Of a stretch of DNA of 64,000 nucleotides, positions 1 through 64,000 are shown one piece after another (positions within the stretch are counted from its first letter, which is position 1; each line of letters begins with the position of its first letter). Position numbers and translations under genes: made by a program. The notes beneath the pieces were generated by a model. The model made no database searches and was not told where the DNA came from. It saw only the letters and a list, made by a program, of their open reading frames with translations. This DNA is from Omnitrophica WOR_2 bacterium GWF2_43_52 (GTDB taxonomy: Bacteria; Omnitrophota; Gorgyraeia; Gygaellales; UBA12090), in NCBI GenBank assembly GCA_001805445.1, contig MHGF01000028.1:73651-137650 (forward strand). Reading direction: 5' to 3'.

Positions 1-170
1 CATTACTATGCTTTTACAATACTTAGTTACTGCTGAAAAAGCCTGTAAATCGGCAAAAGGCTAAGGTTAGGAAGCCAGTATCGTATAACAGCGACGGTAA
101 CGTAATCCTGGCCGATTGACGATATGGGCATCGTTACCCTATCCGTAACCGAAAGACAAGCAGAATCACT
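1..170. repeat. Conserved ~150-nt intergenic element, copy A (may be truncated by window start); ~80% identical to 30461-30620
   Basis: Direct comparison of the two stretches: shared blocks TTAGTTA-NGCTGAAAAAGC-TGT-AATCGGCAA-GGCTA-GGT-GAAGCC-GTATCGT-TAA-GC-ACGGTAACG ... GGGCATCGT-ACC-TA-CCGTA with a variable insert between a GGTAACG/CGTTACC stem. Confidence 0.5.
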
Positions 171-248
171 AAACTATTTTGTCATCTGAATTCAAAGGTT
201 ACTTTGGATATAAGTAATTAATCATACACGATCAACTATACACTCGAA

Positions 249-809
249 ATGCGCACCTTTATCGCTATCGAATTAGAAGAAAAAATAAAAGAATTTCTTT
301 CTAAGATTCAGGCTGAATTGAAAAAATTAGATGAGGATATAAAATGGGTTACTCCTCACAATGCGCATTTGACCTTAAAGTTTTTAGGAGAAGTAGAAGA
401 GCAAAAAATCCCAAAAATAATCCAACTACTTAAAGAAATAGCCTGCGCTGCAAAACCATTTACTATTGAGATAAAAGATATCGGAAGCTTTCCAAACCTG
501 AAATCACCGAGGGTTATCTGGGTAGGCGTTGAAAAAGGCAAAGAAGAATTAACGCGCCTGGCACATACGGTAGAAGACGCGCTCGTAAGCTTAAAATTCC
601 CTAAAGAGAGCAGGGCTTTTTCCACCCATTTTACCTTGGGCAGAGTCAAGCATATTAAAGATACGCAAGGTTTTCAGAAAGAAGTTGAGCAAATTCAATT
701 TCCCTTACTTGCCCAGGAAGTCACCTCCGTAACCCTCTTTAAAAGCACCCTTACCCCAAAAGGTCCAATCTACGAGAAACTAACCGAAACAAATTTAAGC
801 GGTAGATAA
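249..809 (+). CDS. thpR: RNA 2',3'-cyclic phosphodiesterase / 2'-5' RNA ligase (2H phosphoesterase, LigT/ThpR family)
   Basis: Two H-x-T-x motifs (HLTLKFLG, HFTLGRV) typical of the 2H family; 186 aa. Confidence 0.8.
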   Translation: MRTFIAIELEEKIKEFLSKIQAELKKLDEDIKWVTPHNAHLTLKFLGEVEEQKIPKIIQLLKEIACAAKPFTIEIKDIGSFPNLKSPRVIWVGVEKGKEELTRLAHTVEDALVSLKFPKESRAFSTHFTLGRVKHIKDTQGFQKEVEQIQFPLLAQEVTSVTLFKSTLTPKGPIYEKLTETNLSGR

Positions 810-810
810 C

Positions 811-878
811 AAAAAAGGGGACGGGTTCATTTTTTATCACGTATCTTTTTCTTAAAAAATGAACCCGTCCCCTTTTTT
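811..878. terminator. Long hairpin (20-bp stem AGGGGACGGGTTCATTTTTT / AAAAAATGAACCCGTCCCCT) flanked by A/T runs; bidirectional intrinsic terminator candidate, copy 1 of a repeated element
   Basis: Perfect inverted repeat seen directly; identical stem recurs at 9667-9740; lies between ligT stop and the 3' end of the tRNA-Tyr locus. Confidence 0.6.
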
Positions 879-892
879 GCTTTTAAAATAAA

Positions 893-1189
893 TGGGCAGG
901 AGAGGATTCGAACCTCTGAAGCACAGGTGCAACAGATTTCAAGTGCCCTCAAGTTACCTCGAGGCTTGGACTATCTCATCATCCTTTTTGCAGGATGGTA
1001 GGCGCTTAGTCTCTGCACCTTCCCCGATAATCCCTAGATAGAAATAGGCACATATCGGGGCTTGGCTCAGGATTGCCCGCCACAAAACTCTGGCGGGGTT
1101 CCCTGAATTCACCTACTTTTCCACCATGCATTACTGCATGGCGCTGCGTTTACACAGTCTGTCCCCTTTGGCCGCTTGGGTACCTGCCC
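893..1189 (-). tRNA. tRNA-Tyr(GUA) gene interrupted by a 214-nt group I intron in the anticodon loop (exons 1189-1154 and 939-893)
   Basis: 7-bp acceptor stem GGGCAGG/CCUGCCC plus discriminator A. D-arm CCCAAGCGGCCAAAGGGG is nearly identical to E. coli tRNA-Tyr. Anticodon stem ACAGA...UCUGU. Joined loop CUGU|AAA gives anticodon GUA. Long variable arm GCACCUGUGC and T-arm AGAGGUUCGAAUCCUCU. CCA is not encoded. Confidence 0.65.
940..1153 (-). other. Group I intron (self-splicing ribozyme candidate, no ORF) inside tRNA-Tyr
   Basis: Follows exon U and ends with G (omega-G). P1 pairing CUGU/GCAG with U.G at the splice site. P2 hairpin CCAUGCA-GUAAU-UGCAUGG. R-like GUGCAGAGACUAAG, S-like GAGAUAGUCC and Q-like AAUCCUGAGC elements. 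P5 (CCCGCCA...UGGCGGG), P6 (CCCCGAUA...UAUCGGGG) and P8 (AUCCU-GCAAAA-AGGAU) hairpins. Confidence 0.6.
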
Positions 1190-1428
1190 ATAAAAAACTA
1201 TATTCTTTTACCCAATTCTTAATTACATTTAGTAATTTCTTGTCATTATATCTAATATGCACTAAACCGTAAAGCAATTTTCTCTTACTCACATCCACCT
1301 TATTCATTATTATATTTGGAAATTTCCTGGTTATTGTAATTTTTGTCTCAGCATAGAGCTTTAACTATATCTCAATTTAATTTATCTATGTACATATTTT
1401 ACTGAATAATTTATCAAAATTATTTAAA

Positions 1429-1501
1429 AGCTGGCGACCCGAATTGAACGGGCGACCCCCTCATTACAAGTGAGGAGCTCTACCAACTGAGCTACGCCAG
1501 C
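1429..1501 (-). tRNA. tRNA-Thr(UGU)
   Basis: Reverse complement gives GCUGGCGUAGCUCAGUUGGUAGAGCUCCUCACUUGUAAUGAGGGGGUCGCCCGUUCAAUUCGGGUCGCCAGCU; cloverleaf with anticodon loop CUUGUAA. Confidence 0.85.
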
Positions 1502-1506
1502 AAAGT

Positions 1507-1932
1507 CTATTTTTCAAGCAAGTCAAATCTCGATTCATACTTTCTAGCCATAATCACAAATTTCTTTTGCTTATTTTTAGTTGGTGATAAACGTAACTTG
1601 AGACATCTCTTATTTCCAACGTTATTAAGCGAAATAAAATATACCTTGTTTGATTGAGGAGAATAAGCAGCAATAATGTCTACATCTTTTCGTGAATAAT
1701 GTATTATGTTATAATTATTTGAGCTCCTAAAAGATATGTCTATTACACCGTTTTTAGGTGTAATATATTTAACTTGAATGCGCTTAAAAATTCCATTCTT
1801 CTCGCTCACAAGGTCATACCGGCCATCTTCTCCCCATGGAACAAGAACATTAAACCCTTCTTGTTTTAATAAATAGGCTACATATGCTTCGGCAATATCG
1901 CCTTTTTGCTTTGTAATAGCCATCTCAACCAC
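1507..1932 (-). CDS. Small PD-(D/E)xK nuclease-fold protein, YraN/UPF0102-like
   Basis: Motif GDIAEAYVAYLLKQEGFNVL...GRYDLVSE...RIQVKY resembles GE-x-A...YL...G-[D/E]-IDLV...VEVK of the YraN family; 141 aa. Confidence 0.4.
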   Translation of the reverse strand: MVEMAITKQKGDIAEAYVAYLLKQEGFNVLVPWGEDGRYDLVSEKNGIFKRIQVKYITPKNGVIDISFRSSNNYNIIHYSRKDVDIIAAYSPQSNKVYFISLNNVGNKRCLKLRLSPTKNKQKKFVIMARKYESRFDLLEK

Positions 1933-2821
1933 TCTTTTTTATCGCCGCGGGAATTTTATCTATTATATCAGAAGCAATCATGCCGGCCTGAGTTTTTTCC
2001 TTTGCGGCTAAATCTCCTGCTAAGCCGTGCAGGAATACCCCTATTCTTGCCGCCTCAAAGCCGTTTAAACCTTGTCCAAGTAACGCGGCAATCATCCCTG
2101 TCAACACATCTCCAGAGCCTGCGGTTGCCATTCCGGGATTGCCGGTTGTATTGATATATACTTTTTTATCAGGCGAAACGACAATGGTCTTATGCCCCTT
2201 TAAAACAAGGATTATATTATAATCAGAAGCAATTTTTTTTGCAAGCTTTTCCCTGTTTTTTTGGATATAAGTAACAGGCTTGCCAATCAGACGGCTGAAT
2301 TCCGCAAGATGAGGAGTCAGTATCGTCGTCCTCCGTCTCTCGTCATTCGTCCTTCGCGAGATATCTAAACTGCCAGCTAACGCATTCAGGCCATCCGCGT
2401 CTATAACCATCGGCTTATCTATAGTAGAGATAATCTTACGAACTAACCTCTGAGTTGAAGGATTCCGTGATAACCCCGGGCCCATCGCCAAGACATCTGC
2501 TTTTTTCGCAAAATCAAAGATTTTCTTATACGCGGCAAAGCTCAAGGTTTTCTCTTTCGTTTCAGGCAATGGTTTTGTCATTACCTCAACAGAAACCCTC
2601 TTTGCCACAATGCTATACTGGCTCTCAGGTATCCCCAAAGTCACCAGCCCCGCGCCTGTGCGCATCGCGCTATTGGCGCAAAGGATGGCCGCGCCGGTAA
2701 AACCTCTTGAACCGGCTAAGATAAATATATGGCCGTAATCGCCTTTATGGGTATCGAGCTTTCTATGAGAAAAAACACTAGGTACTGCTCTTTTTGACGA
2801 GGATGACATTGGCAACGGCAA
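1925..2821 (-). CDS. nnrD: ADP-dependent (S)-NAD(P)H-hydrate dehydratase (YjeF C-terminal domain)
   Basis: HKGDYGHIFILAGS...GAAILCANSAMRTGAGLVTL carbohydrate-kinase-like motifs; start may be a few codons downstream (overlaps acpS). Confidence 0.8.
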   Translation of the reverse strand: MPLPMSSSSKRAVPSVFSHRKLDTHKGDYGHIFILAGSRGFTGAAILCANSAMRTGAGLVTLGIPESQYSIVAKRVSVEVMTKPLPETKEKTLSFAAYKKIFDFAKKADVLAMGPGLSRNPSTQRLVRKIISTIDKPMVIDADGLNALAGSLDISRRTNDERRRTTILTPHLAEFSRLIGKPVTYIQKNREKLAKKIASDYNIILVLKGHKTIVVSPDKKVYINTTGNPGMATAGSGDVLTGMIAALLGQGLNGFEAARIGVFLHGLAGDLAAKEKTQAGMIASDIIDKIPAAIKKSG

Positions 2822-3167
2822 AAGTATGCGTATGCGACATACTGATAATAATATCCGTGATTTGTTTAGCCTCTTTTATCTTTAATGCCTCACCTGAGAG
2901 GCGGATATAAGGCTTCCCGAATTCATCATTTAATACTTCTATATTATGCCACTCAATATGCTGAATCGAAGAATCACCAATTGCCTTAAGTACTGCTTCT
3001 TTAGCGGCAAAACGCGCTGCCAAATGTTGATAGGCAAACTTTTTATTCTGTGAATACTGTACTTCATTATCGGTAAATATCCGTTTTAAAAAGGCGCTAT
3101 CCCAGCGCTCAACAGCCTCTTTAATCCGCGAAACCTCAATGATATCTACTCCGATTCCCGCGATCAT
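2778..3167 (-). CDS. acpS: Holo-[acyl-carrier-protein] synthase
   Basis: N-terminal IAGIGVDIIEVSRI motif, 129 aa. Confidence 0.85.
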   Translation of the reverse strand: MIAGIGVDIIEVSRIKEAVERWDSAFLKRIFTDNEVQYSQNKKFAYQHLAARFAAKEAVLKAIGDSSIQHIEWHNIEVLNDEFGKPYIRLSGEALKIKEAKQITDIIISMSHTHTFAVANVILVKKSST

Positions 3168-3877
3168 GTGGCTAAAAGAAGCATCTGCCTTACCGCGGCC
3201 TCAAGGCCTACAAAGATACTCCGGCAAATGATAGAATAACCGATATTCAATTCTTCGATACCGCTTATGCGCGCGATTGGCTTGACATTATCATAATCCA
3301 GGCCATGGCCGGCATTCACGGTTAAACCCAAGGTTTGCGCGTACTCAGTTGCCTTAATAATTTCCGTTAATCGCGCCTCCCTATGCAGCTTTGTTTTTGC
3401 CTCCGCGTAACGGCCTGTATGAATCTCAATGATCTTTGCCCCGACTTCAGGCGCTAAAGCTATCTGTCTCTTATCCGGATCAATAAACAAGCTTACGTCT
3501 ATACCGCTCTTTCGCAATTGCTCAATAACCTTGGCTAACCGGCGCTTATAGGTAATGATACATAAGCCTCCTTCAGTAGTAAGCTCCTGCCTTTTTTCCG
3601 GAACCAGCGTTGCCTGGTGAGGTTTGAGCCGACAGGCAATCTCTACAATCTCGGGAACAATCGACATCTCCAGGTTAAATCTTGTTCTTACCGTCTTTTT
3701 CAAGCGCTTCACATCGCTATCATTAATATGTCTTCTGTCCTCTCGCAGATGCGCTACAATAGAATGACTTCCTGCCTTCTCGCAAAGAGAAGCCGCAGAG
3801 ACAGGATCAGGAAATACTCCCTTGCGCGCCTGGCGCAGCGTTGCCACATGGTCGATATTAACACCCAATTTTGCCAT
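3164..3877 (-). CDS. pdxJ: Pyridoxine 5'-phosphate synthase
   Basis: LGVNIDHVATLRQAR...PDPV signature; 237 aa. Confidence 0.9.
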   Translation of the reverse strand: MAKLGVNIDHVATLRQARKGVFPDPVSAASLCEKAGSHSIVAHLREDRRHINDSDVKRLKKTVRTRFNLEMSIVPEIVEIACRLKPHQATLVPEKRQELTTEGGLCIITYKRRLAKVIEQLRKSGIDVSLFIDPDKRQIALAPEVGAKIIEIHTGRYAEAKTKLHREARLTEIIKATEYAQTLGLTVNAGHGLDYDNVKPIARISGIEELNIGYSIICRSIFVGLEAAVRQMLLLAT

Positions 3878-3999
3878 GCGTTACATCCCCAAAAACGGAA
3901 TCACGAGCTTCGTTATTTGTCCGTTAATATATAACCAGGTAAGAATTGCCAAAATCAAAGCGATAAACTTTAAACTGAAATTTTTAAACAGCCGGATTC

Positions 4000-4800
4000 T
4001 CAACTTTTTCTCCTGTTTATCCTTACTGATTTATCATTTTTCTTTGGCTTAAAATAACTTTTAAAATTTTCAAACAAGTCATCAGTAGACATATCCCGCG
4101 TCAGCCTGCCTCCATGGCACATAGAAATATCTCCGGTTTCTTCTGATACTGTGACAATGACCGCGTCTGTCTGCTCCGCTAAACCAATAGCCGCGCGATG
4201 GCGCGTGCCGAAAACACGGCTCAAATCCTGTTTTCCCGTGAGCGGGAAAAGGCACCCCGCGGCAACAACCCTGCCTTGCTGTATCACGATACCTCCATCG
4301 TGTAAAAGGCTGTTAGGAGTAAAAATTGTCTGCAATAATTCCGCACTAACCTTACTATCGATGGGAACTCCGGTTTCGACATACTCTTTAAGGCTTTCCT
4401 CCTTCTCCAGGGCAATTAATGCCCCCACCTTTTGCTTGCTCAAGATCTCCACAGCCTTAACAATCTCGCCGAGCATAGCATCAACCTCTTTTTCAGGAAT
4501 AACGGGTATGAAAACATTGTGCTGTCCTAAGCGGGCTAACCCTTGCCGTATTTCCGGCTGAAAAATAATCAGAAAACCGATAATGGAAATACCGAACAAA
4601 TGGGTGAGCAGCCAGTCTAAGGTCTCTAAACGCAGTATCTGGACAATAAAGAAAGCGAACACCAGGATAATAATGCCTCGCAGCACCTGAAGCGCCCGCG
4701 TTCCCTGAAAAAACAACATAATCCGATAGATCACAAACCAGAGAATAATAATCTCTAAGGTTATTTTCCAATTAAGGGTAATAGCGCCGATTGTTAGCAT
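4000..4800 (-). CDS. cdaA: Diadenylate cyclase (c-di-AMP synthase) with N-terminal 3-TM anchor
   Basis: DAC domain motifs (GALIAL, HDGGIVI, RHRAAIGLAEQTDAVIVTVSEETG); hydrophobic N-terminus. Confidence 0.85.
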   Translation of the reverse strand: MLTIGAITLNWKITLEIIILWFVIYRIMLFFQGTRALQVLRGIIILVFAFFIVQILRLETLDWLLTHLFGISIIGFLIIFQPEIRQGLARLGQHNVFIPVIPEKEVDAMLGEIVKAVEILSKQKVGALIALEKEESLKEYVETGVPIDSKVSAELLQTIFTPNSLLHDGGIVIQQGRVVAAGCLFPLTGKQDLSRVFGTRHRAAIGLAEQTDAVIVTVSEETGDISMCHGGRLTRDMSTDDLFENFKSYFKPKKNDKSVRINRRKS

Positions 4801-6020
4801 TCTAATAGAGTATCCAAAACAGCCATTGCCTTTTTTGTTTCCTTAACATCATGGACTCTTACTATGTGCGCGCCGTTTGTGACTGCAAAACAATTACTGC
4901 TGATTGTTCCCGCAAGCCTTTCCGATACCGGATCCCCGGTCAGTTTTCCGATAAATGACTTTCGCGATGTACCAATGACAATAGGCCTGCCCAGGCTTTT
5001 GAGCTGGCTCAACGATTTAAGAATAGCGATAGTATGGTCGAGGGTCTTGCCAAAGCCTATCCCGGGGTCAATCACAATTTTTTTAAAATCAATCCCCGCG
5101 CTAAGGCAGGCCATTATGGCATTCCGCAAATAACCGGTAACTTCTTCCATCACGTTGTGATAGACAGGCTCAACCTGCATAGTCCGAGGCTTTCCTTTCA
5201 TATGCATAAGCACGACTGCCGCTTTATGGCGCTTAATTACTTTTGCCATCAGGGAATCGGCGCTTAATGCGGTAATATCATTGATGATGTCGGCGCCATT
5301 GGCTAACGCTTGACTGGCCACCTCAGATTTATACGTATCGATGGAAAGAGGGATCTTGACCTTTTTTCTTATTTTTTTTAAAACAGGAATCAATCGCTGT
5401 AATTCTTCTTTTACGCTCACCGGCTTCGCGCCGGGCCGTGAAGACTCTGCTCCTACATCAAGAATATCAGCGCCTTCATCCACTAACTTCTGGGCGTAGT
5501 CTGTTATATAATTTAAATCTGGTGACGTGGTGACGTGGTGACGTGGTGACGTAAACAACCCATCACCGCTAAAAGAATCAGGAGTAAGATTCACGATACC
5601 CATAATATGGGTACGAGAACTCAAATTGAGCCGATAGCTGCCTGCTTCCAAGATAAAACCATCATAATGGTAATAGGCAAGCGCGCGCTGAAGTTCAACC
5701 GACACCTGGCTTAATTTATACGGCTGGCGCTTGAGCTTCTCACATAGCTTTCTAAAATGCAACAAGGTGCCAATAATAATGCAATCGGTATGCTTGATTT
5801 TTCCCGTCATAGCGTTGCGGGAAACCGCGGTATCGGCACCTAAAGAAAGCGTTTCCTGCTTTAAGATATGTGCGGCAAAGATAGGGAGTTTGCGAATCCT
5901 GACTAAATGAACAACGGTTTTAGGGGCCATAATCTCGATACCCGTAGGATCAACCCCTAATTCCCGCATCAGCTTTTGCGCTTCTTTTTGATTACGGCAG
6001 GAAAGGATGCTAATATTCAT
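4794..6020 (-). CDS. folP: Dihydropteroate synthase with ~125-aa N-terminal extension of unknown function
   Basis: MGIVNLTPDSFSGDG...VGAESSRPGA pterin-binding motifs start at about residue 130; 408 aa total. Confidence 0.85.
   Translation of the reverse strand: MNISILSCRNQKEAQKLMRELGVDPTGIEIMAPKTVVHLVRIRKLPIFAAHILKQETLSLGADTAVSRNAMTGKIKHTDCIIIGTLLHFRKLCEKLKRQPYKLSQVSVELQRALAYYHYDGFILEAGSYRLNLSSRTHIMGIVNLTPDSFSGDGLFTSPRHHVTTSPDLNYITDYAQKLVDEGADILDVGAESSRPGAKPVSVKEELQRLIPVLKKIRKKVKIPLSIDTYKSEVASQALANGADIINDITALSADSLMAKVIKRHKAAVVLMHMKGKPRTMQVEPVYHNVMEEVTGYLRNAIMACLSAGIDFKKIVIDPGIGFGKTLDHTIAILKSLSQLKSLGRPIVIGTSRKSFIGKLTGDPVSERLAGTISSNCFAVTNGAHIVRVHDVKETKKAMAVLDTLLEC
5521..5552. repeat. Octamer tandem repeat GGTGACGT x4 inside folP coding sequence (encodes TSPRHHVTTSP loop)
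   Basis: Seen directly; ORF stays open through it. Confidence 0.8.
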
Positions 6021-6194
6021 CTAAAACTAACACATAGTAGACCGTGACATTAATTATTGCAAAACAACCAAACATCAATTTCCAATAACCAAATAATAAC
6101 CAATGTGCAAATGGCCAAACAATTTGATTATTGCCTTTCTGATGGGAGGCAAGGGCATTGGTGATTTATACTCAATAATTTTAGTCACAGTGCA

Positions 6195-8129
6195 CTAGGA
6201 AGGTTTTGAGGCAGGGGGCGGAGAACTTACCTCCAGCCCGATCAAGCGCCTGACCTCTTGTCCGTCAAGGACTTCTTTCTCAAGCAATGTCTTAGTCAAA
6301 AGCTTGAGTTTATCCAGATTCTTCTGCAGCAATTGTTTTGCCTGTAAATAGCATTCATCAACGATATGCTTTACCTCCGTGTCAATGAGCTTCGCGGTAT
6401 CTTCACTATAGTTTCTTTCCTCAACAATATCCCTGCCTAAGAATAACGGCCCATGCCGTCTGCCTAAAGTAATATTGCCGAGCCGCTCACTCATACCTAA
6501 ATCACACACCATATGCCGCGCCATAGAGGTAACATACTCAAGGTCATTCTGCGCGCCTGTAGTCACCTCGCCTAAATTCACCTCTTCTGACGCCCTTCCG
6601 CCAAGCGATATGATAAGCCGCGCAACAAGCTCCTTCTTGGTGTAATAATGACGGTCCTCTGTGGGAGGCGTCAAGGTATAGCCGCCGGCTAAACCCCGGG
6701 GGATAATGGAAACCTTTTTTACCGGATCCGCCTCAGGGAGCAATAACGATAAAATAGCATGGCCTGCTTCATGATAGGCGGTAACCTCTTTTTCATGTTT
6801 TGACATCACCCTGCTTTTTTTCTCAGGGCCTATCATCACCCGCTCTATCGCCGATTCCAACTCTGCCTGTTCTACTGCCTCCTTGTTGCGCCGGGCAGCC
6901 AGAAGCGCTCCCTCATTACAGAGATTAGCGAGGTCCGCGCCGGAAAATCCCGATGTTTGCTGCGCGATAGCTTTCAAATCTACATTAGGCGCTAATTTTA
7001 TTTTACTGCTGTGCACCTTAAGGATTGCCTCGCGTCCGGCGATATCCGGGAAGTTAACCACAATTTGGCGGTCAAACCTTCCCGGCCTTAGTAACGCGGG
7101 GTCTAAGGTATCCGGGCGGTTAGTAGCGGCAATCAAAATAATCCCCTCTTCAGTAGCAAAACCGTCCATCTCAACCAAGAGCTGATTCAAAGTCTGCTCG
7201 CGTTCATCATGGCCCCCGCCGATTCCCGCGAAACGCAAGCGCCCCACCGCGTCAATTTCATCAATGAAGATAATAGCGCCTCTACCCGAAACCTTCGAGG
7301 CTTTACGCCCCTGTTCAAATAAATCCCTTACTCTTGAAGCGCCGACACCCACAAACATTTCCACAAAATCAGAGCCGCTGATAGAGAAAAACGGCACCCC
7401 AGCTTCACCGGCAACCGCCTTTGCCACTAACGTCTTCCCGCAGCCGGGTGGGCCGACGAGCAATACCCCCTTAGGAATTTTACCGCCAAGCTTCTGAAAT
7501 TTTTTAGGGTCTTTCAAAAATTCAATGACTTCCTGTAATTCTTCCTTTGCTTCATCGACGCCCGCGACATCATTAAAGGTTGTCTTTTGAGCCTTTGTCT
7601 CATCGGATAATTTCGCCCGTATCTTGCCAAAACCCATAATACGGTTGCCCAACTGCTCGCCTCTTGCTGCCATAAGCCACCAGAAAAAAATCAACAATAA
7701 TACCGGCCCCAGAGAAAAAAGAAGCGACATTAAAAGCGGCTGGGTTTTAATTTCAAAGTGCGAGACATTTTCCCTAAGAAGCGCTAATAAGTCCCTGTCA
7801 TTATCCGGGATTAAGACTATAAATTTCTTTTTATCCTTTAATTCTCCTTCAAGGCGGCTGTCTATTTTGGCAACTCGCGCAATCGCTCCACTCGCGGGAT
7901 TTTCTTTTAAAAGCCGGTAAAAATCACCGTATTTTATTTCCTCAATAGGCATGATATTAACAAAATTAAGAAAATAAATGGCTCCGAGAATAATCAACAG
8001 CCATGCCATATTCGGCCGTTTCACATTTAATGGAGAATTAATTTTAGGCTTTACTTTTGGTTGTTTACCATTCATGAGGGGCATCCTTTCTTGAGATTGA
8101 ATTATAAAGCTAAAAACAAATAAACGCAA
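6195..8129 (-). CDS. ftsH: ATP-dependent zinc metalloprotease FtsH
   Basis: Walker [12 protein letters not shown] region, HEAGHA zinc motif, N-terminal TM helices. Confidence 0.95.
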
Positions 8130-8147
8130 GCCATATTTATCCTGAGC

Positions 8148-9143
8148 TTATCGGTTGCGAAAATACGCGCAGATACAAGCCTTATCTAAACGCAGAGAAA
8201 TTTTGAAGGGTAAATCAACAATTGATCCGATAGGTCGGTTATATGCCATATCTTTAATCTCTTTAATATGCCTGGCAGTAAGCCTGCGGGTATCACCTTT
8301 TAAGCGTTCAAACGTAAACCTTAGGGCTAAATTCTGGAGCGCAGGATGCAGGAGAAAGAATTTTTTTAGGTCTAGTCTAACACAGCTTCCGGTTTCAATT
8401 GTTTTAATAGCTTGAAAAGCCTTAGAACCCGCAGCCAAAAGGTAATCATAATCCAAGGCGATATGTTCAGCGGTAGCAGCTAAAACTGTTTTGATATTAG
8501 GATTGTATTTTTTTAGTTCGCCTAACAGCTTGTGCCGGATCCTGTTACGCAGATAAACCTCGCTTTGATTCGTTATATCTATCCTTGGGGTAATCTTCCT
8601 TAATCTAAGGAATGTTTCAATTTCACTTCTTTGAATTTCCAGTAATGGCCTGATAATAACAAAATCCCCCATCTTTTTACGAGGCAGAATACCCGCCAGC
8701 CCCATGAGCCCGCTGCCGCGGAGCATACGCATCAGCACGGTCTCCGCCTGGTCATCTAACGTATGGCCTAAGGCAATCTTTTTGGCTCCGACTTTCTTTG
8801 CTGTTTCAAAAAAGAAATCAAAACGTTCTTTTCGCGCCAGCTCTTCAAACGAGCCTTTTTGCGCGAGTTTTGCGATAGCTACCTTTTTAAAGAACGCGGG
8901 GATCTTCAATTTCTCTGATAACTCAAAAACAAACCGCGCGTCTTTTTCAGAGTCTTTACCTCTGAGCATATGATCAAGATGAGCGATAGAGAGCGTCAGG
9001 CCATATTCTTTTTGCAGCGCCCTTAAAAGATACACCAGGCATACCGAATCCGGTCCTCCTGAAACACCGATGACAATCGTATCGTTTGCGTTTATTAACT
9101 GAGAGCGCTTTACTGATTGCTTAAACTTACTAAGAAGGGGCAT
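8148..9143 (-). CDS. tilS: tRNA(Ile)-lysidine synthetase
   Basis: PP-loop SGGPDS; conserved tilS-ftsH neighbourhood. Confidence 0.85.
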   Translation of the reverse strand: MPLLSKFKQSVKRSQLINANDTIVIGVSGGPDSVCLVYLLRALQKEYGLTLSIAHLDHMLRGKDSEKDARFVFELSEKLKIPAFFKKVAIAKLAQKGSFEELARKERFDFFFETAKKVGAKKIALGHTLDDQAETVLMRMLRGSGLMGLAGILPRKKMGDFVIIRPLLEIQRSEIETFLRLRKITPRIDITNQSEVYLRNRIRHKLLGELKKYNPNIKTVLAATAEHIALDYDYLLAAGSKAFQAIKTIETGSCVRLDLKKFFLLHPALQNLALRFTFERLKGDTRRLTARHIKEIKDMAYNRPIGSIVDLPFKISLRLDKACICAYFRNR

Positions 9144-9636
9144 TAAGAGGGGGCTGCTGCTTCTTTTCTTTCTCTAAATCAATCTTGAGAAATTCATACA
9201 ACTGGTCTTTAAGCTTTTTGATTCGCTCATTCTCTTCAGCTTCTGCCAAGGCATCCTGCTGATCAATGCGCTTTCGATAGGCTTCGTTATGCTCGTAACG
9301 GTATTCGGAAATAATATGAAATGGCATCTTAAGGGTATTGGCAAACACACTCCAGATAATCTTGGGGAAATGAGTTATATACCTGGTCAGATAATCTTCA
9401 ATCTGCCCCATCTTGAGGTAATAATTCTCAACGGCAGCCTTTCTCCTTAAATAACGGATTTTGGCTTTACCACGGTCTTCTGGAGCTTTATTATCTAAAT
9501 CAACCGTATATTCAGGTATTACATACCCAAACCTCGCCACAGTATATCCGCCGAATGTTTCTGACTTCTGAAACGTATGCACCGTACAGCCGGTAAAGCA
9601 AAAAAGAGCGCAAAAGAATACCAGAAATTTCTTCAT
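9130..9636 (-). CDS. Hypothetical lipoprotein
   Basis: Signal peptide with lipobox FTGC; no recognisable domain. Confidence 0.5.
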   Translation of the reverse strand: MKKFLVFFCALFCFTGCTVHTFQKSETFGGYTVARFGYVIPEYTVDLDNKAPEDRGKAKIRYLRRKAAVENYYLKMGQIEDYLTRYITHFPKIIWSVFANTLKMPFHIISEYRYEHNEAYRKRIDQQDALAEAEENERIKKLKDQLYEFLKIDLEKEKKQQPPLNAPS

Positions 9637-9666
9637 TATTACCTCCTATACCAGCTCAGGGCGGAA

Positions 9667-9740
9667 GAAAAAGGGGACGGGTTCATTTTTTCTGGAACTA
9701 TCTCTATTTTTTTATAAAAAATGAACCCGTCCCCTTTCTT
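9667..9740. terminator. Hairpin with the same 20-bp stem as 811-878 (copy 2), different loop; intrinsic terminator candidate next to tRNA-CAU
   Basis: AAAAAGGGGACGGGTTCATTTTTT ... AAAAAATGAACCCGTCCCCTTT seen directly. Confidence 0.6.
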
Positions 9741-9750
9741 GGTTTTTTGG

Positions 9751-9827
9751 TGGTGGCGGGAACTGGATTTGAACCAGCGACCTAACGGGTATGAGCCGTC
9801 TGCTCCACCGGGCTGAGCTATCCCGCC
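9751..9827 (-). tRNA. tRNA with anticodon CAU (elongator Met or lysidine-modified Ile2), CCA encoded
   Basis: GGCGGGAUAGCUCAGCCCGGUGGAGCAGACGGCUCAUACCCGUUAGGUCGCUGGUUCAAAUCCAGUUCCCGCCACCA; G1-C72 pair argues against initiator. Confidence 0.8.
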
Positions 9828-9876
9828 ATTATTTCTTGTTAAACCAACCTCGTTTAAGCTCCTTGCTCAATGCTTA

Positions 9877-10719
9877 TTACTTCTTTCTGTAGGCATCAAG
9901 ATAGGAATCACAATAAATATGCTTATTCAATACCAAATCCGAGGTAATCGCGCTATCTACAAGCTCCTTATCCAAGGGATCAAGAATTGCCGCGTCCAGG
10001 CCAAATCCGACTGCCATAATCAGGAAGGTTCTGTTGACCAAGCTTCGCTGGCAGGTACCTTGCGAAACATTGCTTAAGCCCACCACTGTTTGAGGCGCGG
10101 GATCTGAAATTATTTTAAAATCATGGATTGATTCTAGAATATCCCTCATCTGTGACTGAGCCACATTGACCGGCATAACTATCGGGTCGAGATATAAATC
10201 CTCTATAGGAAAACCTTTCTCCTGCGCGAAAGCCACAATGCCTGCCGCTAGTTCTAGGCGCTGATCCTTATTCTGCGGAATCCCTTTTTTGCTGATGGTC
10301 AGGCCAATAAGCTTAGCGTTATAACGCAGCGCAAGAGGAACTAACCCTTCAAGCTTTTCCTCATCAGCAGTAGTAGAATTGATAATTGCCTTACCCTTTA
10401 AGACCTTTAATCCCGCCTCAACAACCGCGGGCCTGCTGGAATCAATGGCAATAGTCTTATCCGTTACCTCCTGAATAGTAGTAATCAACCATTGGATATC
10501 ATTCACCGGATCCTTCGATGCCGGGCCGCAGTTTACGTCAAGCGCGTCCGCCCCGGCCTTTATCTGGTCAAGGGCCTTTTGTTGAATAACGCCTTTGTCC
10601 TTGGTTTGAATGGCTTTTCCAATGTCCTTATACATTCCATTAATTAATTCACCGATTATAAACATCGCCTCACTCCTCTTGTAATAGCCAATAACTTCGG
10701 GTCGATAGTCTATGGTCAA
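9877..10719 (-). CDS. acsE: Methyltetrahydrofolate:corrinoid/iron-sulfur protein methyltransferase (pterin-binding, AcsE-like)
   Basis: DHPS-like pterin-binding barrel motifs (IIGELIN, DALDVN); size and context match acsE. Confidence 0.7.
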   Translation of the reverse strand: MTIDYRPEVIGYYKRSEAMFIIGELINGMYKDIGKAIQTKDKGVIQQKALDQIKAGADALDVNCGPASKDPVNDIQWLITTIQEVTDKTIAIDSSRPAVVEAGLKVLKGKAIINSTTADEEKLEGLVPLALRYNAKLIGLTISKKGIPQNKDQRLELAAGIVAFAQEKGFPIEDLYLDPIVMPVNVAQSQMRDILESIHDFKIISDPAPQTVVGLSNVSQGTCQRSLVNRTFLIMAVGFGLDAAILDPLDKELVDSAITSDLVLNKHIYCDSYLDAYRKK

Positions 10720-10770
10720 TAGTCTATAGTTTACGTTTTCTATTGACTATCGGCCATAGGCCATAGACCC
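10697..10770. repeat. Intergenic imperfect palindrome built from GATAGTC/ATGGTC units (family also at 18741-18830, 37331-37365, 56578-56695)
   Basis: GGGTCGATAGTCTATGGTCAATAGTCTATAG ... CTATTGACTATCGGCCATAGGCCATAGACCC. Confidence 0.7.
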
Positions 10771-10783
10771 ACGTTATTTTTTC

Positions 10784-11749
10784 CTATCCCCTCATTAATT
10801 CATCAATATGGTTCCTGACTAATTCCGCGCTTTTAGGATGCCTCATTACCATAATATTGGCTCCCGACTGCAAAAACGCCGTAGCCGTAAGCGCCTCCCA
10901 GGTAACACCTCTGTCTAATTCAGCGCCCCAACTGGGAAATTCAGAAACAAGGGCCTTTGCCTCTTTTGCCCTCCAGGCTTCATACCCTACAAAACAGATA
11001 AAAGGCATTGCCAGCATCTTATCTCCCGAGAGTGCCGCCAAACGCGCCCTTTCCATAATCGAATACGCGTATTCTAGCCCATAGCCTAACGCCCCTACCG
11101 TAGGATTAATGGCGATACGCTCATGCGGCAGGCTCATATCGGTAATAAGAATATTAAGCTGTTTAGCGATATTGATATCGATGGGCGACTGGGCGATAAT
11201 ACTATGGCCATCTGCCAACACACTCGCGGTAAGTGTTTTATAATTATCCTGAACCACTTCACCGATTAAAATCTTTTCTCCTTTTGCCGCCTGAGAGCAT
11301 CGGGGAAGAACCTCATTATCCCGTTTATCTTCACCGCACCCAACTAAAATCAAGGGGATGGTAGTTACCTTTAAAACATCAATAACTACTTTGACTAAGT
11401 GGTCAACGGGCTTATTCTGGGCATCAGGGTGCGCGCCCGCGAGCCGAAGGCACAGCAGGTCTGCCTTAAATTCTTTTTCACACTTTATCGCCCACTCGAC
11501 GGGGTTTTTGATGGCGCTGCCGAGTGCCGAGGTAAGCGTCAAAGGCCAGTCATCAGGAGGAGTGTCTAAAATTTCCATGGCAATGACCGGGCGATGGGGA
11601 ATTTTACCTTCACTAAATAAAAATGGCAGTGATTCCTCCCCTCCGCATTGTACAACCTTTTGTCGCGTTCCCCCTTCTTCTTTTATCGCGCCTATAGTTA
11701 ACGTACTTACCGCATTTGACCATTTTTCTTTTACCAACTCAAGCGCCAT
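10784..11749 (-). CDS. acsD: Corrinoid iron-sulfur protein small subunit (AcsD/CdhD-like)
   Basis: 321 aa TIM-barrel protein, length and neighbours (acsE, cooC, acsC) fit CFeSP small subunit. Confidence 0.7.
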   Translation of the reverse strand: MALELVKEKWSNAVSTLTIGAIKEEGGTRQKVVQCGGEESLPFLFSEGKIPHRPVIAMEILDTPPDDWPLTLTSALGSAIKNPVEWAIKCEKEFKADLLCLRLAGAHPDAQNKPVDHLVKVVIDVLKVTTIPLILVGCGEDKRDNEVLPRCSQAAKGEKILIGEVVQDNYKTLTASVLADGHSIIAQSPIDINIAKQLNILITDMSLPHERIAINPTVGALGYGLEYAYSIMERARLAALSGDKMLAMPFICFVGYEAWRAKEAKALVSEFPSWGAELDRGVTWEALTATAFLQSGANIMVMRHPKSAELVRNHIDELMRG

Positions 11750-11789
11750 AATAATCCTCCCCCTCGTATATTATGTGTAATTAGCTATG

Positions 11790-11930
11790 TTAATTGAGAG
11801 AATCAGGTAATAGGGGAATCAGGATTTGATAATCAGGGTATCAGGATATTGGGGACAAAATATCAATATTTTCCTAATCCCCTGATTTCCCAATCCCCAA
11901 ATCCTAATTCCCTGATACCCTGATATCCGC
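11790..11930. repeat. Large dyad element: purine-rich arm of GGGGAATCAGG/GGATATTGGGG units, A/T core, then complementary pyrimidine-rich arm; copy 1 of 3
   Basis: Seen directly; related copies at 39945-40080 and 55925-56075; shared right end AATATCCGCTTTTA. Confidence 0.7.
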
Positions 11931-11951
11931 TTTTAACATGTTGCAAACCCA

Positions 11952-12701
11952 CTATCTAGCTAAAATTTTCTCAAGTATCTTCTTAACTTCTACAAACGCC
12001 TTTGATGATTCTTCTAAATCCGTTATAGATTTACCCTGGCGGCTTAAATTCAGCAGATTCTCATCCTCGGGGATTACCCCCGCGATTTCCACTCCTAATT
12101 CCTGTATCTTATCGCTTAGTATAATGCTATGAGTACGGTTTAAGATCAACGCTATATTCTTGATGTCTATTTCTAATTCCTTGACCAACGCAATAATCCT
12201 TTTTGCCGCCCGTAAGCCTGCCTCTGAAGAATCTGAAACCAGAAGCAGCCTATCCGCCCGGCGCATCGTTTTACGGGATAAATGTTCAAAGCCAGCCTCA
12301 TTATCGAGCACGATATAATCGTAATCATCAGCGATATTTTTAATCAGGGTACGTAACAGATTATTCACATAACAATAACAACCCGGGCCCTCAGGCCTTC
12401 CCATAGTCAGGATATCAAAACCGTCATTCTCTACGATACTGGTCTGAATACGGTAATCGATAAACCTATCCTTACTCATACCTACAGGCACAAGCCCCGG
12501 ATTCTTAGCGATTGCGTCAACAATACTCCCTATATCTTCTTTTACCTTTAAGCCTAATGCCTCGGCAAGGTTACTGTTGGGGTCAGCGTCAATACCCAGC
12601 ACTGAGCCAATGCCACGCCCAGCAAGCATATTCACTAAAAGCGATGACACTGTTGTCTTTCCTGTTCCGCCTTTTCCCGCTACTGCTATTATAAAACTCA
12701 T
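11952..12701 (-). CDS. cooC: CooC/AcsF-type nickel-insertion ATPase (MinD/ParA fold)
   Basis: Deviant Walker A AVAGKGGTGKTT; ~250 aa; embedded in CFeSP/ACS gene set. Confidence 0.75.
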   Translation of the reverse strand: MSFIIAVAGKGGTGKTTVSSLLVNMLAGRGIGSVLGIDADPNSNLAEALGLKVKEDIGSIVDAIAKNPGLVPVGMSKDRFIDYRIQTSIVENDGFDILTMGRPEGPGCYCYVNNLLRTLIKNIADDYDYIVLDNEAGFEHLSRKTMRRADRLLLVSDSSEAGLRAAKRIIALVKELEIDIKNIALILNRTHSIILSDKIQELGVEIAGVIPEDENLLNLSRQGKSITDLEESSKAFVEVKKILEKILAR

Positions 12702-12781
12702 TTTTAGCCTATAGAGCGTAGAGCCTATAGAGTATAGGTACAGCTTACTTCTATACCCTAAAAAACTATTCGCTCCTTCCC

Positions 12782-14716
12782 CTAAAATCTTACATTTGGA
12801 AACTTTGCCAAATCCGTATGCGGGAAAAATAATGCCGCCACATACTCATCCATATAGTTAGGCTCAACCGAAAGCTCAAAATACGTCAACTGCTTGGCAA
12901 TGGCATCCGCGTCAAAAAGCGCGTCGTGAGAAAGGATAATCTCTCTCGCCCCTATCAGAGAGCTATTGCCGACGAAAAAAAATTTTCCGCTCGGCAAATC
13001 CGGAAGCAAACCTATAGCGATGGCATTGGCCATATCCACCGAAGTGCCGAATCCGCCGGCGATAAATACCTGCTCCAAGTTATCAAAGGATAAATCCATA
13101 TGGCGTACCAGCATTGAGCTTGCCGCGTAGATTGCCCCCTTTGCCCTTTTCAGATTCTCTATATCCATCTCATTAATCACAATATCGCCTGTAGTACCCA
13201 CATCTTCCTTAAAAGCGATAACAAACTCTTTGCCGTATTCACCATCGCGGATACGCTTATGTATAAGTGAGCCGTTTATTTTTCCGCTTCGGTCAATTAT
13301 TCCCGCGCGTAAAAGCTCTGTGATAATATCAATGTACCCGGAACCGCAAATCCCCGAGGCTGCTACCTTCATTATCGTTTCATACTGAACATCAAATGTC
13401 GCAGGGTCAATTTTGACTTTTTGGATGGCGCCTTTTGACGCCCGCATGCCGCAAGTAACTCCGCTTCCTTCAAAACACGGGCCGGCGGAGGCGGCAGCTG
13501 AAATCAACCAGTCTTTATTGCCTAAGACTATTTCCCCGTTTGTGCCGATATCAATAAGCAGGCTTAGTTTTTCTGTCTTATCCATGCCGCAGGCAAGGAC
13601 ACCCGCGGTAATATCCCCTCCCACATAGCTTGAGACCCCCGGCACACAGCCAAGCAGGCCTCTGGGGTTGAGCTTGATACCGGCCTCTGCCGCGCGTATT
13701 ACCGGTACAAAATTCGCCGTCGGCACATACGGCTCGCGGCGGATGTAGGTTGGGTCAACCTTAAGGAGAAGATGTATCATCGTGGTATTTCCGGCGCAGA
13801 CACAACAGGTCACATCATTTAAATCTATAGCATGTTCCACAGTCAATTCCTGAATCATCCTGTTCATTTCATCAATAACCACATGGTGCAGCTTTTCCAA
13901 GCCATCGGGTTCATGGGCAAAAATAATCCGGGTAATGACGTCCGCGCCATAACTTGCCTGTTTATTAAAGGCGGCCTTGGTGCCTAAGATTTTTTTTGAG
14001 TTTAAATCAATGAGCTGGCCGGAAATAGTAGTCGTCCCGATATCAAAGGCAAAACCGTAATTGCGGCCGGAGGTATCCCGTGGCTCAACAATGACAATTT
14101 CGGTTGTGCCGTTACGCTTGCCCAAGGTTACCGTAATCTCCCAATCACTGGTTCTTAAAAGCTCACCTAAGCGGCGGATATTGGCAATGCCTGTCTGAAG
14201 TACCGGGATATCCTGAAAAGCGCGTATTACCCGGTATATCCGTTCCAGGTCGCTTATCTTGTCATCCAAATTCGGTTTGGGCAGTTTTAAAAAAAGCTTG
14301 GTAGCAAGGGGCGAATGAATAAAAAACTCCTCGCTTACTACTGACTCACCCTTATCTACATCAACCGGCTCAGAGAATATCCCTTTAAGCCGAAGCATAT
14401 AGCTATCATCTTCAGAAATACTCCGGGAATCAAGGCGCGATTCTTTAGGAATCTCTACCTCTACATCGCTCTGGGCAACGCTCAGGCAAGAAAGATGATA
14501 CCCCTGCTTTCTTTCTTCAAGAGTAATCCTTCCCGTAGGCAGGCTTGCCACCTGCCCTTTTTTCACAATAACCTTGCACCTGCCGCAAACACCGTCTCCT
14601 CCGCAGCTGGAATTGATATGAATCCCCGCTGAGATAGCCGCGGAAAGGATAGTTGCCCCTTTTTCCACTTCAATTACCTTGTTATCCGGAAAAAACTGTA
14701 TTTTATATTTTTCCAT
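12782..14716 (-). CDS. Reductive activator of corrinoid iron-sulfur protein (RACo-like; N-terminal [2Fe-2S] ferredoxin + ASKHA ATPase)
   Basis: N-terminal plant-type ferredoxin Cys pattern (SCGGDGVCGRCKV...C), 644 aa, located between acsC and cooC. Confidence 0.75.
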   Translation of the reverse strand: MEKYKIQFFPDNKVIEVEKGATILSAAISAGIHINSSCGGDGVCGRCKVIVKKGQVASLPTGRITLEERKQGYHLSCLSVAQSDVEVEIPKESRLDSRSISEDDSYMLRLKGIFSEPVDVDKGESVVSEEFFIHSPLATKLFLKLPKPNLDDKISDLERIYRVIRAFQDIPVLQTGIANIRRLGELLRTSDWEITVTLGKRNGTTEIVIVEPRDTSGRNYGFAFDIGTTTISGQLIDLNSKKILGTKAAFNKQASYGADVITRIIFAHEPDGLEKLHHVVIDEMNRMIQELTVEHAIDLNDVTCCVCAGNTTMIHLLLKVDPTYIRREPYVPTANFVPVIRAAEAGIKLNPRGLLGCVPGVSSYVGGDITAGVLACGMDKTEKLSLLIDIGTNGEIVLGNKDWLISAAASAGPCFEGSGVTCGMRASKGAIQKVKIDPATFDVQYETIMKVAASGICGSGYIDIITELLRAGIIDRSGKINGSLIHKRIRDGEYGKEFVIAFKEDVGTTGDIVINEMDIENLKRAKGAIYAASSMLVRHMDLSFDNLEQVFIAGGFGTSVDMANAIAIGLLPDLPSGKFFFVGNSSLIGAREIILSHDALFDADAIAKQLTYFELSVEPNYMDEYVAALFFPHTDLAKFPNVRF

Positions 14717-14801
14717 ATTTACAGCTATAAGCTATCGGCTGAAGGCTTCCGCCGTAGGCGGATCCGCCTTCGGCGAGGATAGCCAACAACCAAATTATTT
14801 C

Positions 14802-16136
14802 CTATGATAAATTTTTAAGAAACGTGGGTATTCCTGCCGCTTCCTTCGGCCCTACCACGATTTTCCAGCCGCTTTTTTCCTCTAAATCACCACTCATAAC
14901 CGCTACGTATCCGGGAATAATGAGATTGCGGTGTTTCAGCTTCTCTTCCACCCCTGATTTCTTCAGGCTCTCCGCTATTTTCTCGGGAGTGAATTTCTCC
15001 GCTGCCCAGGCAGTCAAAACCGACATACCTTCAGTATTCACGCTTAAGATATACGTCGGTACCTTACTAGCCTCTACCTCACCTAAGACGGTATAATAGG
15101 TGAGTGAAAAATTCGTCGTCACTAATGCCGGAGAATTTTCCGTAGTATTGCCTATCGCATAGAGCTTTGATTCTATTTGTAGTGGTTTTTGCGGGTCGGT
15201 ATAAATATTCTGGCGAAGAGTAAGTAATGCCAAAACCGCCCATTCTTCAAAGGTGTTAAGCAAAATAATCCCGGCATATTTGGCGATATAATCCCCTGCC
15301 CTGATGACTTCCGCCTGCGAGGCAAGCTTATCCATGACGCACATCAAAGGATATCCTACAGCACGGTTTGCTTTTTTAAGCGCAAGCCTGCGTAGCTGCG
15401 TCATCTCTGCAATGACTTTAGCCTGCTGGTTTTTAGTATCAACATCAATGACAAGATCGAGAACGCCAAGTTCATTTGCCTTCTTAGTTAACTCCGGCAG
15501 GGTATCCCAGGATTCAGCCTTTATCGCAAGAGGGCTCGCGTTTTCTTTCGCCAAGGCGGATAGATCAGCGATAGTCTGGCTGTTTGCAGCGTACACAAGA
15601 GGCCTTTTGCCAGCCAAAATCTTTAAAGCACCAGCCAAAGCCTTGGTATCCTGGCTCATCAATACGATTCCTACGCTCGTTAGGCCGGAAATCAGCGTTA
15701 CAACATCAATAAACCTCTGCGTGTCTTTAGTCTGCTTTATGGCTATAAGGTCGGTTTTTAAATGCTGGCCAACACGCTCAAAATGAAGTTTCCCTATCTT
15801 CAGAAGGCGCTCTTTAATTTCGGTATCTAACAGGCTGTCTTCAATAATAAATCCGAGAGCCGCGGGATGGTGAAACTTCTCCTCATGGCGAAACATTACC
15901 GTTTCATTGCCTATCTCAGACTTATTTTTCTCATCACCGATTAAAGCCAGCCGTATGGGCGGCTGAGACTGGGCATCGAGCGCCTGTTTTGCCTCTTTGC
16001 TGACATAGGGGCACTTCTCTAAAGACACTGCTTTCTTTGCTAATGAAAGCGCGAAGGCAAGGCAGGTAGGGAACCCGCATTCACGGCAATTGGTCTTAGG
16101 AAGAAGCTTGTAAATATCCAATCCTGATAGTGCCAT
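14802..16136 (-). CDS. acsC: Corrinoid iron-sulfur protein large subunit (AcsC/CdhE-like)
   Basis: N-terminal [4Fe-4S] motif CRECGFPTCLAFA...CPY closely matches AcsC N-terminus; 444 aa. Confidence 0.8.
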   Translation of the reverse strand: MALSGLDIYKLLPKTNCRECGFPTCLAFALSLAKKAVSLEKCPYVSKEAKQALDAQSQPPIRLALIGDEKNKSEIGNETVMFRHEEKFHHPAALGFIIEDSLLDTEIKERLLKIGKLHFERVGQHLKTDLIAIKQTKDTQRFIDVVTLISGLTSVGIVLMSQDTKALAGALKILAGKRPLVYAANSQTIADLSALAKENASPLAIKAESWDTLPELTKKANELGVLDLVIDVDTKNQQAKVIAEMTQLRRLALKKANRAVGYPLMCVMDKLASQAEVIRAGDYIAKYAGIILLNTFEEWAVLALLTLRQNIYTDPQKPLQIESKLYAIGNTTENSPALVTTNFSLTYYTVLGEVEASKVPTYILSVNTEGMSVLTAWAAEKFTPEKIAESLKKSGVEEKLKHRNLIIPGYVAVMSGDLEEKSGWKIVVGPKEAAGIPTFLKNLS

Positions 16137-16189
16137 CTAACACCTCGCTTTATATACCATCGACGTTTACTTTTCCCACCCCGCCCTCC

Positions 16190-16227
16190 TCAACCTACGC
16201 GGTTGAATTTTCAACCGCGTAGGTTGA
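16190..16227. promoter_or_regulatory. 38-bp near-perfect palindrome of two TCAACC-N5-GGTTGAA sites, 54-91 nt upstream of acsC start; candidate operator
   Basis: TCAACCTACGCGGTTGAA T TTCAACCGCGTAGGTTGAA seen directly; same motif twice upstream of the 1500-aa gene (49814-49872). Confidence 0.6.
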
Positions 16228-16236
16228 AGGTAACGG

Positions 16237-16644
16237 TTAGAGAAGGATAAATATTTCTTCGGGACATGCCTTATACAATTCTCGCGCTAAACGCTCACAG
16301 TTTTTGTGATCATTGGCTTCACGCAGTTTTTCTATGATACCCTCCTGTAAAGCCAGGGTAATATCTTTTTTATTCTCACAATGTATGAATTTGACTTTAA
16401 TACCTTTACCGTTATATTTTTTGATATTCCCTTTGCCATAGGTGCAACCGGTGGAAAGTTGCAAGCCGTCAATCAAACAAGACTTGGGCTTCTGGCTTGC
16501 TCCCCAAATCTTAACCTCTAATCCGAAATGCGGTTTGGCTTTGATTTTTCTAAGCGCGTACTCTCCCATCAATAGCCCTAAAACTAAATAAGGGCCAAGA
16601 TGCCCATGGAACTCTATCGCCCGCTGTAAAAAAGGTTTCTTCAC
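16237..16644 (-). CDS. FmdE-family protein (formylmethanofuran dehydrogenase subunit E-like domain)
   Basis: FHGHLGPYLVLG motif characteristic of FmdE/FwdE domain; conserved Cys pairs; 135 aa. Confidence 0.65.
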   Translation of the reverse strand: MKKPFLQRAIEFHGHLGPYLVLGLLMGEYALRKIKAKPHFGLEVKIWGASQKPKSCLIDGLQLSTGCTYGKGNIKKYNGKGIKVKFIHCENKKDITLALQEGIIEKLREANDHKNCERLARELYKACPEEIFILL

Positions 16645-16653
16645 TTCTATCCC

Positions 16654-17325
16654 CTAACCTCTATTTATCATTCCCGCTAAATACCCTGCGCCAAAACCGT
16701 TATCTATATTTACCACCGCCACACCCGGAGAACAGCTATTGAGCATGGTTAAAAGCGCTGAAAGCCCCTTAAAATTCGCCCCGTATCCGATGCTAGTAGG
16801 CACGGCAATCACCGGAACCGCAACCAGCCCCCCAACCAAACTTGGCAATGCCCCTTCCATGCCCGCGGCGACAATAATTACTCTTGCCTTGCGTAACAGA
16901 TTCTTCTTATGCAAAATCCTATGCACCCCGGCAACGCCGACATCATAAAGGCGCCCAACCTTTGCTTGCATAAGCTCTGCTACCACTGCCGCTTCTTCTG
17001 CAACGGGAATATCTGAGGTTCCGGCGCTTATCACAAGGACAAAACCGCGTAACTTTACTGAAGCTTTGCCTTTCTGATACGCAATCTGGGCATGAGGATT
17101 GTAGTATAAGCCAGGAAATGCCTTTTTTAGGTAGGAATACGCTGTCGCCTTAAGCTTAGTAATTAATAAAACCTGGCCTGATTGAACAATCTTCAACGCG
17201 ATTCGTTGAATCTGTTCATTTGTTTTGCCGGGCGCGTAGATAACTTCAGGAAAACCTCTTCGTCGCGCCCTGTCTGTGTCTATTTTGGCAAACCCAAGCT
17301 CGCAATAGCCTTTATTTTTACGCAT
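16654..17325 (-). CDS. larB: Nickel-pincer cofactor biosynthesis carboxylase LarB (PurE-like)
   Basis: PurE-like segment VIIVAAGMEGALPSLVGGLVAVPVIAVPTSIGYG...VVNIDNGFGAG. Confidence 0.75.
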   Translation of the reverse strand: MRKNKGYCELGFAKIDTDRARRRGFPEVIYAPGKTNEQIQRIALKIVQSGQVLLITKLKATAYSYLKKAFPGLYYNPHAQIAYQKGKASVKLRGFVLVISAGTSDIPVAEEAAVVAELMQAKVGRLYDVGVAGVHRILHKKNLLRKARVIIVAAGMEGALPSLVGGLVAVPVIAVPTSIGYGANFKGLSALLTMLNSCSPGVAVVNIDNGFGAGYLAGMINRG

Positions 17326-17380
17326 ACTCCCGTGAGGAAATCATCCCCCGTTTTAGAAACCTTGTGATTCCCTACGGTCT

Positions 17381-17680
17381 TTATCCCCTGCTGATAATCA
17401 CCAAAAGCGTCACGATAATCGCTATAGCAATAATATAAAAATCGTAAAAGTAAAAAAAATCCCTCAGGCGTTCGCCGGATGTAGAAACGACTTTCTGAGG
17501 GGATTTCTGGTTCTGAAACGTCTGCAAAAGCTGGTCAATCTGATCTTTCTGAAACCTCAAATAGACTCCTCCTACTTTATAGGCTGGAATCTCCCTCTTC
17601 TCGGCAAGATCAATCACCTCTTTCTCGCTGATTCCTAAACTATAGGCTACTTCTCGTATCGTTAATAACTTCTCAGCCAT
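17381..17680 (-). CDS. Excisionase/MerR-type HTH protein with C-terminal transmembrane helix
   Basis: HTH_17-like LTIREVAYSLGISEKEVIDLAEKREIPAYKVGGVYLRF; hydrophobic tail FYFYDFYIIAIAIIVTLLVIIS. Confidence 0.5.
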   Translation of the reverse strand: MAEKLLTIREVAYSLGISEKEVIDLAEKREIPAYKVGGVYLRFQKDQIDQLLQTFQNQKSPQKVVSTSGERLRDFFYFYDFYIIAIAIIVTLLVIISRG

Positions 17681-18188
17681 TACCTATTCTCCCTGCAGCA
17701 AGCCACTCATCAATAGCCTTGCGCTCGAATTTCCAACTCTCCCCATCTTTAAGCGCGGGAACCTTTCCTGTGCTTGCCCATTCTGTAATCAAGGGTAATT
17801 CTACCTCCAAATATTTGGCTAACTCATCAATACTAAAATGATCTTTAAGCATGTGGCAGGTGCCTTCAAACACCGCGCCTTCATTAACAACCAGCCTCGC
17901 GGTCCTTGCCTTGATTTCAACTACTGCGCTCGGCAAAAGGATGAGTTTTTGTTTGGCCAATATATCACCTTTTAGCCTGCCGGCAATAATAATTTCATCA
18001 CCAATAAGGTGCGCGTTGACTATGGCGTTTGGGCCGATAACAAGGCTGCCCTTTGTCTCAAGCGTACCTTCAAATTTACCGTTAATCCTTAAGTTCACCG
18101 GGTCGCGAAAGGTAAGGCTCCCAGACATAGCCGCATCAACATCAAGAATCTTCTCCACATCCTGCCTGTGCTTGTCTTTAAATGACAT
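17673..18188 (-). CDS. Bactofilin domain protein fused to C-terminal excisionase-type HTH
   Basis: Beta-helical bactofilin repeats (LVIGPNAIVNAHLIGDEIIIAGRLKGDILA...), then FSIDELAKYLEVELPLITEWASTGKVPALKDGESWKF. Confidence 0.6.
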   Translation of the reverse strand: MSFKDKHRQDVEKILDVDAAMSGSLTFRDPVNLRINGKFEGTLETKGSLVIGPNAIVNAHLIGDEIIIAGRLKGDILAKQKLILLPSAVVEIKARTARLVVNEGAVFEGTCHMLKDHFSIDELAKYLEVELPLITEWASTGKVPALKDGESWKFERKAIDEWLAAGRIGNG

Positions 18189-18269
18189 GGTTACCTCCTG
18201 GTTTTATCGGTTTTTCCTCGCCTGGCCCGATGCCAGGCATTTCTGGATAATGCCAGAAAGGAATAACGA

Positions 18270-18713
18270 TCACCCTTTGGGGTGTTTATCGCCAAATATC
18301 TTATTTTCCAGGCGCCTCAAAAACATAAGTGTTAACAACACTATTACCGTCGTCGCGATGGCGGCGGTATAAAAACCACAACCCACCGCCAGGCCTAAGG
18401 CCGCGACGACCCACAGGCTTGCCGCGGTGGTTAACCCGCGGATTTCCTCGCCATATCGGATAATCGTACCCGCGCCTAAAAAGCCAATTCCTGTGATAAC
18501 TCCCGATGCAATCCGTGATGGATCAACGGCAACTTTATCTTTATATATATCAAAAATATAAAGTGATGTCAACATAATCAATGTTGAACCGACACATACA
18601 AGAATATGGGTGCGTAAGCCAGCTGCCCTGCGATGCAGCTGGCGTTCTAATCCTATGAGGCCGCTTACCAAAACCGAAATAAGTAACCTGATAATAATCT
18701 GGGTATTACTCAT
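18270..18713 (-). CDS. mgtC: MgtC/SapB family membrane protein
   Basis: LLISVLVSGLIGLERQLHRRAAGLRTHILVCVGSTL motif. Confidence 0.8.
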   Translation of the reverse strand: MSNTQIIIRLLISVLVSGLIGLERQLHRRAAGLRTHILVCVGSTLIMLTSLYIFDIYKDKVAVDPSRIASGVITGIGFLGAGTIIRYGEEIRGLTTAASLWVVAALGLAVGCGFYTAAIATTVIVLLTLMFLRRLENKIFGDKHPKG

Positions 18714-18740
18714 TGTTATTTCTCCTATAGTAATAGTAAC

Positions 18741-18830
18741 AATTTAGGGTCGATGGTCGATAGTCAATGGTCAATAACGCAAGGAACCATATGCTATCGA
18801 CCATAGACCATAGACTATAGACTATAAACC
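18741..18830. repeat. Intergenic palindromic repeat (GATAGTC/ATGGTC family)
   Basis: GGGTCGATGGTCGATAGTCAATGGTCAATA ... CTATCGACCATAGACCATAGACTATAGACTATAAACCC. Confidence 0.7.
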
Positions 18831-18861
18831 CTTTATCTGTGTTTTTACTATACTATCACGA

Positions 18862-19860
18862 TTATGAAAGTTCAGGGCCAAGATAATAATTTGAACGTTT
18901 CCCTCTCTTATACAACTGGTACCCCAACCCCGCGATCATCGCCGCGTTATCCAGGCTCAAGGCAAAATCCGGGAAAAACACATCCACATTCTTGAGGCGC
19001 GCTTCTTCCTCCATACGGCTTCTTAAATAACTGTTTGCCGCGACCCCTCCTCCCACTACCAGAGTCGCGATCTTCCTGCGCTCACAAGCAAGAAGCGACT
19101 TTTCGACTAATGCCTCCACCACCGTCTTCTGAAAACTCGCCGCCAAATCTTTATTTGTGACCTTGTGGCCTTGTGACCTTGTGACTTGATAAAGAACCGC
19201 GGTCTTTATACCGCTAAAAGAAAACCCAAGATCATCCGAAGTGCCGCAGGAAAGCTTTACACTCTCTGGATTGCCCTGCCTTGCCATTTTTTCAATCACC
19301 GGGCCGCCAGGATAGCCTAAGTCCAAAATCTTAGCCACCTTATCAAAGGCTTCACCGGCGGCATCGTCAGCGGTTTGGCTTATACCTTTAAAATCGAAAT
19401 CCTTACTTATTAAAAACAAGCTGGTATGCCCGCCGGAAACGACCAGCCCAACGCACGGTAACGCAGGGAAACCACAGCCTTGTTTTTTATCTTTGGCCAG
19501 GAAACTCGCGTACAAATGCGCCTCAAGATGATCAACGCCAACCAAAGTTTTCTTTGTAGCGAAACTCAGCGCCTTAGCAAACGATATGCCTACCAAAAGC
19601 GAACCCACTAACCCCGGGCCCTTGGTCACGCACACGAGCCCTATATCGGTTATCTTTTTCCGCGCTTTTCTAAGCGCGTCTTTGACTACAAGTGACAGAG
19701 ACTCAATATGGGCGCGGGAAGCAATCTCCGGAATTATCCCTTTGTATTTCTGATGTAACCTTAGGCTGGAGGAAACTACATTTGAAAGCACATATCTGCC
19801 GTTTTCTACCACTGCCGCGGAGGTTTCGTCACAGGATGTTTCAATACCAAGGATTATCAT
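18862..19860 (-). CDS. tsaD: tRNA N6-adenosine threonylcarbamoyltransferase
   Basis: MIILGIETSCDETSAAVV and downstream Kae1/TsaD motifs. Confidence 0.9.
   Translation of the reverse strand: MIILGIETSCDETSAAVVENGRYVLSNVVSSSLRLHQKYKGIIPEIASRAHIESLSLVVKDALRKARKKITDIGLVCVTKGPGLVGSLLVGISFAKALSFATKKTLVGVDHLEAHLYASFLAKDKKQGCGFPALPCVGLVVSGGHTSLFLISKDFDFKGISQTADDAAGEAFDKVAKILDLGYPGGPVIEKMARQGNPESVKLSCGTSDDLGFSFSGIKTAVLYQVTRSQGHKVTNKDLAASFQKTVVEALVEKSLLACERRKIATLVVGGGVAANSYLRSRMEEEARLKNVDVFFPDFALSLDNAAMIAGLGYQLYKRGKRSNYYLGPELS
19156..19188. repeat. Octamer tandem repeat TGTGACCT-like x4 inside tsaD (encodes VTRSQGHKVT loop)
   Basis: TGTGACCTTGTGGCCTTGTGACCTTGTGACTTG seen directly; ORF intact. Confidence 0.75.
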
Positions 19861-19862
19861 TT

Positions 19863-20807
19863 CTATTTCACCAATTCCGATACGCGGACAAACCTAAAAC
19901 CGCGTTTTTTTAATTCAGGGACAACCTTCTCTAACACCTCGAGCGTCTTCTGCCGGTCATGGCCAATACCAATAGCATACCCTGATTGCCTGGCAATCTT
20001 AGCCAAAAGCTCAATCTGTCCTAAGATATACCGTGGCTCATTCTTATTATCCAAAAACACCTGTCTTCGGGCATAGGGAATCGCTATATCTTTTGCCAGC
20101 TCCTTACAAACAGTCTTACCGGTAAAGCTATCCAAAAAGAATAAATTTCGCTTCTTAAGGTCAGTTAAAATAATTTTCATTAATGGCTTACTTTCGGTTG
20201 CCCTCGAACCCTGATGATTCGATACCCCTTTAATTCCCGTAACACTTTTTATATCCTTATCCAGAATTTTCAGCACCTGTGCTTTTTGCATAACACTACT
20301 TATAGTATCCGGCTCAGGATGCGATTCTTGCCCTTGATATGACTCAAGAGGAAGATGAAGGATTGCCTCTTTGCCAAGTTCAAGAGAAAGTTTGGCAATC
20401 GCTTCTGAATAGGTGCGCCGAGGTAAAATAGCCAGCGTTAACGGCTCGTCAATTTCCCTGAGAATTTTGACATTATTCAGGCTATATCCCCAGTCATCAA
20501 GGACAATGGCAATCTTTGCTCCCGCGCCATCTTGAAGAATAACCGGTTTTTCTTCTTTTGGCTGCTCTTTTTGTTTTACGGCTGTTTGAACCTTTTGCCT
20601 GGGGGCAAGCTCTTTTTGCTTTTTTATTTTCTGGGGCTCCTCTACCCTGACGAACACCTTCTTTGGAGTAACATCTTCTTTTCTTCGAAAACAAGAGCTC
20701 AACAGCAAAAGAGACTGGACCGCGATTACCCCTGTGAGGATATAAATGGTCTTTAGGTACGGCCGGTTATCTTTGATTATTTTCTTTGCCACGTTGTTAA
20801 AAAACAA
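19863..20807 (-). CDS. Divergent polysaccharide deacetylase family protein (YibQ-like) with N-terminal TM anchor
   Basis: IAIVLDDWGYS motif and overall layout of PF04748-like proteins. Confidence 0.6.
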   Translation of the reverse strand: MFFNNVAKKIIKDNRPYLKTIYILTGVIAVQSLLLLSSCFRRKEDVTPKKVFVRVEEPQKIKKQKELAPRQKVQTAVKQKEQPKEEKPVILQDGAGAKIAIVLDDWGYSLNNVKILREIDEPLTLAILPRRTYSEAIAKLSLELGKEAILHLPLESYQGQESHPEPDTISSVMQKAQVLKILDKDIKSVTGIKGVSNHQGSRATESKPLMKIILTDLKKRNLFFLDSFTGKTVCKELAKDIAIPYARRQVFLDNKNEPRYILGQIELLAKIARQSGYAIGIGHDRQKTLEVLEKVVPELKKRGFRFVRVSELVK

Positions 20808-20945
20808 ACCGTACGTAAGAAATACGGCGCTCTTTGGTTATACCATCGCACAACTAAAACTAGTGCATTATGACATACATTCATGCTACAGCGCCCTATC
20901 TTGAAAGCGGGGGTGGCAAGGTTATGTTTGAGCGGGGCGTACGTA

Positions 20946-20990
20946 AATTTCAGCGCTCCCCGCTGTTGGCGGGGAGTGCTGAAATTTATG
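20946..20990. other. GC-rich perfect hairpin TTTCAGCGCTCCCCGC-TGTT-GGCGGGGAGTGCTGAAA
   Basis: Perfect 16-bp inverted repeat seen directly in the ctpA/yibQ-like intergenic region. Confidence 0.6.
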
Positions 20991-21095
20991 TCACGGAGCA
21001 CTAGTGTTCAGTAACATAGATTTATGATAGCTATAATGTTGCTTCGCACTTCCTTACCTACCGGCAGGCAGGCGCTATGTGCTCGAATGCCCGGA

Positions 21096-22454
21096 TTATT
21101 GTTTCTGAACTTTGATTTCTTTTTGCGTGTCCGAACCAAACATGTTCTTATACACCTTAATCCCTTTAATGATATCTATGGCACTGACAATCTGATTATC
21201 TTTCTTATAGTCAAAGACGGCCTCTTTTGGCTGCACTTCCTTTACCGCCTCCGGAGTTTTTTCCTTCATCGTCTCAAAAATACTTTCGATACCCGGCTCG
21301 TTTGCCACAAAATCAAGCCTGCCGGCACTCACCAGGACATCGGGAGTTACCCCCTGATTATGAATCATCCTTCCGTTAGGGGTAAAGTATTTACTGGTAG
21401 TCAATTTCAATGCCGAACCGTCAGACAAGGGCAATACCGACTGTACCGAAGCTTTACCGAAGGTCTTATTACCGACGATTACCGCCCGCCTGTAATCCTG
21501 GAGTGCTCCGGCAACAATCTCACTGGCTGAGGCAGAACCTTCATTTACCAAAACAACCATAGGGATATCTAAATATTCAGGCCCATTTGAAGATTTAAAC
21601 TCCATATTTTGCGATGCGATTCTTCCTTTCGTCGAAACCACAACCTTATTCTCGGGGATAAATCTATCCACTACTTTTACCGCCACATCCAGGAGGCCCC
21701 CGGGATTATTCCGTAAATCTAAAATGACGCTATCCATGGCTGATTTTTCAAGCTGGCTAAGGGCCGCGTCTAACTCACTGGGAGTATCTTTCCTGAATTC
21801 AACCAACCTCACATACCCTATTTTATCCTCAAGTATCCGCACATTCTTGATAGCCTTTATCTTAATGATATCCCGCGACAGCTTTACCTCAAAAAGCTTA
21901 GGCGCGCCTTCCCGCAGTATCGTAAGGGTTACTTCGGTCCCCGGCTTGCCGCGCAATTTCTTAACGGCATCGGTCACCGTGAAATTTTTAGTCAGTTCAT
22001 TTTCTATTTTTACAATCCTATCCCCGGGTTTAAGCCCTGCCTTCCACGCCGGGCTGTCTTCAATAGGGCTTATAACGGTGAGCAGATCATCCCGTATAGC
22101 AATCTCAATGCCAATGCCTCCGAATTTTCCCTCAGTGTCAGTTTCTAATTCTTTACGGCTCTCAGGGTCAAGAAACTCGCTATACGGGTCTAGCGAAGCC
22201 AGCATCCCTTTGAGTGCTCCGTACATTAAATCCTGAGGTTTGGGAGTATCAACATATTCCTCGCTGACAAGGTTTAAAGCATCGGAAAATAACTCCAGAT
22301 GTTTATACATCTCGTTTCGCTGTTTTCGCTCATTTTCAGAAAACACTAAAAATGAAAAACCAAAACTTGCAATAACAATAAAAGCAATGACTGTTCTACG
22401 TTTACGCATAGAGTTCTCCTTGCTATCCACTCGTTTCCGGGGTCTCCTAATCAT
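21096..22454 (-). CDS. ctpA: Carboxy-terminal processing protease (S41 family, PDZ domain)
   Basis: PDZ plus S41 catalytic region, 452 aa, signal anchor. Confidence 0.85.
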   Translation of the reverse strand: MIRRPRKRVDSKENSMRKRRTVIAFIVIASFGFSFLVFSENERKQRNEMYKHLELFSDALNLVSEEYVDTPKPQDLMYGALKGMLASLDPYSEFLDPESRKELETDTEGKFGGIGIEIAIRDDLLTVISPIEDSPAWKAGLKPGDRIVKIENELTKNFTVTDAVKKLRGKPGTEVTLTILREGAPKLFEVKLSRDIIKIKAIKNVRILEDKIGYVRLVEFRKDTPSELDAALSQLEKSAMDSVILDLRNNPGGLLDVAVKVVDRFIPENKVVVSTKGRIASQNMEFKSSNGPEYLDIPMVVLVNEGSASASEIVAGALQDYRRAVIVGNKTFGKASVQSVLPLSDGSALKLTTSKYFTPNGRMIHNQGVTPDVLVSAGRLDFVANEPGIESIFETMKEKTPEAVKEVQPKEAVFDYKKDNQIVSAIDIIKGIKVYKNMFGSDTQKEIKVQKQ

Positions 22455-22531
22455 ACATCCACCTTACGCATCGGCTTTCCAAAACCAACCTTTAGCGTTA
22501 TTTGATTATTGATACCTGCGATATGTTTGGG

Positions 22532-23962
22532 TCACGGATTTTTCACTTTTAATTTTTCTCTCAAAACATCCTGGGCCACTTTAGGATTTGCCTTACCTTT
22601 ACTTGCCTTCATTACCTGTCCTACTAAAAACATAAAGGCATTGCCTTTACCCGAGGTATAATCCCCTACGGACTTGGCATTTTCCGCGATCACCCTATCC
22701 ACAATCCCTTCAAGTTCTTGAGTATCTGAAACCTGCAGTAAATCTTTTTCCTTAACAATTACCTCCACAGGCTTGCCGCTGTTACACATCTGAGCCAAAA
22801 CCTCTTTTGCCGCCAAATTATTAAGTTTACCCTCTTCAACAAACTGCAACAAGGAAGATAGCGCCTGCGGAGTAAAAAGAAGAGATTCAATACTACTGTT
22901 ACGCGCGTTCAGCTCATAGCTTAAAGGGCCAATACACCAATTACAGACAATCTTGGCCTTAGGATAAAATTTAACCGTATCTTCAAAAAATTTGGCGAAT
23001 GCCTTCTCAGCAGCCAGAATCCCCGCATCGTAAGCGCTCAATCCATAGTCTGAAACGAACCGCTTTTTGAGTGCCTCAGGTAGTTCCGGAAGCGAATCCC
23101 TCAAGGCTTTTATTACGGAATCCTGTATAGTAAGCGGCGGTAAATCCGGCTCTGGGAAATAGCGGTAATCCATTGCCTCTTCTTTACTGCGCATAGAAAC
23201 AGTCTTTCCCGCAACCTCATCCCAGAGGCGGGTTTCCTGCAGAATAGGCTTTTGCGCTTCTAAAGATTCCGTTTGCCTTTTTATTTCATAGGTAAGGGAG
23301 TCCCGCACTGCCTTAAACGAATTCAAATTCTTCAATTCCGCTTTTGTCCCTAATTCTTGCACGCCATGTTTACGCAAGGAAATATTGGCATCGCACCTGA
23401 GCGAGCCCTTCTCCATATCGCAATCGCAGACCTCCAAATATTTGAGAATAGATTTTAATGATGTCAGATACTCATAGGCTTCTTCAGGAGAAGAGATATC
23501 CGGTTCGCTTACAATTTCAAGAAGAGGAATCCCCGCGCGGTTATAATCCACCAAACTACAGCCCTCCTGGTGAATCAGCTTACCCGCGTCTTCTTCCAGA
23601 TGCGCCCTCCGGATACCGATAGATTTCTTTTTTTCTTTAAGTTCTATGGTTAAAAATCCCTGAAGCGCCAGTGGCAGGCCGTACTGCGATATCTGATAGC
23701 CTTTCGGTAAGTCGGGATAGAAATAGTTCTTGCGGTCAAACTTAGTAAATTTTTGAATCTGGCAATGAAGCGCTAAGCCTACCTTAATCCCGTATTCCAG
23801 AGCCTTTTCGTTTAAAACCGGCAAACTCCCCGGAAACCCCAAACACACAGGACAGGCCTGGGTATTTGCCTCTTTACCAAATCCAGTCATACACCCGCAA
23901 AAGGCCTTGGTCTGGGTCTTTAATTGCGCGTGGACTTCTAAACCTATAACGGCTTCGTACAT
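22532..23962 (-). CDS. gatB: Asp/Glu-tRNA(Asn/Gln) amidotransferase subunit B
   Basis: MYEAVIGLEVHAQLKTQTKAFCGC start; gatCAB order. Confidence 0.95.
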   Translation of the reverse strand: MYEAVIGLEVHAQLKTQTKAFCGCMTGFGKEANTQACPVCLGFPGSLPVLNEKALEYGIKVGLALHCQIQKFTKFDRKNYFYPDLPKGYQISQYGLPLALQGFLTIELKEKKKSIGIRRAHLEEDAGKLIHQEGCSLVDYNRAGIPLLEIVSEPDISSPEEAYEYLTSLKSILKYLEVCDCDMEKGSLRCDANISLRKHGVQELGTKAELKNLNSFKAVRDSLTYEIKRQTESLEAQKPILQETRLWDEVAGKTVSMRSKEEAMDYRYFPEPDLPPLTIQDSVIKALRDSLPELPEALKKRFVSDYGLSAYDAGILAAEKAFAKFFEDTVKFYPKAKIVCNWCIGPLSYELNARNSSIESLLFTPQALSSLLQFVEEGKLNNLAAKEVLAQMCNSGKPVEVIVKEKDLLQVSDTQELEGIVDRVIAENAKSVGDYTSGKGNAFMFLVGQVMKASKGKANPKVAQDVLREKLKVKNP

Positions 23963-24040
23963 AAGTAGTAAGTAGTAAGTAGTAAGTAGTAAGTAGACAA
24001 CAGACTGCCTACTATCTACTCCCTACTTACTACTTCTTAG
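23962..24040. repeat. Heptamer tandem repeat AGTAGTA x~5 followed by inverted partial copy
   Basis: Seen directly between gatA and gatB. Confidence 0.8.
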
Positions 24041-25485
24041 ATCTTTGGTTTTTCCTTATGCCAGGGAGTACTTTGCTCGTAGGCATGCGCCACTTTTAAA
24101 AGCATTTCCTCATCAAAGGCTTTCGCGATAATCTGTAAACCAACAGGTAATCCTGCCTTACTCAAACCGCAGGGAACAGAGATTGCCGGAATCCCCGCGA
24201 GATTGACTGAAATCGTATAAATATCCGATAAATACATGGCTAAAGGATTCTGCGTCTTTTCCCCTATGGCAAATGCCGGCGTGGGAGAAGTGGGGGTTAC
24301 GATACAATCACACTCTTTAAAGACATTCGCGAAATCATTGGCAATCAACGCCCTGACTTTCAATGCCCTCAGATAATAAGCCTCATAATAACCGTGGGAG
24401 AGCACATACGTTCCCAGAATAATCCTCCGCTTGGCTTCATAGCCAAACCCGCTGTCGCGTGTTTTTTCATACATATCATGAAGGCTCACGGCACCCTTGT
24501 GCCTAAGCCCATACTGGACTCCGTCAAAACGCTCCAGGTTAGAACTCGCCTCCGCGGTAGCAATGATATAATATACCGGCACCGCGTATGCTGAATGCGG
24601 CAGGCTTACCTCCTTTACCTGGGCACCCAATTTCTTTAGTTGAAGAATGGCTTCTTCTACGCATTGCTTGACTTCGGGGTCTATTCCGGTAAGTTGATTT
24701 TCTTTTGAGAGGGCAAAATATTCTTTAGGAACGCCTATTTTTAAACCCCTGATATCCTTTCCCAGAGATTGCGTATAGTCTGGAACACCGGTATTTACCG
24801 AGGTAGCATCACAGCGGTCATGGCCGGCAATCAGTTTTAAAAGCAGGGCGCTGTCTTGAACATCTTTGGTTATAGGCCCTATCTGGTCAAGGCTTGAGGC
24901 AAAGGCAATCAAACCATAGCGGGATACGCGGCCATAGGTAGGCTTGAGCCCAACCACACCGCAGAATGATGCCGGCTGGCGTATGGAACCTCCGGTATCA
25001 GAACCCAGCGCCCAAAAGGCCTCGTCCGCGGCAACCGCGGAGGCGGAGCCTCCGGAAGAACCTCCGGGAACACACGCCAGGTTCCAGGGATTACGGGTGG
25101 GGAAATAACAGGAATTCTCGCAGGAAGAGCCAAAGGCAAACTCATCCATATTGGTTTGGCCATAGATACCGCAACCAGCCTCTTTGAGTTTACGAATTAC
25201 CGTAGCGTCATAGGGCGGACGAAATCCCTCCAGAATCTTTGAGGCACAGCTCGTCAGTTGGCCCTGAATGCAAATATTGTCTTTAACCGCGATGGGAAGG
25301 CAATATGAGTCAGCGGGTGCGCGGGTGTGCGGGTGCGCGGGTTTTTCTACCCGGACGAATGCCTTGACCTTAACCTCAACATCTTCTATTCTTTTTTTGA
25401 GGCTGGCTAAAATTTCTTCTTGAGTTGTCTCCTTGCTCTTTAATTTTTCCAGCAGCTCATGGGCAGTCAATTGATGGATTTCCAT
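24037..25485 (-). CDS. gatA: Glu-tRNA(Gln) amidotransferase subunit A (amidase signature)
   Basis: Amidase signature GGSSGGSA..., 482 aa. Confidence 0.95.
25313..25342. repeat. Octamer tandem repeat GCGGGTGY x~3.75 inside gatA (encodes HPHTRAPA)
   Basis: GCGGGTGCGCGGGTGTGCGGGTGCGCGGGT seen directly. Confidence 0.75.
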
Positions 25486-25591
25486 TATCTATACCCTCAC
25501 ACTAATGCGCTGTCAACTTAATTGTTAATGGCTAATCAGCTAAAGAGCTAACGAGCTAAAAAACTACCGCTAAATTATTTTTAACAGGGCA

Positions 25592-25879
25592 TTATTCAAT
25601 CACCTTTGGCACCACAAAATGCCCCTGAGCATTGTGCGGCGCGTTCGCAAGGACGGCATTCTTATCAAGAGAACTCGCTACCACATCAGGACGAAGGACA
25701 TTATTGATTTCCAATACGTGGCTCATAGGCGTAACCGAAGAAACATCAACTTCTTTAAGCTTATCTATAAAAGTAATAATATCCTCTAATTGCCCGGAAA
25801 ATAATTTTAGTTGTTCTTCGCTTAAGCCGATACGCGCTAAGCGCGCCACCTTCGCTACATCGCTTCTTTCGATAGCCAT
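25592..25879 (-). CDS. gatC: Glu-tRNA(Gln) amidotransferase subunit C
   Basis: 95 aa, VAKVARLARIGLSEEQL motif. Confidence 0.85.
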   Translation of the reverse strand: MAIERSDVAKVARLARIGLSEEQLKLFSGQLEDIITFIDKLKEVDVSSVTPMSHVLEINNVLRPDVVASSLDKNAVLANAPHNAQGHFVVPKVIE

Positions 25880-25975
25880 GGCAGGCTCTCCCTTCCAATC
25901 TTATAAGGCCATTATAATAGATTCACTTATTTTTGATACTCAACTATAGCATTGCTTGAACAAAAAGTCAACACC

Positions 25976-26003
25976 TTGACAAAACCCGTTTTTGTGTTAT
26001 ACT
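25976..26003 (+). promoter_or_regulatory. Near-consensus sigma70 promoter TTGACA-16/17-(TG)nTATACT
   Basis: TTGACA at 25976-25981, extended -10 TGtTATACT at 25995-26003. Confidence 0.55.
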
Positions 26004-26009
26004 TTAAGT

Positions 26010-26218
26010 AGAAATTTGAACTTTGACACTATGTGTAAACGTACCAATTGTCCCGGCCCTCGATAAGCTCGGTCGGGATCCCGCTAAAGCGGGAAAAAAG
26101 GCTAACTAAGGGTAACCTTGGGGCGCAAAGCTACCTGTCCGCCAATCACTATGGCGGATAGAGGAGCTGCCAAGCTGGTGAAAAACCTCAAAAATGCCTT
26201 TTTGAGGTTTTTTGTTTG
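26010..26218 (+). ncRNA. Structured leader / candidate riboswitch or sRNA: several hairpins, then intrinsic terminator (26184-26218)
   Basis: Hairpins CCCGGCC...GGTCGGG, CCCGC-TAAA-GCGGG, TCCGCCA...TGGCGGA; terminator AACCTCAAAAA-TGCC-TTTTTGAGGTT-TTTTGTTT; contains GGGGCGCAAAGCUACC. Confidence 0.35.
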
Positions 26219-26292
26219 TAGAATGCTTGTTCCTAAACCATGCCCGCGAGATTTATCCCCAAAAAGCCTTACAAGCTTAAGGAGGATTAAAC

Positions 26293-26622
26293 ATGAACAC
26301 GGTAACAGCCATTCGGATTATGTTCATCGCGCTTACCCTTATGCAGTCAATGATAGATACTGTGTATGGGGGGGATTCGGCTTCGGTAAGGGTTTCCTGC
26401 ATTATTCCCTCAATTCCCGGGGTCAATGCGCCGCTTCTTGACACACTATCAACGCAACAAGAAACTCAACCGCTAACGGAAGAAAAAGAAACCCAAGTAA
26501 TACAAGAGGAAACCCAAGAGAAAAAACCAGGATGGCTGCAACAGACTACGCAGGTAGCAGCGGTAGAGAAAGAATCGGGGAAAACACAACTCGTGGCTAT
26601 TGATACTTTTTACAGCCGCTAG
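26293..26622 (+). CDS. Small secreted/TM hypothetical protein (Thr/Gln/Glu-rich tail)
   Basis: Strong RBS AAGGAGG 7 nt upstream of ATG; hydrophobic N-terminus. Confidence 0.55.
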   Translation: MNTVTAIRIMFIALTLMQSMIDTVYGGDSASVRVSCIIPSIPGVNAPLLDTLSTQQETQPLTEEKETQVIQEETQEKKPGWLQQTTQVAAVEKESGKTQLVAIDTFYSR

Positions 26623-26625
26623 AAT

Positions 26626-29541
26626 TTATTTCTGTATTTTCTTAAGCGGAATGTTATGCTTAAAACTCATTCCTTCGGTAACCTGAAAATCTTTATAGAT
26701 GGAAACGGAAGGCAGATACTCCGCGGGTAAACTCTCCAAATCCAAAGTCACGGTATGCGCGCCTACCTCAACCCTAAAAGAATATTTTCCGGAACTATCA
26801 GTTTTTGCCTTGGTGCCGTCTTCTAAAATTACACTCAGGCCTCTTATCCCTTTATCATCAGAATCTAATACTCCATTAGCATTGGTATCCTCAAACACAA
26901 TACCGCTTATTTCCGAACGATTGCTTAATCCAAAGTCAATTCTCGTTGTCTGGCCATGGCTCATTTTTATTTCCTGGGTCAGGCCGGATAACAACATATA
27001 GCCTAGAGGGATAGTCTTGGTATCAATACTCACATAGGCCTTCTTTGCCTTTACCTTGGTTAAACGGTAATAACCGGATGCGTCAGTATCTATTGATTTT
27101 TCCTTGCCTAACCAAAGCTTTACTCCGGAAATCCCCAGCTCATTTGATTCCTTAAGCCCATCCTGATTATCATCGTTAAACACATAGCCGTCTATCGTGC
27201 CAATAGACTCCCATTTAACCCCCGTATCCCAGACATAGCGCATTCCGGTATTAAAGTTTGCTTCCATGCGTTTAGACGCGTTTGGATTTTCCGCCCAGAT
27301 ATTGCGGAAACGGCAGGAACCAAAAATTTCCATGTCGCTATTGGGCCGGTAGGCCAATTCCGCGTAGTTCTCAATATAATCTTCACCCGCGAAGAACCCA
27401 AGATTAGAAACCGTCTTTTCCTCATCGCGATAGCTAAAACGGAAATTCCCGTAAAAAGGAGACGCCTTGCCGAGGGATCCATACCATTCAACGCCTGTTT
27501 CATAGGCATGCGGCATGGTATGATTACCGTTAAATCTCTCTTCAAACCAGTTCAGGTCCTTATTAAAATAATAATACAAATCGCCGATAATGCCAAACCG
27601 CAAGCCGGCAGTAAATTTATCGTTGATATAATCCGAAAGCGGCGATGAAAAACTTTTATTTTCCTGATGATAATAATTCGCGTAGGTATTAATATCCCGC
27701 AGCAACCTGAACTTGCGGGTTACCCCAATGCCGGAGCTTTGGTAGCGTACCTGGCTTACCCTTCCTAGTTGATTTGACAGATTATAACTTAAGCTATAGT
27801 ATGTCACAGGGTCTGCCTGATAATTAGCGTTCCAGCGGACGTCTTCATTCAGACGCGTATCGTTATCCAAAGCCGGATTAATCGTATCCCTATAGACGTT
27901 TACACTGCTATTAATGCCTAATTTCTCCGTAGGCGAATAACTTAAATCAAAAAGCCCGCCCTGCTCTCCCTGACGTGAAGCTGATCCCCGCACTGTGTTA
28001 TAATTCTTATCAATATCCCTAAATTCCGCGCTGGCAACAAACTTAGGCTGATTATAGGTAGCCTTCAAAATATGGGCAAAACGTTCTGTATTATTGGCTA
28101 TTTCATACTGCAGGCCCCAAATATCATTAAGCCTCCAAGTGCTGGCTAAATCATAGGCATAGGAATTCAAGGCGCTTTGCCGGTCATGGCCCCATCCATG
28201 GGCAACATTGAACTTATAATTTTGTTTCTTTGTTGGTGAAAAGCTAAAATTTACCCCTTCAAGGAATAGATCATTTTTAGTAAATACCCCCGGAGTAATA
28301 TTCCCGAACGACCCTCCAGATTCCCGGCCATGATAGACACTATAATCAAGCTTGTTATTTAACATCGCAGCCTTCACCATTGCCCCGCGTAAGGCTACGT
28401 TTGAAACCGCAAGGTTTGAGGCAAATACAGGATAAAAATCAAAACCCCTGACGTCAAAGCCTTTAAACGGCCCAATGCGGCTATTGGTAAGGCCTGCGGT
28501 ATAATAGGTAAATTCCAAACTGGTTTTAAACCTTTGTACCACAGCATAAGAATCAAAAGCCCCATAGGGTGTATCACCGGCTAACCCAAAACCCTGAGAT
28601 GAAGAATAACTGATGCGGTTAAAACTCGCTACTCTCCTGCCACTTTCTATTGATGACCAGTCAAAGGCATAACGCAGTTTAAAATTACCCGCTTTTTCCG
28701 CCTCAAGCCGCTGCGCTTCTTCATACGAATTTACTATTTCCGGCAAAACCCCGAAGATTTCTATGGTTGAGCGCCCCCGGTCATCCCAAATATGTAACTC
28801 GGTATACCCAACATTCTTTCCGCTAAGTAAAAGCTCGTCCACCCCCTGCTTTTGCGCATCAATAATATTGGCTTCCGTAACCAAAAACCGCTGGATATTC
28901 CTACCGGAAAACACGATGCTTTCACCTAACTCTATCTCCAAAGGCTGGGTTGCCGTGCTTAAATATTCCTCTAAGATAAGCAGGGTAGGTTTTAAGGCTT
29001 CCTTCTTGAGCGCGTCTTTCGCGGGCACCTTAACAGCCCGCGAAGAAGGAATGGAGGCAACTGATGACTTCTCAAATTGTTTCAATTCCTTATCTATAAG
29101 CTTATTTTTTTTCTGTAATTCTGTTTTTGCGGTCGCGGCTAGTTTTTGAGAGGCAGAAGATATAGGATGCTCAGCTTTCTCTAACGCTTTAGAGACAGCA
29201 TCCTTTGATTTTAACTCTTTAACGCTTGGGGCTTCTTGAGCAGGCTCTATCACCGGCTCAAAGGTTTCCTGAGCAAAAGGCGCTTTAATCTTTACAGCTT
29301 GGGGGGGCTCATTCTTTTTTATTCCTTCAATGAGCCTGATATAGCGCATAGCCAGTTCATTATCTGACTGGATAAGGATGGCCTTATTAAATTCATGCAA
29401 GGCATCGTCGTAATCACCTTCATTATACAACTTTATCGCGTATTCACACAAAAAATAGGGGATTTCCGTATAGGCGTAAAGAGGATACTGTTGACCGCTA
29501 AGAAAAGCTATCAACAGAAATAAGCTGATTATCTTTTTCAC
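26626..29541 (-). CDS. Large outer-membrane/secreted protein: signal peptide, TPR-like N-region, CpaC-N-like domain, predicted beta-barrel region, three C-terminal Cna-B/SdrD-B-type repeats
   Basis: LEIELGESIVFSGRNIQRFLVTEANIIDA...LLSGKNVGYTELHIW resembles Flp-pilus secretin N-domain; aromatic/Asn/Gly-rich middle; GYVFNDDNQDG.../GIVFEDTNANG... repeats. Confidence 0.5.
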   Translation of the reverse strand: MKKIISLFLLIAFLSGQQYPLYAYTEIPYFLCEYAIKLYNEGDYDDALHEFNKAILIQSDNELAMRYIRLIEGIKKNEPPQAVKIKAPFAQETFEPVIEPAQEAPSVKELKSKDAVSKALEKAEHPISSASQKLAATAKTELQKKNKLIDKELKQFEKSSVASIPSSRAVKVPAKDALKKEALKPTLLILEEYLSTATQPLEIELGESIVFSGRNIQRFLVTEANIIDAQKQGVDELLLSGKNVGYTELHIWDDRGRSTIEIFGVLPEIVNSYEEAQRLEAEKAGNFKLRYAFDWSSIESGRRVASFNRISYSSSQGFGLAGDTPYGAFDSYAVVQRFKTSLEFTYYTAGLTNSRIGPFKGFDVRGFDFYPVFASNLAVSNVALRGAMVKAAMLNNKLDYSVYHGRESGGSFGNITPGVFTKNDLFLEGVNFSFSPTKKQNYKFNVAHGWGHDRQSALNSYAYDLASTWRLNDIWGLQYEIANNTERFAHILKATYNQPKFVASAEFRDIDKNYNTVRGSASRQGEQGGLFDLSYSPTEKLGINSSVNVYRDTINPALDNDTRLNEDVRWNANYQADPVTYYSLSYNLSNQLGRVSQVRYQSSGIGVTRKFRLLRDINTYANYYHQENKSFSSPLSDYINDKFTAGLRFGIIGDLYYYFNKDLNWFEERFNGNHTMPHAYETGVEWYGSLGKASPFYGNFRFSYRDEEKTVSNLGFFAGEDYIENYAELAYRPNSDMEIFGSCRFRNIWAENPNASKRMEANFNTGMRYVWDTGVKWESIGTIDGYVFNDDNQDGLKESNELGISGVKLWLGKEKSIDTDASGYYRLTKVKAKKAYVSIDTKTIPLGYMLLSGLTQEIKMSHGQTTRIDFGLSNRSEISGIVFEDTNANGVLDSDDKGIRGLSVILEDGTKAKTDSSGKYSFRVEVGAHTVTLDLESLPAEYLPSVSIYKDFQVTEGMSFKHNIPLKKIQK

Positions 29542-29552
29542 TTATATTTTTA

Positions 29553-30440
29553 TCATTTTAACTGGCCAACCCTGTTGACCTTACCGTTATAGCCAAATTC
29601 TATTTCCGCTTCTTTAGTAATAATCGGGCCCCTGCCTAAGCCGGCTTCTTCCTGGGCTTTTCCTATGTCAACAGTTACTACCATATCATAGGCCCCTTCA
29701 GGTATCGGCTCGTTATGGATATCCCAGTTTGCCTTAAGCTTAGCTGTATCACCGGGAAATGTATACGCCTTATTAAATCCCGAGCGGGCATAGACAACGC
29801 CTTTTTTATCTATAACGTGGAAGGTGCCACCTGCGGTAATATCCACGTTACCGGTATTCTTAACATCAAGCTCTATCTCAAGCCTGTTTTTGTAGGGTTC
29901 TCTTTCTACGCTGAGGTTATCTATAATTCCTTCGCGTTTGGTTGCCCCTTTAATTTCTACATACACTATCGTCCCCACCCTGACCGTCAAATCAATGGCG
30001 GCACGGTCTTCTTTCGCAGGCTCTGCCTGGCCAAAGACGGTTTCATGGAACAAGACAGCATAATAGCCGCCTTCCACATCTTTATCCGGGACACTAATAG
30101 TATAATGTATTTTTTGCTGTGCTTGGGGAGGGAGGATAAATTCCTGCGGGGTAAATTTTATCCAAGGGGCGCAGGAACGTTGGGTAGAGCCCGCGGGGAA
30201 GAATTCCTTGGCGCCATCAGCGCCGGGGGCATAGCGCCAGTCTTCAAGGTATAAACGGATACTTCGTGTTTCTGAACTAGGATTAGAGAGGACCAGCTCG
30301 CCAAAATATTTCTCACCCTTAGCAATAACGTGCCGGACCTTCGGCTGGCTCATTACCGGCAGGTCTACTGCCCGGGAAAGATTGGTAAAGCTGACAAGAA
30401 AAAAAGATGCAATAAATACTATTTTCTTAATGCTTGGCAA
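29553..30440 (-). CDS. Periplasmic PapD-like pilus chaperone candidate (probable TTG start at 30440)
   Basis: Signal peptide; KYFGELVLSNPSSETRSIRLYLEDW resembles chaperone N-domain; AAGGAGA RBS 7 nt before TTG. Confidence 0.45.
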   Translation of the reverse strand: MPSIKKIVFIASFFLVSFTNLSRAVDLPVMSQPKVRHVIAKGEKYFGELVLSNPSSETRSIRLYLEDWRYAPGADGAKEFFPAGSTQRSCAPWIKFTPQEFILPPQAQQKIHYTISVPDKDVEGGYYAVLFHETVFGQAEPAKEDRAAIDLTVRVGTIVYVEIKGATKREGIIDNLSVEREPYKNRLEIELDVKNTGNVDITAGGTFHVIDKKGVVYARSGFNKAYTFPGDTAKLKANWDIHNEPIPEGAYDMVVTVDIGKAQEEAGLGRGPIITKEAEIEFGYNGKVNRVGQLK

Positions 30441-30460
30441 AAATCTCCTTTCCATTTTTT

Positions 30461-30620
30461 TGCTTTACTAGGTTGTTATACACTTTAGTTAACGCTGAAA
30501 AAGCATGTCAATCGGCAACGGCTAGGGTAACGAAGCCCGTATCGTCTAAAGGCAACGGTAACGTCTAAGACGACAATCCTCACCGAACTACGAAACGGGC
30601 ATCGTCACCGTAGCCCGTAC
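30461..30620. repeat. Conserved ~150-nt element, copy B, in the chaperone/pilin intergenic gap
   Basis: ~80% identical to 1-170 including compensatory stem changes. Confidence 0.5.
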
Positions 30621-30755
30621 ACTTTACCAAATATAGGATTTTTCAGGTAAACTAATTTATATTATATAAATGCTCTTCTTCAACGGTAGAGAGCAGTATT
30701 GATTATAGATATAGCCTCTACCGTCTCCAAAGAATAGCCGCTCTATTAACCCAGT

Positions 30756-31367
30756 TTACGGAGCAAGGGTTAAGGTTACACTACCGGTATACGTTCCACC
30801 CGGCTGCGTGGCATTAATAGGTCTTACCCCCGGGTTATCCGTAGTATTTCCTGTGCCTATGCCATAATAGATTCGTAACCATCCCGTTGAATTAGTGCCA
30901 AGTATTTGGGCCTTAGTAAATGTTGCCGCTGACCCAGTTGCATTGGCATAGCTTAATTCAGCCAAAGGAGTAAGAACACTCGTATTACTACTAAGCTGTC
31001 GGATAAAGTCAACATTGATGTTATTATTAAGAGTTGCGTTACCATTGGCCACGTTTGTACGCGCATGCGTAAGCGTCCAGGCATTCCCGGTATTATCAAC
31101 TACCCCGCAATCTACCGCATAATAGGAAGTGGGGAGAAAAATACCAAGAGTTGAATTATAGGTCAAGGTTCCGAAATCAATGCTGGTTGCATTTGCCCAA
31201 GTGGTGCCAGTAACCCTAGAAACTGTCAAATTCAATGTGCTTGATGTTGGAATAACCGCTCTTACGGTTACTGTCTGCGTGCCGCCGGCATAACAAAACA
31301 AAGGCACCCCTACTAATAACGCCCCAATTATCAGGGCAAATATTATATCACCTGTCTTTTTCTTCAT
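30756..31367 (-). CDS. Secreted spore-coat-U (SCPU)/Csu-type pilin-like protein
   Basis: Signal peptide, Thr/Asn/Gly-rich beta protein, N-terminal TQTVTVRAVIP and C-terminal GGTYTGSVTLTLAP like Csu/SCPU subunits. Confidence 0.5.
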   Translation of the reverse strand: MKKKTGDIIFALIIGALLVGVPLFCYAGGTQTVTVRAVIPTSSTLNLTVSRVTGTTWANATSIDFGTLTYNSTLGIFLPTSYYAVDCGVVDNTGNAWTLTHARTNVANGNATLNNNINVDFIRQLSSNTSVLTPLAELSYANATGSAATFTKAQILGTNSTGWLRIYYGIGTGNTTDNPGVRPINATQPGGTYTGSVTLTLAP

Positions 31368-31480
31368 TGTATCCTCCCTTTTATTAATAATATTCCTAAA
31401 ACTTTACTTTCCATCAATTCTTTCTCTTTTTTCTACTTACTACTCACTACTCGAAAACCAACACCTCCCCTCCCTAAAAT

Positions 31481-32893
31481 TTATATTTCTAACAAAGAAT
31501 AGCTAATCTTTGTCGAATAATCTCCTGCCTTGACATCCATCGGGCTGGCTAATTCATAAACAGCCCTGAATTTATCCGATGAACCCGCGTCATCTGAAAC
31601 AAACAAAACTACATCTCCCGGACTTACCTCCTGGCTCTGAGGAATCTTTAAGACTCCCTTCGTTTCCATTGCCTCGGTCTTTACGGTAAAATATTTCGGC
31701 TTTATCACATTGCCTTCTTTATCAGACAAGGCCGCGATAACATTCTGGTTGACCTGATATTTTTTTCCTGTATTAGTCTTAATTTCGATAACCACCTCAT
31801 TTTTTTTCGTTCCTTCGCCGGGCTTAATATCACGAAACTCTATCCCCGCTCCGGGTTCCTGAGGGGTAAGTATAATATCAAAGACCTGTTCATTCTCTAC
31901 TTCCAGCTCCAGTGTTTTACGGTCAAGCTCTATCCCCATTTCTTCAATACTGTATTGCAGGCGGGAACGGTATCTTCCTGCCCGGCTAACCTCTGAATCT
32001 TCCAAACGATACCTTATGCTAAATCCGGCATCTGCTTCACCAGTGGGTTTTGAGGTATAGACAACCTGAGGGCTATCCGACAATACTCCTGGCGCCGGAA
32101 CCGTGCCAAGCTTTACTCCGGAGACTTCTATAGCTATTATTTTGGGCTCAAGAGACTTACCTTCTACGGTTTCAAGGGGCTTAAGCAGGGTCTGTTTTAT
32201 AGTAAATGGTTTTGTATGGCTTCCATTGAGTGTAACGCTAACATCGCATAGTTTCTTTTCTTCGCTCTTTGAATTAAGGTAAATAACGCTTGAGCCGCTG
32301 GCTGTGGTTACCTCAAGAGATGGCTTCATTGCTGCCTCATCAGCCTTTACTATTAAAATCACATTCAAGATTGTAGAAATTGAACTTTGCCCGGAGCCTA
32401 CGGGAATAAAGGTAAATCTCATCTGCCCGCGGTATAAGTCAGGAGTAATTCCTTGCGGGGCTACATACGTATATATTAAAGTAAAAGAATCGGGAGAACC
32501 GTTTTGGTTTGAAGTATAGAGTACAGAATTAGTGAGCGCTTCGGGGTTAACCTTTAACCTGCCGAATCTATTGGTTCCTGACAGGCCGGAGACTAAAAAA
32601 CTACTCCAGGGAATCTCACTTCCTTTGGCATTACGCAGAGCCGAAAATGGCTCCTGGCGTATCTCGTATTGCGCGCTTGTGCCTAATATCTCAACATCAA
32701 CTTCGCTATTGACTTCACGATAGAGGGAACTGCCCTGAGAAAAGCTCAACTCCTGAGCGCCGGAATGAGGCCTTGCGGTAAGAGAAACATCGGCAAAACA
32801 ATTAGGATAGAAAAGGAGAAAAGATAAAAAAAGACCCACACACACACTTGAAGCCTTCAATAAATAAGGGTATTTTATTTTCATGGATTTCAC
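31481..32893 (-). CDS. Secreted 470-aa protein with SCPU-like C-terminal motif (tip/adhesin-like subunit candidate)
   Basis: Signal peptide; ends GDYSTKISYSLLEI; beta-rich. Confidence 0.4.
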   Translation of the reverse strand: MKSMKIKYPYLLKASSVCVGLFLSFLLFYPNCFADVSLTARPHSGAQELSFSQGSSLYREVNSEVDVEILGTSAQYEIRQEPFSALRNAKGSEIPWSSFLVSGLSGTNRFGRLKVNPEALTNSVLYTSNQNGSPDSFTLIYTYVAPQGITPDLYRGQMRFTFIPVGSGQSSISTILNVILIVKADEAAMKPSLEVTTASGSSVIYLNSKSEEKKLCDVSVTLNGSHTKPFTIKQTLLKPLETVEGKSLEPKIIAIEVSGVKLGTVPAPGVLSDSPQVVYTSKPTGEADAGFSIRYRLEDSEVSRAGRYRSRLQYSIEEMGIELDRKTLELEVENEQVFDIILTPQEPGAGIEFRDIKPGEGTKKNEVVIEIKTNTGKKYQVNQNVIAALSDKEGNVIKPKYFTVKTEAMETKGVLKIPQSQEVSPGDVVLFVSDDAGSSDKFRAVYELASPMDVKAGDYSTKISYSLLEI

Positions 32894-32974
32894 ACCCCTT
32901 TTCAGTTTTATTTTACTCCCTCAGCCTGATAGTGTCAAGCAAAATAATCTCAATTTCTATAACAAAACAAAAAG

Positions 32975-33004
32975 CCGGATTGACCCATTTCTGTCAATCC
33001 GGCC
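32975..33004 (-). terminator. Hairpin GCCGGATTGAC-N8-GTCAATCCGGC followed on minus strand by U-run
   Basis: Seen directly; related hairpin sharing GTCAATCCGGC at 49904-49932. Confidence 0.55.
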
Positions 33005-33718
33005 ATAAAATTCTCCCACCTTACGGTGAGGCTATCGTGGCAGCCCTTGACTACCTCCATAATCAAGGACACCGGACCTAAAATGTTTTAAAAAACTTAA
33101 TTAAAGTATATACCGCAAGACAACTTTTGTCAAGTACAATTGCTCTGTTGAGCTGTTGCTAACTCAATTCTCAATGAATGAATAAACGACACTAAAAACA
33201 CTTTTTCGCTAGTTGACAAATACATCTGCCCCTTAATCCTGCAGTAGAAATGCTCTACCCTGCACCTCGTATCCTGCTTTCTGACTACGTAGAGCGTTGG
33301 TTTAGGCAAAATATCGCTCGATTGGGCAATACTGCTAATCCTACAAACCAAATGACGATGTACACAGCTGCGCACCCCCTTCTGCTCCATAAATTCAGAG
33401 CTCGAGAGGATCCTCTGCTTTCGATCATCAGAAGTAATATTTTTAAATAGCAGGTTTCGCATCGTCTCACCTTTGATTGAATAATCCATACGCATTACCT
33501 TACTTTAAGAATTTGCACCACCGTGGCTGGCAGAGAAATAATACTATTTTAAAAAGTTTTTATTAACTACTTACAACAACATCTTACTTAAAGTATACCA
33601 CCAATTACCTTAAATTCAATAGTAAAACAGCTATATTTTGGAAGCGTTTTCCTGAATAGTCGTAACGGAAGGACTCAAGATGTCAACAAGTGAGCACGAA
33701 AGGAAATTTTAAATAATC

Positions 33719-34354
33719 TTACTTACTCTTTTTAAAATTTAGACGTGGCTCTTTATTCTGTAACATCCTTATAATATTAGGCTTATGGCGGATGATTATA
33801 AATGATGAAAGGCACAGGCTTGCAGATATTAAGGGCAGGGGTTGTTTTAAAATTATAAAAAAGATAGGGAAAAAGACCGCGCTGACTATGGACGCAAGGG
33901 ATACAATTTTACTTAACATAAAAACAATAAGCCAAAGCAAAACCTCAGCCAAAAGAATAAGTTTAAGCGCGGGGAATTTAAGGGCTAAGCCAATCAAAAC
34001 ACCCAAAGTTGTTGCCATGCCCTTGCCCCCCTTAAACCTCAGGAAGATAGTCAGGCTATGCCCTACTACCGCGGCAACACCACATAAAACCCTCAAGACT
34101 AATTCATCAACAGGCGCGCCGAGCTTAAGGCAATAATCCGCGATACCGGCTACACACACAACTCCCTTAAGAGCATCGAGCGCCAATACGCTAATGCCCA
34201 TACGCTTGCCCAAGACCCTAAAAGCATTGGTCGCTCCTACATTTCCAGAACCATATTTCCTGATATCTATACCCTTGGCTATTTTACCGAAAATGTAAGC
34301 GGTAGGTATCGAGCCAACCAGATAACTAAGAAGTATGCCGAGGCTCAGAAGCAT
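33719..34354 (-). CDS. plsY: Glycerol-3-phosphate acyltransferase PlsY
   Basis: LVGSIPTAYIFGK...GSGNVGATN motif. Confidence 0.9.
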   Translation of the reverse strand: MLLSLGILLSYLVGSIPTAYIFGKIAKGIDIRKYGSGNVGATNAFRVLGKRMGISVLALDALKGVVCVAGIADYCLKLGAPVDELVLRVLCGVAAVVGHSLTIFLRFKGGKGMATTLGVLIGLALKFPALKLILLAEVLLWLIVFMLSKIVSLASIVSAVFFPIFFIILKQPLPLISASLCLSSFIIIRHKPNIIRMLQNKEPRLNFKKSK

Positions 34355-34955
34355 ATAAAACCTTTAACCCTTTCTTTAAATAATCTACTGCTGAGAAAAC
34401 TGTAAAAACAGCCGCGAACATTACGATGTACATACTATAGCGAAACTGCAGTAAGACCGCGATTATCGTCAACATCTGAAACAGCGTTGCATACTTACCC
34501 CAGCGGCTTGGGGTAAGCACCAATTCATCCTTCGTGACATAAATCACTGCTGAGCCAAAAAGAATGAGTGCGTCACGGCTTAAGACGGTTATCACAAGCC
34601 ATAACGGCACGTTTATGCCTTGAGGGAAGGTATCCTTTATGTAAATAAAAATAAACGCGCTCGATAAAAGCACCTTATCCGCCAGAGGGTCAAGAATAGT
34701 GCCTGCCTTGGTCTTCTGCTTCATCACCCGCGCGAGGAAACCATCGAGAGCATCAGAGAAAACCGCCAGAAGGAATATCGATAGCGCAACAAATCGCAAG
34801 TGGTCACGATATGGCTGATAATATAAAATAGCGGCGATAAAAAAAGGGACAGAAATAATCCTGAAAATAGAAACCTTGTTGGCAAAGGTCATTGCCCCTT
34901 GAGCCTTGGTGGTCATCGAATTATCCTGATACGGTTTTCCGGCCACAGAGGCCAA
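34326..34955 (-). CDS. pgsA: CDP-alcohol phosphatidyltransferase (PgsA-like)
   Basis: D-G-x2-A-R motif SDALDGFLAR. Confidence 0.8.
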   Translation of the reverse strand: MASVAGKPYQDNSMTTKAQGAMTFANKVSIFRIISVPFFIAAILYYQPYRDHLRFVALSIFLLAVFSDALDGFLARVMKQKTKAGTILDPLADKVLLSSAFIFIYIKDTFPQGINVPLWLVITVLSRDALILFGSAVIYVTKDELVLTPSRWGKYATLFQMLTIIAVLLQFRYSMYIVMFAAVFTVFSAVDYLKKGLKVLYASEPRHTS

Positions 34956-35536
34956 AAGATTACAATTGCCTTACCCAAAATATTCTTTTGAGGAACAAAT
35001 CCCCAATAGCGGCTGTCAGATGAGGAAGCAGAATTATCCCCCAAGACATAATACGAATCCTCGGGCACACGGACAACCTGTTCTTCCATGCCAAAAGTAC
35101 TTTCAGGCTTATTATAATAGGTGTGGTTATAGATAAACGGATCCTTACAGACAACCCCATTAATATAGATATTCCCCCCGCGTATCTCTACCGTTTCACC
35201 CGGCAAAGCGACTAAACGCTTGATGAAATCCTTTTTGGGGTCCTGGGTTGAAATAAACACAATCACATCTCCCCGTTTTGGCTTACGAAGGGCGGGCAAT
35301 CGCATAGCGGTAAAGGGAACCCTTGCCCCATAGATGAATTTATTCACCAATATCCTGTCTCCTTCAATGAGGGTCATACGCATTGAGCCGCTGGGTATTT
35401 TAAACGGCTGAATGATAAAATGACGGATAAAAAGCGCCAAAAGAAGGGCGACGACTATTGACTCTACCCACTCCCAGATTACTGACTTCACTTTTTCTTT
35501 CTGATGAGCTGGTGACGCGGCCGTGTGGTGGCTCAT
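34913..35536 (-). CDS. lepB: Signal peptidase I
   Basis: SGSMRMTL, GDRILVNKF and GDNSASSSDSRYWG boxes. Confidence 0.85.
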   Translation of the reverse strand: MSHHTAASPAHQKEKVKSVIWEWVESIVVALLLALFIRHFIIQPFKIPSGSMRMTLIEGDRILVNKFIYGARVPFTAMRLPALRKPKRGDVIVFISTQDPKKDFIKRLVALPGETVEIRGGNIYINGVVCKDPFIYNHTYYNKPESTFGMEEQVVRVPEDSYYVLGDNSASSSDSRYWGFVPQKNILGKAIVIFWPLWPENRIRIIR

Positions 35537-37329
35537 ATTTTAAGCACCTCCAAAAAAGCTTCCTGAGGAATTTCAACTTTTCCGAACTGCTTCATTCTCG
35601 CTTTCCCTTTTTTTTGTTTCTCCCAGAGTTTACGCTTACGGGTAATATCGCCGCCATAGCATTTGGCAGTAACATTTTTTCCGGCCGCCCGGACTTTCTC
35701 CGACGCTATAACCTGGCTTCCCACTGCCGCCTGAATGCTTACCTCAAATAACTGCCTCGGAATCAAATCCTTAAGCCGGCTGACCAAGTTCCTTCCTTTT
35801 TCATATGCCATCTCCTTATGGAGGATACTTGAGAAGGCATCGCATTTATCTCCGTTAATCAGGATATCTAATTTGACTAATTTTGTCGGGAAATAACCGA
35901 TGAATTCATAATCCATAGAGCCATAGCCGCGGGTAACAGATTTTAACTTATCAAAAAAATCCACCAAAATCTCCGAGAGCGGCATATCAAAAACCAATTT
36001 TACCCTGTCCGATCCCAGAAATTCTGTGGCATTATACATACCCCTTCTGGTGCGCGATAATTCATGCACCGCGTCAAGGCTATCGGTAGGAATAAGCATG
36101 GTGACTACCACATAAGGCTCTTCAGCTTCGTCAATGTCCTGCGGGCCGGGGAATTTTTCAGGGTTATCCACATCAATAATTTCCCCGCCCTTCTTTTTAA
36201 TTCGATACACAACGCTAGGCACGGTGAGAATCAAATTTAAACTATACTCCCGCTCCAGGCGTTCCTGGATAATTTCCATATGCAGTAATCCTAAAAAGCC
36301 GCAACGAAAGCCAAAACCAAAAGAAACCGAGCTCTCCGGCTCGTAGACAAACGAGGCATCGGTAAGCCGAAGTTTTTCCATCGAGGCGCGCAGATTATCG
36401 AAATCTGCGGCATTAACAGGGTAGAGCCCGCAAAAGACAAGCGGCTTTAATTTCCGGAAACCCGGCAAAGGCTCTTCTAAGGGAGTGGAGATATTAAATA
36501 CCGTATCTCCGATTGCCACCTCTGCAGCGCTCCTGATATTAGAGATAAAATAGCCGACTTCGCCGCAGGATAGGCTCTCAACCTTCGTCATCTTGAGGTC
36601 TTTTAAAACCCCAAGCTCTTCTACCTTATACGTTTTTGACGCCTGCATCATTTTTACGGTATCGCTGGATTTCATTGTCCCGTCGATAATCTTCAGATAG
36701 ACAATCACCCCGCGATAGATATCAAAGACGGAATCAAAAATAAGGGCTTTTAAGGGTTTTGTGCCGTCGCCCGACGGAACCGGCACTGTGGCAACAATCT
36801 GTTCTAAAATATCTTCTATGCCTTTGCCTTCTTTAGCGGATGCTAAAATAATATCTTTTTCCTCAAAATTAAAAACCTCAACAAGCTGAAGTTTAACCCT
36901 GTCGGCATCGGCACTGGGCAAATCAATTTTATTTATCACCGGTATTATTTTCAGATTCAATTCTTTCGCCAGGTTAAAATTGGCAACGGTCTGAGCCTCA
37001 ATGCCTTGCGTGGCATCCACCACTAAAAGCGCTCCTTCACAGGCTGCTAAGGCTTTTGAGACTTCATAGGTAAAATCAACATGGCCCGGAGTATCAATCA
37101 GGTTTAAGGCATAAGAAGTGCCGTTTTTGGCCTTGTATTCCAGCCTTACCGTTGAAGCCTTGATCGTAATACCCCGCTCACGCTCAAGCTCCATATCATC
37201 AAGCAATTGATCATGGAAATTGCGCCTGTCTATGGCGCCCACAAACTCAAGTATCCTGTCGGCAAGGGTAGACTTGCCGTGATCAATATGGGCGATGATG
37301 CTGAAATTACGAATTAATGATTTATCCAT
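35533..37329 (-). CDS. lepA: Elongation factor 4
   Basis: NFSIIAHIDHGKSTLADR G-domain; 598 aa. Confidence 0.95.
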   Translation of the reverse strand: MDKSLIRNFSIIAHIDHGKSTLADRILEFVGAIDRRNFHDQLLDDMELERERGITIKASTVRLEYKAKNGTSYALNLIDTPGHVDFTYEVSKALAACEGALLVVDATQGIEAQTVANFNLAKELNLKIIPVINKIDLPSADADRVKLQLVEVFNFEEKDIILASAKEGKGIEDILEQIVATVPVPSGDGTKPLKALIFDSVFDIYRGVIVYLKIIDGTMKSSDTVKMMQASKTYKVEELGVLKDLKMTKVESLSCGEVGYFISNIRSAAEVAIGDTVFNISTPLEEPLPGFRKLKPLVFCGLYPVNAADFDNLRASMEKLRLTDASFVYEPESSVSFGFGFRCGFLGLLHMEIIQERLEREYSLNLILTVPSVVYRIKKKGGEIIDVDNPEKFPGPQDIDEAEEPYVVVTMLIPTDSLDAVHELSRTRRGMYNATEFLGSDRVKLVFDMPLSEILVDFFDKLKSVTRGYGSMDYEFIGYFPTKLVKLDILINGDKCDAFSSILHKEMAYEKGRNLVSRLKDLIPRQLFEVSIQAAVGSQVIASEKVRAAGKNVTAKCYGGDITRKRKLWEKQKKGKARMKQFGKVEIPQEAFLEVLKI

Positions 37330-37330
37330 T

Positions 37331-37365
37331 TTTAGTCAATAGTCTATAGTCAATGGCTTATAGCC
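37331..37365. repeat. Short palindromic repeat of the GATAGTC/ATGGTC family
   Basis: TTTAGTCAATAGTCTATAGTCAATGGCTTATAGCC. Confidence 0.6.
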
Positions 37366-37372
37366 CCAAGAA

Positions 37373-38077
37373 CTACACAGCGCCTCTCTGAGTTGACAGC
37401 TTGATATGTTCTAACAAAACTTTGACAGTTCCTTCAATAGTCATCTTAGTCGTATCTATGTAAATCGCGTCTTTAGCCTGTTTAAGGGGGGCGCATTTGC
37501 GGCTGGAATCAATGGTGTCCCGGTTGCACAGGTCTTTTTGCACATCCTCCAGGGAAACGTCCTGGCCGTTTTCTTTCAACTCTTTATGGCGCCGCCGGAC
37601 CCGCTCCTTTAAATCAGCATCTAAGAAAAATTTCTTATCCGCGTCAGGAAAAACCGCGGTTCCGATATCTCTTCCGTCTAAGACGCAAGAAACCTTAGAG
37701 CCTAATTCCCGCTGACGCATAAGCATTTCTTTTCTGACCCCCGGCACTTTGGCAGTATCTGAGACAAACTTGCTGATATTGGGCTTTCTAATATCCAAAG
37801 AAACATCCTCTCTATCCAATAAAACCCGGATCGTGCCATCGGGTTTGTTCTCTAAATCAATCCTGGTCTTTTTAGCCAGGCCGGTCAATTGCCGGCCTTG
37901 GGAAAAATTTATCCCCTTCCTGATTGCCTTCAAAGTTAAAGCCCGATACATTGCCCCGGTATCAATATAAAGAAACTTCATCTGCAGGGCTAAGAGCTTA
38001 GCCACAGTTGACTTCCCCGCGCCTGCAGGCCCGTCAATGGCGATAATCAGCTTTTTAGGTTTAGCAGGCAATGGCAT
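37373..38077 (-). CDS. cmk: Cytidylate kinase
   Basis: IAIDGPAGAGKSTV P-loop. Confidence 0.9.
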   Translation of the reverse strand: MPLPAKPKKLIIAIDGPAGAGKSTVAKLLALQMKFLYIDTGAMYRALTLKAIRKGINFSQGRQLTGLAKKTRIDLENKPDGTIRVLLDREDVSLDIRKPNISKFVSDTAKVPGVRKEMLMRQRELGSKVSCVLDGRDIGTAVFPDADKKFFLDADLKERVRRRHKELKENGQDVSLEDVQKDLCNRDTIDSSRKCAPLKQAKDAIYIDTTKMTIEGTVKVLLEHIKLSTQRGAV

Positions 38078-38894
38078 TTCTTTTTTTTCGTGATTTCGTA
38101 AGGTAAGCGGCTATCTGCTTTGATTGGCGGGCATTAACAAAAGACTCTAAGCGTCCAAGAGAACGCTTAAAGTCTTTTATTGCTTTCAGAAGCTCTGCGC
38201 GATTGGTCAGAAAAATATCTTTCCATACTACCGGATCAGACATGCTGATACGGGTTGTATCTTTTAAGCCGCTTGCCGCGAACCCCAGGTAGCCCGGTTT
38301 TATGCAGTCAATAAGGCAGAATGCCACCGCGTGCGGAAGATGGCTGACAAAGGCAAGGACGCGGTCGTGTGAACGCGCGTCCATAGTTTTGGTATGCGCG
38401 CCTACTGCCTCCCACAGGGTTTTGACTTTAGCGACGGCTTCTTTTCTTGTCTTTTTCGCGGCGATAAGAAGGCATAAAGAATTTTCAAAAAGAGCGCTTC
38501 TGGCGTTTTCCACACCTCTCTTCTCCATGCCTGCCAAGGGATGGCAGCCGACAAAATTCAGGCGGCATTTTTCCGCGGCCTTGACAATCTCCGCTTTCGT
38601 TGAGCCGACGTCAATAACAATACACTCTTTACGGATAATTTTCGCGATCCGGGGAATACTCATTTTTATTTCATTTACCGGTGTAGCCAAAATTACTACA
38701 TCGGCATCCATGAGTTTATCTAACTCCAGATACCCTTCGTCAATGGCTCCTTTTTCCAAGGCTACAGCCAAAGACTCGCGCCGATGGCCTATACCGATAA
38801 TCTTTTTCACAAGGCCATGGTGCTTCATCGCCAGGCCCAGTGAGCCGCCAATTAAGCCAACCCCGACAATGGCAACAGTATCAAACAAAATCAT
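38061..38894 (-). CDS. tyrA: Prephenate/arogenate dehydrogenase
   Basis: Rossmann IVGVGLIGGSLGLAMK; context aroF-tyrA. Confidence 0.85.
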   Translation of the reverse strand: MILFDTVAIVGVGLIGGSLGLAMKHHGLVKKIIGIGHRRESLAVALEKGAIDEGYLELDKLMDADVVILATPVNEIKMSIPRIAKIIRKECIVIDVGSTKAEIVKAAEKCRLNFVGCHPLAGMEKRGVENARSALFENSLCLLIAAKKTRKEAVAKVKTLWEAVGAHTKTMDARSHDRVLAFVSHLPHAVAFCLIDCIKPGYLGFAASGLKDTTRISMSDPVVWKDIFLTNRAELLKAIKDFKRSLGRLESFVNARQSKQIAAYLTKSRKKRNAIAC

Positions 38895-39907
38895 ATGCTC
38901 CTATTGACAGCCTTAGCAACTGCTTTCATGGAGGCAACCAGCCCTTTAAAATTATCAGGGGTAAGGGATTGCGCTCCGTCCGACATTGCCTCCTCCGGAT
39001 GAATATGCACTTCAATAATCAGGCCGTCGCATCCTGCGGCAACAGCGGCCTTTGACAATGACCCCACCAAACCCCAGCGGCCGGCGGCATGGGAAGGATC
39101 TATGATAATCGGTAAATGGCTAAGCTCTTTTACGACGGGAATCGCGCTAATATCAAGGGTATTCCTCGTAGAATCCTCAAAAGTCCGTATCCCGCGCTCG
39201 CAAAGAACCACATTCATGTTGCCGCCGGCAAGGATATATTCGGCAGACATAAGCCATTCCTTGACTGTCGCGGAAAGCCCGCGCTTTAAGATAACCGGCT
39301 TCTTTATCAGCCCTACTTCCTTTAAGAGGTTAAAATTCTGCATATTGCGCGCGCCAATTTGCAATACGTCCGCGTAACGGGCCACGAGCTCAACATCACG
39401 GGTATCCATGACTTCCGTAACCGTTACCATGTCTAATTTGTCGCCAACGTCTTTTAAATACTTTAACCCCTCCTCGCCTAATCCCTGAAAAGTATAGGGT
39501 GATGTCCGAGGCTTGAAGGCGCCGCCGCGAAGGCATTTTGCTCCGAAAGACTTAACCACTTTTGCTGTCTCATACAGCATGGCGTGGTTCTCGATGGCGC
39601 AGGGGCCCGCGAACATAACAATCTCTTCTCCTCCTATGGCTACCCCCTTACCCAAATCAATCACTGAATTTTCTTTACGGAACTCGCGGGAGACTAATTT
39701 ATAGGGCGCAAGAACCGGTATAACCTTTTCCACGCCGGGGAATGCCTCAAGAGGAGTAGCGCGAAGAACCTCTTCGGGGCCGATAACCCCGATAATCGTA
39801 CGCTCTGTGCCTTTGGAGAGCATCGGCTTAAGCCCAAGCTTGGTTACCCTCTCAACAATATGCTCAACTTCCTTATCCGTTGTTCCCGGACGTAATACGA
39901 TTATCAT
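38891..39907 (-). CDS. aroF: 3-deoxy-7-phosphoheptulonate (DAHP) synthase, type I-beta with N-terminal regulatory domain
   Basis: KDSA/DAHPS barrel motifs (GPCAIENH, KPRTSPYTFQGLG, IIDPSHAAG). Confidence 0.85.
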   Translation of the reverse strand: MIIVLRPGTTDKEVEHIVERVTKLGLKPMLSKGTERTIIGVIGPEEVLRATPLEAFPGVEKVIPVLAPYKLVSREFRKENSVIDLGKGVAIGGEEIVMFAGPCAIENHAMLYETAKVVKSFGAKCLRGGAFKPRTSPYTFQGLGEEGLKYLKDVGDKLDMVTVTEVMDTRDVELVARYADVLQIGARNMQNFNLLKEVGLIKKPVILKRGLSATVKEWLMSAEYILAGGNMNVVLCERGIRTFEDSTRNTLDISAIPVVKELSHLPIIIDPSHAAGRWGLVGSLSKAAVAAGCDGLIIEVHIHPEEAMSDGAQSLTPDNFKGLVASMKAVAKAVNRSI

Positions 39908-39944
39908 ACCAATCTCTCCTTATAAGATATTCTCAACTAGTTAA

Positions 39945-40080
39945 ATGCGGGGATTAGATGACTAGGGTATTAGGATTTGGAGATTAGGATATTAAGCCTG
40001 GTGAACAAATTTGATTCTTTCTTAATGTCCCACTATCCTAATCCCCAAACCCTGATCTCCTAATTACCTAATATCCGCTT
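39945..40080. repeat. Large dyad element copy 2 (GGGATTAGG/GGATATTAAG purine arm, complementary pyrimidine arm), ends AATATCCGCTTTTAGG
   Basis: Seen directly between hisC and aroF. Confidence 0.7.
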
Positions 40081-40103
40081 TTAGGATGCCACTATTCCTC
40101 TTT

Positions 40104-41180
40104 TTATAGAACTTTCCTTAACGCTTCAACGAATTTCTCATTTTCCTGCTTAGTCCCTACCGTTACCCGCACATAATCCTTGAGGCCATATTGGCACATA
40201 TCCCGGACAATCACTCCCCTTTTAAGGAGTTCTTGAGAAATCGTAAGCCCATCTTTATTCACTTTAAAAAGGATAAAATTTGCCGCGGAATAAATAGCCT
40301 CTAAGCCTAATTGCTCAAAGTGGCGCAGGAGATAACGCTTCCCTTCCCACACCAATGCCTGGGATTTCCTGACAAAGGCAGTATCTGACAACGCGGCCAG
40401 AGCAGCTTCCTGAGCCAGGCTATTGACATTAAACGGCTGGCGCACGCGTTCCATATACCCGACAAGCTCCGGGCTTGCTATCCCATAGCCTATACGCAGG
40501 CCTGCTAATCCGTAAATCTTGGAAAAGGTACGCAGGATAATAACGTTTTTTCCTTCTTTCACATAGCGTATCGTCTCCGGAAAATCTTTTTCTTTAACAA
40601 ACTCAAAGTATGCCTCATCAAAGACAACAATGACATCTTTCGGAATATCTCTTAAGAAACTCTCAACTTCTTTTTTATCCACATAGGTCCCTGTAGGGTT
40701 ATTGGGGTTAGCAATAAAAACAACCTTCACCCTTTTGTTCAAGGCCTGTTTCATGGCTGATAAGTCATAGCGAAAGCCTCTTAAAGGAAACATCTTTGGC
40801 CTGCGTCCATTTTGCTGGGCGATAATTTTATACTCTAAAAAGGTTGCCTCGGCAGTCATGATCTCATCGCGAGGGCAAGAGAAAGCCTTGATAATAATAT
40901 CAATGAGTTCATCTGAACCGTTTCCAAAAATAAGATTGCGCGGATTGACTTTCAAATGCCTGCTGAGGCGCTGACGAAGATAATAACACGAGCCTTCGGG
41001 ATAGCGGTTAATTTTAGGAAGCGCCTTTTGAATGGCACGCAGCGCCTTGGGGCTTGGGCCAAGAGGATTTTCATTTGAGGCAAGCTTTATGACTTTCGAT
41101 AATCCTAATTGGCGCTTGACCTCCTCAATGGGTTTACCCGGCTGATAAGGAGTTATTTCTAAAATCCTGTTATTTACCAT
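40104..41180 (-). CDS. hisC: Histidinol-phosphate/aromatic aminotransferase
   Basis: LASNENPLGPSP and PLP-lysine region. Confidence 0.85.
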   Translation of the reverse strand: MVNNRILEITPYQPGKPIEEVKRQLGLSKVIKLASNENPLGPSPKALRAIQKALPKINRYPEGSCYYLRQRLSRHLKVNPRNLIFGNGSDELIDIIIKAFSCPRDEIMTAEATFLEYKIIAQQNGRRPKMFPLRGFRYDLSAMKQALNKRVKVVFIANPNNPTGTYVDKKEVESFLRDIPKDVIVVFDEAYFEFVKEKDFPETIRYVKEGKNVIILRTFSKIYGLAGLRIGYGIASPELVGYMERVRQPFNVNSLAQEAALAALSDTAFVRKSQALVWEGKRYLLRHFEQLGLEAIYSAANFILFKVNKDGLTISQELLKRGVIVRDMCQYGLKDYVRVTVGTKQENEKFVEALRKVL

Positions 41181-41258
41181 TGATAGAGGGGTCTGATAGA
41201 AGGGTCTGACCTCAACCTTAGAAGTTAATTTCTATTGTTGAGGTCTGATCCCATTGTT

Positions 41259-42320
41259 TTATTCCACATTCGGATATGAACCAAGTATCTTTAAATACTT
41301 GGCATAGTGCTCTAATGACTCAAGTGCCCTGGCGACATTTTTATCCTGGATATGGCCTTCTAAATCAACAAAAAAATAATAATCCCATGCCTTTTTCTTA
41401 GAAGGGCGCGATTCTATTTTCGTCAGGTTGATACGGTATTTCTTAAAAGGCACCAGCATATCATGGAGTGCCCCGACCTTGTCTTTAATGGAGAAAACCA
41501 CTGAAGTCTTGTCATTTCCCGTAGGGCCGGCGCCATTAGTGCCGATAACCAGAAAACGGGTAATATTACTCGGGGAATCTTCTATATTCGCGGCAACAAC
41601 CCTGAGCTGATACACCTTTGCCGCCAGAGTAGACGCGATACAGGCGGCATTCTTTTCTTTCTTGACTATCTGGGCGGCGCGGCTGGTGCTTGCGGCATCA
41701 ATTAAATCTGCCTTTGGGAAATTCTCCCGCAGCCACAGCCGGCATTGAGAAAAGACTTCCGGTTTAGAATAAATCGCGGTTATTTTTTCCTTTGTATACC
41801 GGCTCAAAAGATTATGGGAAACATTCATCACAATCTGAGAGCATATCTTTAGATCAGAATCTATAAGCATATCCATGGTATGAGTAATAGCGCCCTCAAT
41901 GGAATTTTCTATCGGCACTACTCCGTAATGAGCGCTGCCTCTTTCCACCTCTTTAAAGACATCGCTTATAGAAAAACACGGGATATACTCAAGCTGCAGC
42001 CCGAATCTTTTTATCGCCGCTAAGTGAGTAAAGGTAGCCTCCGGCCCCAAGTAGGCGATTGCCAAGGGCTTCTCCAGGGAAAGCGCGCTTGACATTACCT
42101 CGCGGTAAATCGCCTCTAACGCGCTATCAGGGAGAAGGCCGCGCTTTGTGCTTTTGAGCTTTTGCAAAACTTCATACTCGCGTTCCGGAGAATAAATCCC
42201 TTTGCCAAGCTTCTTCTTGATGTTTCTGATTTTAAGGGTAATTTCCAAACGCTTATCCAAATCATTAACGATATGCGCGTCAAGGCTGTCAATCTGCTTT
42301 CGCAATGTTTTAAGATTCAT
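41259..42320 (-). CDS. pheA: Chorismate mutase / prephenate dehydratase (P-protein, with ACT domain)
   Basis: CM, PDT and ACT regions; ORF extends to 42473 but start at 42320 (MNLKTLRKQIDSLD) avoids long overlap with scpB. Confidence 0.8.
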   Translation of the reverse strand: MNLKTLRKQIDSLDAHIVNDLDKRLEITLKIRNIKKKLGKGIYSPEREYEVLQKLKSTKRGLLPDSALEAIYREVMSSALSLEKPLAIAYLGPEATFTHLAAIKRFGLQLEYIPCFSISDVFKEVERGSAHYGVVPIENSIEGAITHTMDMLIDSDLKICSQIVMNVSHNLLSRYTKEKITAIYSKPEVFSQCRLWLRENFPKADLIDAASTSRAAQIVKKEKNAACIASTLAAKVYQLRVVAANIEDSPSNITRFLVIGTNGAGPTGNDKTSVVFSIKDKVGALHDMLVPFKKYRINLTKIESRPSKKKAWDYYFFVDLEGHIQDKNVARALESLEHYAKYLKILGSYPNVE

Positions 42321-43020
42321 GGGCGCTTCCTTCCTTACTCTTATCTTGGGATTCTTCCGCCGAGACAACCTGAGTTGGCTCAGGGCTGGTTTCATGGGCT
42401 TCTGAGGTATCCGCGATAAATGCTTCGGTTCTGTTACTAAAGGTAAGCAAGGTAGAAGAAGCCGCCTCAGCATTTTTTACAAACTCCTCTATTTTCGGTA
42501 AATCCTCCAGCGATGCCAGCCCAAAATATTCCAGGAACTGCCGCGTTGTCCCGTAGACAAAAGGCCTGCCGATAACCTCTTTCTTCCCGGTAATACGAAT
42601 CAGATTTTTCTCCAATAAATTTCTTACCATAGAGTCGACATTGACGCCCCGCAAAGACTCAATATCAAGGCGTGTTACCGGCTGTTTATAGGCAATAATT
42701 GCCAGGGTTTCTAAGGCTGATTTACTTAAGCGCTGCGCGTCGCGCAGTTTATAGAATTTCTTTAATATCTCCGCGGCTTCCAAAGAGGTCACAATCTGAA
42801 ACCCTCCGGCAACCTCCGCGATACGCAGGCCCCGCTGGGCATTTTCATAATCATGTTTAAGCTCTAAAACAATTTCTCGCAGTTTGCCTGGCTCGATATC
42901 CTCAAAGACACCCTTTATTTGGTCAATCATCAGGGGCTTTTCGCTGATAAATAAAAGCGCCTCTATCGCGGCTTTCGTTGATAAAGATGAAAACTGACTA
43001 TCGTTTAATGCTTCACTCAT
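42310..43020 (-). CDS. scpB: Segregation and condensation protein B
   Basis: Winged-helix pair EALLFISEKPL...; acidic C-terminal tail. Confidence 0.85.
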   Translation of the reverse strand: MSEALNDSQFSSLSTKAAIEALLFISEKPLMIDQIKGVFEDIEPGKLREIVLELKHDYENAQRGLRIAEVAGGFQIVTSLEAAEILKKFYKLRDAQRLSKSALETLAIIAYKQPVTRLDIESLRGVNVDSMVRNLLEKNLIRITGKKEVIGRPFVYGTTRQFLEYFGLASLEDLPKIEEFVKNAEAASSTLLTFSNRTEAFIADTSEAHETSPEPTQVVSAEESQDKSKEGSAHES

Positions 43021-43646
43021 TTTTTGACCTTATGTTTATAGACCTCATTGAGCAGGGCTTCGGTGGTAACGCTATGAGGCGCTCGTTCCAAGGCCTTGTG
43101 CACCATTTCCTTTGCTTCCTGGCGTTTGTACTGCAACTGAACCAATACCTCAACCGCTTCTAACGCGATATCGCTTGAAGTTCCAGCTTCCTTAACTACA
43201 AAATCTTCGTCCTGGATAAGCCCGTATTTTCCGACTTTACCCTGGAGCTTAGCAACAATTTCCTTTGCGCGCTGCTGGCCGATTCCGGGAAGAGATTTTA
43301 AAAAACTGATATCCCCCTCATCTATTGCCTTGGCAATCGCGGAAAAAGGCATTGCCAATGCCTTTAAGGCGGCGCGGGGGCCAATGCCGGACACCGAAAT
43401 AAACTGCTGAAAAAAATCTTTTTCAATATCGTTTAAGAAGCCAATAAGAATAGGAATAGACTTTGACGGTTCGACATTATGATAGTGATAGGTAGCCAAG
43501 GTAACTATCCCATCATTCCCCAGAGATTTCTCTATTTTCTGTATAATCGCCGTGGGGACCAACACCTCATAACAAATCCCCGCGATATCGATGAACAAGG
43601 AATTGGGATTTTGCCGTATTACCTTACCGCTAATTTGAACAATCAT
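43017..43646 (-). CDS. ruvA: Holliday junction DNA helicase RuvA
   Basis: N-terminal OB domain and HhH motifs. Confidence 0.9.
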   Translation of the reverse strand: MIVQISGKVIRQNPNSLFIDIAGICYEVLVPTAIIQKIEKSLGNDGIVTLATYHYHNVEPSKSIPILIGFLNDIEKDFFQQFISVSGIGPRAALKALAMPFSAIAKAIDEGDISFLKSLPGIGQQRAKEIVAKLQGKVGKYGLIQDEDFVVKEAGTSSDIALEAVEVLVQLQYKRQEAKEMVHKALERAPHSVTTEALLNEVYKHKVKK

Positions 43647-43649
43647 TTT

Positions 43650-43715
43650 CAGCTATCAGCTATCAGCTATCAGCTATCAGCTGAACGCTGAAAGCCGACA
43701 TCTGAAAGCTGTCAA
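43650..43715. repeat. Heptamer tandem repeat CAGCTAT x4 followed by GCTGAA-rich segment
   Basis: Seen directly between ruvA and ruvC. Confidence 0.8.
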
Positions 43716-43717
43716 GG

Positions 43718-44194
43718 TTATTTTCTCGTCATATACGAATGTCCTATTGCCAAGGCTAAGGCATCCGCCACATCCGCGGGTTCAGGAAGAACTGCTAGCT
43801 TGAGGAGGCCTTGTATCATCCTCTGGATTTGCAGTTTCGAGGCATGTCCTTTTCCCACAATAGCTTTTTTAATACGGGTTGCGGCATACTCAAAAACCGC
43901 CACATTATTTTCTTTCGCGCTTAAGCAAATGATCCCTCTGGCGTGCCCTAACACATAAGCGGTCGTAGGGTGTTTCCAATGGGCATAGAGTTTTTCTAAA
44001 ACCAGTACCTCCGGCTTGAACTTGCGAATTATTTTCTCTATTGCCTTGTGGATATGCTCAAGGCGGCTCTCGGTTTCTTCTTTGGGATTGGTGCGGATAT
44101 ATCCAGCCTCAATAAGGCTTATTTTTAACCCTCGCCCCTCAACCACACCATATCCGCTCGTATGCAACCCCGGATCAATTCCTAGTATGCGCAT
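43718..44194 (-). CDS. ruvC: Crossover junction endodeoxyribonuclease RuvC
   Basis: MRILGIDPGLHTSGYGVVE. Confidence 0.9.
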   Translation of the reverse strand: MRILGIDPGLHTSGYGVVEGRGLKISLIEAGYIRTNPKEETESRLEHIHKAIEKIIRKFKPEVLVLEKLYAHWKHPTTAYVLGHARGIICLSAKENNVAVFEYAATRIKKAIVGKGHASKLQIQRMIQGLLKLAVLPEPADVADALALAIGHSYMTRK

Positions 44195-44240
44195 TCTCAG
44201 CTCTCAACTCTCAGCTCTCAGCTGAAGGCTGACAGCTTCT
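44195..44240. repeat. Heptamer tandem repeat TCTCAGC x~4
   Basis: Seen directly between ruvC and yebC. Confidence 0.75.
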
Positions 44241-44996
44241 TTATTCAGCAGCTGCCAACTGTTCAATAATCTCATCAGGAATATCAAAATTCGCGTAGAC
44301 ATCCTGAACGTCGTCCTGGCCCTCAAGTGCCTCAATTAAATTCAGAACCTGCTTTGCCTCCGAGCCTACCACTTTAATGGTTGTGGTCGGAAGCATCGTG
44401 ACCTCAGCGCTTTGTAAATTGATGCCCTTTTCCTGCAAGGCAGCCTTCACCTTCTCAAAATCACCTGCGGCTGTAATTACCTCAAAACTCTTCTCCTGAG
44501 CCTTGATATCTTCCGCGCCGGCACTCAGGGCGATATCCATCAGAGTATCCTCTTGCACGACAGCCTTATCAACGACAATATAACCCCGTTTATTAAACAT
44601 CCAGGCGACAGAACCAGCGCCTGCCATGTTACCGCTTTTTTTGGAAAGGATATTACGCAATTCCGCGGTAGTGCGGTTTTTATTATCGGTTAATGCCTCA
44701 ATGATAATTGCAACCCCACCAGGGCCGTAAGCCTCATAATTAATGGTTTCATACACCACTCCCGGTAATTCGCCCGTGCCGCGCTTGATGGCGTTCTTTA
44801 CATTATCAGAGGGCATATTTGCCTCTTTAGCCTTTGCCATCGCGGTACGCAGCGAGGGATTCATATCCGGATTCCCCCCGCCGTTTCGCGCTGCCATAGT
44901 TATTTCTTTAATAATTCTAGTATAAAGCGCGCCTTTTTTAGCATCCGCAGCGCCTTTTTTATGCTTTATACTTGCCCACTTTGAATGTCCAGACAT
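44241..44996 (-). CDS. yebC: YebC/PmpR family DNA-binding regulator
   Basis: MSGHSKWASIKHKKGAADAKKG. Confidence 0.9.
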   Translation of the reverse strand: MSGHSKWASIKHKKGAADAKKGALYTRIIKEITMAARNGGGNPDMNPSLRTAMAKAKEANMPSDNVKNAIKRGTGELPGVVYETINYEAYGPGGVAIIIEALTDNKNRTTAELRNILSKKSGNMAGAGSVAWMFNKRGYIVVDKAVVQEDTLMDIALSAGAEDIKAQEKSFEVITAAGDFEKVKAALQEKGINLQSAEVTMLPTTTIKVVGSEAKQVLNLIEALEGQDDVQDVYANFDIPDEIIEQLAAAE

Positions 44997-45276
44997 AAAA
45001 ACTCCTCCCTTACTTTACATAGTTACAGCTGAAAAATTTATTTTTACCGCGAGAATCAGCGTCAAAAGATGCTTTTTCAGCGATAACTACATAGCATAGT
45101 ATCTTTGGTTCCTCTACAATCTGTACCAACCCTGCGTAAACCTCTGTTACTTGCGTTTTAGCAATTTTTGTGAAATTTAATTATACTATAGGATTACCCG
45201 CGAGGCAAGGCTTTTTAGGATTTAATTGTAACCAGTCAGGTCCCCCGTTTACTGACGCATTGTATTTAGTGTAGAT

Positions 45277-48200
45277 TTAATTATAGAGCATATCCGGCGC
45301 AAGCAAGGCGCGACGAAGCTCAGGGCTGCTTTCTTTGCCCGCAAGCTCCTCAAGCCTGCAGGCATCACTGAGAGTAATGATGATATCCTGAAGCCTTCCC
45401 TGCAATTCATCCCTCTGATAGCAGGCCGCGATAAACTCAAGGATGCGTAAACCATTGGGGATAATCCCTGCCTTCATGGTTGCCTGAATCTGGCTGAACT
45501 CATTATCAAGGTCTATCAGCTCTGCGTCGCGTAGTACGGGCAAATCTAGATTCAATCCCGCAAAACTCCCCCTTCGCTCAAGCGTAGTGGCGTCATTCAT
45601 TATTGTATCCCTAAAGTCCAATCCGCCGCGCTTTTCTCCACGAAAAGAGGTTTCTGTATCCAACGATAGAGCGCTTGAACTCTCCGCGAAGGCACTCGCT
45701 GCGATACTCGCAAAGCCTAGACTAAAACTAATTATTGTATATTTTTCTCTCGGCAGCTCATATCCTGTGTCCCTACCGAGGAAAATCCTTGTAATCCGTA
45801 TAGCCTCCCTTAAAAAATCCACTTTAAAGCTTAAGGCTTCCTTGGAAATATGCTCCTTGAGCCATTCCTCCTCTTCAGGGCGGAAATAGTTTCCTTCTTT
45901 TATTTTTTCAAAGAAATGTTCAAGCCTGTCATTATTCTGCGTAAGCTCTTGCTCCACTTTCTCGTCAAGCTCTAGTTCCACCTTAAGAGCCATTACAGAA
46001 AAATATTCTTTCATTACTTTGAGCAAAAATTCATCCCTTTCTTGCATCTGAACATCTTTTTCTATTTCTTCACTCTTCATTTCCTTGACCCAAGAGGCTA
46101 AAAAGTCCCCTCTCGTATTTCTGCCATCAACAGACGTTAAACCATCAACTAAACTGATAATAGCTTTATTCTCCGCGTAGCGCGCGTTATCAGCAAGCTT
46201 TTCAGTTATCACTTGTTTTAACGCGTCAACCATTATAAATCCTGCTTTTTCTCCGTACGCGCCCAAAACATCAATAATCACATCTTTCTGGCATTTAAGA
46301 AGCGGCGGGGCTACCGATAGATAAGGAGCGGATAAGATTTCAGAAACGCCCGTTTTTTTCTGCCAATTTTTTACTATAGCTTCGGCTTGGACATACTCTA
46401 CACGTATCAACTCGCCTTTCTTTTCTAGCCTTTTCTTACCCAATAATTCATTCAACCAATTGAGTACGTCGTTATTTTTTGAGGTATACTCACTATTTAT
46501 TATTACAGGCTCTTTGTCCTTAGCAGCTTCTAATAGCTCGCTCATCCCGGCAATTATTAACGCCTTATTTATATCCAATGTTTTTCCATTGACATTAGTA
46601 ATTATTCGCGCTTTCTTCTCTAAAACAAGCACCCCCACTACTCTATCCCCTGCCCCTAAGGCAATACGTATCCTGTCCGATTTTTCACCCGATAGATAAG
46701 CTACGGTAACTTCCCGATTATCAAATGTGTAAAGCTCAACAGGCCTTTCCAATGTCGTAAGGACAAAATTCATAGCATTCTCGGCAGAGGCATAATGAAA
46801 TTTATACGGCCTTTTGTGAATAGGTACCGATAAAGTCCTCCAGGTCAGCGGTGAGGCGGAATAGGCTTTCAGTGGCGACGATACCTGGGATTGTTCCCAA
46901 TAATACCTTATCACCTTCAGCATCCCCTCTTTTACTTTCCTCGTTTCTGGAGTGCCGATAACTATACCAACCTTAGGCCAATCAAACCGGGCATCCTTAA
47001 AAAATTCCATAAAACTCCCCAGCGGTTCAAGCCCCGTCTCTTTATTCTCGGCTTTCCAATTCATCCCTATAGTTAAAATTTTATTCTTCTTCGCTCCTTG
47101 TCTAAGTGCCGCCTCTACAAAGGGAGTAAGTGCCACAACTGTTTTCGCGGACTTACCCAAAATCGCCCCATCTACAGAAGACAGGCCAAGTATCTCATCA
47201 GCATTCTGCGCGGTTAAGCCTCCTACAAAATAAACATCAAGATCAATGTGCAAGGCTTTCTTGAGTGCGTTTTTTATGACGGAATGCTCTTTTTCAATCT
47301 GCTCTCTTTCACGAACCTTTTCTTTAGGCAATTCGCGCGGTTCATAGGCAATCCTTAAGCCAATGGCACCTGCGTCCTCTGCCGTTATCCCTTCTAGAAT
47401 TTCCGCTATATCTTTCTCAAGAATCTCATTAGTCTTTCCTTGTTCCCTCTGCCAGGATACTTCACCAAGAAAAAGAATAGTTCGCTTTATCGGATGGTTC
47501 TTCGCAAAAATAACAGTTTTCTTCAACTGTAGATTCGTTATTGTGTTTGCAACATAACGGGCCTTAGCTGCCAAGCTTATAGCATTGAGGCCTACATAAG
47601 TATTGCTCTTAAGAGAAAGGCTTTCAATCCCTTCAAGATTTACCCCTTCTGCTTCTAACGTTTTTCTCCATTTTTCATCTCTTTTTGCTTCAGTTTTATA
47701 TTCCGGATTATTGAATATATTACCCAAAGCGTTTTCAATCCTTTCCTCAATCTCTTTTCTCCATTCCGGATGATTAGCAATGATCCCGTCTAATAAACTG
47801 GCATTGCCAATATTAGTCCGCCCAGTACGCGATCCCTCTGGAAGTGATATAGTATTAGCCACGACAAGAAAATTATCCCTTATTCCGAGCGGCAAGGCAG
47901 AGGGCTTCCTCCCTAACGCCTTATTTTTGACATCAACGCCTTCAAGCTCCTGAAGCGCTGACTTTGTTCCATCTGCGGCTGTTCCCTTCAGGACAAACGC
48001 GCGAATCTCTTCAGAAAGGCGAATGAATCTAAATCCCAATTCAACATCGTGCAATGTATTCTGAGCTATTGAGCTTAATTTATTTGCCGCGGAAACAAAA
48101 TCATTGTTATAGAAATATCCTTTCAGTTCTCTTTTATCTTCTTCGTCTAAATAATTCTTACGCTCTAATTGGGCAACAAACCTATTTATTTCGCTTTCAT

Positions 48201-49779
48201 AGCGGGCCATACGCAATAACCATACGCGTATCTTTTCCCATTTTGCTTTATCATCATCGTTGATACGCGGAAGTATAATAGTTTGTTGAATTAAATTGCT
48301 GAGATAATTACAAGATATTATTTCCCCCGCCTCTTCTCTTTCCTTTATATCCCACGCGTATCTTACACCGAGATTCCTTATTTCAACTTTTATCTCATCC
48401 ATGGTCAATGGCGAAGCGGCCAAGGCTAAAGATTCTTCTGTAGTAATGTGTGGGTCAATAATTTGCAAATTACTATCAAAGGCTGCTACATTGTCCCTCT
48501 TTACAAGCCACTGAGTAACCTCTGGATTTACTCCTCTGTACCCTCCACCGGTCAGTGGACTTGAGTTGCCCACAGCGCGATGAGTAGACGTAAAAATATT
48601 TTCTATCCCCTCCAAAGTAAGCCCTCCGCTGGTATAGTTCCGGACACTATGACCGTAAGGCGTATACACAGAATCCTTGATAGTGTACTCACCTTTATTA
48701 AAAGAATTCTTGTATTGATTAAAGTAGGTGGTTTTATCCCAGTTCTCTTTGGAGGTGAGGTTAGTGAGATTACGTGAATCTATAAGCTTACTATAGTCTG
48801 GTGTGCCGGTAAGCGGGTTAACCGGTTCACTGACTGACCCGTTCACTGGCGGTTCACCAAAACGAGCCTTAAACCATCGTGAGAGTATCAGCGAATAATA
48901 CACCTGTCGTAGTTTTGCGTACCGTTGGCTTGAGTTTACTTCTCTGGTAAGTTTGGGAATTATGCTTTCCCTGATAAGCTGAGTAGAATATTCATTAAGT
49001 TCTTTGAGCCTTTTGTCATTAAAATTATACTGGTGACTGGCGACAGGAGACTGGAGACTTTCTTTCAAATAGTCTTCTTCCAGCAATACCTTAAGCGTTG
49101 CCTTATACACATACGCAGAATCATCTGTCTCTCTAACGATAATTTCATTGGGCACTATCCATGGGCGGGTTAAGGTGGGGATGGTAATATTCTCAGAACC
49201 AAATAATTCCCCTGCCTTTTTATAGAGCTTATCCCAGTAAGCCTTGCCTTCCGGGGTTTGTGGTGAGGTAAGGCTTGCGGTATCCTTCTTAAGCTGTAAA
49301 TCTGCCTCTAAGAATACCTTGCCTATATCAGTCATCTCTAACTCTGGGTCTATGATATTCTCAGGGGCATCCGGCCTTAGGTTTACCCAAAAGGTATCAT
49401 TCGGTAGGGTTACTCCTATCAGAAAGTATCTCATTAACTCCTGAGCAGTTTCCTTGAGTACACTATCTTCCTTTTCTGGTGACGTGCCTGCCCCGACCGA
49501 AGCGTCGGGGGTGACCTGGTGACCTGGTGACGTGGTGACCTGGTGACCTGGTGACCTTTCATAGTCTCCCTTGTCTAAGAGTATCTTATAGCTGTTATTC
49601 AGGCTGTCATAGGAGAAATATCGTAAGTGCACAGGCCGAAAGATATCAGGCTTAACAAGAGTAGTATGCAACTGGCTCAGATAGCTTGAAAGGTTAAGTT
49701 CTCCTGCGGCATAGATAACCCCGCCCTGGTTAAACAGCAAGCCGATAGCTACTACTATTGAGATTACCCTACGTAACAT
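45277..49779 (-). CDS. Giant (1500 aa) secreted protein containing a degenerate triosephosphate-isomerase-like barrel segment; otherwise unknown
   Basis: Signal peptide; segment RTILFLGEVSWQREQGKTNE...IAYEP...VYFVGGLTAQNADEILGLSSVDGAILGKSAK aligns with TIM beta5-beta8; followed by ILTIGMNWKAEN (GNWK-type motif) and VGIVIGTPE. Confidence 0.65.
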   Translation of the reverse strand: MLRRVISIVVAIGLLFNQGGVIYAAGELNLSSYLSQLHTTLVKPDIFRPVHLRYFSYDSLNNSYKILLDKGDYERSPGHQVTTSPGHQVTPDASVGAGTSPEKEDSVLKETAQELMRYFLIGVTLPNDTFWVNLRPDAPENIIDPELEMTDIGKVFLEADLQLKKDTASLTSPQTPEGKAYWDKLYKKAGELFGSENITIPTLTRPWIVPNEIIVRETDDSAYVYKATLKVLLEEDYLKESLQSPVASHQYNFNDKRLKELNEYSTQLIRESIIPKLTREVNSSQRYAKLRQVYYSLILSRWFKARFGEPPVNGSVSEPVNPLTGTPDYSKLIDSRNLTNLTSKENWDKTTYFNQYKNSFNKGEYTIKDSVYTPYGHSVRNYTSGGLTLEGIENIFTSTHRAVGNSSPLTGGGYRGVNPEVTQWLVKRDNVAAFDSNLQIIDPHITTEESLALAASPLTMDEIKVEIRNLGVRYAWDIKEREEAGEIISCNYLSNLIQQTIILPRINDDDKAKWEKIRVWLLRMARYESEINRFVAQLERKNYLDEEDKRELKGYFYNNDFVSAANKLSSIAQNTLHDVELGFRFIRLSEEIRAFVLKGTAADGTKSALQELEGVDVKNKALGRKPSALPLGIRDNFLVVANTISLPEGSRTGRTNIGNASLLDGIIANHPEWRKEIEERIENALGNIFNNPEYKTEAKRDEKWRKTLEAEGVNLEGIESLSLKSNTYVGLNAISLAAKARYVANTITNLQLKKTVIFAKNHPIKRTILFLGEVSWQREQGKTNEILEKDIAEILEGITAEDAGAIGLRIAYEPRELPKEKVREREQIEKEHSVIKNALKKALHIDLDVYFVGGLTAQNADEILGLSSVDGAILGKSAKTVVALTPFVEAALRQGAKKNKILTIGMNWKAENKETGLEPLGSFMEFFKDARFDWPKVGIVIGTPETRKVKEGMLKVIRYYWEQSQVSSPLKAYSASPLTWRTLSVPIHKRPYKFHYASAENAMNFVLTTLERPVELYTFDNREVTVAYLSGEKSDRIRIALGAGDRVVGVLVLEKKARIITNVNGKTLDINKALIIAGMSELLEAAKDKEPVIINSEYTSKNNDVLNWLNELLGKKRLEKKGELIRVEYVQAEAIVKNWQKKTGVSEILSAPYLSVAPPLLKCQKDVIIDVLGAYGEKAGFIMVDALKQVITEKLADNARYAENKAIISLVDGLTSVDGRNTRGDFLASWVKEMKSEEIEKDVQMQERDEFLLKVMKEYFSVMALKVELELDEKVEQELTQNNDRLEHFFEKIKEGNYFRPEEEEWLKEHISKEALSFKVDFLREAIRITRIFLGRDTGYELPREKYTIISFSLGFASIAASAFAESSSALSLDTETSFRGEKRGGLDFRDTIMNDATTLERRGSFAGLNLDLPVLRDAELIDLDNEFSQIQATMKAGIIPNGLRILEFIAACYQRDELQGRLQDIIITLSDACRLEELAGKESSPELRRALLAPDMLYN
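49509..49556. repeat. Octamer tandem repeat GGTGACCT x6 (one GGTGACGT) inside the giant ORF (encodes SPGHQVTT SPGHQVTP)
   Basis: Seen directly; seventh degenerate unit at 49477-49486 across a CCCCGAC-CGAAG-GTCGGGG hairpin. Confidence 0.8.
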
Positions 49780-49813
49780 CCTAAAACCTCCTCAAAAAAC
49801 CCCCCTCACCAAA

Positions 49814-49872
49814 TTCAACCTCGTAGGTTGAATAAATTTACCGTCGAGGAAAAAATTCAACCTCGTAGGTTG
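49814..49872. promoter_or_regulatory. Two direct copies of TTCAACC-TCGTA-GGTTG(AA), 35-93 nt upstream of the giant ORF start; candidate operator pair
   Basis: 49814-49832 and 49856-49872 seen directly; same arms as 16190-16227 upstream of acsC. Confidence 0.6.
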
Positions 49873-49892
49873 TTTGGGTTTTGGTATAGACA

Positions 49893-49932
49893 AATAAAAA
49901 AATGCCGGGCTGACCTTTTTTGTCAATCCGGC
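49893..49932 (-). terminator. Intrinsic terminator for aroA (hairpin GCCGGGCTGAC-N7-GTCAATCCGGC then U-run on minus strand)
   Basis: Seen directly downstream of aroA stop. Confidence 0.6.
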
Positions 49933-50036
49933 ATTATATATTACTTAGTTGCTAATATACCTCCATACACTAGCAACATATATAAGCTAATTGTTAAGAG
50001 AAACTTAACAAAAGTATACCATAAAAAGTTACCTTA

Positions 50037-51341
50037 TCAAATAGATCTTTTTCTTAACATCTTAGCGCCCAAGGACTTCATATCTACGACAAAATCAGGA
50101 TAGGATTTGCCAATAGCCTCGGCATTCCTAATTTTGAGCCCCCCTATCCGTAAGCCCGCAACAGCTAAAGACATTGCGATACGGTGGTCGTTACAGGAAG
50201 AAACTACCGCAGGATGCAAAACCGACTCCCGAATTGTTACACTATCCCTGCCTGCTTCAATGCGAGCGCCTAATTTCCTCAATTCATTAACAGGGGTTAA
50301 AATTCGGTTACTTTCTTTATGCGCTAAATGGCCGATATTACGAATTTTTGTCTTACCTTTAGCAAAACAGGCTGCCACAGCAAGAATAGGGACTAAATCC
50401 GGTGTATCCGAACAATCAATATCCCTGCCTTTTAATTCAAAGGGGCCATTGATATAAACTCTATCGCCCCTATGCCTTATTTTCGCGCCCATACTGTTTA
50501 AGATATCAATAATTTTTCTATCTCCCTGTTTATCTTTGCGCATACCGGTAATCACCACATCTGAAACAATTAAACACGCGGCTACCATCAAAAAGGCGGC
50601 CGAAGAATAATCTCCTCCGACTGCAAGGTTATCCTTGAATCTAAAGTGCTGTCCTGCCTTAATATAAAAACGACGGTAGCCCTGTGTTTGCACCGTGATC
50701 CCTGCCTGACGCAATACATCTAAGGTAACGTCTATGTAAGGCTTAGAAACCACCTTATCCTTAACAACGATGGTAACATCTTTCTTAGCCAAAGGAGCAA
50801 CCTGTAACAGTGAAGAAACGGTCTGTGAGCTGATCTGCGCGCTCACCGCGACTTTTCCTCCCTTAAGTTCGCCTTTTCCTACTATAACAATAGGGAGACG
50901 AAACTCCTCATCTTTACCTTTAAGAGTAACCCCTGATAACAATAACGCTTCAGCAATAGGTTTATTGGTCCTCTTTAATAGGGTGCCTCGCCCCTCAATA
51001 CGACACTTGCCTGCTCCTAAAGCGATAAGTGGAAGGATTAACCGCAAGAGAGTTCCTGATTCCCCGACGTTTATCCTTGCCCCCTTAATATGAGGCTTAC
51101 CCTTAAATCCTTTTACCACAATCCCATCGTCGCGCTTTTCAATAACCGCGCCTAATTTCTTCAGGCATTGTATCGCCGCCAGGGTATCTTCGGAATAAAG
51201 AGGGTTACGAATCTTTACTTCGCCGTTTAATCCCGCGCACAAGAGAGCCCGGATAGTATAGGATTTTGAAGCCGGAGCCTTCACCTGCCCCTTTAAAGAT
51301 TGAGTTTTTTCCACGCTAAGGTCAAATTGTTTCATATGCAT
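50037..51341 (-). CDS. aroA: 3-phosphoshikimate 1-carboxyvinyltransferase (EPSP synthase)
   Basis: KSYTIRALL..., 434 aa. Confidence 0.95.
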   Translation of the reverse strand: MHMKQFDLSVEKTQSLKGQVKAPASKSYTIRALLCAGLNGEVKIRNPLYSEDTLAAIQCLKKLGAVIEKRDDGIVVKGFKGKPHIKGARINVGESGTLLRLILPLIALGAGKCRIEGRGTLLKRTNKPIAEALLLSGVTLKGKDEEFRLPIVIVGKGELKGGKVAVSAQISSQTVSSLLQVAPLAKKDVTIVVKDKVVSKPYIDVTLDVLRQAGITVQTQGYRRFYIKAGQHFRFKDNLAVGGDYSSAAFLMVAACLIVSDVVITGMRKDKQGDRKIIDILNSMGAKIRHRGDRVYINGPFELKGRDIDCSDTPDLVPILAVAACFAKGKTKIRNIGHLAHKESNRILTPVNELRKLGARIEAGRDSVTIRESVLHPAVVSSCNDHRIAMSLAVAGLRIGGLKIRNAEAIGKSYPDFVVDMKSLGAKMLRKRSI

Positions 51342-51365
51342 AGGTTCATACCTAAGGCTCTTCGT

Positions 51366-52058
51366 TTATGACGGTTCAGGGGAACGAGCGTCTTTAGTCT
51401 CTGTGCCGGTTTCCTCTTCTCCAGGAGCTTCCTGCCGCTTTATTCTTTCCTTAAGCTCATCGTATTCTTTTTTGGAAACCCACTCAGTATGGTCGTTCTT
51501 TTTCTTTAACTCCGCGACAAGTTGAGCCTGAGCCTTTGACTCCTGCTTATAAGCGGCGTTCTGCGCTTCAAGGATCCGAAGACGCTCTGAATTTTCACGG
51601 TTTAAAGTATCCGCAATCTCATATTTCTGCTTATACTCAAGCGCGTCTTTTTTAAGGATGAGGTTTGAGGAAAACTCTTTTTCATACTCCTGGTCCTTCT
51701 TCACCAGTTTTTCCTTAAGCTCGGCAAGTTCTTTTTTCACGGCTTCTTCCTGGGTTTTTTCCTTTTCCATCCAACTTTTTATTTTCTCTAGCTCCGCGAG
51801 GCTTAAGGCTTCACTCTTTTTGGTACTGGCAAGTTCTTCTTCAAGTTTCTGATAATCCTCCTTAAGTTTCTTCAATTTGGCACTGAGTTTATCTATCTGG
51901 CCTTCCTCTGGAACAACCGCCTGCTGGGGTTCCTTAAAAACAGGCTCAAGCGATAATGGCTTAGGGTTATGCCGCGGGGCTTCGCCATCCTTTACGGTAA
52001 AAAGTATAACGCCTAACACACAGGCTAAAAAAACAAAGGCTAACAGTAATAACGGCAT
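51366..52058 (-). CDS. Membrane-anchored coiled-coil protein (Lys/Glu-rich)
   Basis: N-terminal TM helix then heptad-rich KEE repeats. Confidence 0.5.
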   Translation of the reverse strand: MPLLLLAFVFLACVLGVILFTVKDGEAPRHNPKPLSLEPVFKEPQQAVVPEEGQIDKLSAKLKKLKEDYQKLEEELASTKKSEALSLAELEKIKSWMEKEKTQEEAVKKELAELKEKLVKKDQEYEKEFSSNLILKKDALEYKQKYEIADTLNRENSERLRILEAQNAAYKQESKAQAQLVAELKKKNDHTEWVSKKEYDELKERIKRQEAPGEEETGTETKDARSPEPS

Positions 52059-52061
52059 TTT

Positions 52062-52826
52062 TTAACGGCTGTATTCCTTCATAAGAAGGGTGTACCCCAG
52101 GGCTCCGGCGCCCATTATCTTTAAGGGAATCTTACGCTCATCGGCGCTTATCCAAATTTCAAACCTCTCTGGGACACTGGTAAAATGATAGGCCTTAAAT
52201 GTGCCCGCGGGAACTTTTACATCCTCTATCGAAGCCAGCGTGATTTCAAACTGCTGATTCGGAAGATTAGCGCGCATGCTCCAGCCTACGCTAAGGCCAT
52301 CCATACGCCGCACAGAAAAGGGGAGTAAAATCGCGTTCTGGATGGGGCCGTCCTTTTTGATTACCTGCGTCTGTGTCGTCTTCCCTTTCTTTTTAACAAT
52401 GGTAAGCGTAAAATTTTTCTGGTCATACTCTTCGCTGATATTTTCCGGATTGGGCCATGTCGATATAGAACGCTCAACCTTAAGAGGAAAAAAACTTCGG
52501 GAATCGCTGTAAATTGCCTCTCTATCTCTAAAGCGCACTAATCGTGTCTCAAAGGTCATGAGGCTTACCATGGTGCCATGAAGCTCGGTTTTAGGCAAAT
52601 GTGTGTAATAAGCAGCCCCTAACGATACCTTGCCTAATTTGACCGTGTACACTATTTTTTCCCCTACAGGCTCAACCGGCTCTGGCGGCCCCATCTTCTT
52701 TACCAACGCCTTATCAATCCGAGGGAAAGCCTTGGGAGAGACGATTATCTTTTGCTCTTCAAATCTCAACCATACCGCAAGAAGAATGGTAAGAAGAAGC
52801 AAAAAAGGAAATAGTATTTTTCTCAT
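52062..52826 (-). CDS. Secreted hypothetical protein (DUF3108-like beta protein)
   Basis: Signal peptide; size and pattern only. Confidence 0.45.
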   Translation of the reverse strand: MRKILFPFLLLLTILLAVWLRFEEQKIIVSPKAFPRIDKALVKKMGPPEPVEPVGEKIVYTVKLGKVSLGAAYYTHLPKTELHGTMVSLMTFETRLVRFRDREAIYSDSRSFFPLKVERSISTWPNPENISEEYDQKNFTLTIVKKKGKTTQTQVIKKDGPIQNAILLPFSVRRMDGLSVGWSMRANLPNQQFEITLASIEDVKVPAGTFKAYHFTSVPERFEIWISADERKIPLKIMGAGALGYTLLMKEYSR

Positions 52827-52870
52827 AAGGAATCTACTGAATTTCGTATTAGAAAATGCGGCATCCGGGA

Positions 52871-53422
52871 TTATATGCTATTGACGATAACATGGGAAAA
52901 AACAGAAATATCCTCCATGGTATAGAGTTTAGATAAATTTTTATCAAAGAGAACTGTTGCCTCAGAAGGAAATTCTTCATCCGCCTTCCAGACAATGATC
53001 CTTACTCTAATATCGGGAAAAGTCACTAACTCTATTGCCGTATCGGAAGCGTCTATTCTATTCCCGGAGAAACGCTCCAGCACGCTCAAGAGCCCCTCGG
53101 GAGTTCTGCCGTATTTCTTCAAAAGATGGGCTATCACTCCTTCTTTGTACGCGGGGTAATAAATCTCACCGCCTTCAATATCCTTAAAAGAAACCCACTC
53201 CCCGCACGGAGCATACTTATTCTCCAATGACCCAACCAAATAGTGTAAAATAAGTATGACCAGATACTCCTTGGCGGGAATATTGCAGGAATTAGAAAGC
53301 ACCAATTTTTCCTTGCGGTTTACCTCATAGGTGTCACCTAAGAGCGAGACGCTATAAGAAGGCGCGTCTGCTATTTTCTCTAAATCTTCCCATGCTTTTT
53401 TTAAGGCAGCATCGTAACTCAT
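52871..53422 (-). CDS. Hypothetical cytoplasmic protein
   Basis: 183 aa ORF with no recognisable motif. Confidence 0.45.
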   Translation of the reverse strand: MSYDAALKKAWEDLEKIADAPSYSVSLLGDTYEVNRKEKLVLSNSCNIPAKEYLVILILHYLVGSLENKYAPCGEWVSFKDIEGGEIYYPAYKEGVIAHLLKKYGRTPEGLLSVLERFSGNRIDASDTAIELVTFPDIRVRIIVWKADEEFPSEATVLFDKNLSKLYTMEDISVFSHVIVNSI

Positions 53423-54166
53423 CTATTCCTCCTTCAAAGCTGTAACGTTGCTTTTTATGCCACAGACATTCTTCAAATGTTTTATTTCCTGAGCGCTCAG
53501 CAGGCGCCATTTTCCCTGAGAAAGTTCACCCAGCCTCAAAGGGCCATACTGGACGCGTTTTAATCGGCTAACCTTATACCCTAAGGCAGCAAGCATCAGG
53601 CGAATCTGCCGCTTCCTTCCTTCATGAATAGTCATGGTAAAACGGCTTTGCTTGGGCCTAGCATATACCAGCTCAACTTTTGCCGGTTGTGTACGCCTGC
53701 CGTCAATAAGAAGCCCGTGCTCTAAACGCAGGATGCTCTCCTTATCTATACACCCATTAATCTCCACAAGGTATACCTTATCAACTTTAAAGCTCGGATG
53801 CAGTAACCTGTGGGTAAGCTCGCCGTCGTTAGTAAAAAGAAGCAGCCCTTCAGAATCCTTGTCTAATCTGCCTACAGGATACAGATGGCGGTAGGCAGAA
53901 GGCAATAAATCAATGACGATATGCCGCGCATGGCTATCCTCAAGCGTCGTAACAAAACCAGCAGGTTTATGCAACATCAGATAGCTTTTCTCTTTTAATC
54001 CTATTCTCGTTGTATCTAAAAAAACCTCATCTTTTTCGGCATCAACATCGTATGAGGGTTCTCGCACAATCGTAGCGTTAACCCTCACATGGCCTTCCTG
54101 TACTAACACAAGCGCTCGCCTGCGCGAGCAGACCCTGCTATGGGATAAAAACACCTGTAAGCGCAT
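53423..54166 (-). CDS. Pseudouridine synthase, RsuA/RluB/RluF family (S4 domain)
   Basis: S4 domain then VGRLDKDSEGLLLFTNDG catalytic Asp motif. Confidence 0.8.
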   Translation of the reverse strand: MRLQVFLSHSRVCSRRRALVLVQEGHVRVNATIVREPSYDVDAEKDEVFLDTTRIGLKEKSYLMLHKPAGFVTTLEDSHARHIVIDLLPSAYRHLYPVGRLDKDSEGLLLFTNDGELTHRLLHPSFKVDKVYLVEINGCIDKESILRLEHGLLIDGRRTQPAKVELVYARPKQSRFTMTIHEGRKRQIRLMLAALGYKVSRLKRVQYGPLRLGELSQGKWRLLSAQEIKHLKNVCGIKSNVTALKEE

Positions 54167-54960
54167 TATATGTTTCTTTGCCGCACTGCTTCATAAAGCA
54201 CTATAGCTGCTGATGCCGAGACATTCAGCGAATCGGCCTCACCCGCCATAGGAATACTCACCCGGTAATCAGCATTATCCTTCCAGAGAGAGCTCAAGCC
54301 TTTATCTTCGCTCCCGAGCACTATAGCAAAGGGCTTCTTAAAATCAATATCCGTATATACTGTTTCTGCCTCAATGAGAGCCGCGATTATTTTGATATTA
54401 TTTTTTTTCAACCAGCGCAATGCCTCTTCTGATGACGTATTCACCACCGGGATAGTAAATACCGCCCCTCTGCTTGAACGCACGGCGTTGGGATTATACG
54501 TATCAGTAACGCTATCTGCCGCGATAACCATGTCCGCGCCCGCGCCATCGGCAGTCCTGACAAGCGCTCCGAGGTTACCGGGTTTTTCGATATGCTCCGC
54601 GATAACAACAAAGGGAACTGCTTTACATCGTGTCTCCGACAGGTTCAGGTGTGGTCTTTTGGCAACCGCAAGCAGTCCTTCCCGCCGATTGCCATAGGCA
54701 ATTTTCTCATACACTTGTTTACTTACCTCAAAGATAGCTACCTTTGTATTCCTTATCCTGGCAAGCAATTGGCCATGAATATCGTTGCCGAGGAATTCAG
54801 GGCAAAAATAAAACGACGTAATAGCAATACCGGCCTCTAAGGCAAGAGAAAGCTCTCTACATCCTTCAATGATAAAAAACCCTGAAGCACGCCTCGCTAC
54901 GGATTCGCGCAGGTTCTTTACTTCTTTAATTCTGGGATTATTAATGCTGGTAAGTATCAT
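54166..54960 (-). CDS. rlmB: TrmH/SpoU-family RNA 2'-O-methyltransferase (RlmB-like)
   Basis: SPOUT motifs (IIEGCRELSLALEAG; FVVIAEHIEKPGNLGALVR; LGSEDKGLS). Confidence 0.7.
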   Translation of the reverse strand: MILTSINNPRIKEVKNLRESVARRASGFFIIEGCRELSLALEAGIAITSFYFCPEFLGNDIHGQLLARIRNTKVAIFEVSKQVYEKIAYGNRREGLLAVAKRPHLNLSETRCKAVPFVVIAEHIEKPGNLGALVRTADGAGADMVIAADSVTDTYNPNAVRSSRGAVFTIPVVNTSSEEALRWLKKNNIKIIAALIEAETVYTDIDFKKPFAIVLGSEDKGLSSLWKDNADYRVSIPMAGEADSLNVSASAAIVLYEAVRQRNI

Positions 54961-54991
54961 GATAAAGCGCTCTATGGATACACTGCAGCTA

Positions 54992-55891
54992 TCACAAAAT
55001 CAAATTATTTCGGTAGGCAGCAAATCGGCTGTTAATCTCTTTCAACGTTAAGCCAGATGTCCTTTCCAAGCCAAAACCTTCTACATTATAGGAAGCAATG
55101 ACCGTGCCATAGCCGACAGCCTTTTTGATTGTCTTCTTATTCACTGCTTGCGCCTTGGCCAGATACCCCATAAAACCTCCGGCAAATGAATCGCCCGCGC
55201 CTGTAGGATCAACCAATTTTCTCACCGGATACGCGGGCAGGGAAAAGCTTAACTCATCCGAATAAAATAAAACTCCGTGCTCGCCTTTTTTAATCACGAT
55301 CATTTTAGGCCCAAGCTTACGCAAGGCAACCGCGGCCTCAAAAAGGCTATGCTTCGCGGAGAGTTCCTTTGCCTCGGCATCATTGGCTACAAAAATATCC
55401 ACTCTCTTAAGAAGCTTAAGCAGGCTTTTCTGTTTATGCTTAATCCAATAATTCATACTGTCTAATGCCACCAGCTTAGGTGAATGTATGGAATCTAAAA
55501 GTTTTGCTTGTATATCGGGGTCAACGTTCGCGAGAAAAATATATTTCATCTTTTTCTGCTCATCGGTAATTTCCGGATGAAAAGCCGACAAAACCCCAAG
55601 TTCCGTATTTAAGGTAAGCGCGGCATTCATATCGCCATGATATTCACCCTCCCAACGGAAAGTCCGGCCTGATTCTTTTTTTAATGAAGCAGTAACAATC
55701 CCCTTTCTTCTCAAAAAGTCAATGTGCTCGGAGGGAAAATCTTCTCCTACCACTGCTACTAAATTGACAGGGATAAAAAAACGCGCTGCCATAGAAAAAT
55801 GCGCGGCTGAACCCCCAAGCATATTCGTTTTCTTCCCATGCGGAGTCTTCACGGTATCTAACGCTACTGTCCCTAACACAATTAAACTCAT
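54992..55891 (-). CDS. PfkB-family carbohydrate/nucleoside kinase
   Basis: DPTGAGDSFAGGF ribokinase signature. Confidence 0.8.
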   Translation of the reverse strand: MSLIVLGTVALDTVKTPHGKKTNMLGGSAAHFSMAARFFIPVNLVAVVGEDFPSEHIDFLRRKGIVTASLKKESGRTFRWEGEYHGDMNAALTLNTELGVLSAFHPEITDEQKKMKYIFLANVDPDIQAKLLDSIHSPKLVALDSMNYWIKHKQKSLLKLLKRVDIFVANDAEAKELSAKHSLFEAAVALRKLGPKMIVIKKGEHGVLFYSDELSFSLPAYPVRKLVDPTGAGDSFAGGFMGYLAKAQAVNKKTIKKAVGYGTVIASYNVEGFGLERTSGLTLKEINSRFAAYRNNLIL

Positions 55892-55924
55892 CGCGTTTCT
55901 CCTTGTATACTATGTGTCATTAAC

Positions 55925-56075
55925 CATGTCACATGCGGGAATTAGGTAATCGGGAAATTAGGATCTGGTTATTTGGATATCCGGATATTGGGAAGAAAAT
56001 ATCAGTTTTTCTCCAAATCCCCAAATCTCCCAGTCCCCTAATCCAAATTTCCTAATAACCCAATATCCCTGCCTG
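55925..56075. repeat. Large dyad element copy 3 (GGGAATTAGG/GGATATTGGG units), with extra GC hairpin before CGCTTTTAACAT
   Basis: Seen directly between pfkB-family gene and osmC. Confidence 0.7.
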
Positions 56076-56142
56076 CGGCTCGCCTCACGGCGAAGCCGTG
56101 GGCAGGCAGGCGCTTTTAACATATTAGCCCTGTCTCTCTTAC

Positions 56143-56535
56143 CTATAAACTGACATTGACTGTTGGCGCCTGCGTAAGCGTGTTATGCACCGGGCAATTC
56201 TTCACAAATTCTAAAAGCGCCTCTTTTCTTCTGGAGTCTATATCCGCGCCTTTCAATTCAATTATAACATCAATCGTTTTCAAATAACGCGGGGATTCCT
56301 TACAAATATCCGACTTTACGTTGATAGAAAAATTATCAAACTTTATCTTCGCGCCGCGTAAGTACCGCTCCAAATATACGGCAAGGCAGCTGCCAAGAGA
56401 TGCTAAAAACAGCGCCGGCGGCGTTATCCCATCTATCGAACCGTCTGGCTTGGGAAAATCAACAGCCACTTCGTAACCAAGGGAGGTGACTTTATATTTT
56501 GAACTGCTTTGATAACCTACAGCTACTTCATACAT
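56143..56535 (-). CDS. osmC: OsmC/Ohr family peroxiredoxin-like protein
   Basis: 130 aa, paired Cys (LGSC...NCPV). Confidence 0.8.
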   Translation of the reverse strand: MYEVAVGYQSSSKYKVTSLGYEVAVDFPKPDGSIDGITPPALFLASLGSCLAVYLERYLRGAKIKFDNFSINVKSDICKESPRYLKTIDVIIELKGADIDSRRKEALLEFVKNCPVHNTLTQAPTVNVSL

Positions 56536-56577
56536 ATAATTATTCAGTTAATATCAATTAACAATCAATCATTTAGC

Positions 56578-56695
56578 GTCTATGGTCTCAGCCGTAAGCT
56601 GATCCGCCTGAGGCGGAGATGGTCAATAGTCAATGGGCAGTAAGGGGAAAACTATGGGCTATCGACCATAGGCTATAGACTATCGACCCTTACTT
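56578..56695. repeat. Palindromic repeat (GATAGTC/ATGGTC family) with internal CCGCCTGAGGCGG hairpin
   Basis: Seen directly. Confidence 0.65.
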
Positions 56696-57308
56696 ATCTT
56701 TTCTTATCTAAAAACTCCCGCATATCTTCTGGCAATTCAGCCTGGAAGCTCATCCGCTTGCCGCTTACCGGATGGGTAAATTCAATATCCGAAGCGTGCA
56801 AGGCAACCCTTCTAAACTTTATATTAAAATCCCTGGCAAAGGCAAAACGCCTTTCCCCTACCAAAGGATGGCCTATCTGCTTAAAATGTATGCGTATTTG
56901 ATTAGTCCTGCCGGTAACCGGAATAACCTCTACGACTGAAAAATCTTTCCTGAATTCTAATACTTTATATTTAGTTAACGCTTGTTTAGCCGCTTCACAG
57001 GGATTATCTCTGACCTTTTTGTCTATCACCGCGTTCTTGTGAGGCAATCTGCCGTGCGCGAAGGCAATATAACGCTTCTTTACCGTATGTTTCCTAAACT
57101 CATCCATCAAAATTTTTTGGATTTCGCTTGTTTTGGCAAAAAGGATGACTCCCGAGGTTTCCCGGTCAAGCCTATGCGCCGGATACGCGCCGAGCAAGGA
57201 ACTAAGGGTATATTTCTCTTTTTTGGGAGTAGCCACTGTGAGCAAGCCCGAAGGCTTATCCACCACCACAATAGCTTCATCCTCAAAAAGTATTTTATAC
57301 TTACTCAC
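56694..57308 (-). CDS. RluA-family pseudouridine synthase
   Basis: HRLDRETSGVILFAK catalytic motif. Confidence 0.8.
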   Translation of the reverse strand: MSKYKILFEDEAIVVVDKPSGLLTVATPKKEKYTLSSLLGAYPAHRLDRETSGVILFAKTSEIQKILMDEFRKHTVKKRYIAFAHGRLPHKNAVIDKKVRDNPCEAAKQALTKYKVLEFRKDFSVVEVIPVTGRTNQIRIHFKQIGHPLVGERRFAFARDFNIKFRRVALHASDIEFTHPVSGKRMSFQAELPEDMREFLDKKR

Positions 57309-57388
57309 GTTGAAGCATTATAACATCAAAAAGTTTACTTTGCATATAAATTCTGGAGAGAATATTTGGGAAATATAAAGAAAAGCGG

Positions 57389-58138
57389 TTAAGCACAGCC
57401 ATGCCCCGCGCACCGGCTATGTTCCTCTTTGAGGCGCTCGTGGAGGGTTTTTTCTAAGGCAAGAGACTGATTAAGGGTATCAATATGGCGCTCCAGGTCT
57501 TCGTACTGCTCCTTGAGCCCCTGATACATTTCTTGAGTAGAGTGAAGTTCCGCGGTGAGTTTTTCAGCACTTTCCTTGGCGCTTTGCGCTTCATGGCGGG
57601 ATTTCTCTTTCTCTGATATTTCTTTTTTACACGTTTCTTCAGAAATTGCTAAATCCTGTTTAAGCTTATTTACCAGGCAAATCTCTTTTTCTTTGGTATC
57701 AAGCTGGATTTTCAGCGTCCCGGCCTGGCCTTGTACGTTACGTAACTCAAGCAGGAGCTTCTCCTTAGCGTCAATTTCATTGCGAAGAGCCTCTTCTTTC
57801 TGGCGCAATTCCGCTTCCTTGCTGCTAAGCTCTTCTTCTTTTATTTTAGCCAGTGATTCTATCTGATGTGCCTGGGCATCAAGTTGCAGCTTAAGGCTAT
57901 CAATTGACTTTAAAAGCCCGTTATTTTTGGCTTCGTATTCCGTAGACTGCTTCTGCCAGGATTGGGTAAGCCGCCGTTTCTCATCTTCTTCTTGCCGCGA
58001 CTGTTTTGCCGCCTGCTTGCTGAAAACAAAAATCACTAAAATTGAAACACCGATAAGGCTCCCTAAGAAAGCCTTAAAGATTACAGGCTGAAAAAGTATT
58101 TCGCTGATTTGTAAAATCATTGATAGAACCGCGTCCAT
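57389..58138 (-). CDS. Membrane-anchored coiled-coil protein
   Basis: TM helix then long heptad region. Confidence 0.5.
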   Translation of the reverse strand: MDAVLSMILQISEILFQPVIFKAFLGSLIGVSILVIFVFSKQAAKQSRQEEDEKRRLTQSWQKQSTEYEAKNNGLLKSIDSLKLQLDAQAHQIESLAKIKEEELSSKEAELRQKEEALRNEIDAKEKLLLELRNVQGQAGTLKIQLDTKEKEICLVNKLKQDLAISEETCKKEISEKEKSRHEAQSAKESAEKLTAELHSTQEMYQGLKEQYEDLERHIDTLNQSLALEKTLHERLKEEHSRCAGHGCA

Positions 58139-58200
58139 AAGAAGAAAAAAATCAGCCCTTCCCGCAGAGTGTATCTCTTTTTAGAAAGGGCTGATAATTA

Positions 58201-58881
58201 TTATTTCTTTGCTTTTAGCTTATTCAAGAATTCCTGTGTAAGCTTTGCCGCGATATCCCTGCAGCCAAGCCCAAAAGCTAAAGCAAATGCTAAACCCACA
58301 GAACCCAAAATAATCACAAAGGCATGCTCTATGCCACCTATATCAATCTGTAACTGCCTCAAAGAAATATCTATGGCAAAAACCACAATAATAGCTTGTG
58401 CCAGATGCCCAAAAAGAGTAGATTGCTCTATCCCCGTATTAGCCGCGGCAGTCTGCACGCTAGAATTAACAAATGAAGCAAAAAATAACCCTAAGACAAG
58501 AATAAAAATAGCTGAGATAACCCTCGGGATGTAAAGGACAATGGTATTAAGTAATCCTGCTGCCTGCTGGTTTAAATTAACCGCGCTCATCGCGATGACC
58601 AAGGAAATAAGCATAACCACCCAATACGTTAAAACCCCAATCAACTCTGAGATACTGTATTTGATCCCGCCTTTGGCAAGAATTTTATCAACACCCACTC
58701 TTTCCGCGTAGGAATCAATCTGCAGGATATCCAAGATACGGATGATTAAATTCTTTATAACTTTCGCGATAATCCAACCCACAAGCAAAACAAGAATTAC
58801 CGCCCCTAGCGCAGACACAAAATTACCTACTTGCGTAAGCATGTTTTTTACAGGGTCTAGAAATAATTCCTCTATCATCAT
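58201..58881 (-). CDS. Small membrane protein with repeated conserved TM-helix modules (MscS-associated TM_helix type)
   Basis: Internal repeats of ~50 aa hydrophobic modules. Confidence 0.5.
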   Translation of the reverse strand: MMIEELFLDPVKNMLTQVGNFVSALGAVILVLLVGWIIAKVIKNLIIRILDILQIDSYAERVGVDKILAKGGIKYSISELIGVLTYWVVMLISLVIAMSAVNLNQQAAGLLNTIVLYIPRVISAIFILVLGLFFASFVNSSVQTAAANTGIEQSTLFGHLAQAIIVVFAIDISLRQLQIDIGGIEHAFVIILGSVGLAFALAFGLGCRDIAAKLTQEFLNKLKAKK

Positions 58882-59079
58882 CCACCTCCCGTGAATCCTG
58901 ACACAAGGTCAGGGTGCCTTGGGTTTTATGTTTTGCCTTATTTCGCAAAACACATTCATTAGCTTTAACTTTAACAGAATAAATATGTTATGTCAATATA
59001 AAATTACGAAGGGTATGAAGTGAATTTTACCCGAAAGCCCCAAGATAGAAGTACTTACCATCTGAAGCCTCCCCTTCTA

Positions 59080-59895
59080 TCAGGGTAAATCAAATCTCAT
59101 TCCATCATAAGCAGCAATCACCTCTGTATGCAATTCATTCGATAATTCTTGCGCTAACACATGCGGCTTATGGGCAAGCATAGTCATTCCGAAATGAGTC
59201 AAAATCGCGGCCTCTGGCTTAATCTTTTTGATAATTTCCTTCGCGTCTATGAAGCTTAAATGCTCAACTCCCGGGCGCTCCTCATAGAAAACCACATTGA
59301 TAATCACGATGTCCGCCTTGTAAATATCTTCTATGCCCGCGAAATATTTCGTGTCGGTTATCAAAGAAACTGTTTTTTTAAAGTCAAATCGTAAACCGTA
59401 GGTTGCCACCGGATGCTTTTGACGGGAAGGCGCGCTAAAGGCAATCTCTCCAACAGTATACGTTTTCTTTTCATCCAGAATTTCAATTCTTTCTACCACC
59501 GGGCGTAAATGCCTTAATATTACCGGCTCATCTTCCATCGCGTCCGCTGGCAGAAAGACCACCCCTCTCTTTTTAAAACCGCCTTCGGTCATTGCCTCAA
59601 TCATCACATTCACGTCGTTAGAATGGTCGAGGTGGCGGTGGGTAAGGATAATGCCGTCTAACTGGGTGGGATCCATCTTTGGCCTACTCAGCGCGCAACG
59701 CGCGATGCTCCCCGGGCCAGGGTCAATAATCACATTCGTCCCTTTATAAGAAACCCAGATACCCCCTGAGGAACGCAACTGCTTAATCATCACAAACCGC
59801 GCCCCCGCCGTCCCCAGGAATTTAATATAATTTCCCTTTTCTTTAGTGGCGGCCTTGTGACGTGGTGACCTTGTGACTTTTTTTATTTCAGCCAT
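59080..59895 (-). CDS. MBL-fold metallo-hydrolase
   Basis: HRHLDHSND zinc motif. Confidence 0.75.
   Translation of the reverse strand: MAEIKKVTRSPRHKAATKEKGNYIKFLGTAGARFVMIKQLRSSGGIWVSYKGTNVIIDPGPGSIARCALSRPKMDPTQLDGIILTHRHLDHSNDVNVMIEAMTEGGFKKRGVVFLPADAMEDEPVILRHLRPVVERIEILDEKKTYTVGEIAFSAPSRQKHPVATYGLRFDFKKTVSLITDTKYFAGIEDIYKADIVIINVVFYEERPGVEHLSFIDAKEIIKKIKPEAAILTHFGMTMLAHKPHVLAQELSNELHTEVIAAYDGMRFDLP
59854..59877. repeat. Octamer tandem repeat CTTGTGAC/GTGGTGAC x3 at the 5' end of the MBL gene (encodes KVTRSPRH)
   Basis: Seen directly. Confidence 0.75.
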
Positions 59896-60356
59896 ATTTT
59901 TTTCATTTCCTCGGTAATCTTCGCGGCGTCACAAGGATGCAGGAGAATCTTATCATCAAGGGTTTTCTTTGTTTTCGGCGGATTAAATTTCTCCATAAAT
60001 ACTTCTACGGTTTTTACCTGCGCGTTATGCTGTTGGGCAAAAAACTGAATGTCTTTGTCGTTGGTTACCACTACCATAGCCTTGGGATTTTCGGCATTTC
60101 TTACTAAATGTTTAATCGCCTCATCAGCGCTTTGGCCTTGGGTAAAAATAATCGAAAGAGAGGTACTCCCCTGGCGATAAAACATCCCCTCCTTACCGTC
60201 AAAAACAACGGTAACCCTATTACTGTGGCTCCCTTGAGGCCTAGAAACGGAAAGAAAACTCATGAGCGCCTCACGAGAATCTTCCAAACTCGCTTTATTA
60301 AACAGGCGAGTTTGTTTGATGAGATTGTAGCCGTCTATAACGAAGTGTAGAGACAT
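59883..60356 (-). CDS. NYN/YacP-like PIN-domain RNA-binding protein
   Basis: HFVIDGYNL...TVVFDG NYN core. Confidence 0.7.
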   Translation of the reverse strand: MSLHFVIDGYNLIKQTRLFNKASLEDSREALMSFLSVSRPQGSHSNRVTVVFDGKEGMFYRQGSTSLSIIFTQGQSADEAIKHLVRNAENPKAMVVVTNDKDIQFFAQQHNAQVKTVEVFMEKFNPPKTKKTLDDKILLHPCDAAKITEEMKKIWLK

Positions 60357-61266
60357 AGATTATGCCTCCAATAAGGCCAAATACCAGGATAATCGTGAAG
60401 TTGAGAATTGACTGGGCAAGGGCTATATCTTTCGGAACGCCTGCCTTGGCATAAAAGAACACGGTTGCCGCGTCCCGTAAGCCGAGCCCTCCCAGAGAAA
60501 TAGGTAAGCTGGTAATCACGGTTATCACCGGATTAAAAATCAGAGGATATACCATATTGATGTTAACCTTTAAAGAACGTAAGATAAAATAAGACGATAC
60601 CGATGCCCCTGCCTGAATAATGATTGAATAGAATATGTTAAGGCAAACCACTGCCGGCTTTGAGCGAAAAAAATATACCTCCGCGTGCAATTTTCGGATT
60701 ACATCAAATATGCCTTTTTTCGCGTGTAATAAGCGGTTAAGCCAACGATAAATTGCGTTGTTAAATATTACTAACAATACCGCTATCAAAATCCCGGCAA
60801 AAAGAAGGAGTATCATAAGAACTGACGGCTCATTGACCAGCTTAAAACCAAAGAAAAGAGCGCTCAAGGCGACAATCACCAATCCTATGAAACCGCTGAG
60901 CCTGTCCAAGAGGACACTTGCCGCGATAAGGCTGCGGCGCTTTGTATGCAGGCCTAAATCAACGGTCCTTGCCAGGTCTCCCCCGATATTGGAGGGCAGG
61001 AATAAACTAAAGAATAACCCGCCCGCGTAGGAAACAAGGATCCGCTGTAACGGCAAGCTTACTTTCTGCGCGTCTAAGAGCATTTTCCAACGAAAGAGCA
61101 CAAATATATATAAGATAAAAAAGATTGCCATCGCGATAAAGAAATACACCACATCCAAGCGCGCGATAATCTTCAGGGAAGCGTTAAAATCAATTTTGCG
61201 AAAAAGGATATAAAGAAAAATCGCGCTTATGGCAATCCGCGCGCTAAAGGAAAGTATTTTTTTCAC
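60298..61266 (-). CDS. UPF0104 / lysylphosphatidylglycerol-synthase-TM-like flippase-type membrane protein
   Basis: 8 TM helices, FSLFLPSNIGGDLAR motif. Confidence 0.7.
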   Translation of the reverse strand: MKKILSFSARIAISAIFLYILFRKIDFNASLKIIARLDVVYFFIAMAIFFILYIFVLFRWKMLLDAQKVSLPLQRILVSYAGGLFFSLFLPSNIGGDLARTVDLGLHTKRRSLIAASVLLDRLSGFIGLVIVALSALFFGFKLVNEPSVLMILLLFAGILIAVLLVIFNNAIYRWLNRLLHAKKGIFDVIRKLHAEVYFFRSKPAVVCLNIFYSIIIQAGASVSSYFILRSLKVNINMVYPLIFNPVITVITSLPISLGGLGLRDAATVFFYAKAGVPKDIALAQSILNFTIILVFGLIGGIIYVSTLRYRRLQSHQTNSPV

Positions 61267-62153
61267 AGCTTATTCCCGGTAAGCCGCTGGTAAGCCTCAA
61301 GGTATTTTTCGGATGTTTTATCCACAATCTCCTGAGGAAGCGCGGGAGGGGGAGGATTTTTGTCCCAGCCTATTGACTCAAGATAATCACGCACAAACTG
61401 TTTGTCAAAACTCATCTGCCCCTGCCCACGACGGTAGGTATCCCCTGGCCAAAAGCGCGAAGAATCAGGGGTCAAAACTTCATCAATAAGAATAATTTCG
61501 TTTTGGAAAATGCCAAATTCAAACTTGGTGTCGGCGATAATGATGCCTTGGGTTAACGCGTGCTCGGCCGCCTTTTTATATACGGCGAGAGCTTTTTCCT
61601 TTACCTCTTGAAAAATATTGTCACCAACGATTTTCTTTGCCTCTTCCTCATTGATATTGATATCGTGGCCCTCCTCCGCCTTAGTTGAAGGCGTGAAAAT
61701 GGCTTGAGGAAGCCTTTCAGATTCTTTAAGCCCTACAGGCAGGGAAAAGCCGCAGGCAGTGCCTTTGGTTTGATACTCTTTCCATGCCGAGCCTGAGATA
61801 TAGCCTCGGACAATACACTCTATTGCCAAGGGCTTGGTTTTTTTCACTATCATTGAACGCTTCTCTAAAGAATCCCTATACTTCATTAATTCCTTGGGGT
61901 ATTCATCTATAGCCGCAGTAAGTAAATGATTCTTGACGATATCCTTGGTAAAATTAAACCAAAACCAAGACATCTGATTTAAGACAATGCCTTTATAAGG
62001 AATCGGCGTAGGGAGCACTACATCAAAGCAGGAAATCCTGTCCGTAGCCACGATCAAGAGGCTATCCCCCAAATCATAAACATCCCTCACCTTGCCCCGG
62101 CGGAATAATTTCAAATCCTTAAACTCTGTTTTTAATAAAGTATTATCTCTCAT
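61263..62153 (-). CDS. purC: Phosphoribosylaminoimidazole-succinocarboxamide synthase
   Basis: RGKVRDVYD...IVATDRISCFD. Confidence 0.95.
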   Translation of the reverse strand: MRDNTLLKTEFKDLKLFRRGKVRDVYDLGDSLLIVATDRISCFDVVLPTPIPYKGIVLNQMSWFWFNFTKDIVKNHLLTAAIDEYPKELMKYRDSLEKRSMIVKKTKPLAIECIVRGYISGSAWKEYQTKGTACGFSLPVGLKESERLPQAIFTPSTKAEEGHDININEEEAKKIVGDNIFQEVKEKALAVYKKAAEHALTQGIIIADTKFEFGIFQNEIILIDEVLTPDSSRFWPGDTYRRGQGQMSFDKQFVRDYLESIGWDKNPPPPALPQEIVDKTSEKYLEAYQRLTGNKL

Positions 62154-62220
62154 CTTCTGAATTAGGGACAGACACTAATTATCCGCGCACAACTCTTGAA
62201 CTAATAATTAGTGTCTGTCC

Positions 62221-64000
62221 CTAATTCCTTAATCTTTCTTCGAGCGACTCATACTCCTGCCATAACTCTGGAGGCAAGTCCTTCTTAAACTGCCCGAAGA
62301 ATTCTTTTATGCCTTTTAACTCCTCAAGCCACTCTTTTTTATTAATCGCGAGAAGTTTCTCTAAAGCCAAAGGCGCAAGAGGCAATCCCATCATATCAAT
62401 ATCCGCCACTCGCGGAATAAACCCAATAGGCGCTCTTACCGCGTCCATCTTATTATTGCAGCGATCAAGTATCCACTCTAAGACTCTTAAGTTCTCACCG
62501 TAGCCCGGCCATAAGAATTCTCCCTTTTCATCGGTCCTAAACCAGTTCACGTGAAATATCTTTGGTGGATGAATCATACGTTTCCCCATTGAAAGCCAAT
62601 GCGCGAAATACTCCGCCATATTATAACCGCAAAAAGGAAGCATTGCCATAGGGTCGCGCCTGACCTGCCCGACCTTGCCTGCTTGTGCCGCGGTGGTTTC
62701 CGAGGCCATAGCCGCTCCCACAAACACCCCATGCTGCCAATTAAATGACTCATACACCAAAGGAGCCAAATGCGCCCTGCGGCCGCCGAATACAATCGCG
62801 GAAATAGGCACACCGTGATGCTGTTCAAGGCGAAATGAAGCCGACGGACAATTCATAATCGGCGTAGTGAACCTACTATTTGGATGAGCGCCTCTTATAA
62901 TGTTTCTATCACCATCTAACATCCCCGGTTTCCAAAGCCTGCCCTGCCAATCGACACCCTCAGCGGGGACATCCCCATCCGCTCCTTCCCACCAGACTGT
63001 TTTATCATGCTTCAGAAGCACATTGGTGTATATAGTATTCTTTTGAATAGTCTTTACCATCGTGGGGTTAGTCTTTGAATTTGTCCCCGGGGCAACCCCG
63101 AAAAATCCCGCCTCAGGGTTAATTGCCCACAGCGCGCCGTCTGAGTCAATGCGCATCCATGCAATATCATCACCCACAGTCCAGATTCTATAGCCTTTTC
63201 GCTTAAGCCCTTCAGGAGGAATAAGCATGGCCAAGTTAGTCTTACCGCAGGCGCTGGGAAATGCCGCGGCAATATACTTAATATGGCCGTCAGGCTCTTC
63301 AATCCCCATAATCAGCATATGCTCAGCCAGCCATTCTTCGCGTTTGCCCAAATAGCTTGCGATACGCAGCGACAAACATTTCTTCCCTAACAATACATTC
63401 CCGCCATAGCCTGAGCCCACGCTCCAGATCGCATTATCTTCTGGAAAATGTAAAATCAGCCTTTTATTTATATCTAATTCTGCCTTTGAGTGTAAACACT
63501 TGGTAAAATCACCGTCTTTACCTAAGTGCTTCAACACTGACTCGCCGACTCTTGTCATAATGAGCATATTCAAGACTACATAAATTGAATCGGTTAATTC
63601 CACGCCAATCTTGCTAAACGGAGAGCCTACAGGGCCCATAGAAAAAGGAATCACATACATTACCCTGCCCTTCATCGCGCCCTTAAAAATACTTTCCGCC
63701 TTTTTATATGCCTCGACAGGCGGCATCCAGTTATTGGTAGGGCCGGCATCGCGCTTTTGGCTTGTGCAGATAAACGTAAGATGTTCGGTGCGGGCGACAT
63801 CGTCCTTTGCCGAGCGATGATAGAAACAACCGGGGAGCTTTTCCTGATTCAGCTGGAGGATTTCACCCGTAGTCAAAGCTTCCTTCTCCAAAATCTTTTT
63901 CTGGTGCTCTGAGCCGTCAATCCAGGCAATACTGTCGGGTTTACACAGTGCTGCCATCTGTTTAACCCAGCTGATTAATTTTTTATGAGTAGTAGGATAT
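62221..64000 (-). CDS. pckG: GTP-dependent phosphoenolpyruvate carboxykinase, N-terminus cut by window edge
   Basis: PEPCK-GTP kinase motifs; frame stays open upstream of the M at 63957 (…LISWVKQMAALCKPD matches PEPCK N-terminus). Confidence 0.9.
   Translation of the reverse strand, partial: YPTTHKKLISWVKQMAALCKPDSIAWIDGSEHQKKILEKEALTTGEILQLNQEKLPGCFYHRSAKDDVARTEHLTFICTSQKRDAGPTNNWMPPVEAYKKAESIFKGAMKGRVMYVIPFSMGPVGSPFSKIGVELTDSIYVVLNMLIMTRVGESVLKHLGKDGDFTKCLHSKAELDINKRLILHFPEDNAIWSVGSGYGGNVLLGKKCLSLRIASYLGKREEWLAEHMLIMGIEEPDGHIKYIAAAFPSACGKTNLAMLIPPEGLKRKGYRIWTVGDDIAWMRIDSDGALWAINPEAGFFGVAPGTNSKTNPTMVKTIQKNTIYTNVLLKHDKTVWWEGADGDVPAEGVDWQGRLWKPGMLDGDRNIIRGAHPNSRFTTPIMNCPSASFRLEQHHGVPISAIVFGGRRAHLAPLVYESFNWQHGVFVGAAMASETTAAQAGKVGQVRRDPMAMLPFCGYNMAEYFAHWLSMGKRMIHPPKIFHVNWFRTDEKGEFLWPGYGENLRVLEWILDRCNNKMDAVRAPIGFIPRVADIDMMGLPLAPLALEKLLAINKKEWLEELKGIKEFFGQFKKDLPPELWQEYESLEERLRN

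Follow-up and report, generated by a model that had tools for sequence, protein, structure and literature searches.

Background

Gram-negative bacteria assemble adhesive fibres on their surface by chaperone/usher (CU) pathways. Of these, the classical and alternative ones occur only in beta- and gamma-proteobacteria, and the archaic class is the one known to reach beyond Proteobacteria (PMC4654587). The alternative (alpha) systems ECP (EcpA-E) and class 5 CFA/I (CfaABCE) combine in one operon the genes of a major subunit, a chaperone, an usher and a multi-domain tip subunit, a four-part logic which they have in common with the locus described here. In Gram-positive bacteria, a strand donated by WxLIP completes the beta-sandwich of the WxL protein (PMC10599100), and c-di-GMP riboswitches are known to control adhesins and pili (PMC6200980, PMC6366702). 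Here we describe a gene cluster from a member of Omnitrophota, found in a 64,000-nucleotide stretch of DNA from Omnitrophica WOR_2 bacterium GWF2_43_52 (the window). We interpret it, with a probability of roughly 0.7, as a deep-branching CU variant that would build a surface fibre, unrecognisable by sequence and conserved across Candidatus Omnitrophota. The divergent CU machinery of this cluster becomes visible only by structure prediction.

A conserved cluster of secreted proteins

Four co-directional ORFs (A, B, C and D; Table 1) lie exactly where an earlier note on this DNA had placed a cluster of secreted proteins resembling a divergent chaperone/usher-like fibre system, and the N-termini of all four, as read from the sequence, are signal-peptide-like. 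None of the PapD, usher, SCPU or fimbrial profiles from Pfam and NCBIfam matches A-D, members of their families or the family consensi. The earlier note had named a lack of SCPU or PapD profile matches as a refutation of its proposal, a criterion that proved too strict for a system so divergent; the fibre-system reading is supported by the folds of C and D, not by HMM matches.

Table 1. Features of the cluster and its regulatory elements (nucleotide positions in the window)
Feature	Position	Strand	Description
Promoter-like site, riboswitch-E transcript	25976..26003	+	TTGACA-16-TATACT, extended -10 TG; 11/12 consensus matches; pattern only
c-di-GMP-I (GEMM-I) riboswitch aptamer	26090..26174	+	E leader; Rfam RF01051, 59.8 bits, E 3.5e-9, full-length
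Intrinsic terminator hairpin	26180..26220	+	Between aptamer and E; 15-bp stem and U-tract; presumed expression platform
Gene E	26293..26622	+	109 aa; small secreted protein; convergent with D; 3 nt separate the stop codons
Gene D	26626..29541	-	971 aa; outer-membrane usher homologue (predicted structure)
D C-terminal beta-sandwiches	aa 780-968 (nt 26638-27204)	-	Two, 780-875 and 877-968; SdrD_B/CarboxypepD_reg-like
D barrel	aa 288-772 (nt 27226-28680)	-	~26 predicted strands
D PF13629 domain	aa 186-265 (nt 28747-28986)	-	T2SS-T3SS_pil_N, Pfam
D TPR	aa 23-75 (nt 29317-29475)	-	After signal peptide, before disordered linker
Gene C	29553..30455	-	300 aa; periplasmic two-Ig-domain chaperone-like protein, predicted PapD/WxLIP fold
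Gene B	30756..31367	-	203 aa, secreted, Thr/Asn/Gly-rich; proposed pilin-like major fibre subunit
Gene A	31481..32893	-	470 aa, secreted; three tandem B-like domains; proposed tip subunit or adhesin
A domain 3	aa 326-468 (nt 31490-31918)	-	B-like (HHalign)
A domain 2	aa 173-316 (nt 31946-32377)	-	B-like (HHalign)
A domain 1	aa 46-164 (nt 32402-32758)	-	B-like (HHalign)
Promoter-like site of A	32910..32938	-	TTGACA-17-TAAAAT, 17 nt 5' of A start codon; consensus scan, pattern match only
Strong terminator of preceding gene	33004..32973	-	5' of promoter-like site of A

The cluster is a conserved module in Candidatus Omnitrophota, with relatives of C in at least 121 species-level genomes. The same gene order recurs in ~80 loci, whose flanking genes are unrelated and variable, so the arrangement is far from chance; the order A-B-C-D holds also when the loci are found from D. 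Solitary homologues of the large protein D and a lack of co-transcription had been named as objections to a common system. Homologues of D did not occur alone, and C lies directly 5' of D in 66 of the 68 complete D genes, with a gap of 11 nt at this locus, and A has a promoter-like site of its own following the terminator of the preceding gene. Some loci carry a duplicated B, or B with additional copies of C, and these extra B+C pairs recall CU operons that encode more than one subunit and chaperone.

Subunit-like proteins A and B

Profile searches, including those with members of the B family, identified no relative of B in Pfam or the PDB, and none was found there for A. At 50% identity the B family falls into 510 clusters, almost all of proteins of ~200 aa. 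The N- and C-terminal strands of B are 'TQTVTVRAVIP' and 'GGTYTGSVTLTLAP', and A ends in AGDYSTKISYSLLEI. The C-terminus of B is located 13-14 aa past the motif G-x-[YFW]-x-G in 177/209 database representatives, and the G-x-[YFW] motif of A is found exactly 14 aa before the C-terminus in 67/68 homologues; in the two families this position is constant to within one residue. In comparisons of B or A with EcpA, CfaB and CfaE, the sole local match was always the extreme C-terminal F-strand motif of the latter. The SCPU-like motif formerly read in A and the affiliation of B with Csu/spore-coat-U proteins received no support from sequence profiles.

HHalign comparison of the B family with the A family gave three matches (probability 96.9, 78.4 and 93.3%; E 1.4e-10, 1.7e-5 and 2.7e-7). 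The alignment of the first domain of A begins only at residue 60 of B, and ~20 N-terminal residues present in B and in domains 2 and 3 are missing, hence domain 1 lacks the N-terminal strand of B. A sub-threshold alignment pairs the domain junction of A with CfaE-CfaB, an engineered donor-strand fusion. Assuming an incomplete Ig fold and donor-strand exchange for the subunits, we propose that B is the pilin-like major subunit of a fibre and that A is its tip subunit or adhesin.

The chaperone-like protein C

The AF2 model of C (pLDDT 91.7) is composed of two beta-sandwiches and predicts a two-domain PapD/WxLIP-type fold. The best Foldseek matches are structures of Enterococcus WxLIP, alone and in complex with a long WxL protein (9i25, 9i1y; E 1e-11), followed by CfaA, CsuC, FimC, EcpB, Caf1M and others, which score between 1e-9 and 1e-7; every class of CU chaperone is thus matched by fold: alternative (CfaA, EcpB), archaic (CsuC) and classical (FimC, SfaE, Caf1M, SafB, DraB). 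The profile of the C family matches EcpB in the PDB (4e-4), and HHalign aligns C with EcpB over 138 columns, i.e. the whole N-domain (88% probability, E 2.9e-6); the HHalign comparisons with FimC and CfaA were non-significant. The four donor residues of EcpB, whose roles are taken from PMC4654587, align to I/L/V/V in C, and the "super-conserved", carboxylate-anchoring F1 arginine of non-classical chaperones (Arg89 in EcpB) aligns to Ala. R41, a conserved Arg in the first strand of C, is placed opposite FimC Arg8 in a weak alignment. The model contains a low-confidence loop (141-155) followed by a strand (156-168), and this low-confidence F1-G1 loop resembles that of subunit-free chaperones. 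Of the earlier description of C as PapD-like, the type of fold holds, together with the profile link to EcpB, but no PapD sequence profile matches.

A point against the CU reading is that the structure most similar to C, WxLIP, is part of a Gram-positive surface system that does not form fibres. We consider it unlikely that the cluster is a diderm counterpart of Gram-positive WxL/WxLIP surface display without a polymerising pilus, in which B and A would stay monomers, permanently bound to C by an inserted strand in the manner of WxL and WxLIP, and D would be an outer-membrane translocon or anchor for a surface-displayed adhesin complex rather than for a fibre. Apart from the structural matches and the strand donation by WxLIP, this alternative is favoured by weak matches of PF06030 (WxLIP_PGBD) in the N-domain of 12/48 C-family members (PapD: 0/48), but every one of them is under the curated cutoff (15-17 bits vs 27.3). 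The motifs 'aWTLTH' and C-terminal 'GtYtGsvTLTLaP' of B, which may recall the two WxL motifs, would point in the same direction; the WxL Pfam domain matches no member of the B family, even at E<=1. The AF2 model of C has no C-terminal transmembrane helix, the defining feature of WxLIP, and WxL clusters have no counterpart of the usher-fold outer-membrane protein predicted here. Furthermore, A resembles three B modules polymerised in advance, and the missing N-terminal strand of the first module fits serial strand exchange.

The predicted usher fold of D

The closest solved structures to the model of D (pLDDT 80, pTM 0.55) are FimD and PapC by two methods. The best 14 Foldseek matches are ushers only, from 1e-20 (FimD) to 1e-9, the next fold class appearing at 1e-8. 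Full-length ushers are aligned over ~760-820 columns, with low global TM-scores (0.3-0.4), and HHalign comparisons with FimD, EcpC and CfaC were non-significant. The layout of periplasmic N-domains, barrel and two C-terminal beta-sandwiches parallels the usher NTD, barrel, CTD1 and CTD2; neither a plug-domain insertion in the barrel nor a PapC_N-type N-domain was seen. Based on this model, we regard D as a structural homologue of ushers, which agrees with the earlier note in seeing the large protein as a non-canonical platform for assembly at the outer membrane and overturns its remark that no usher is evident. The TPR is weak in Pfam, and the D family profile matches consensus TPR proteins at 2e-13; PF13629 reaches 32.7 bits (cutoff 23), as had been anticipated. 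The previously described TPR, PF13629 domain and long beta-rich region are therefore retained, but the three Cna-B repeats are replaced by two beta-sandwiches (SdrD_B/CarboxypepD_reg repeats, E 8e-19).

A reading of D as a general outer-membrane channel or transporter, fitted with TPR and beta-sandwich accessory domains on the periplasmic side, is very improbable; A, B and C would then be co-localised periplasmic or surface Ig-like proteins (e.g. for substrate binding) and not assembly partners. Ushers are separated from all other barrels by ~10 orders of magnitude in the Foldseek search, the ~800 columns aligned with them extend beyond the barrel, the strict adjacency of D to a gene with a chaperone fold is a hallmark of CU operons, and c-di-GMP control (see below) suits adhesion, not nutrient uptake. 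A secretin-based pilus system of the Tad/type II kind, suggested by PF13629 ("pilus formation protein N-terminal"), by the NCBI label "pilus assembly protein N-terminal domain-containing protein" and by weak D profile matches to the T2SS/T3SS secretin-family protein 8jvb (E 0.12) and RcpA (1.9), is effectively refuted, as Pfam finds no Secretin domain in D, the model predicts a monomeric many-stranded barrel of usher fold, the ORFs and domain searches reveal no ATPase, platform or prepilin genes in the cluster, and the signal peptide of B is of the ordinary Sec type, not a class III prepilin leader.

Gene E and its riboswitch

Gene E and the c-di-GMP-I riboswitch in its leader are previously unnoticed parts of the cluster. 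E is found directly 3' of D in 54/63 complete D genes; its homologues have the same place and orientation in loci L001 and L002, and in 58 loci overall. The gene is preceded by a strong SD sequence (AAGGAGG) and encodes a signal peptide and a secreted mature protein of ~80 residues, with a conserved N-terminal strand ('S.S..VSCTIP.IPGVNAP'), a variable acidic linker and a conserved C-terminus ('..T.YSR'). The mature N-termini of E and B align in register (E 0.0047 vs 0.27 for the reversed control).

The score of the aptamer with RF01051 (Table 1) compares with a gathering score of 35, and the related variant RF03167 gives 52.5 bits. Rfam riboswitch matches are present 5' of E in 6/9 other loci, and our own covariance model places an aptamer 5' of 51/56 E genes elsewhere; the GGC variant model RF03167, for which we found no ligand on record, gives the highest score for many of the copies. 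Second copies occur 5' of B or A in 9 loci. The terminator hairpin (-15.6 kcal/mol, RNAfold) follows the aptamer, whose A-rich 5' segment can pair alternatively with the 3' arm of the terminator. In ~8 loci a PilZ gene is located at the edge of the cluster.

Proposed mechanism of assembly

According to the CU reading, A, B, C, D and E, which carry signal peptides in their sequences, would be exported by Sec, and the periplasmic chaperone C would capture A and B, inserting its G1 strand (alternating I154/L156/V158/V160) into the subunit groove and holding the strictly conserved C-terminal strand of the subunit. D, with a fold known from the model, would serve as the outer-membrane usher with a pore of ~26 strands; its two C-terminal beta-sandwich domains may receive chaperone-subunit complexes, and TPR and PF13629 could stand in for the canonical usher N-domain. 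We predict that A goes in first as the tip, with three covalently linked B-like modules of which the first lacks the N-terminal strand, and that B subunits join singly, each giving its N-terminal strand 'TVTVRAVIP' to the preceding subunit, so that the fibre would form by donor-strand exchange. E, probably transcribed from its own promoter behind the riboswitch and terminator, has a flexible acidic linker that joins a B-like strand at the N-terminus to a conserved strand at the C-terminus; most likely it caps, terminates or anchors the fibre as a strand-only protein, or else it regulates assembly. Fibre display would thereby be tied to c-di-GMP signalling. No microscopy or proteomic evidence of fibres was found in the searchable literature.

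Comparison with known systems

The closest parallels are ECP and CFA/I. EcpB is the only known protein that resembles C by sequence, CfaA has the best TM-scores to C among CU chaperones, and the subunits share with B a size of ~170-200 aa and the C-terminal strand 'G-x-[YW]-x-G-x-h-x-h-x-h'. However, B, A and D have no significant similarity to EcpA/EcpD/EcpC or CfaB/CfaE/CfaC, the anchoring arginine of EcpB is replaced in C, D has TPR and PF13629 in place of the usher N-domain and SdrD_B-type C-terminal domains, and gene E with its riboswitch control was not found in the ECP and CFA/I operons compared; the host phylum, Omnitrophota, also lies outside the proteobacterial range of the alternative systems. 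As regards classical systems (Fim, Pap), the D model is closest to FimD and PapC and the predicted fold of C matches FimC, SfaE and Caf1M, but the cluster proteins give no signal for PF00345, PF02753, PF00577, PF13954 or PF13953, A and B are unrelated to fimbrial Pfam families, and a classical usher has 24 strands and a plug, whereas D has ~26 predicted strands, no plug insertion and a different N-domain. The archaic (sigma) systems (Csu, CupE) have thin, Thr/Gly-rich, single-domain subunits in common with this locus, and one of the best structural matches of C is CsuC (6fqa, 3.7e-9), but SCPU (PF05229) matches neither B, A nor any of ~150 family members, and gene order and usher domains are different.

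Gram-positive WxL/WxLIP (DUF916-DUF3324) clusters provide the best structural match of C, its weak PF06030 matches and the principle of completing a partner's beta-sandwich with a donated strand; they differ in the membrane anchor and the recognisable WxL domain that C and B lack, and the present organism is a diderm with a predicted outer-membrane usher homologue. Finally, in c-di-GMP-I-controlled adhesin and pilus genes (Clostridioides difficile, Bacillus thuringiensis cbpA), the 5' leader of a gene for a secreted surface-related protein carries the aptamer, which is followed by a terminator, as here. The target in our case is not an adhesin or pilin but a strand-linker-strand protein encoded convergently with the predicted usher gene, and in a few lineages a second copy of the aptamer precedes B or A.

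Gene cluster and its phylogenetic distribution

The earlier note had described, from the sequence alone, four co-directional genes of a divergent chaperone/usher-like fibre system, and all four ORFs are present at exactly the positions it assigned, on the – strand (table below): A (candidate tip subunit), B (candidate major subunit), C (candidate chaperone) and D (candidate usher). A and B lie 113 nt apart, B and C 300 nt, and C and D 11 nt, and the short C–D gap, the one promoter-like site and the terminator upstream agree with their being read as one transcription unit. Candidate subunit, chaperone and usher genes stand together in one cluster at this locus, as they do in chaperone-usher (CU) operons. 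A fifth gene, E (candidate accessory protein), converges on D from the + strand. As many as 47 of the 48 ORFs of at least 200 aa in the window lie on the – strand, with the GC skew negative throughout, so very few genes of this 64 kb, E among them, are on the + strand. A 1500-aa ORF lies at 45277-49779 (–).

Homologs of C, B and D were found by the dozens to hundreds each, and their named sources are nearly all Candidatus Omnitrophota/Omnitrophica; a few of the MAGs that bear them carry other NCBI labels (Planctomycetales, Elusimicrobia and Margulisiibacteriota, labels as given). With each species represented by one genome, a scan identified C relatives in 121 genomes, including that of the cultivated Ca. 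Velamenicoccus archaeovorus LiM (locus L081; NZ_CP019384.1:1117333-1134082). The order A–B(n)–C–D is repeated over 79 loci with unrelated flanking genes, and C lies directly upstream of D in 66 of the 68 complete D genes. This set of loci was picked via C; as a control, we started from two divergent D homologs and found the identical layout, hence D is not a stand-alone gene. The earlier note had named homologs of D typically occurring alone as a finding that would refute its reading.

The cluster varies by duplication of B, by extra B+C pairs (L035, L036, L040, L046, L047 and L054), by tandem arrangement and, in one lineage, by placing B before A; this modularity suggests that a cell has several types of fibre or variants of a subunit. 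Two D genes occur in L011 and L013. In L061, L066, L069 and L070 a B-like gene of 175-184 aa lies between D and E on the strand of E, and this pilin-like gene is apparently co-transcribed with E. The sub-lineage with the order B-A-C-D comprises L028, L029, L033, L037 and L041: gene E is absent from L028, L029 and L041, the loci of this group with sequence downstream of D available, and the riboswitch that precedes E elsewhere has no match in any of the five, which makes the sub-lineage a natural "E-less" comparison group.

The B–C spacer of the window (30456-30755, –) is unusually long and carries a hairpin (CGGTAGAG...CTCTACCG) and two promoter-like sites; Rfam has no match within it. In other CU operons, hairpins that follow the major pilin gene set the ratio of subunit to chaperone and usher expression, and by analogy this spacer may do the same.

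Elsewhere in the window (892-1190, –) we found a tRNA-Tyr(GUA) whose anticodon loop is split by a 214-nt group I intron (Rfam RF00028, 93 bits at 947-1163); when introns are permitted, ARAGORN also calls this split tRNA, and a tRNA-Thr (1429-1501) adjoins it. A 2026 paper reports that mobile intron RNA of the Omnitrophota predator V. archaeovorus accumulates in archaeal prey (PMC13153191).

Features of the gene cluster in the window, domains of protein D, and c-di-GMP-related elements at homologous loci (prefix L)
Feature	Position	Strand	Remarks
Gene A	32893..31481	–	470 aa ORF
Gene B	31367..30756	–	203 aa ORF
Gene C	30455..29553	–	300 aa ORF
Gene D	29541..26626	–	971 aa ORF
Gene E	26293..26622	+	109-aa ORF, abuts D stop codon, convergent
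Terminator	33004..32973		strong, closes the gene upstream of A
Promoter-like site, TTGACA-17-TAAAAT	17 nt before A start codon
Promoter-like site	25976–26003		before riboswitch
c-di-GMP-I riboswitch aptamer	26090–26174		Rfam RF01051, 59.8 bits, gathering score 35
Terminator hairpin	26180–26220		15-bp with U-tract, after riboswitch; then SD and ATG
D, TPR helices	aa 23–75		then disordered linker
D, PF13629 β-domain	aa 186–265		then short helix (273–283)
D, barrel region	aa 288–772		26 consecutive long strands
D, two β-sandwiches	aa 780–875 and 877–968
Second GEMM-I-type aptamer, upstream of B	L079:6931-7019, L074:2489-2574, L075:7078-7168, L061:6964-7055, L066:6963-7053, L067:6469-6553
Second GEMM-I-type aptamer, upstream of A	L032:4906-5014, L051:322-422, L044:1409-1539
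PilZ gene	L084:3437-3805; also L025, L064, L080, L035, L054, L047		PF07238, E 1.3e-12

The candidate chaperone C

In the AF2 model of C (pLDDT 91.7) a signal-peptide helix is followed by two β-sandwich domains; the loop before strand 156–168 (residues 141–155) is modelled with low confidence. Foldseek searches of the PDB returned first the WxLIP protein of Enterococcus faecium (9i25, 9i1y; 1e-11) and next CU chaperones of every class (1e-9 to 1e-7), namely CfaA (1.7e-9; best TM-scores 0.56–0.61), CsuC, FimC, EcpB, SfaE, Caf1M, SafB and DraB. According to the model and these matches, C has the two Ig-like domains and PapD-like boomerang fold that characterize CU chaperones. At the level of profiles, EcpB was the only PDB match of the C family (4e-4), and an HHalign alignment of C with K-12 EcpB covered 138 N-domain columns (probability 88 %, E 2.9e-6), the comparisons with FimC (1.3 % probability) and CfaA being non-significant. 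PF00345 and PF02753 (PapD_N and PapD_C) matched neither C, nor 48 family members, nor the family consensus.

The subunit carboxylate is anchored by Arg8 and Lys112 in D1 in classical chaperones, and by Arg89 in F1 together with Tyr/Arg in D2 in non-classical ones. The donor-strand residues of EcpB are A111, A113, A115 and I117, and its Arg89 anchors the carboxylate (PMC4654587). The HHalign alignment places these four residues opposite I154, L156, V158 and V160 of C, where the family consensus reads v-n-l-a-v-R-i, so that, by alignment and pLDDT, C possesses a G1 donor strand with alternating hydrophobics after a flexible F1-G1 loop. The position of Arg89 is taken by a conserved Ala in C. Two arginines stand out in the C family: the nearly invariant R41 in the first strand, which is paired with Arg8 of FimC in a weak alignment, and the invariant R159 within the G1 donor strand itself.

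Since WxLIP is the best fold match of C, the main alternative to a fibre system is a diderm analogue of WxL/WxLIP display, in which the subunits would not polymerise. WxLIP proteins consist of DUF916, DUF3324 and a C-terminal transmembrane helix, have a partner with a WxL domain (PF13731), and donate a strand that completes the β-sandwich of this partner (PMC10599100). C shares the fold, but its model has no C-terminal membrane helix, its weak PF06030 matches stay below the curated cutoff, and B gives no WxL-domain signal; C does not classify as a WxLIP, and we consider the display reading improbable.

The usher-fold protein D

In Pfam searches D matched PF13629 (32.7 bits, cutoff 23) and SdrD_B (8e-19, in two stretches); its TPR is weak in Pfam, while the D family profile matches consensus TPR proteins at 2e-13. 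The PF13629 domain, the TPR and the C-terminal repeats named in the earlier note are thereby borne out, except that the AF2 model (pLDDT 80.3) has two β-sandwiches at the C-terminus and not three repeats. Searches of the PDB by sequence, single or profile, returned TPR and SdrD matches only. When the model was used as the query of Foldseek, the top 14 matches were all ushers: FimD complexes (1e-20 to 1e-16) and PapC (4e-15), with isolated usher translocation domains at 5e-10 to 1e-8. About 760–820 columns were aligned with full-length ushers and the next fold class appeared from 1e-8; that D is a generic porin is unlikely. A large β-barrel followed by C-terminal β-sandwich domains, as in outer-membrane ushers, is present in the model, and on this basis D is a predicted usher homolog. 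Pfam detected no PF00577, PF13954 or PF13953 in D, and HHalign comparisons with FimD, EcpC and CfaC gave nothing significant; thus, the kinship with ushers is visible in structure only.

Judged from Pfam and the model, D appears to differ from the canonical ushers in three respects: it carries TPR and PF13629 in place of a PapC_N-type N-domain, its barrel has no plug-sized (~80-aa) insertion (26 uninterrupted long strands by DSSP of the model), and the domains at its C-terminus belong to the SdrD_B/CarboxypepD_reg type. PF13629 might also point to a secretin (T2SS or Tad RcpA-CpaC), but secretins have a C-terminal Secretin domain and form a multimeric channel, whereas D possesses the N-terminal PF13629 only, no Secretin domain, and otherwise a monomeric barrel with the usher fold, and the secretin/Tad reading is therefore rejected as unlikely.

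The candidate subunits A and B

An exhaustive profile search of 1.84 billion representatives yielded a B family that forms 510 clusters at 50 % identity, nearly all of them with a length of ~200 aa, and no bridge from it to a known pilin family. Sequence searches, single and profile, found no PDB relative of B or A, and B has no Pfam relative either; SCPU (PF05229) matched none of A, B, 48+61 B-family members, 49 A-family members and the family consensus, and the WxL domain was found in no B or A family member.

Several features of the B sequences would nevertheless fit a pilin. Mature B starts with a conserved strand of alternating hydrophobics followed by Pro ("TQTVTVRAVIP" in the window, "TVTVxATVP" in the family consensus), and in 177 of 209 representatives 13–14 residues separate a G-x-[YFW]-x-G motif from the C-terminus, where "TLTP" is the usual ending. 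The end of A is likewise fixed, 14 residues past its own motif in 67/68 homologs. A chaperone cleft that grips the free C-terminus would be expected to keep the ends constant in this way.

Our HHalign analysis revealed that A consists of three tandem B-like modules (aa 46–164, 173–316 and 326–468; probabilities 97, 78 and 93 %). A counterpart of the N-terminal strand of B is present in modules 2 and 3, where it follows the last strand of the preceding module after a linker of 6–8 residues, and is absent from module 1. By analogy, this would be the layout of engineered pilins that are donor-strand-complemented in cis. It also fits a tip subunit, as the latter needs no donor strand and module 1 contains none. 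The only pilus-related alignment of the A profile in the PDB is the CfaE–CfaB donor-strand fusion 3f83, which at E≈1 is far below threshold and falls exactly at the junction of modules 1 and 2. Comparisons with EcpA, CfaB and CfaE gave a single local match each, to the extreme C-terminal strand of these proteins (E 0.03–0.06). The 3f83 alignment and these local matches are individually non-significant and no more than consistent with the pilin model.

The mini-protein E, its riboswitch and other links to c-di-GMP

E homologs occupy the same position in 58 loci. Of the 63 complete D genes, 54 have E immediately downstream, and in five further cases additional genes lie in between. The gene in the window has a strong Shine–Dalgarno sequence. 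All E proteins consist of a signal peptide, a conserved N-terminal strand "S.S..VSCTIP.IPGVNAP", a variable acidic linker and an equally shared, conserved C-terminus "..T.YSR". With signal peptides removed, the N-termini of E and B align in exact register (residues 2–23 of each, E-value 0.0047; reversed control 0.27), a suggestive likeness over a short segment. Conservation at the protein level argues that the E protein is functional in itself.

The aptamer in the 5' leader of E scores above the Rfam gathering threshold and is followed by a presumed expression platform, which assigns it to the c-di-GMP-I riboswitch class. Of 9 other loci, 6 have an Rfam match to this class ahead of E, often with RF03167, the GGC variant, as the top-scoring model. 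With a covariance model built from the Rfam matches at E loci, the aptamer was located before 51 of 56 E genes, and contig ends cut two of the remaining five. Folding indicates a possible anti-terminator pairing between the A-rich 5' segment of the aptamer and the 3' arm of the terminator, compatible with an ON or an OFF switch.

Nine loci have a second aptamer, placed immediately before B or A and in the orientation of the operon, and in these lineages the structural genes themselves appear, from sequence, to be under riboswitch control. About 8 loci contain a gene for a ~120-aa PilZ-domain protein (a c-di-GMP receptor) at the 5' edge of the cluster. Because of these genes we inspected the ORF at the same place in the window, upstream of A (33130-33495, –; 121 aa); it is not PilZ and has no family match.

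There is no intergenic terminator between E and D, and c-di-GMP riboswitches lie antisense to an adjacent gene more often than any other class does (PMC9943018); taken together, these two points imply that transcription of E may interfere with D.

Proposed assembly pathway

A deep-branching chaperone–usher-type fibre system is the best-supported reading of the cluster. According to this model, B would be the major fibre subunit and A the fibre tip, both with a pilin-like fold; C would act as the chaperone that complements them with its donor strand, and D as the usher at which donor-strand exchange would join them into a fibre. E would most plausibly be an accessory protein controlled by c-di-GMP, a pilin-like strand without a pilin body that serves as cap, terminator or anchor, and alternatively some other regulator of assembly. 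A bolder version, which we put forward as a speculation and regard as rather unlikely when taken as a whole, is that the cluster represents a fourth deep class of CU systems, nearly universal in Omnitrophota, whose assembly is gated by the riboswitch via the strand-only E, and that the pair of C and its subunits is the missing link in evolution between the WxL/WxLIP surface systems of Gram-positive bacteria and the CU pili of Gram-negative ones.

Implications

Few bacterial adhesins are understood as well as CU pili, yet their known occurrence is almost confined to Proteobacteria and a few other phyla. A CU system that is phylum-wide in Omnitrophota and unrecognised by sequence profiles would extend the range of the pathway, and as a far outgroup, with a different periplasmic front end of the usher and a subunit family without known relatives, it would help to ask which features of donor-strand assembly are essential. 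The resemblance of C to both WxLIP and CU chaperones hints at a common origin of strand-donating Ig-fold chaperones in monoderms and diderms.

Omnitrophota are ultra-small, uncultivated and probably predatory or parasitic bacteria, to whose biology host attachment is central (PMC10066038). The literature searched contained no link between CU systems and Omnitrophota, the main studies of the phylum discuss only type IV and Tad pili, and one Omnitrophota preprint searched for the term "riboswitch" has no mention of it. The cluster is thus an unreported candidate attachment organelle of Omnitrophota, and its presence in the cultivated V. archaeovorus LiM makes it testable. A near-universal c-di-GMP riboswitch before a strand-linker-strand mini-protein would be unusual regulation for a pilus system, and it would also give a function to many of the copies of the GGC variant of this riboswitch. 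The interest of the system lies in these properties together: its conservation throughout a phylum of host-dependent nanobacteria, how far it diverges from every known family, and its unusual riboswitch-controlled mini-protein.

Comparison with known systems

Three families of CU pili are recognised, the classical, the alternative and the archaic (PMC4654587). The cluster appears to work in a CU-like manner, yet by sequence profiles it belongs to none of the three. The PapD_N/C, usher and SCPU checks proposed in the earlier note returned no match for the four proteins, about 200 family members and the consensus sequences; nor did Pfam/NCBIfam searches with the four proteins, 48 C, 48+61 B and 49 A members and the consensus find any SCPU, PapD, usher, fimbrial or WxL domain. 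The subunits of archaic (sigma) systems, such as Csu and spore-coat-U, carry the SCPU domain that is lacking in the A and B families. In HHalign comparisons with E. coli FimA/C/D, EcpA/B/C/D and CfaA/B/C/E, that of C with EcpB was the only meaningful one, so the similarity to the alternative (alpha) ECP and CFA/I systems comprises this chaperone match and, in the subunits, the C-terminal strand motif, CfaA and the ushers being non-significant. The closest relative in sequence is the alternative-pathway chaperone EcpB, and the closest relatives in structure, judged from the AF2 models, are WxLIP for C and FimD for D.
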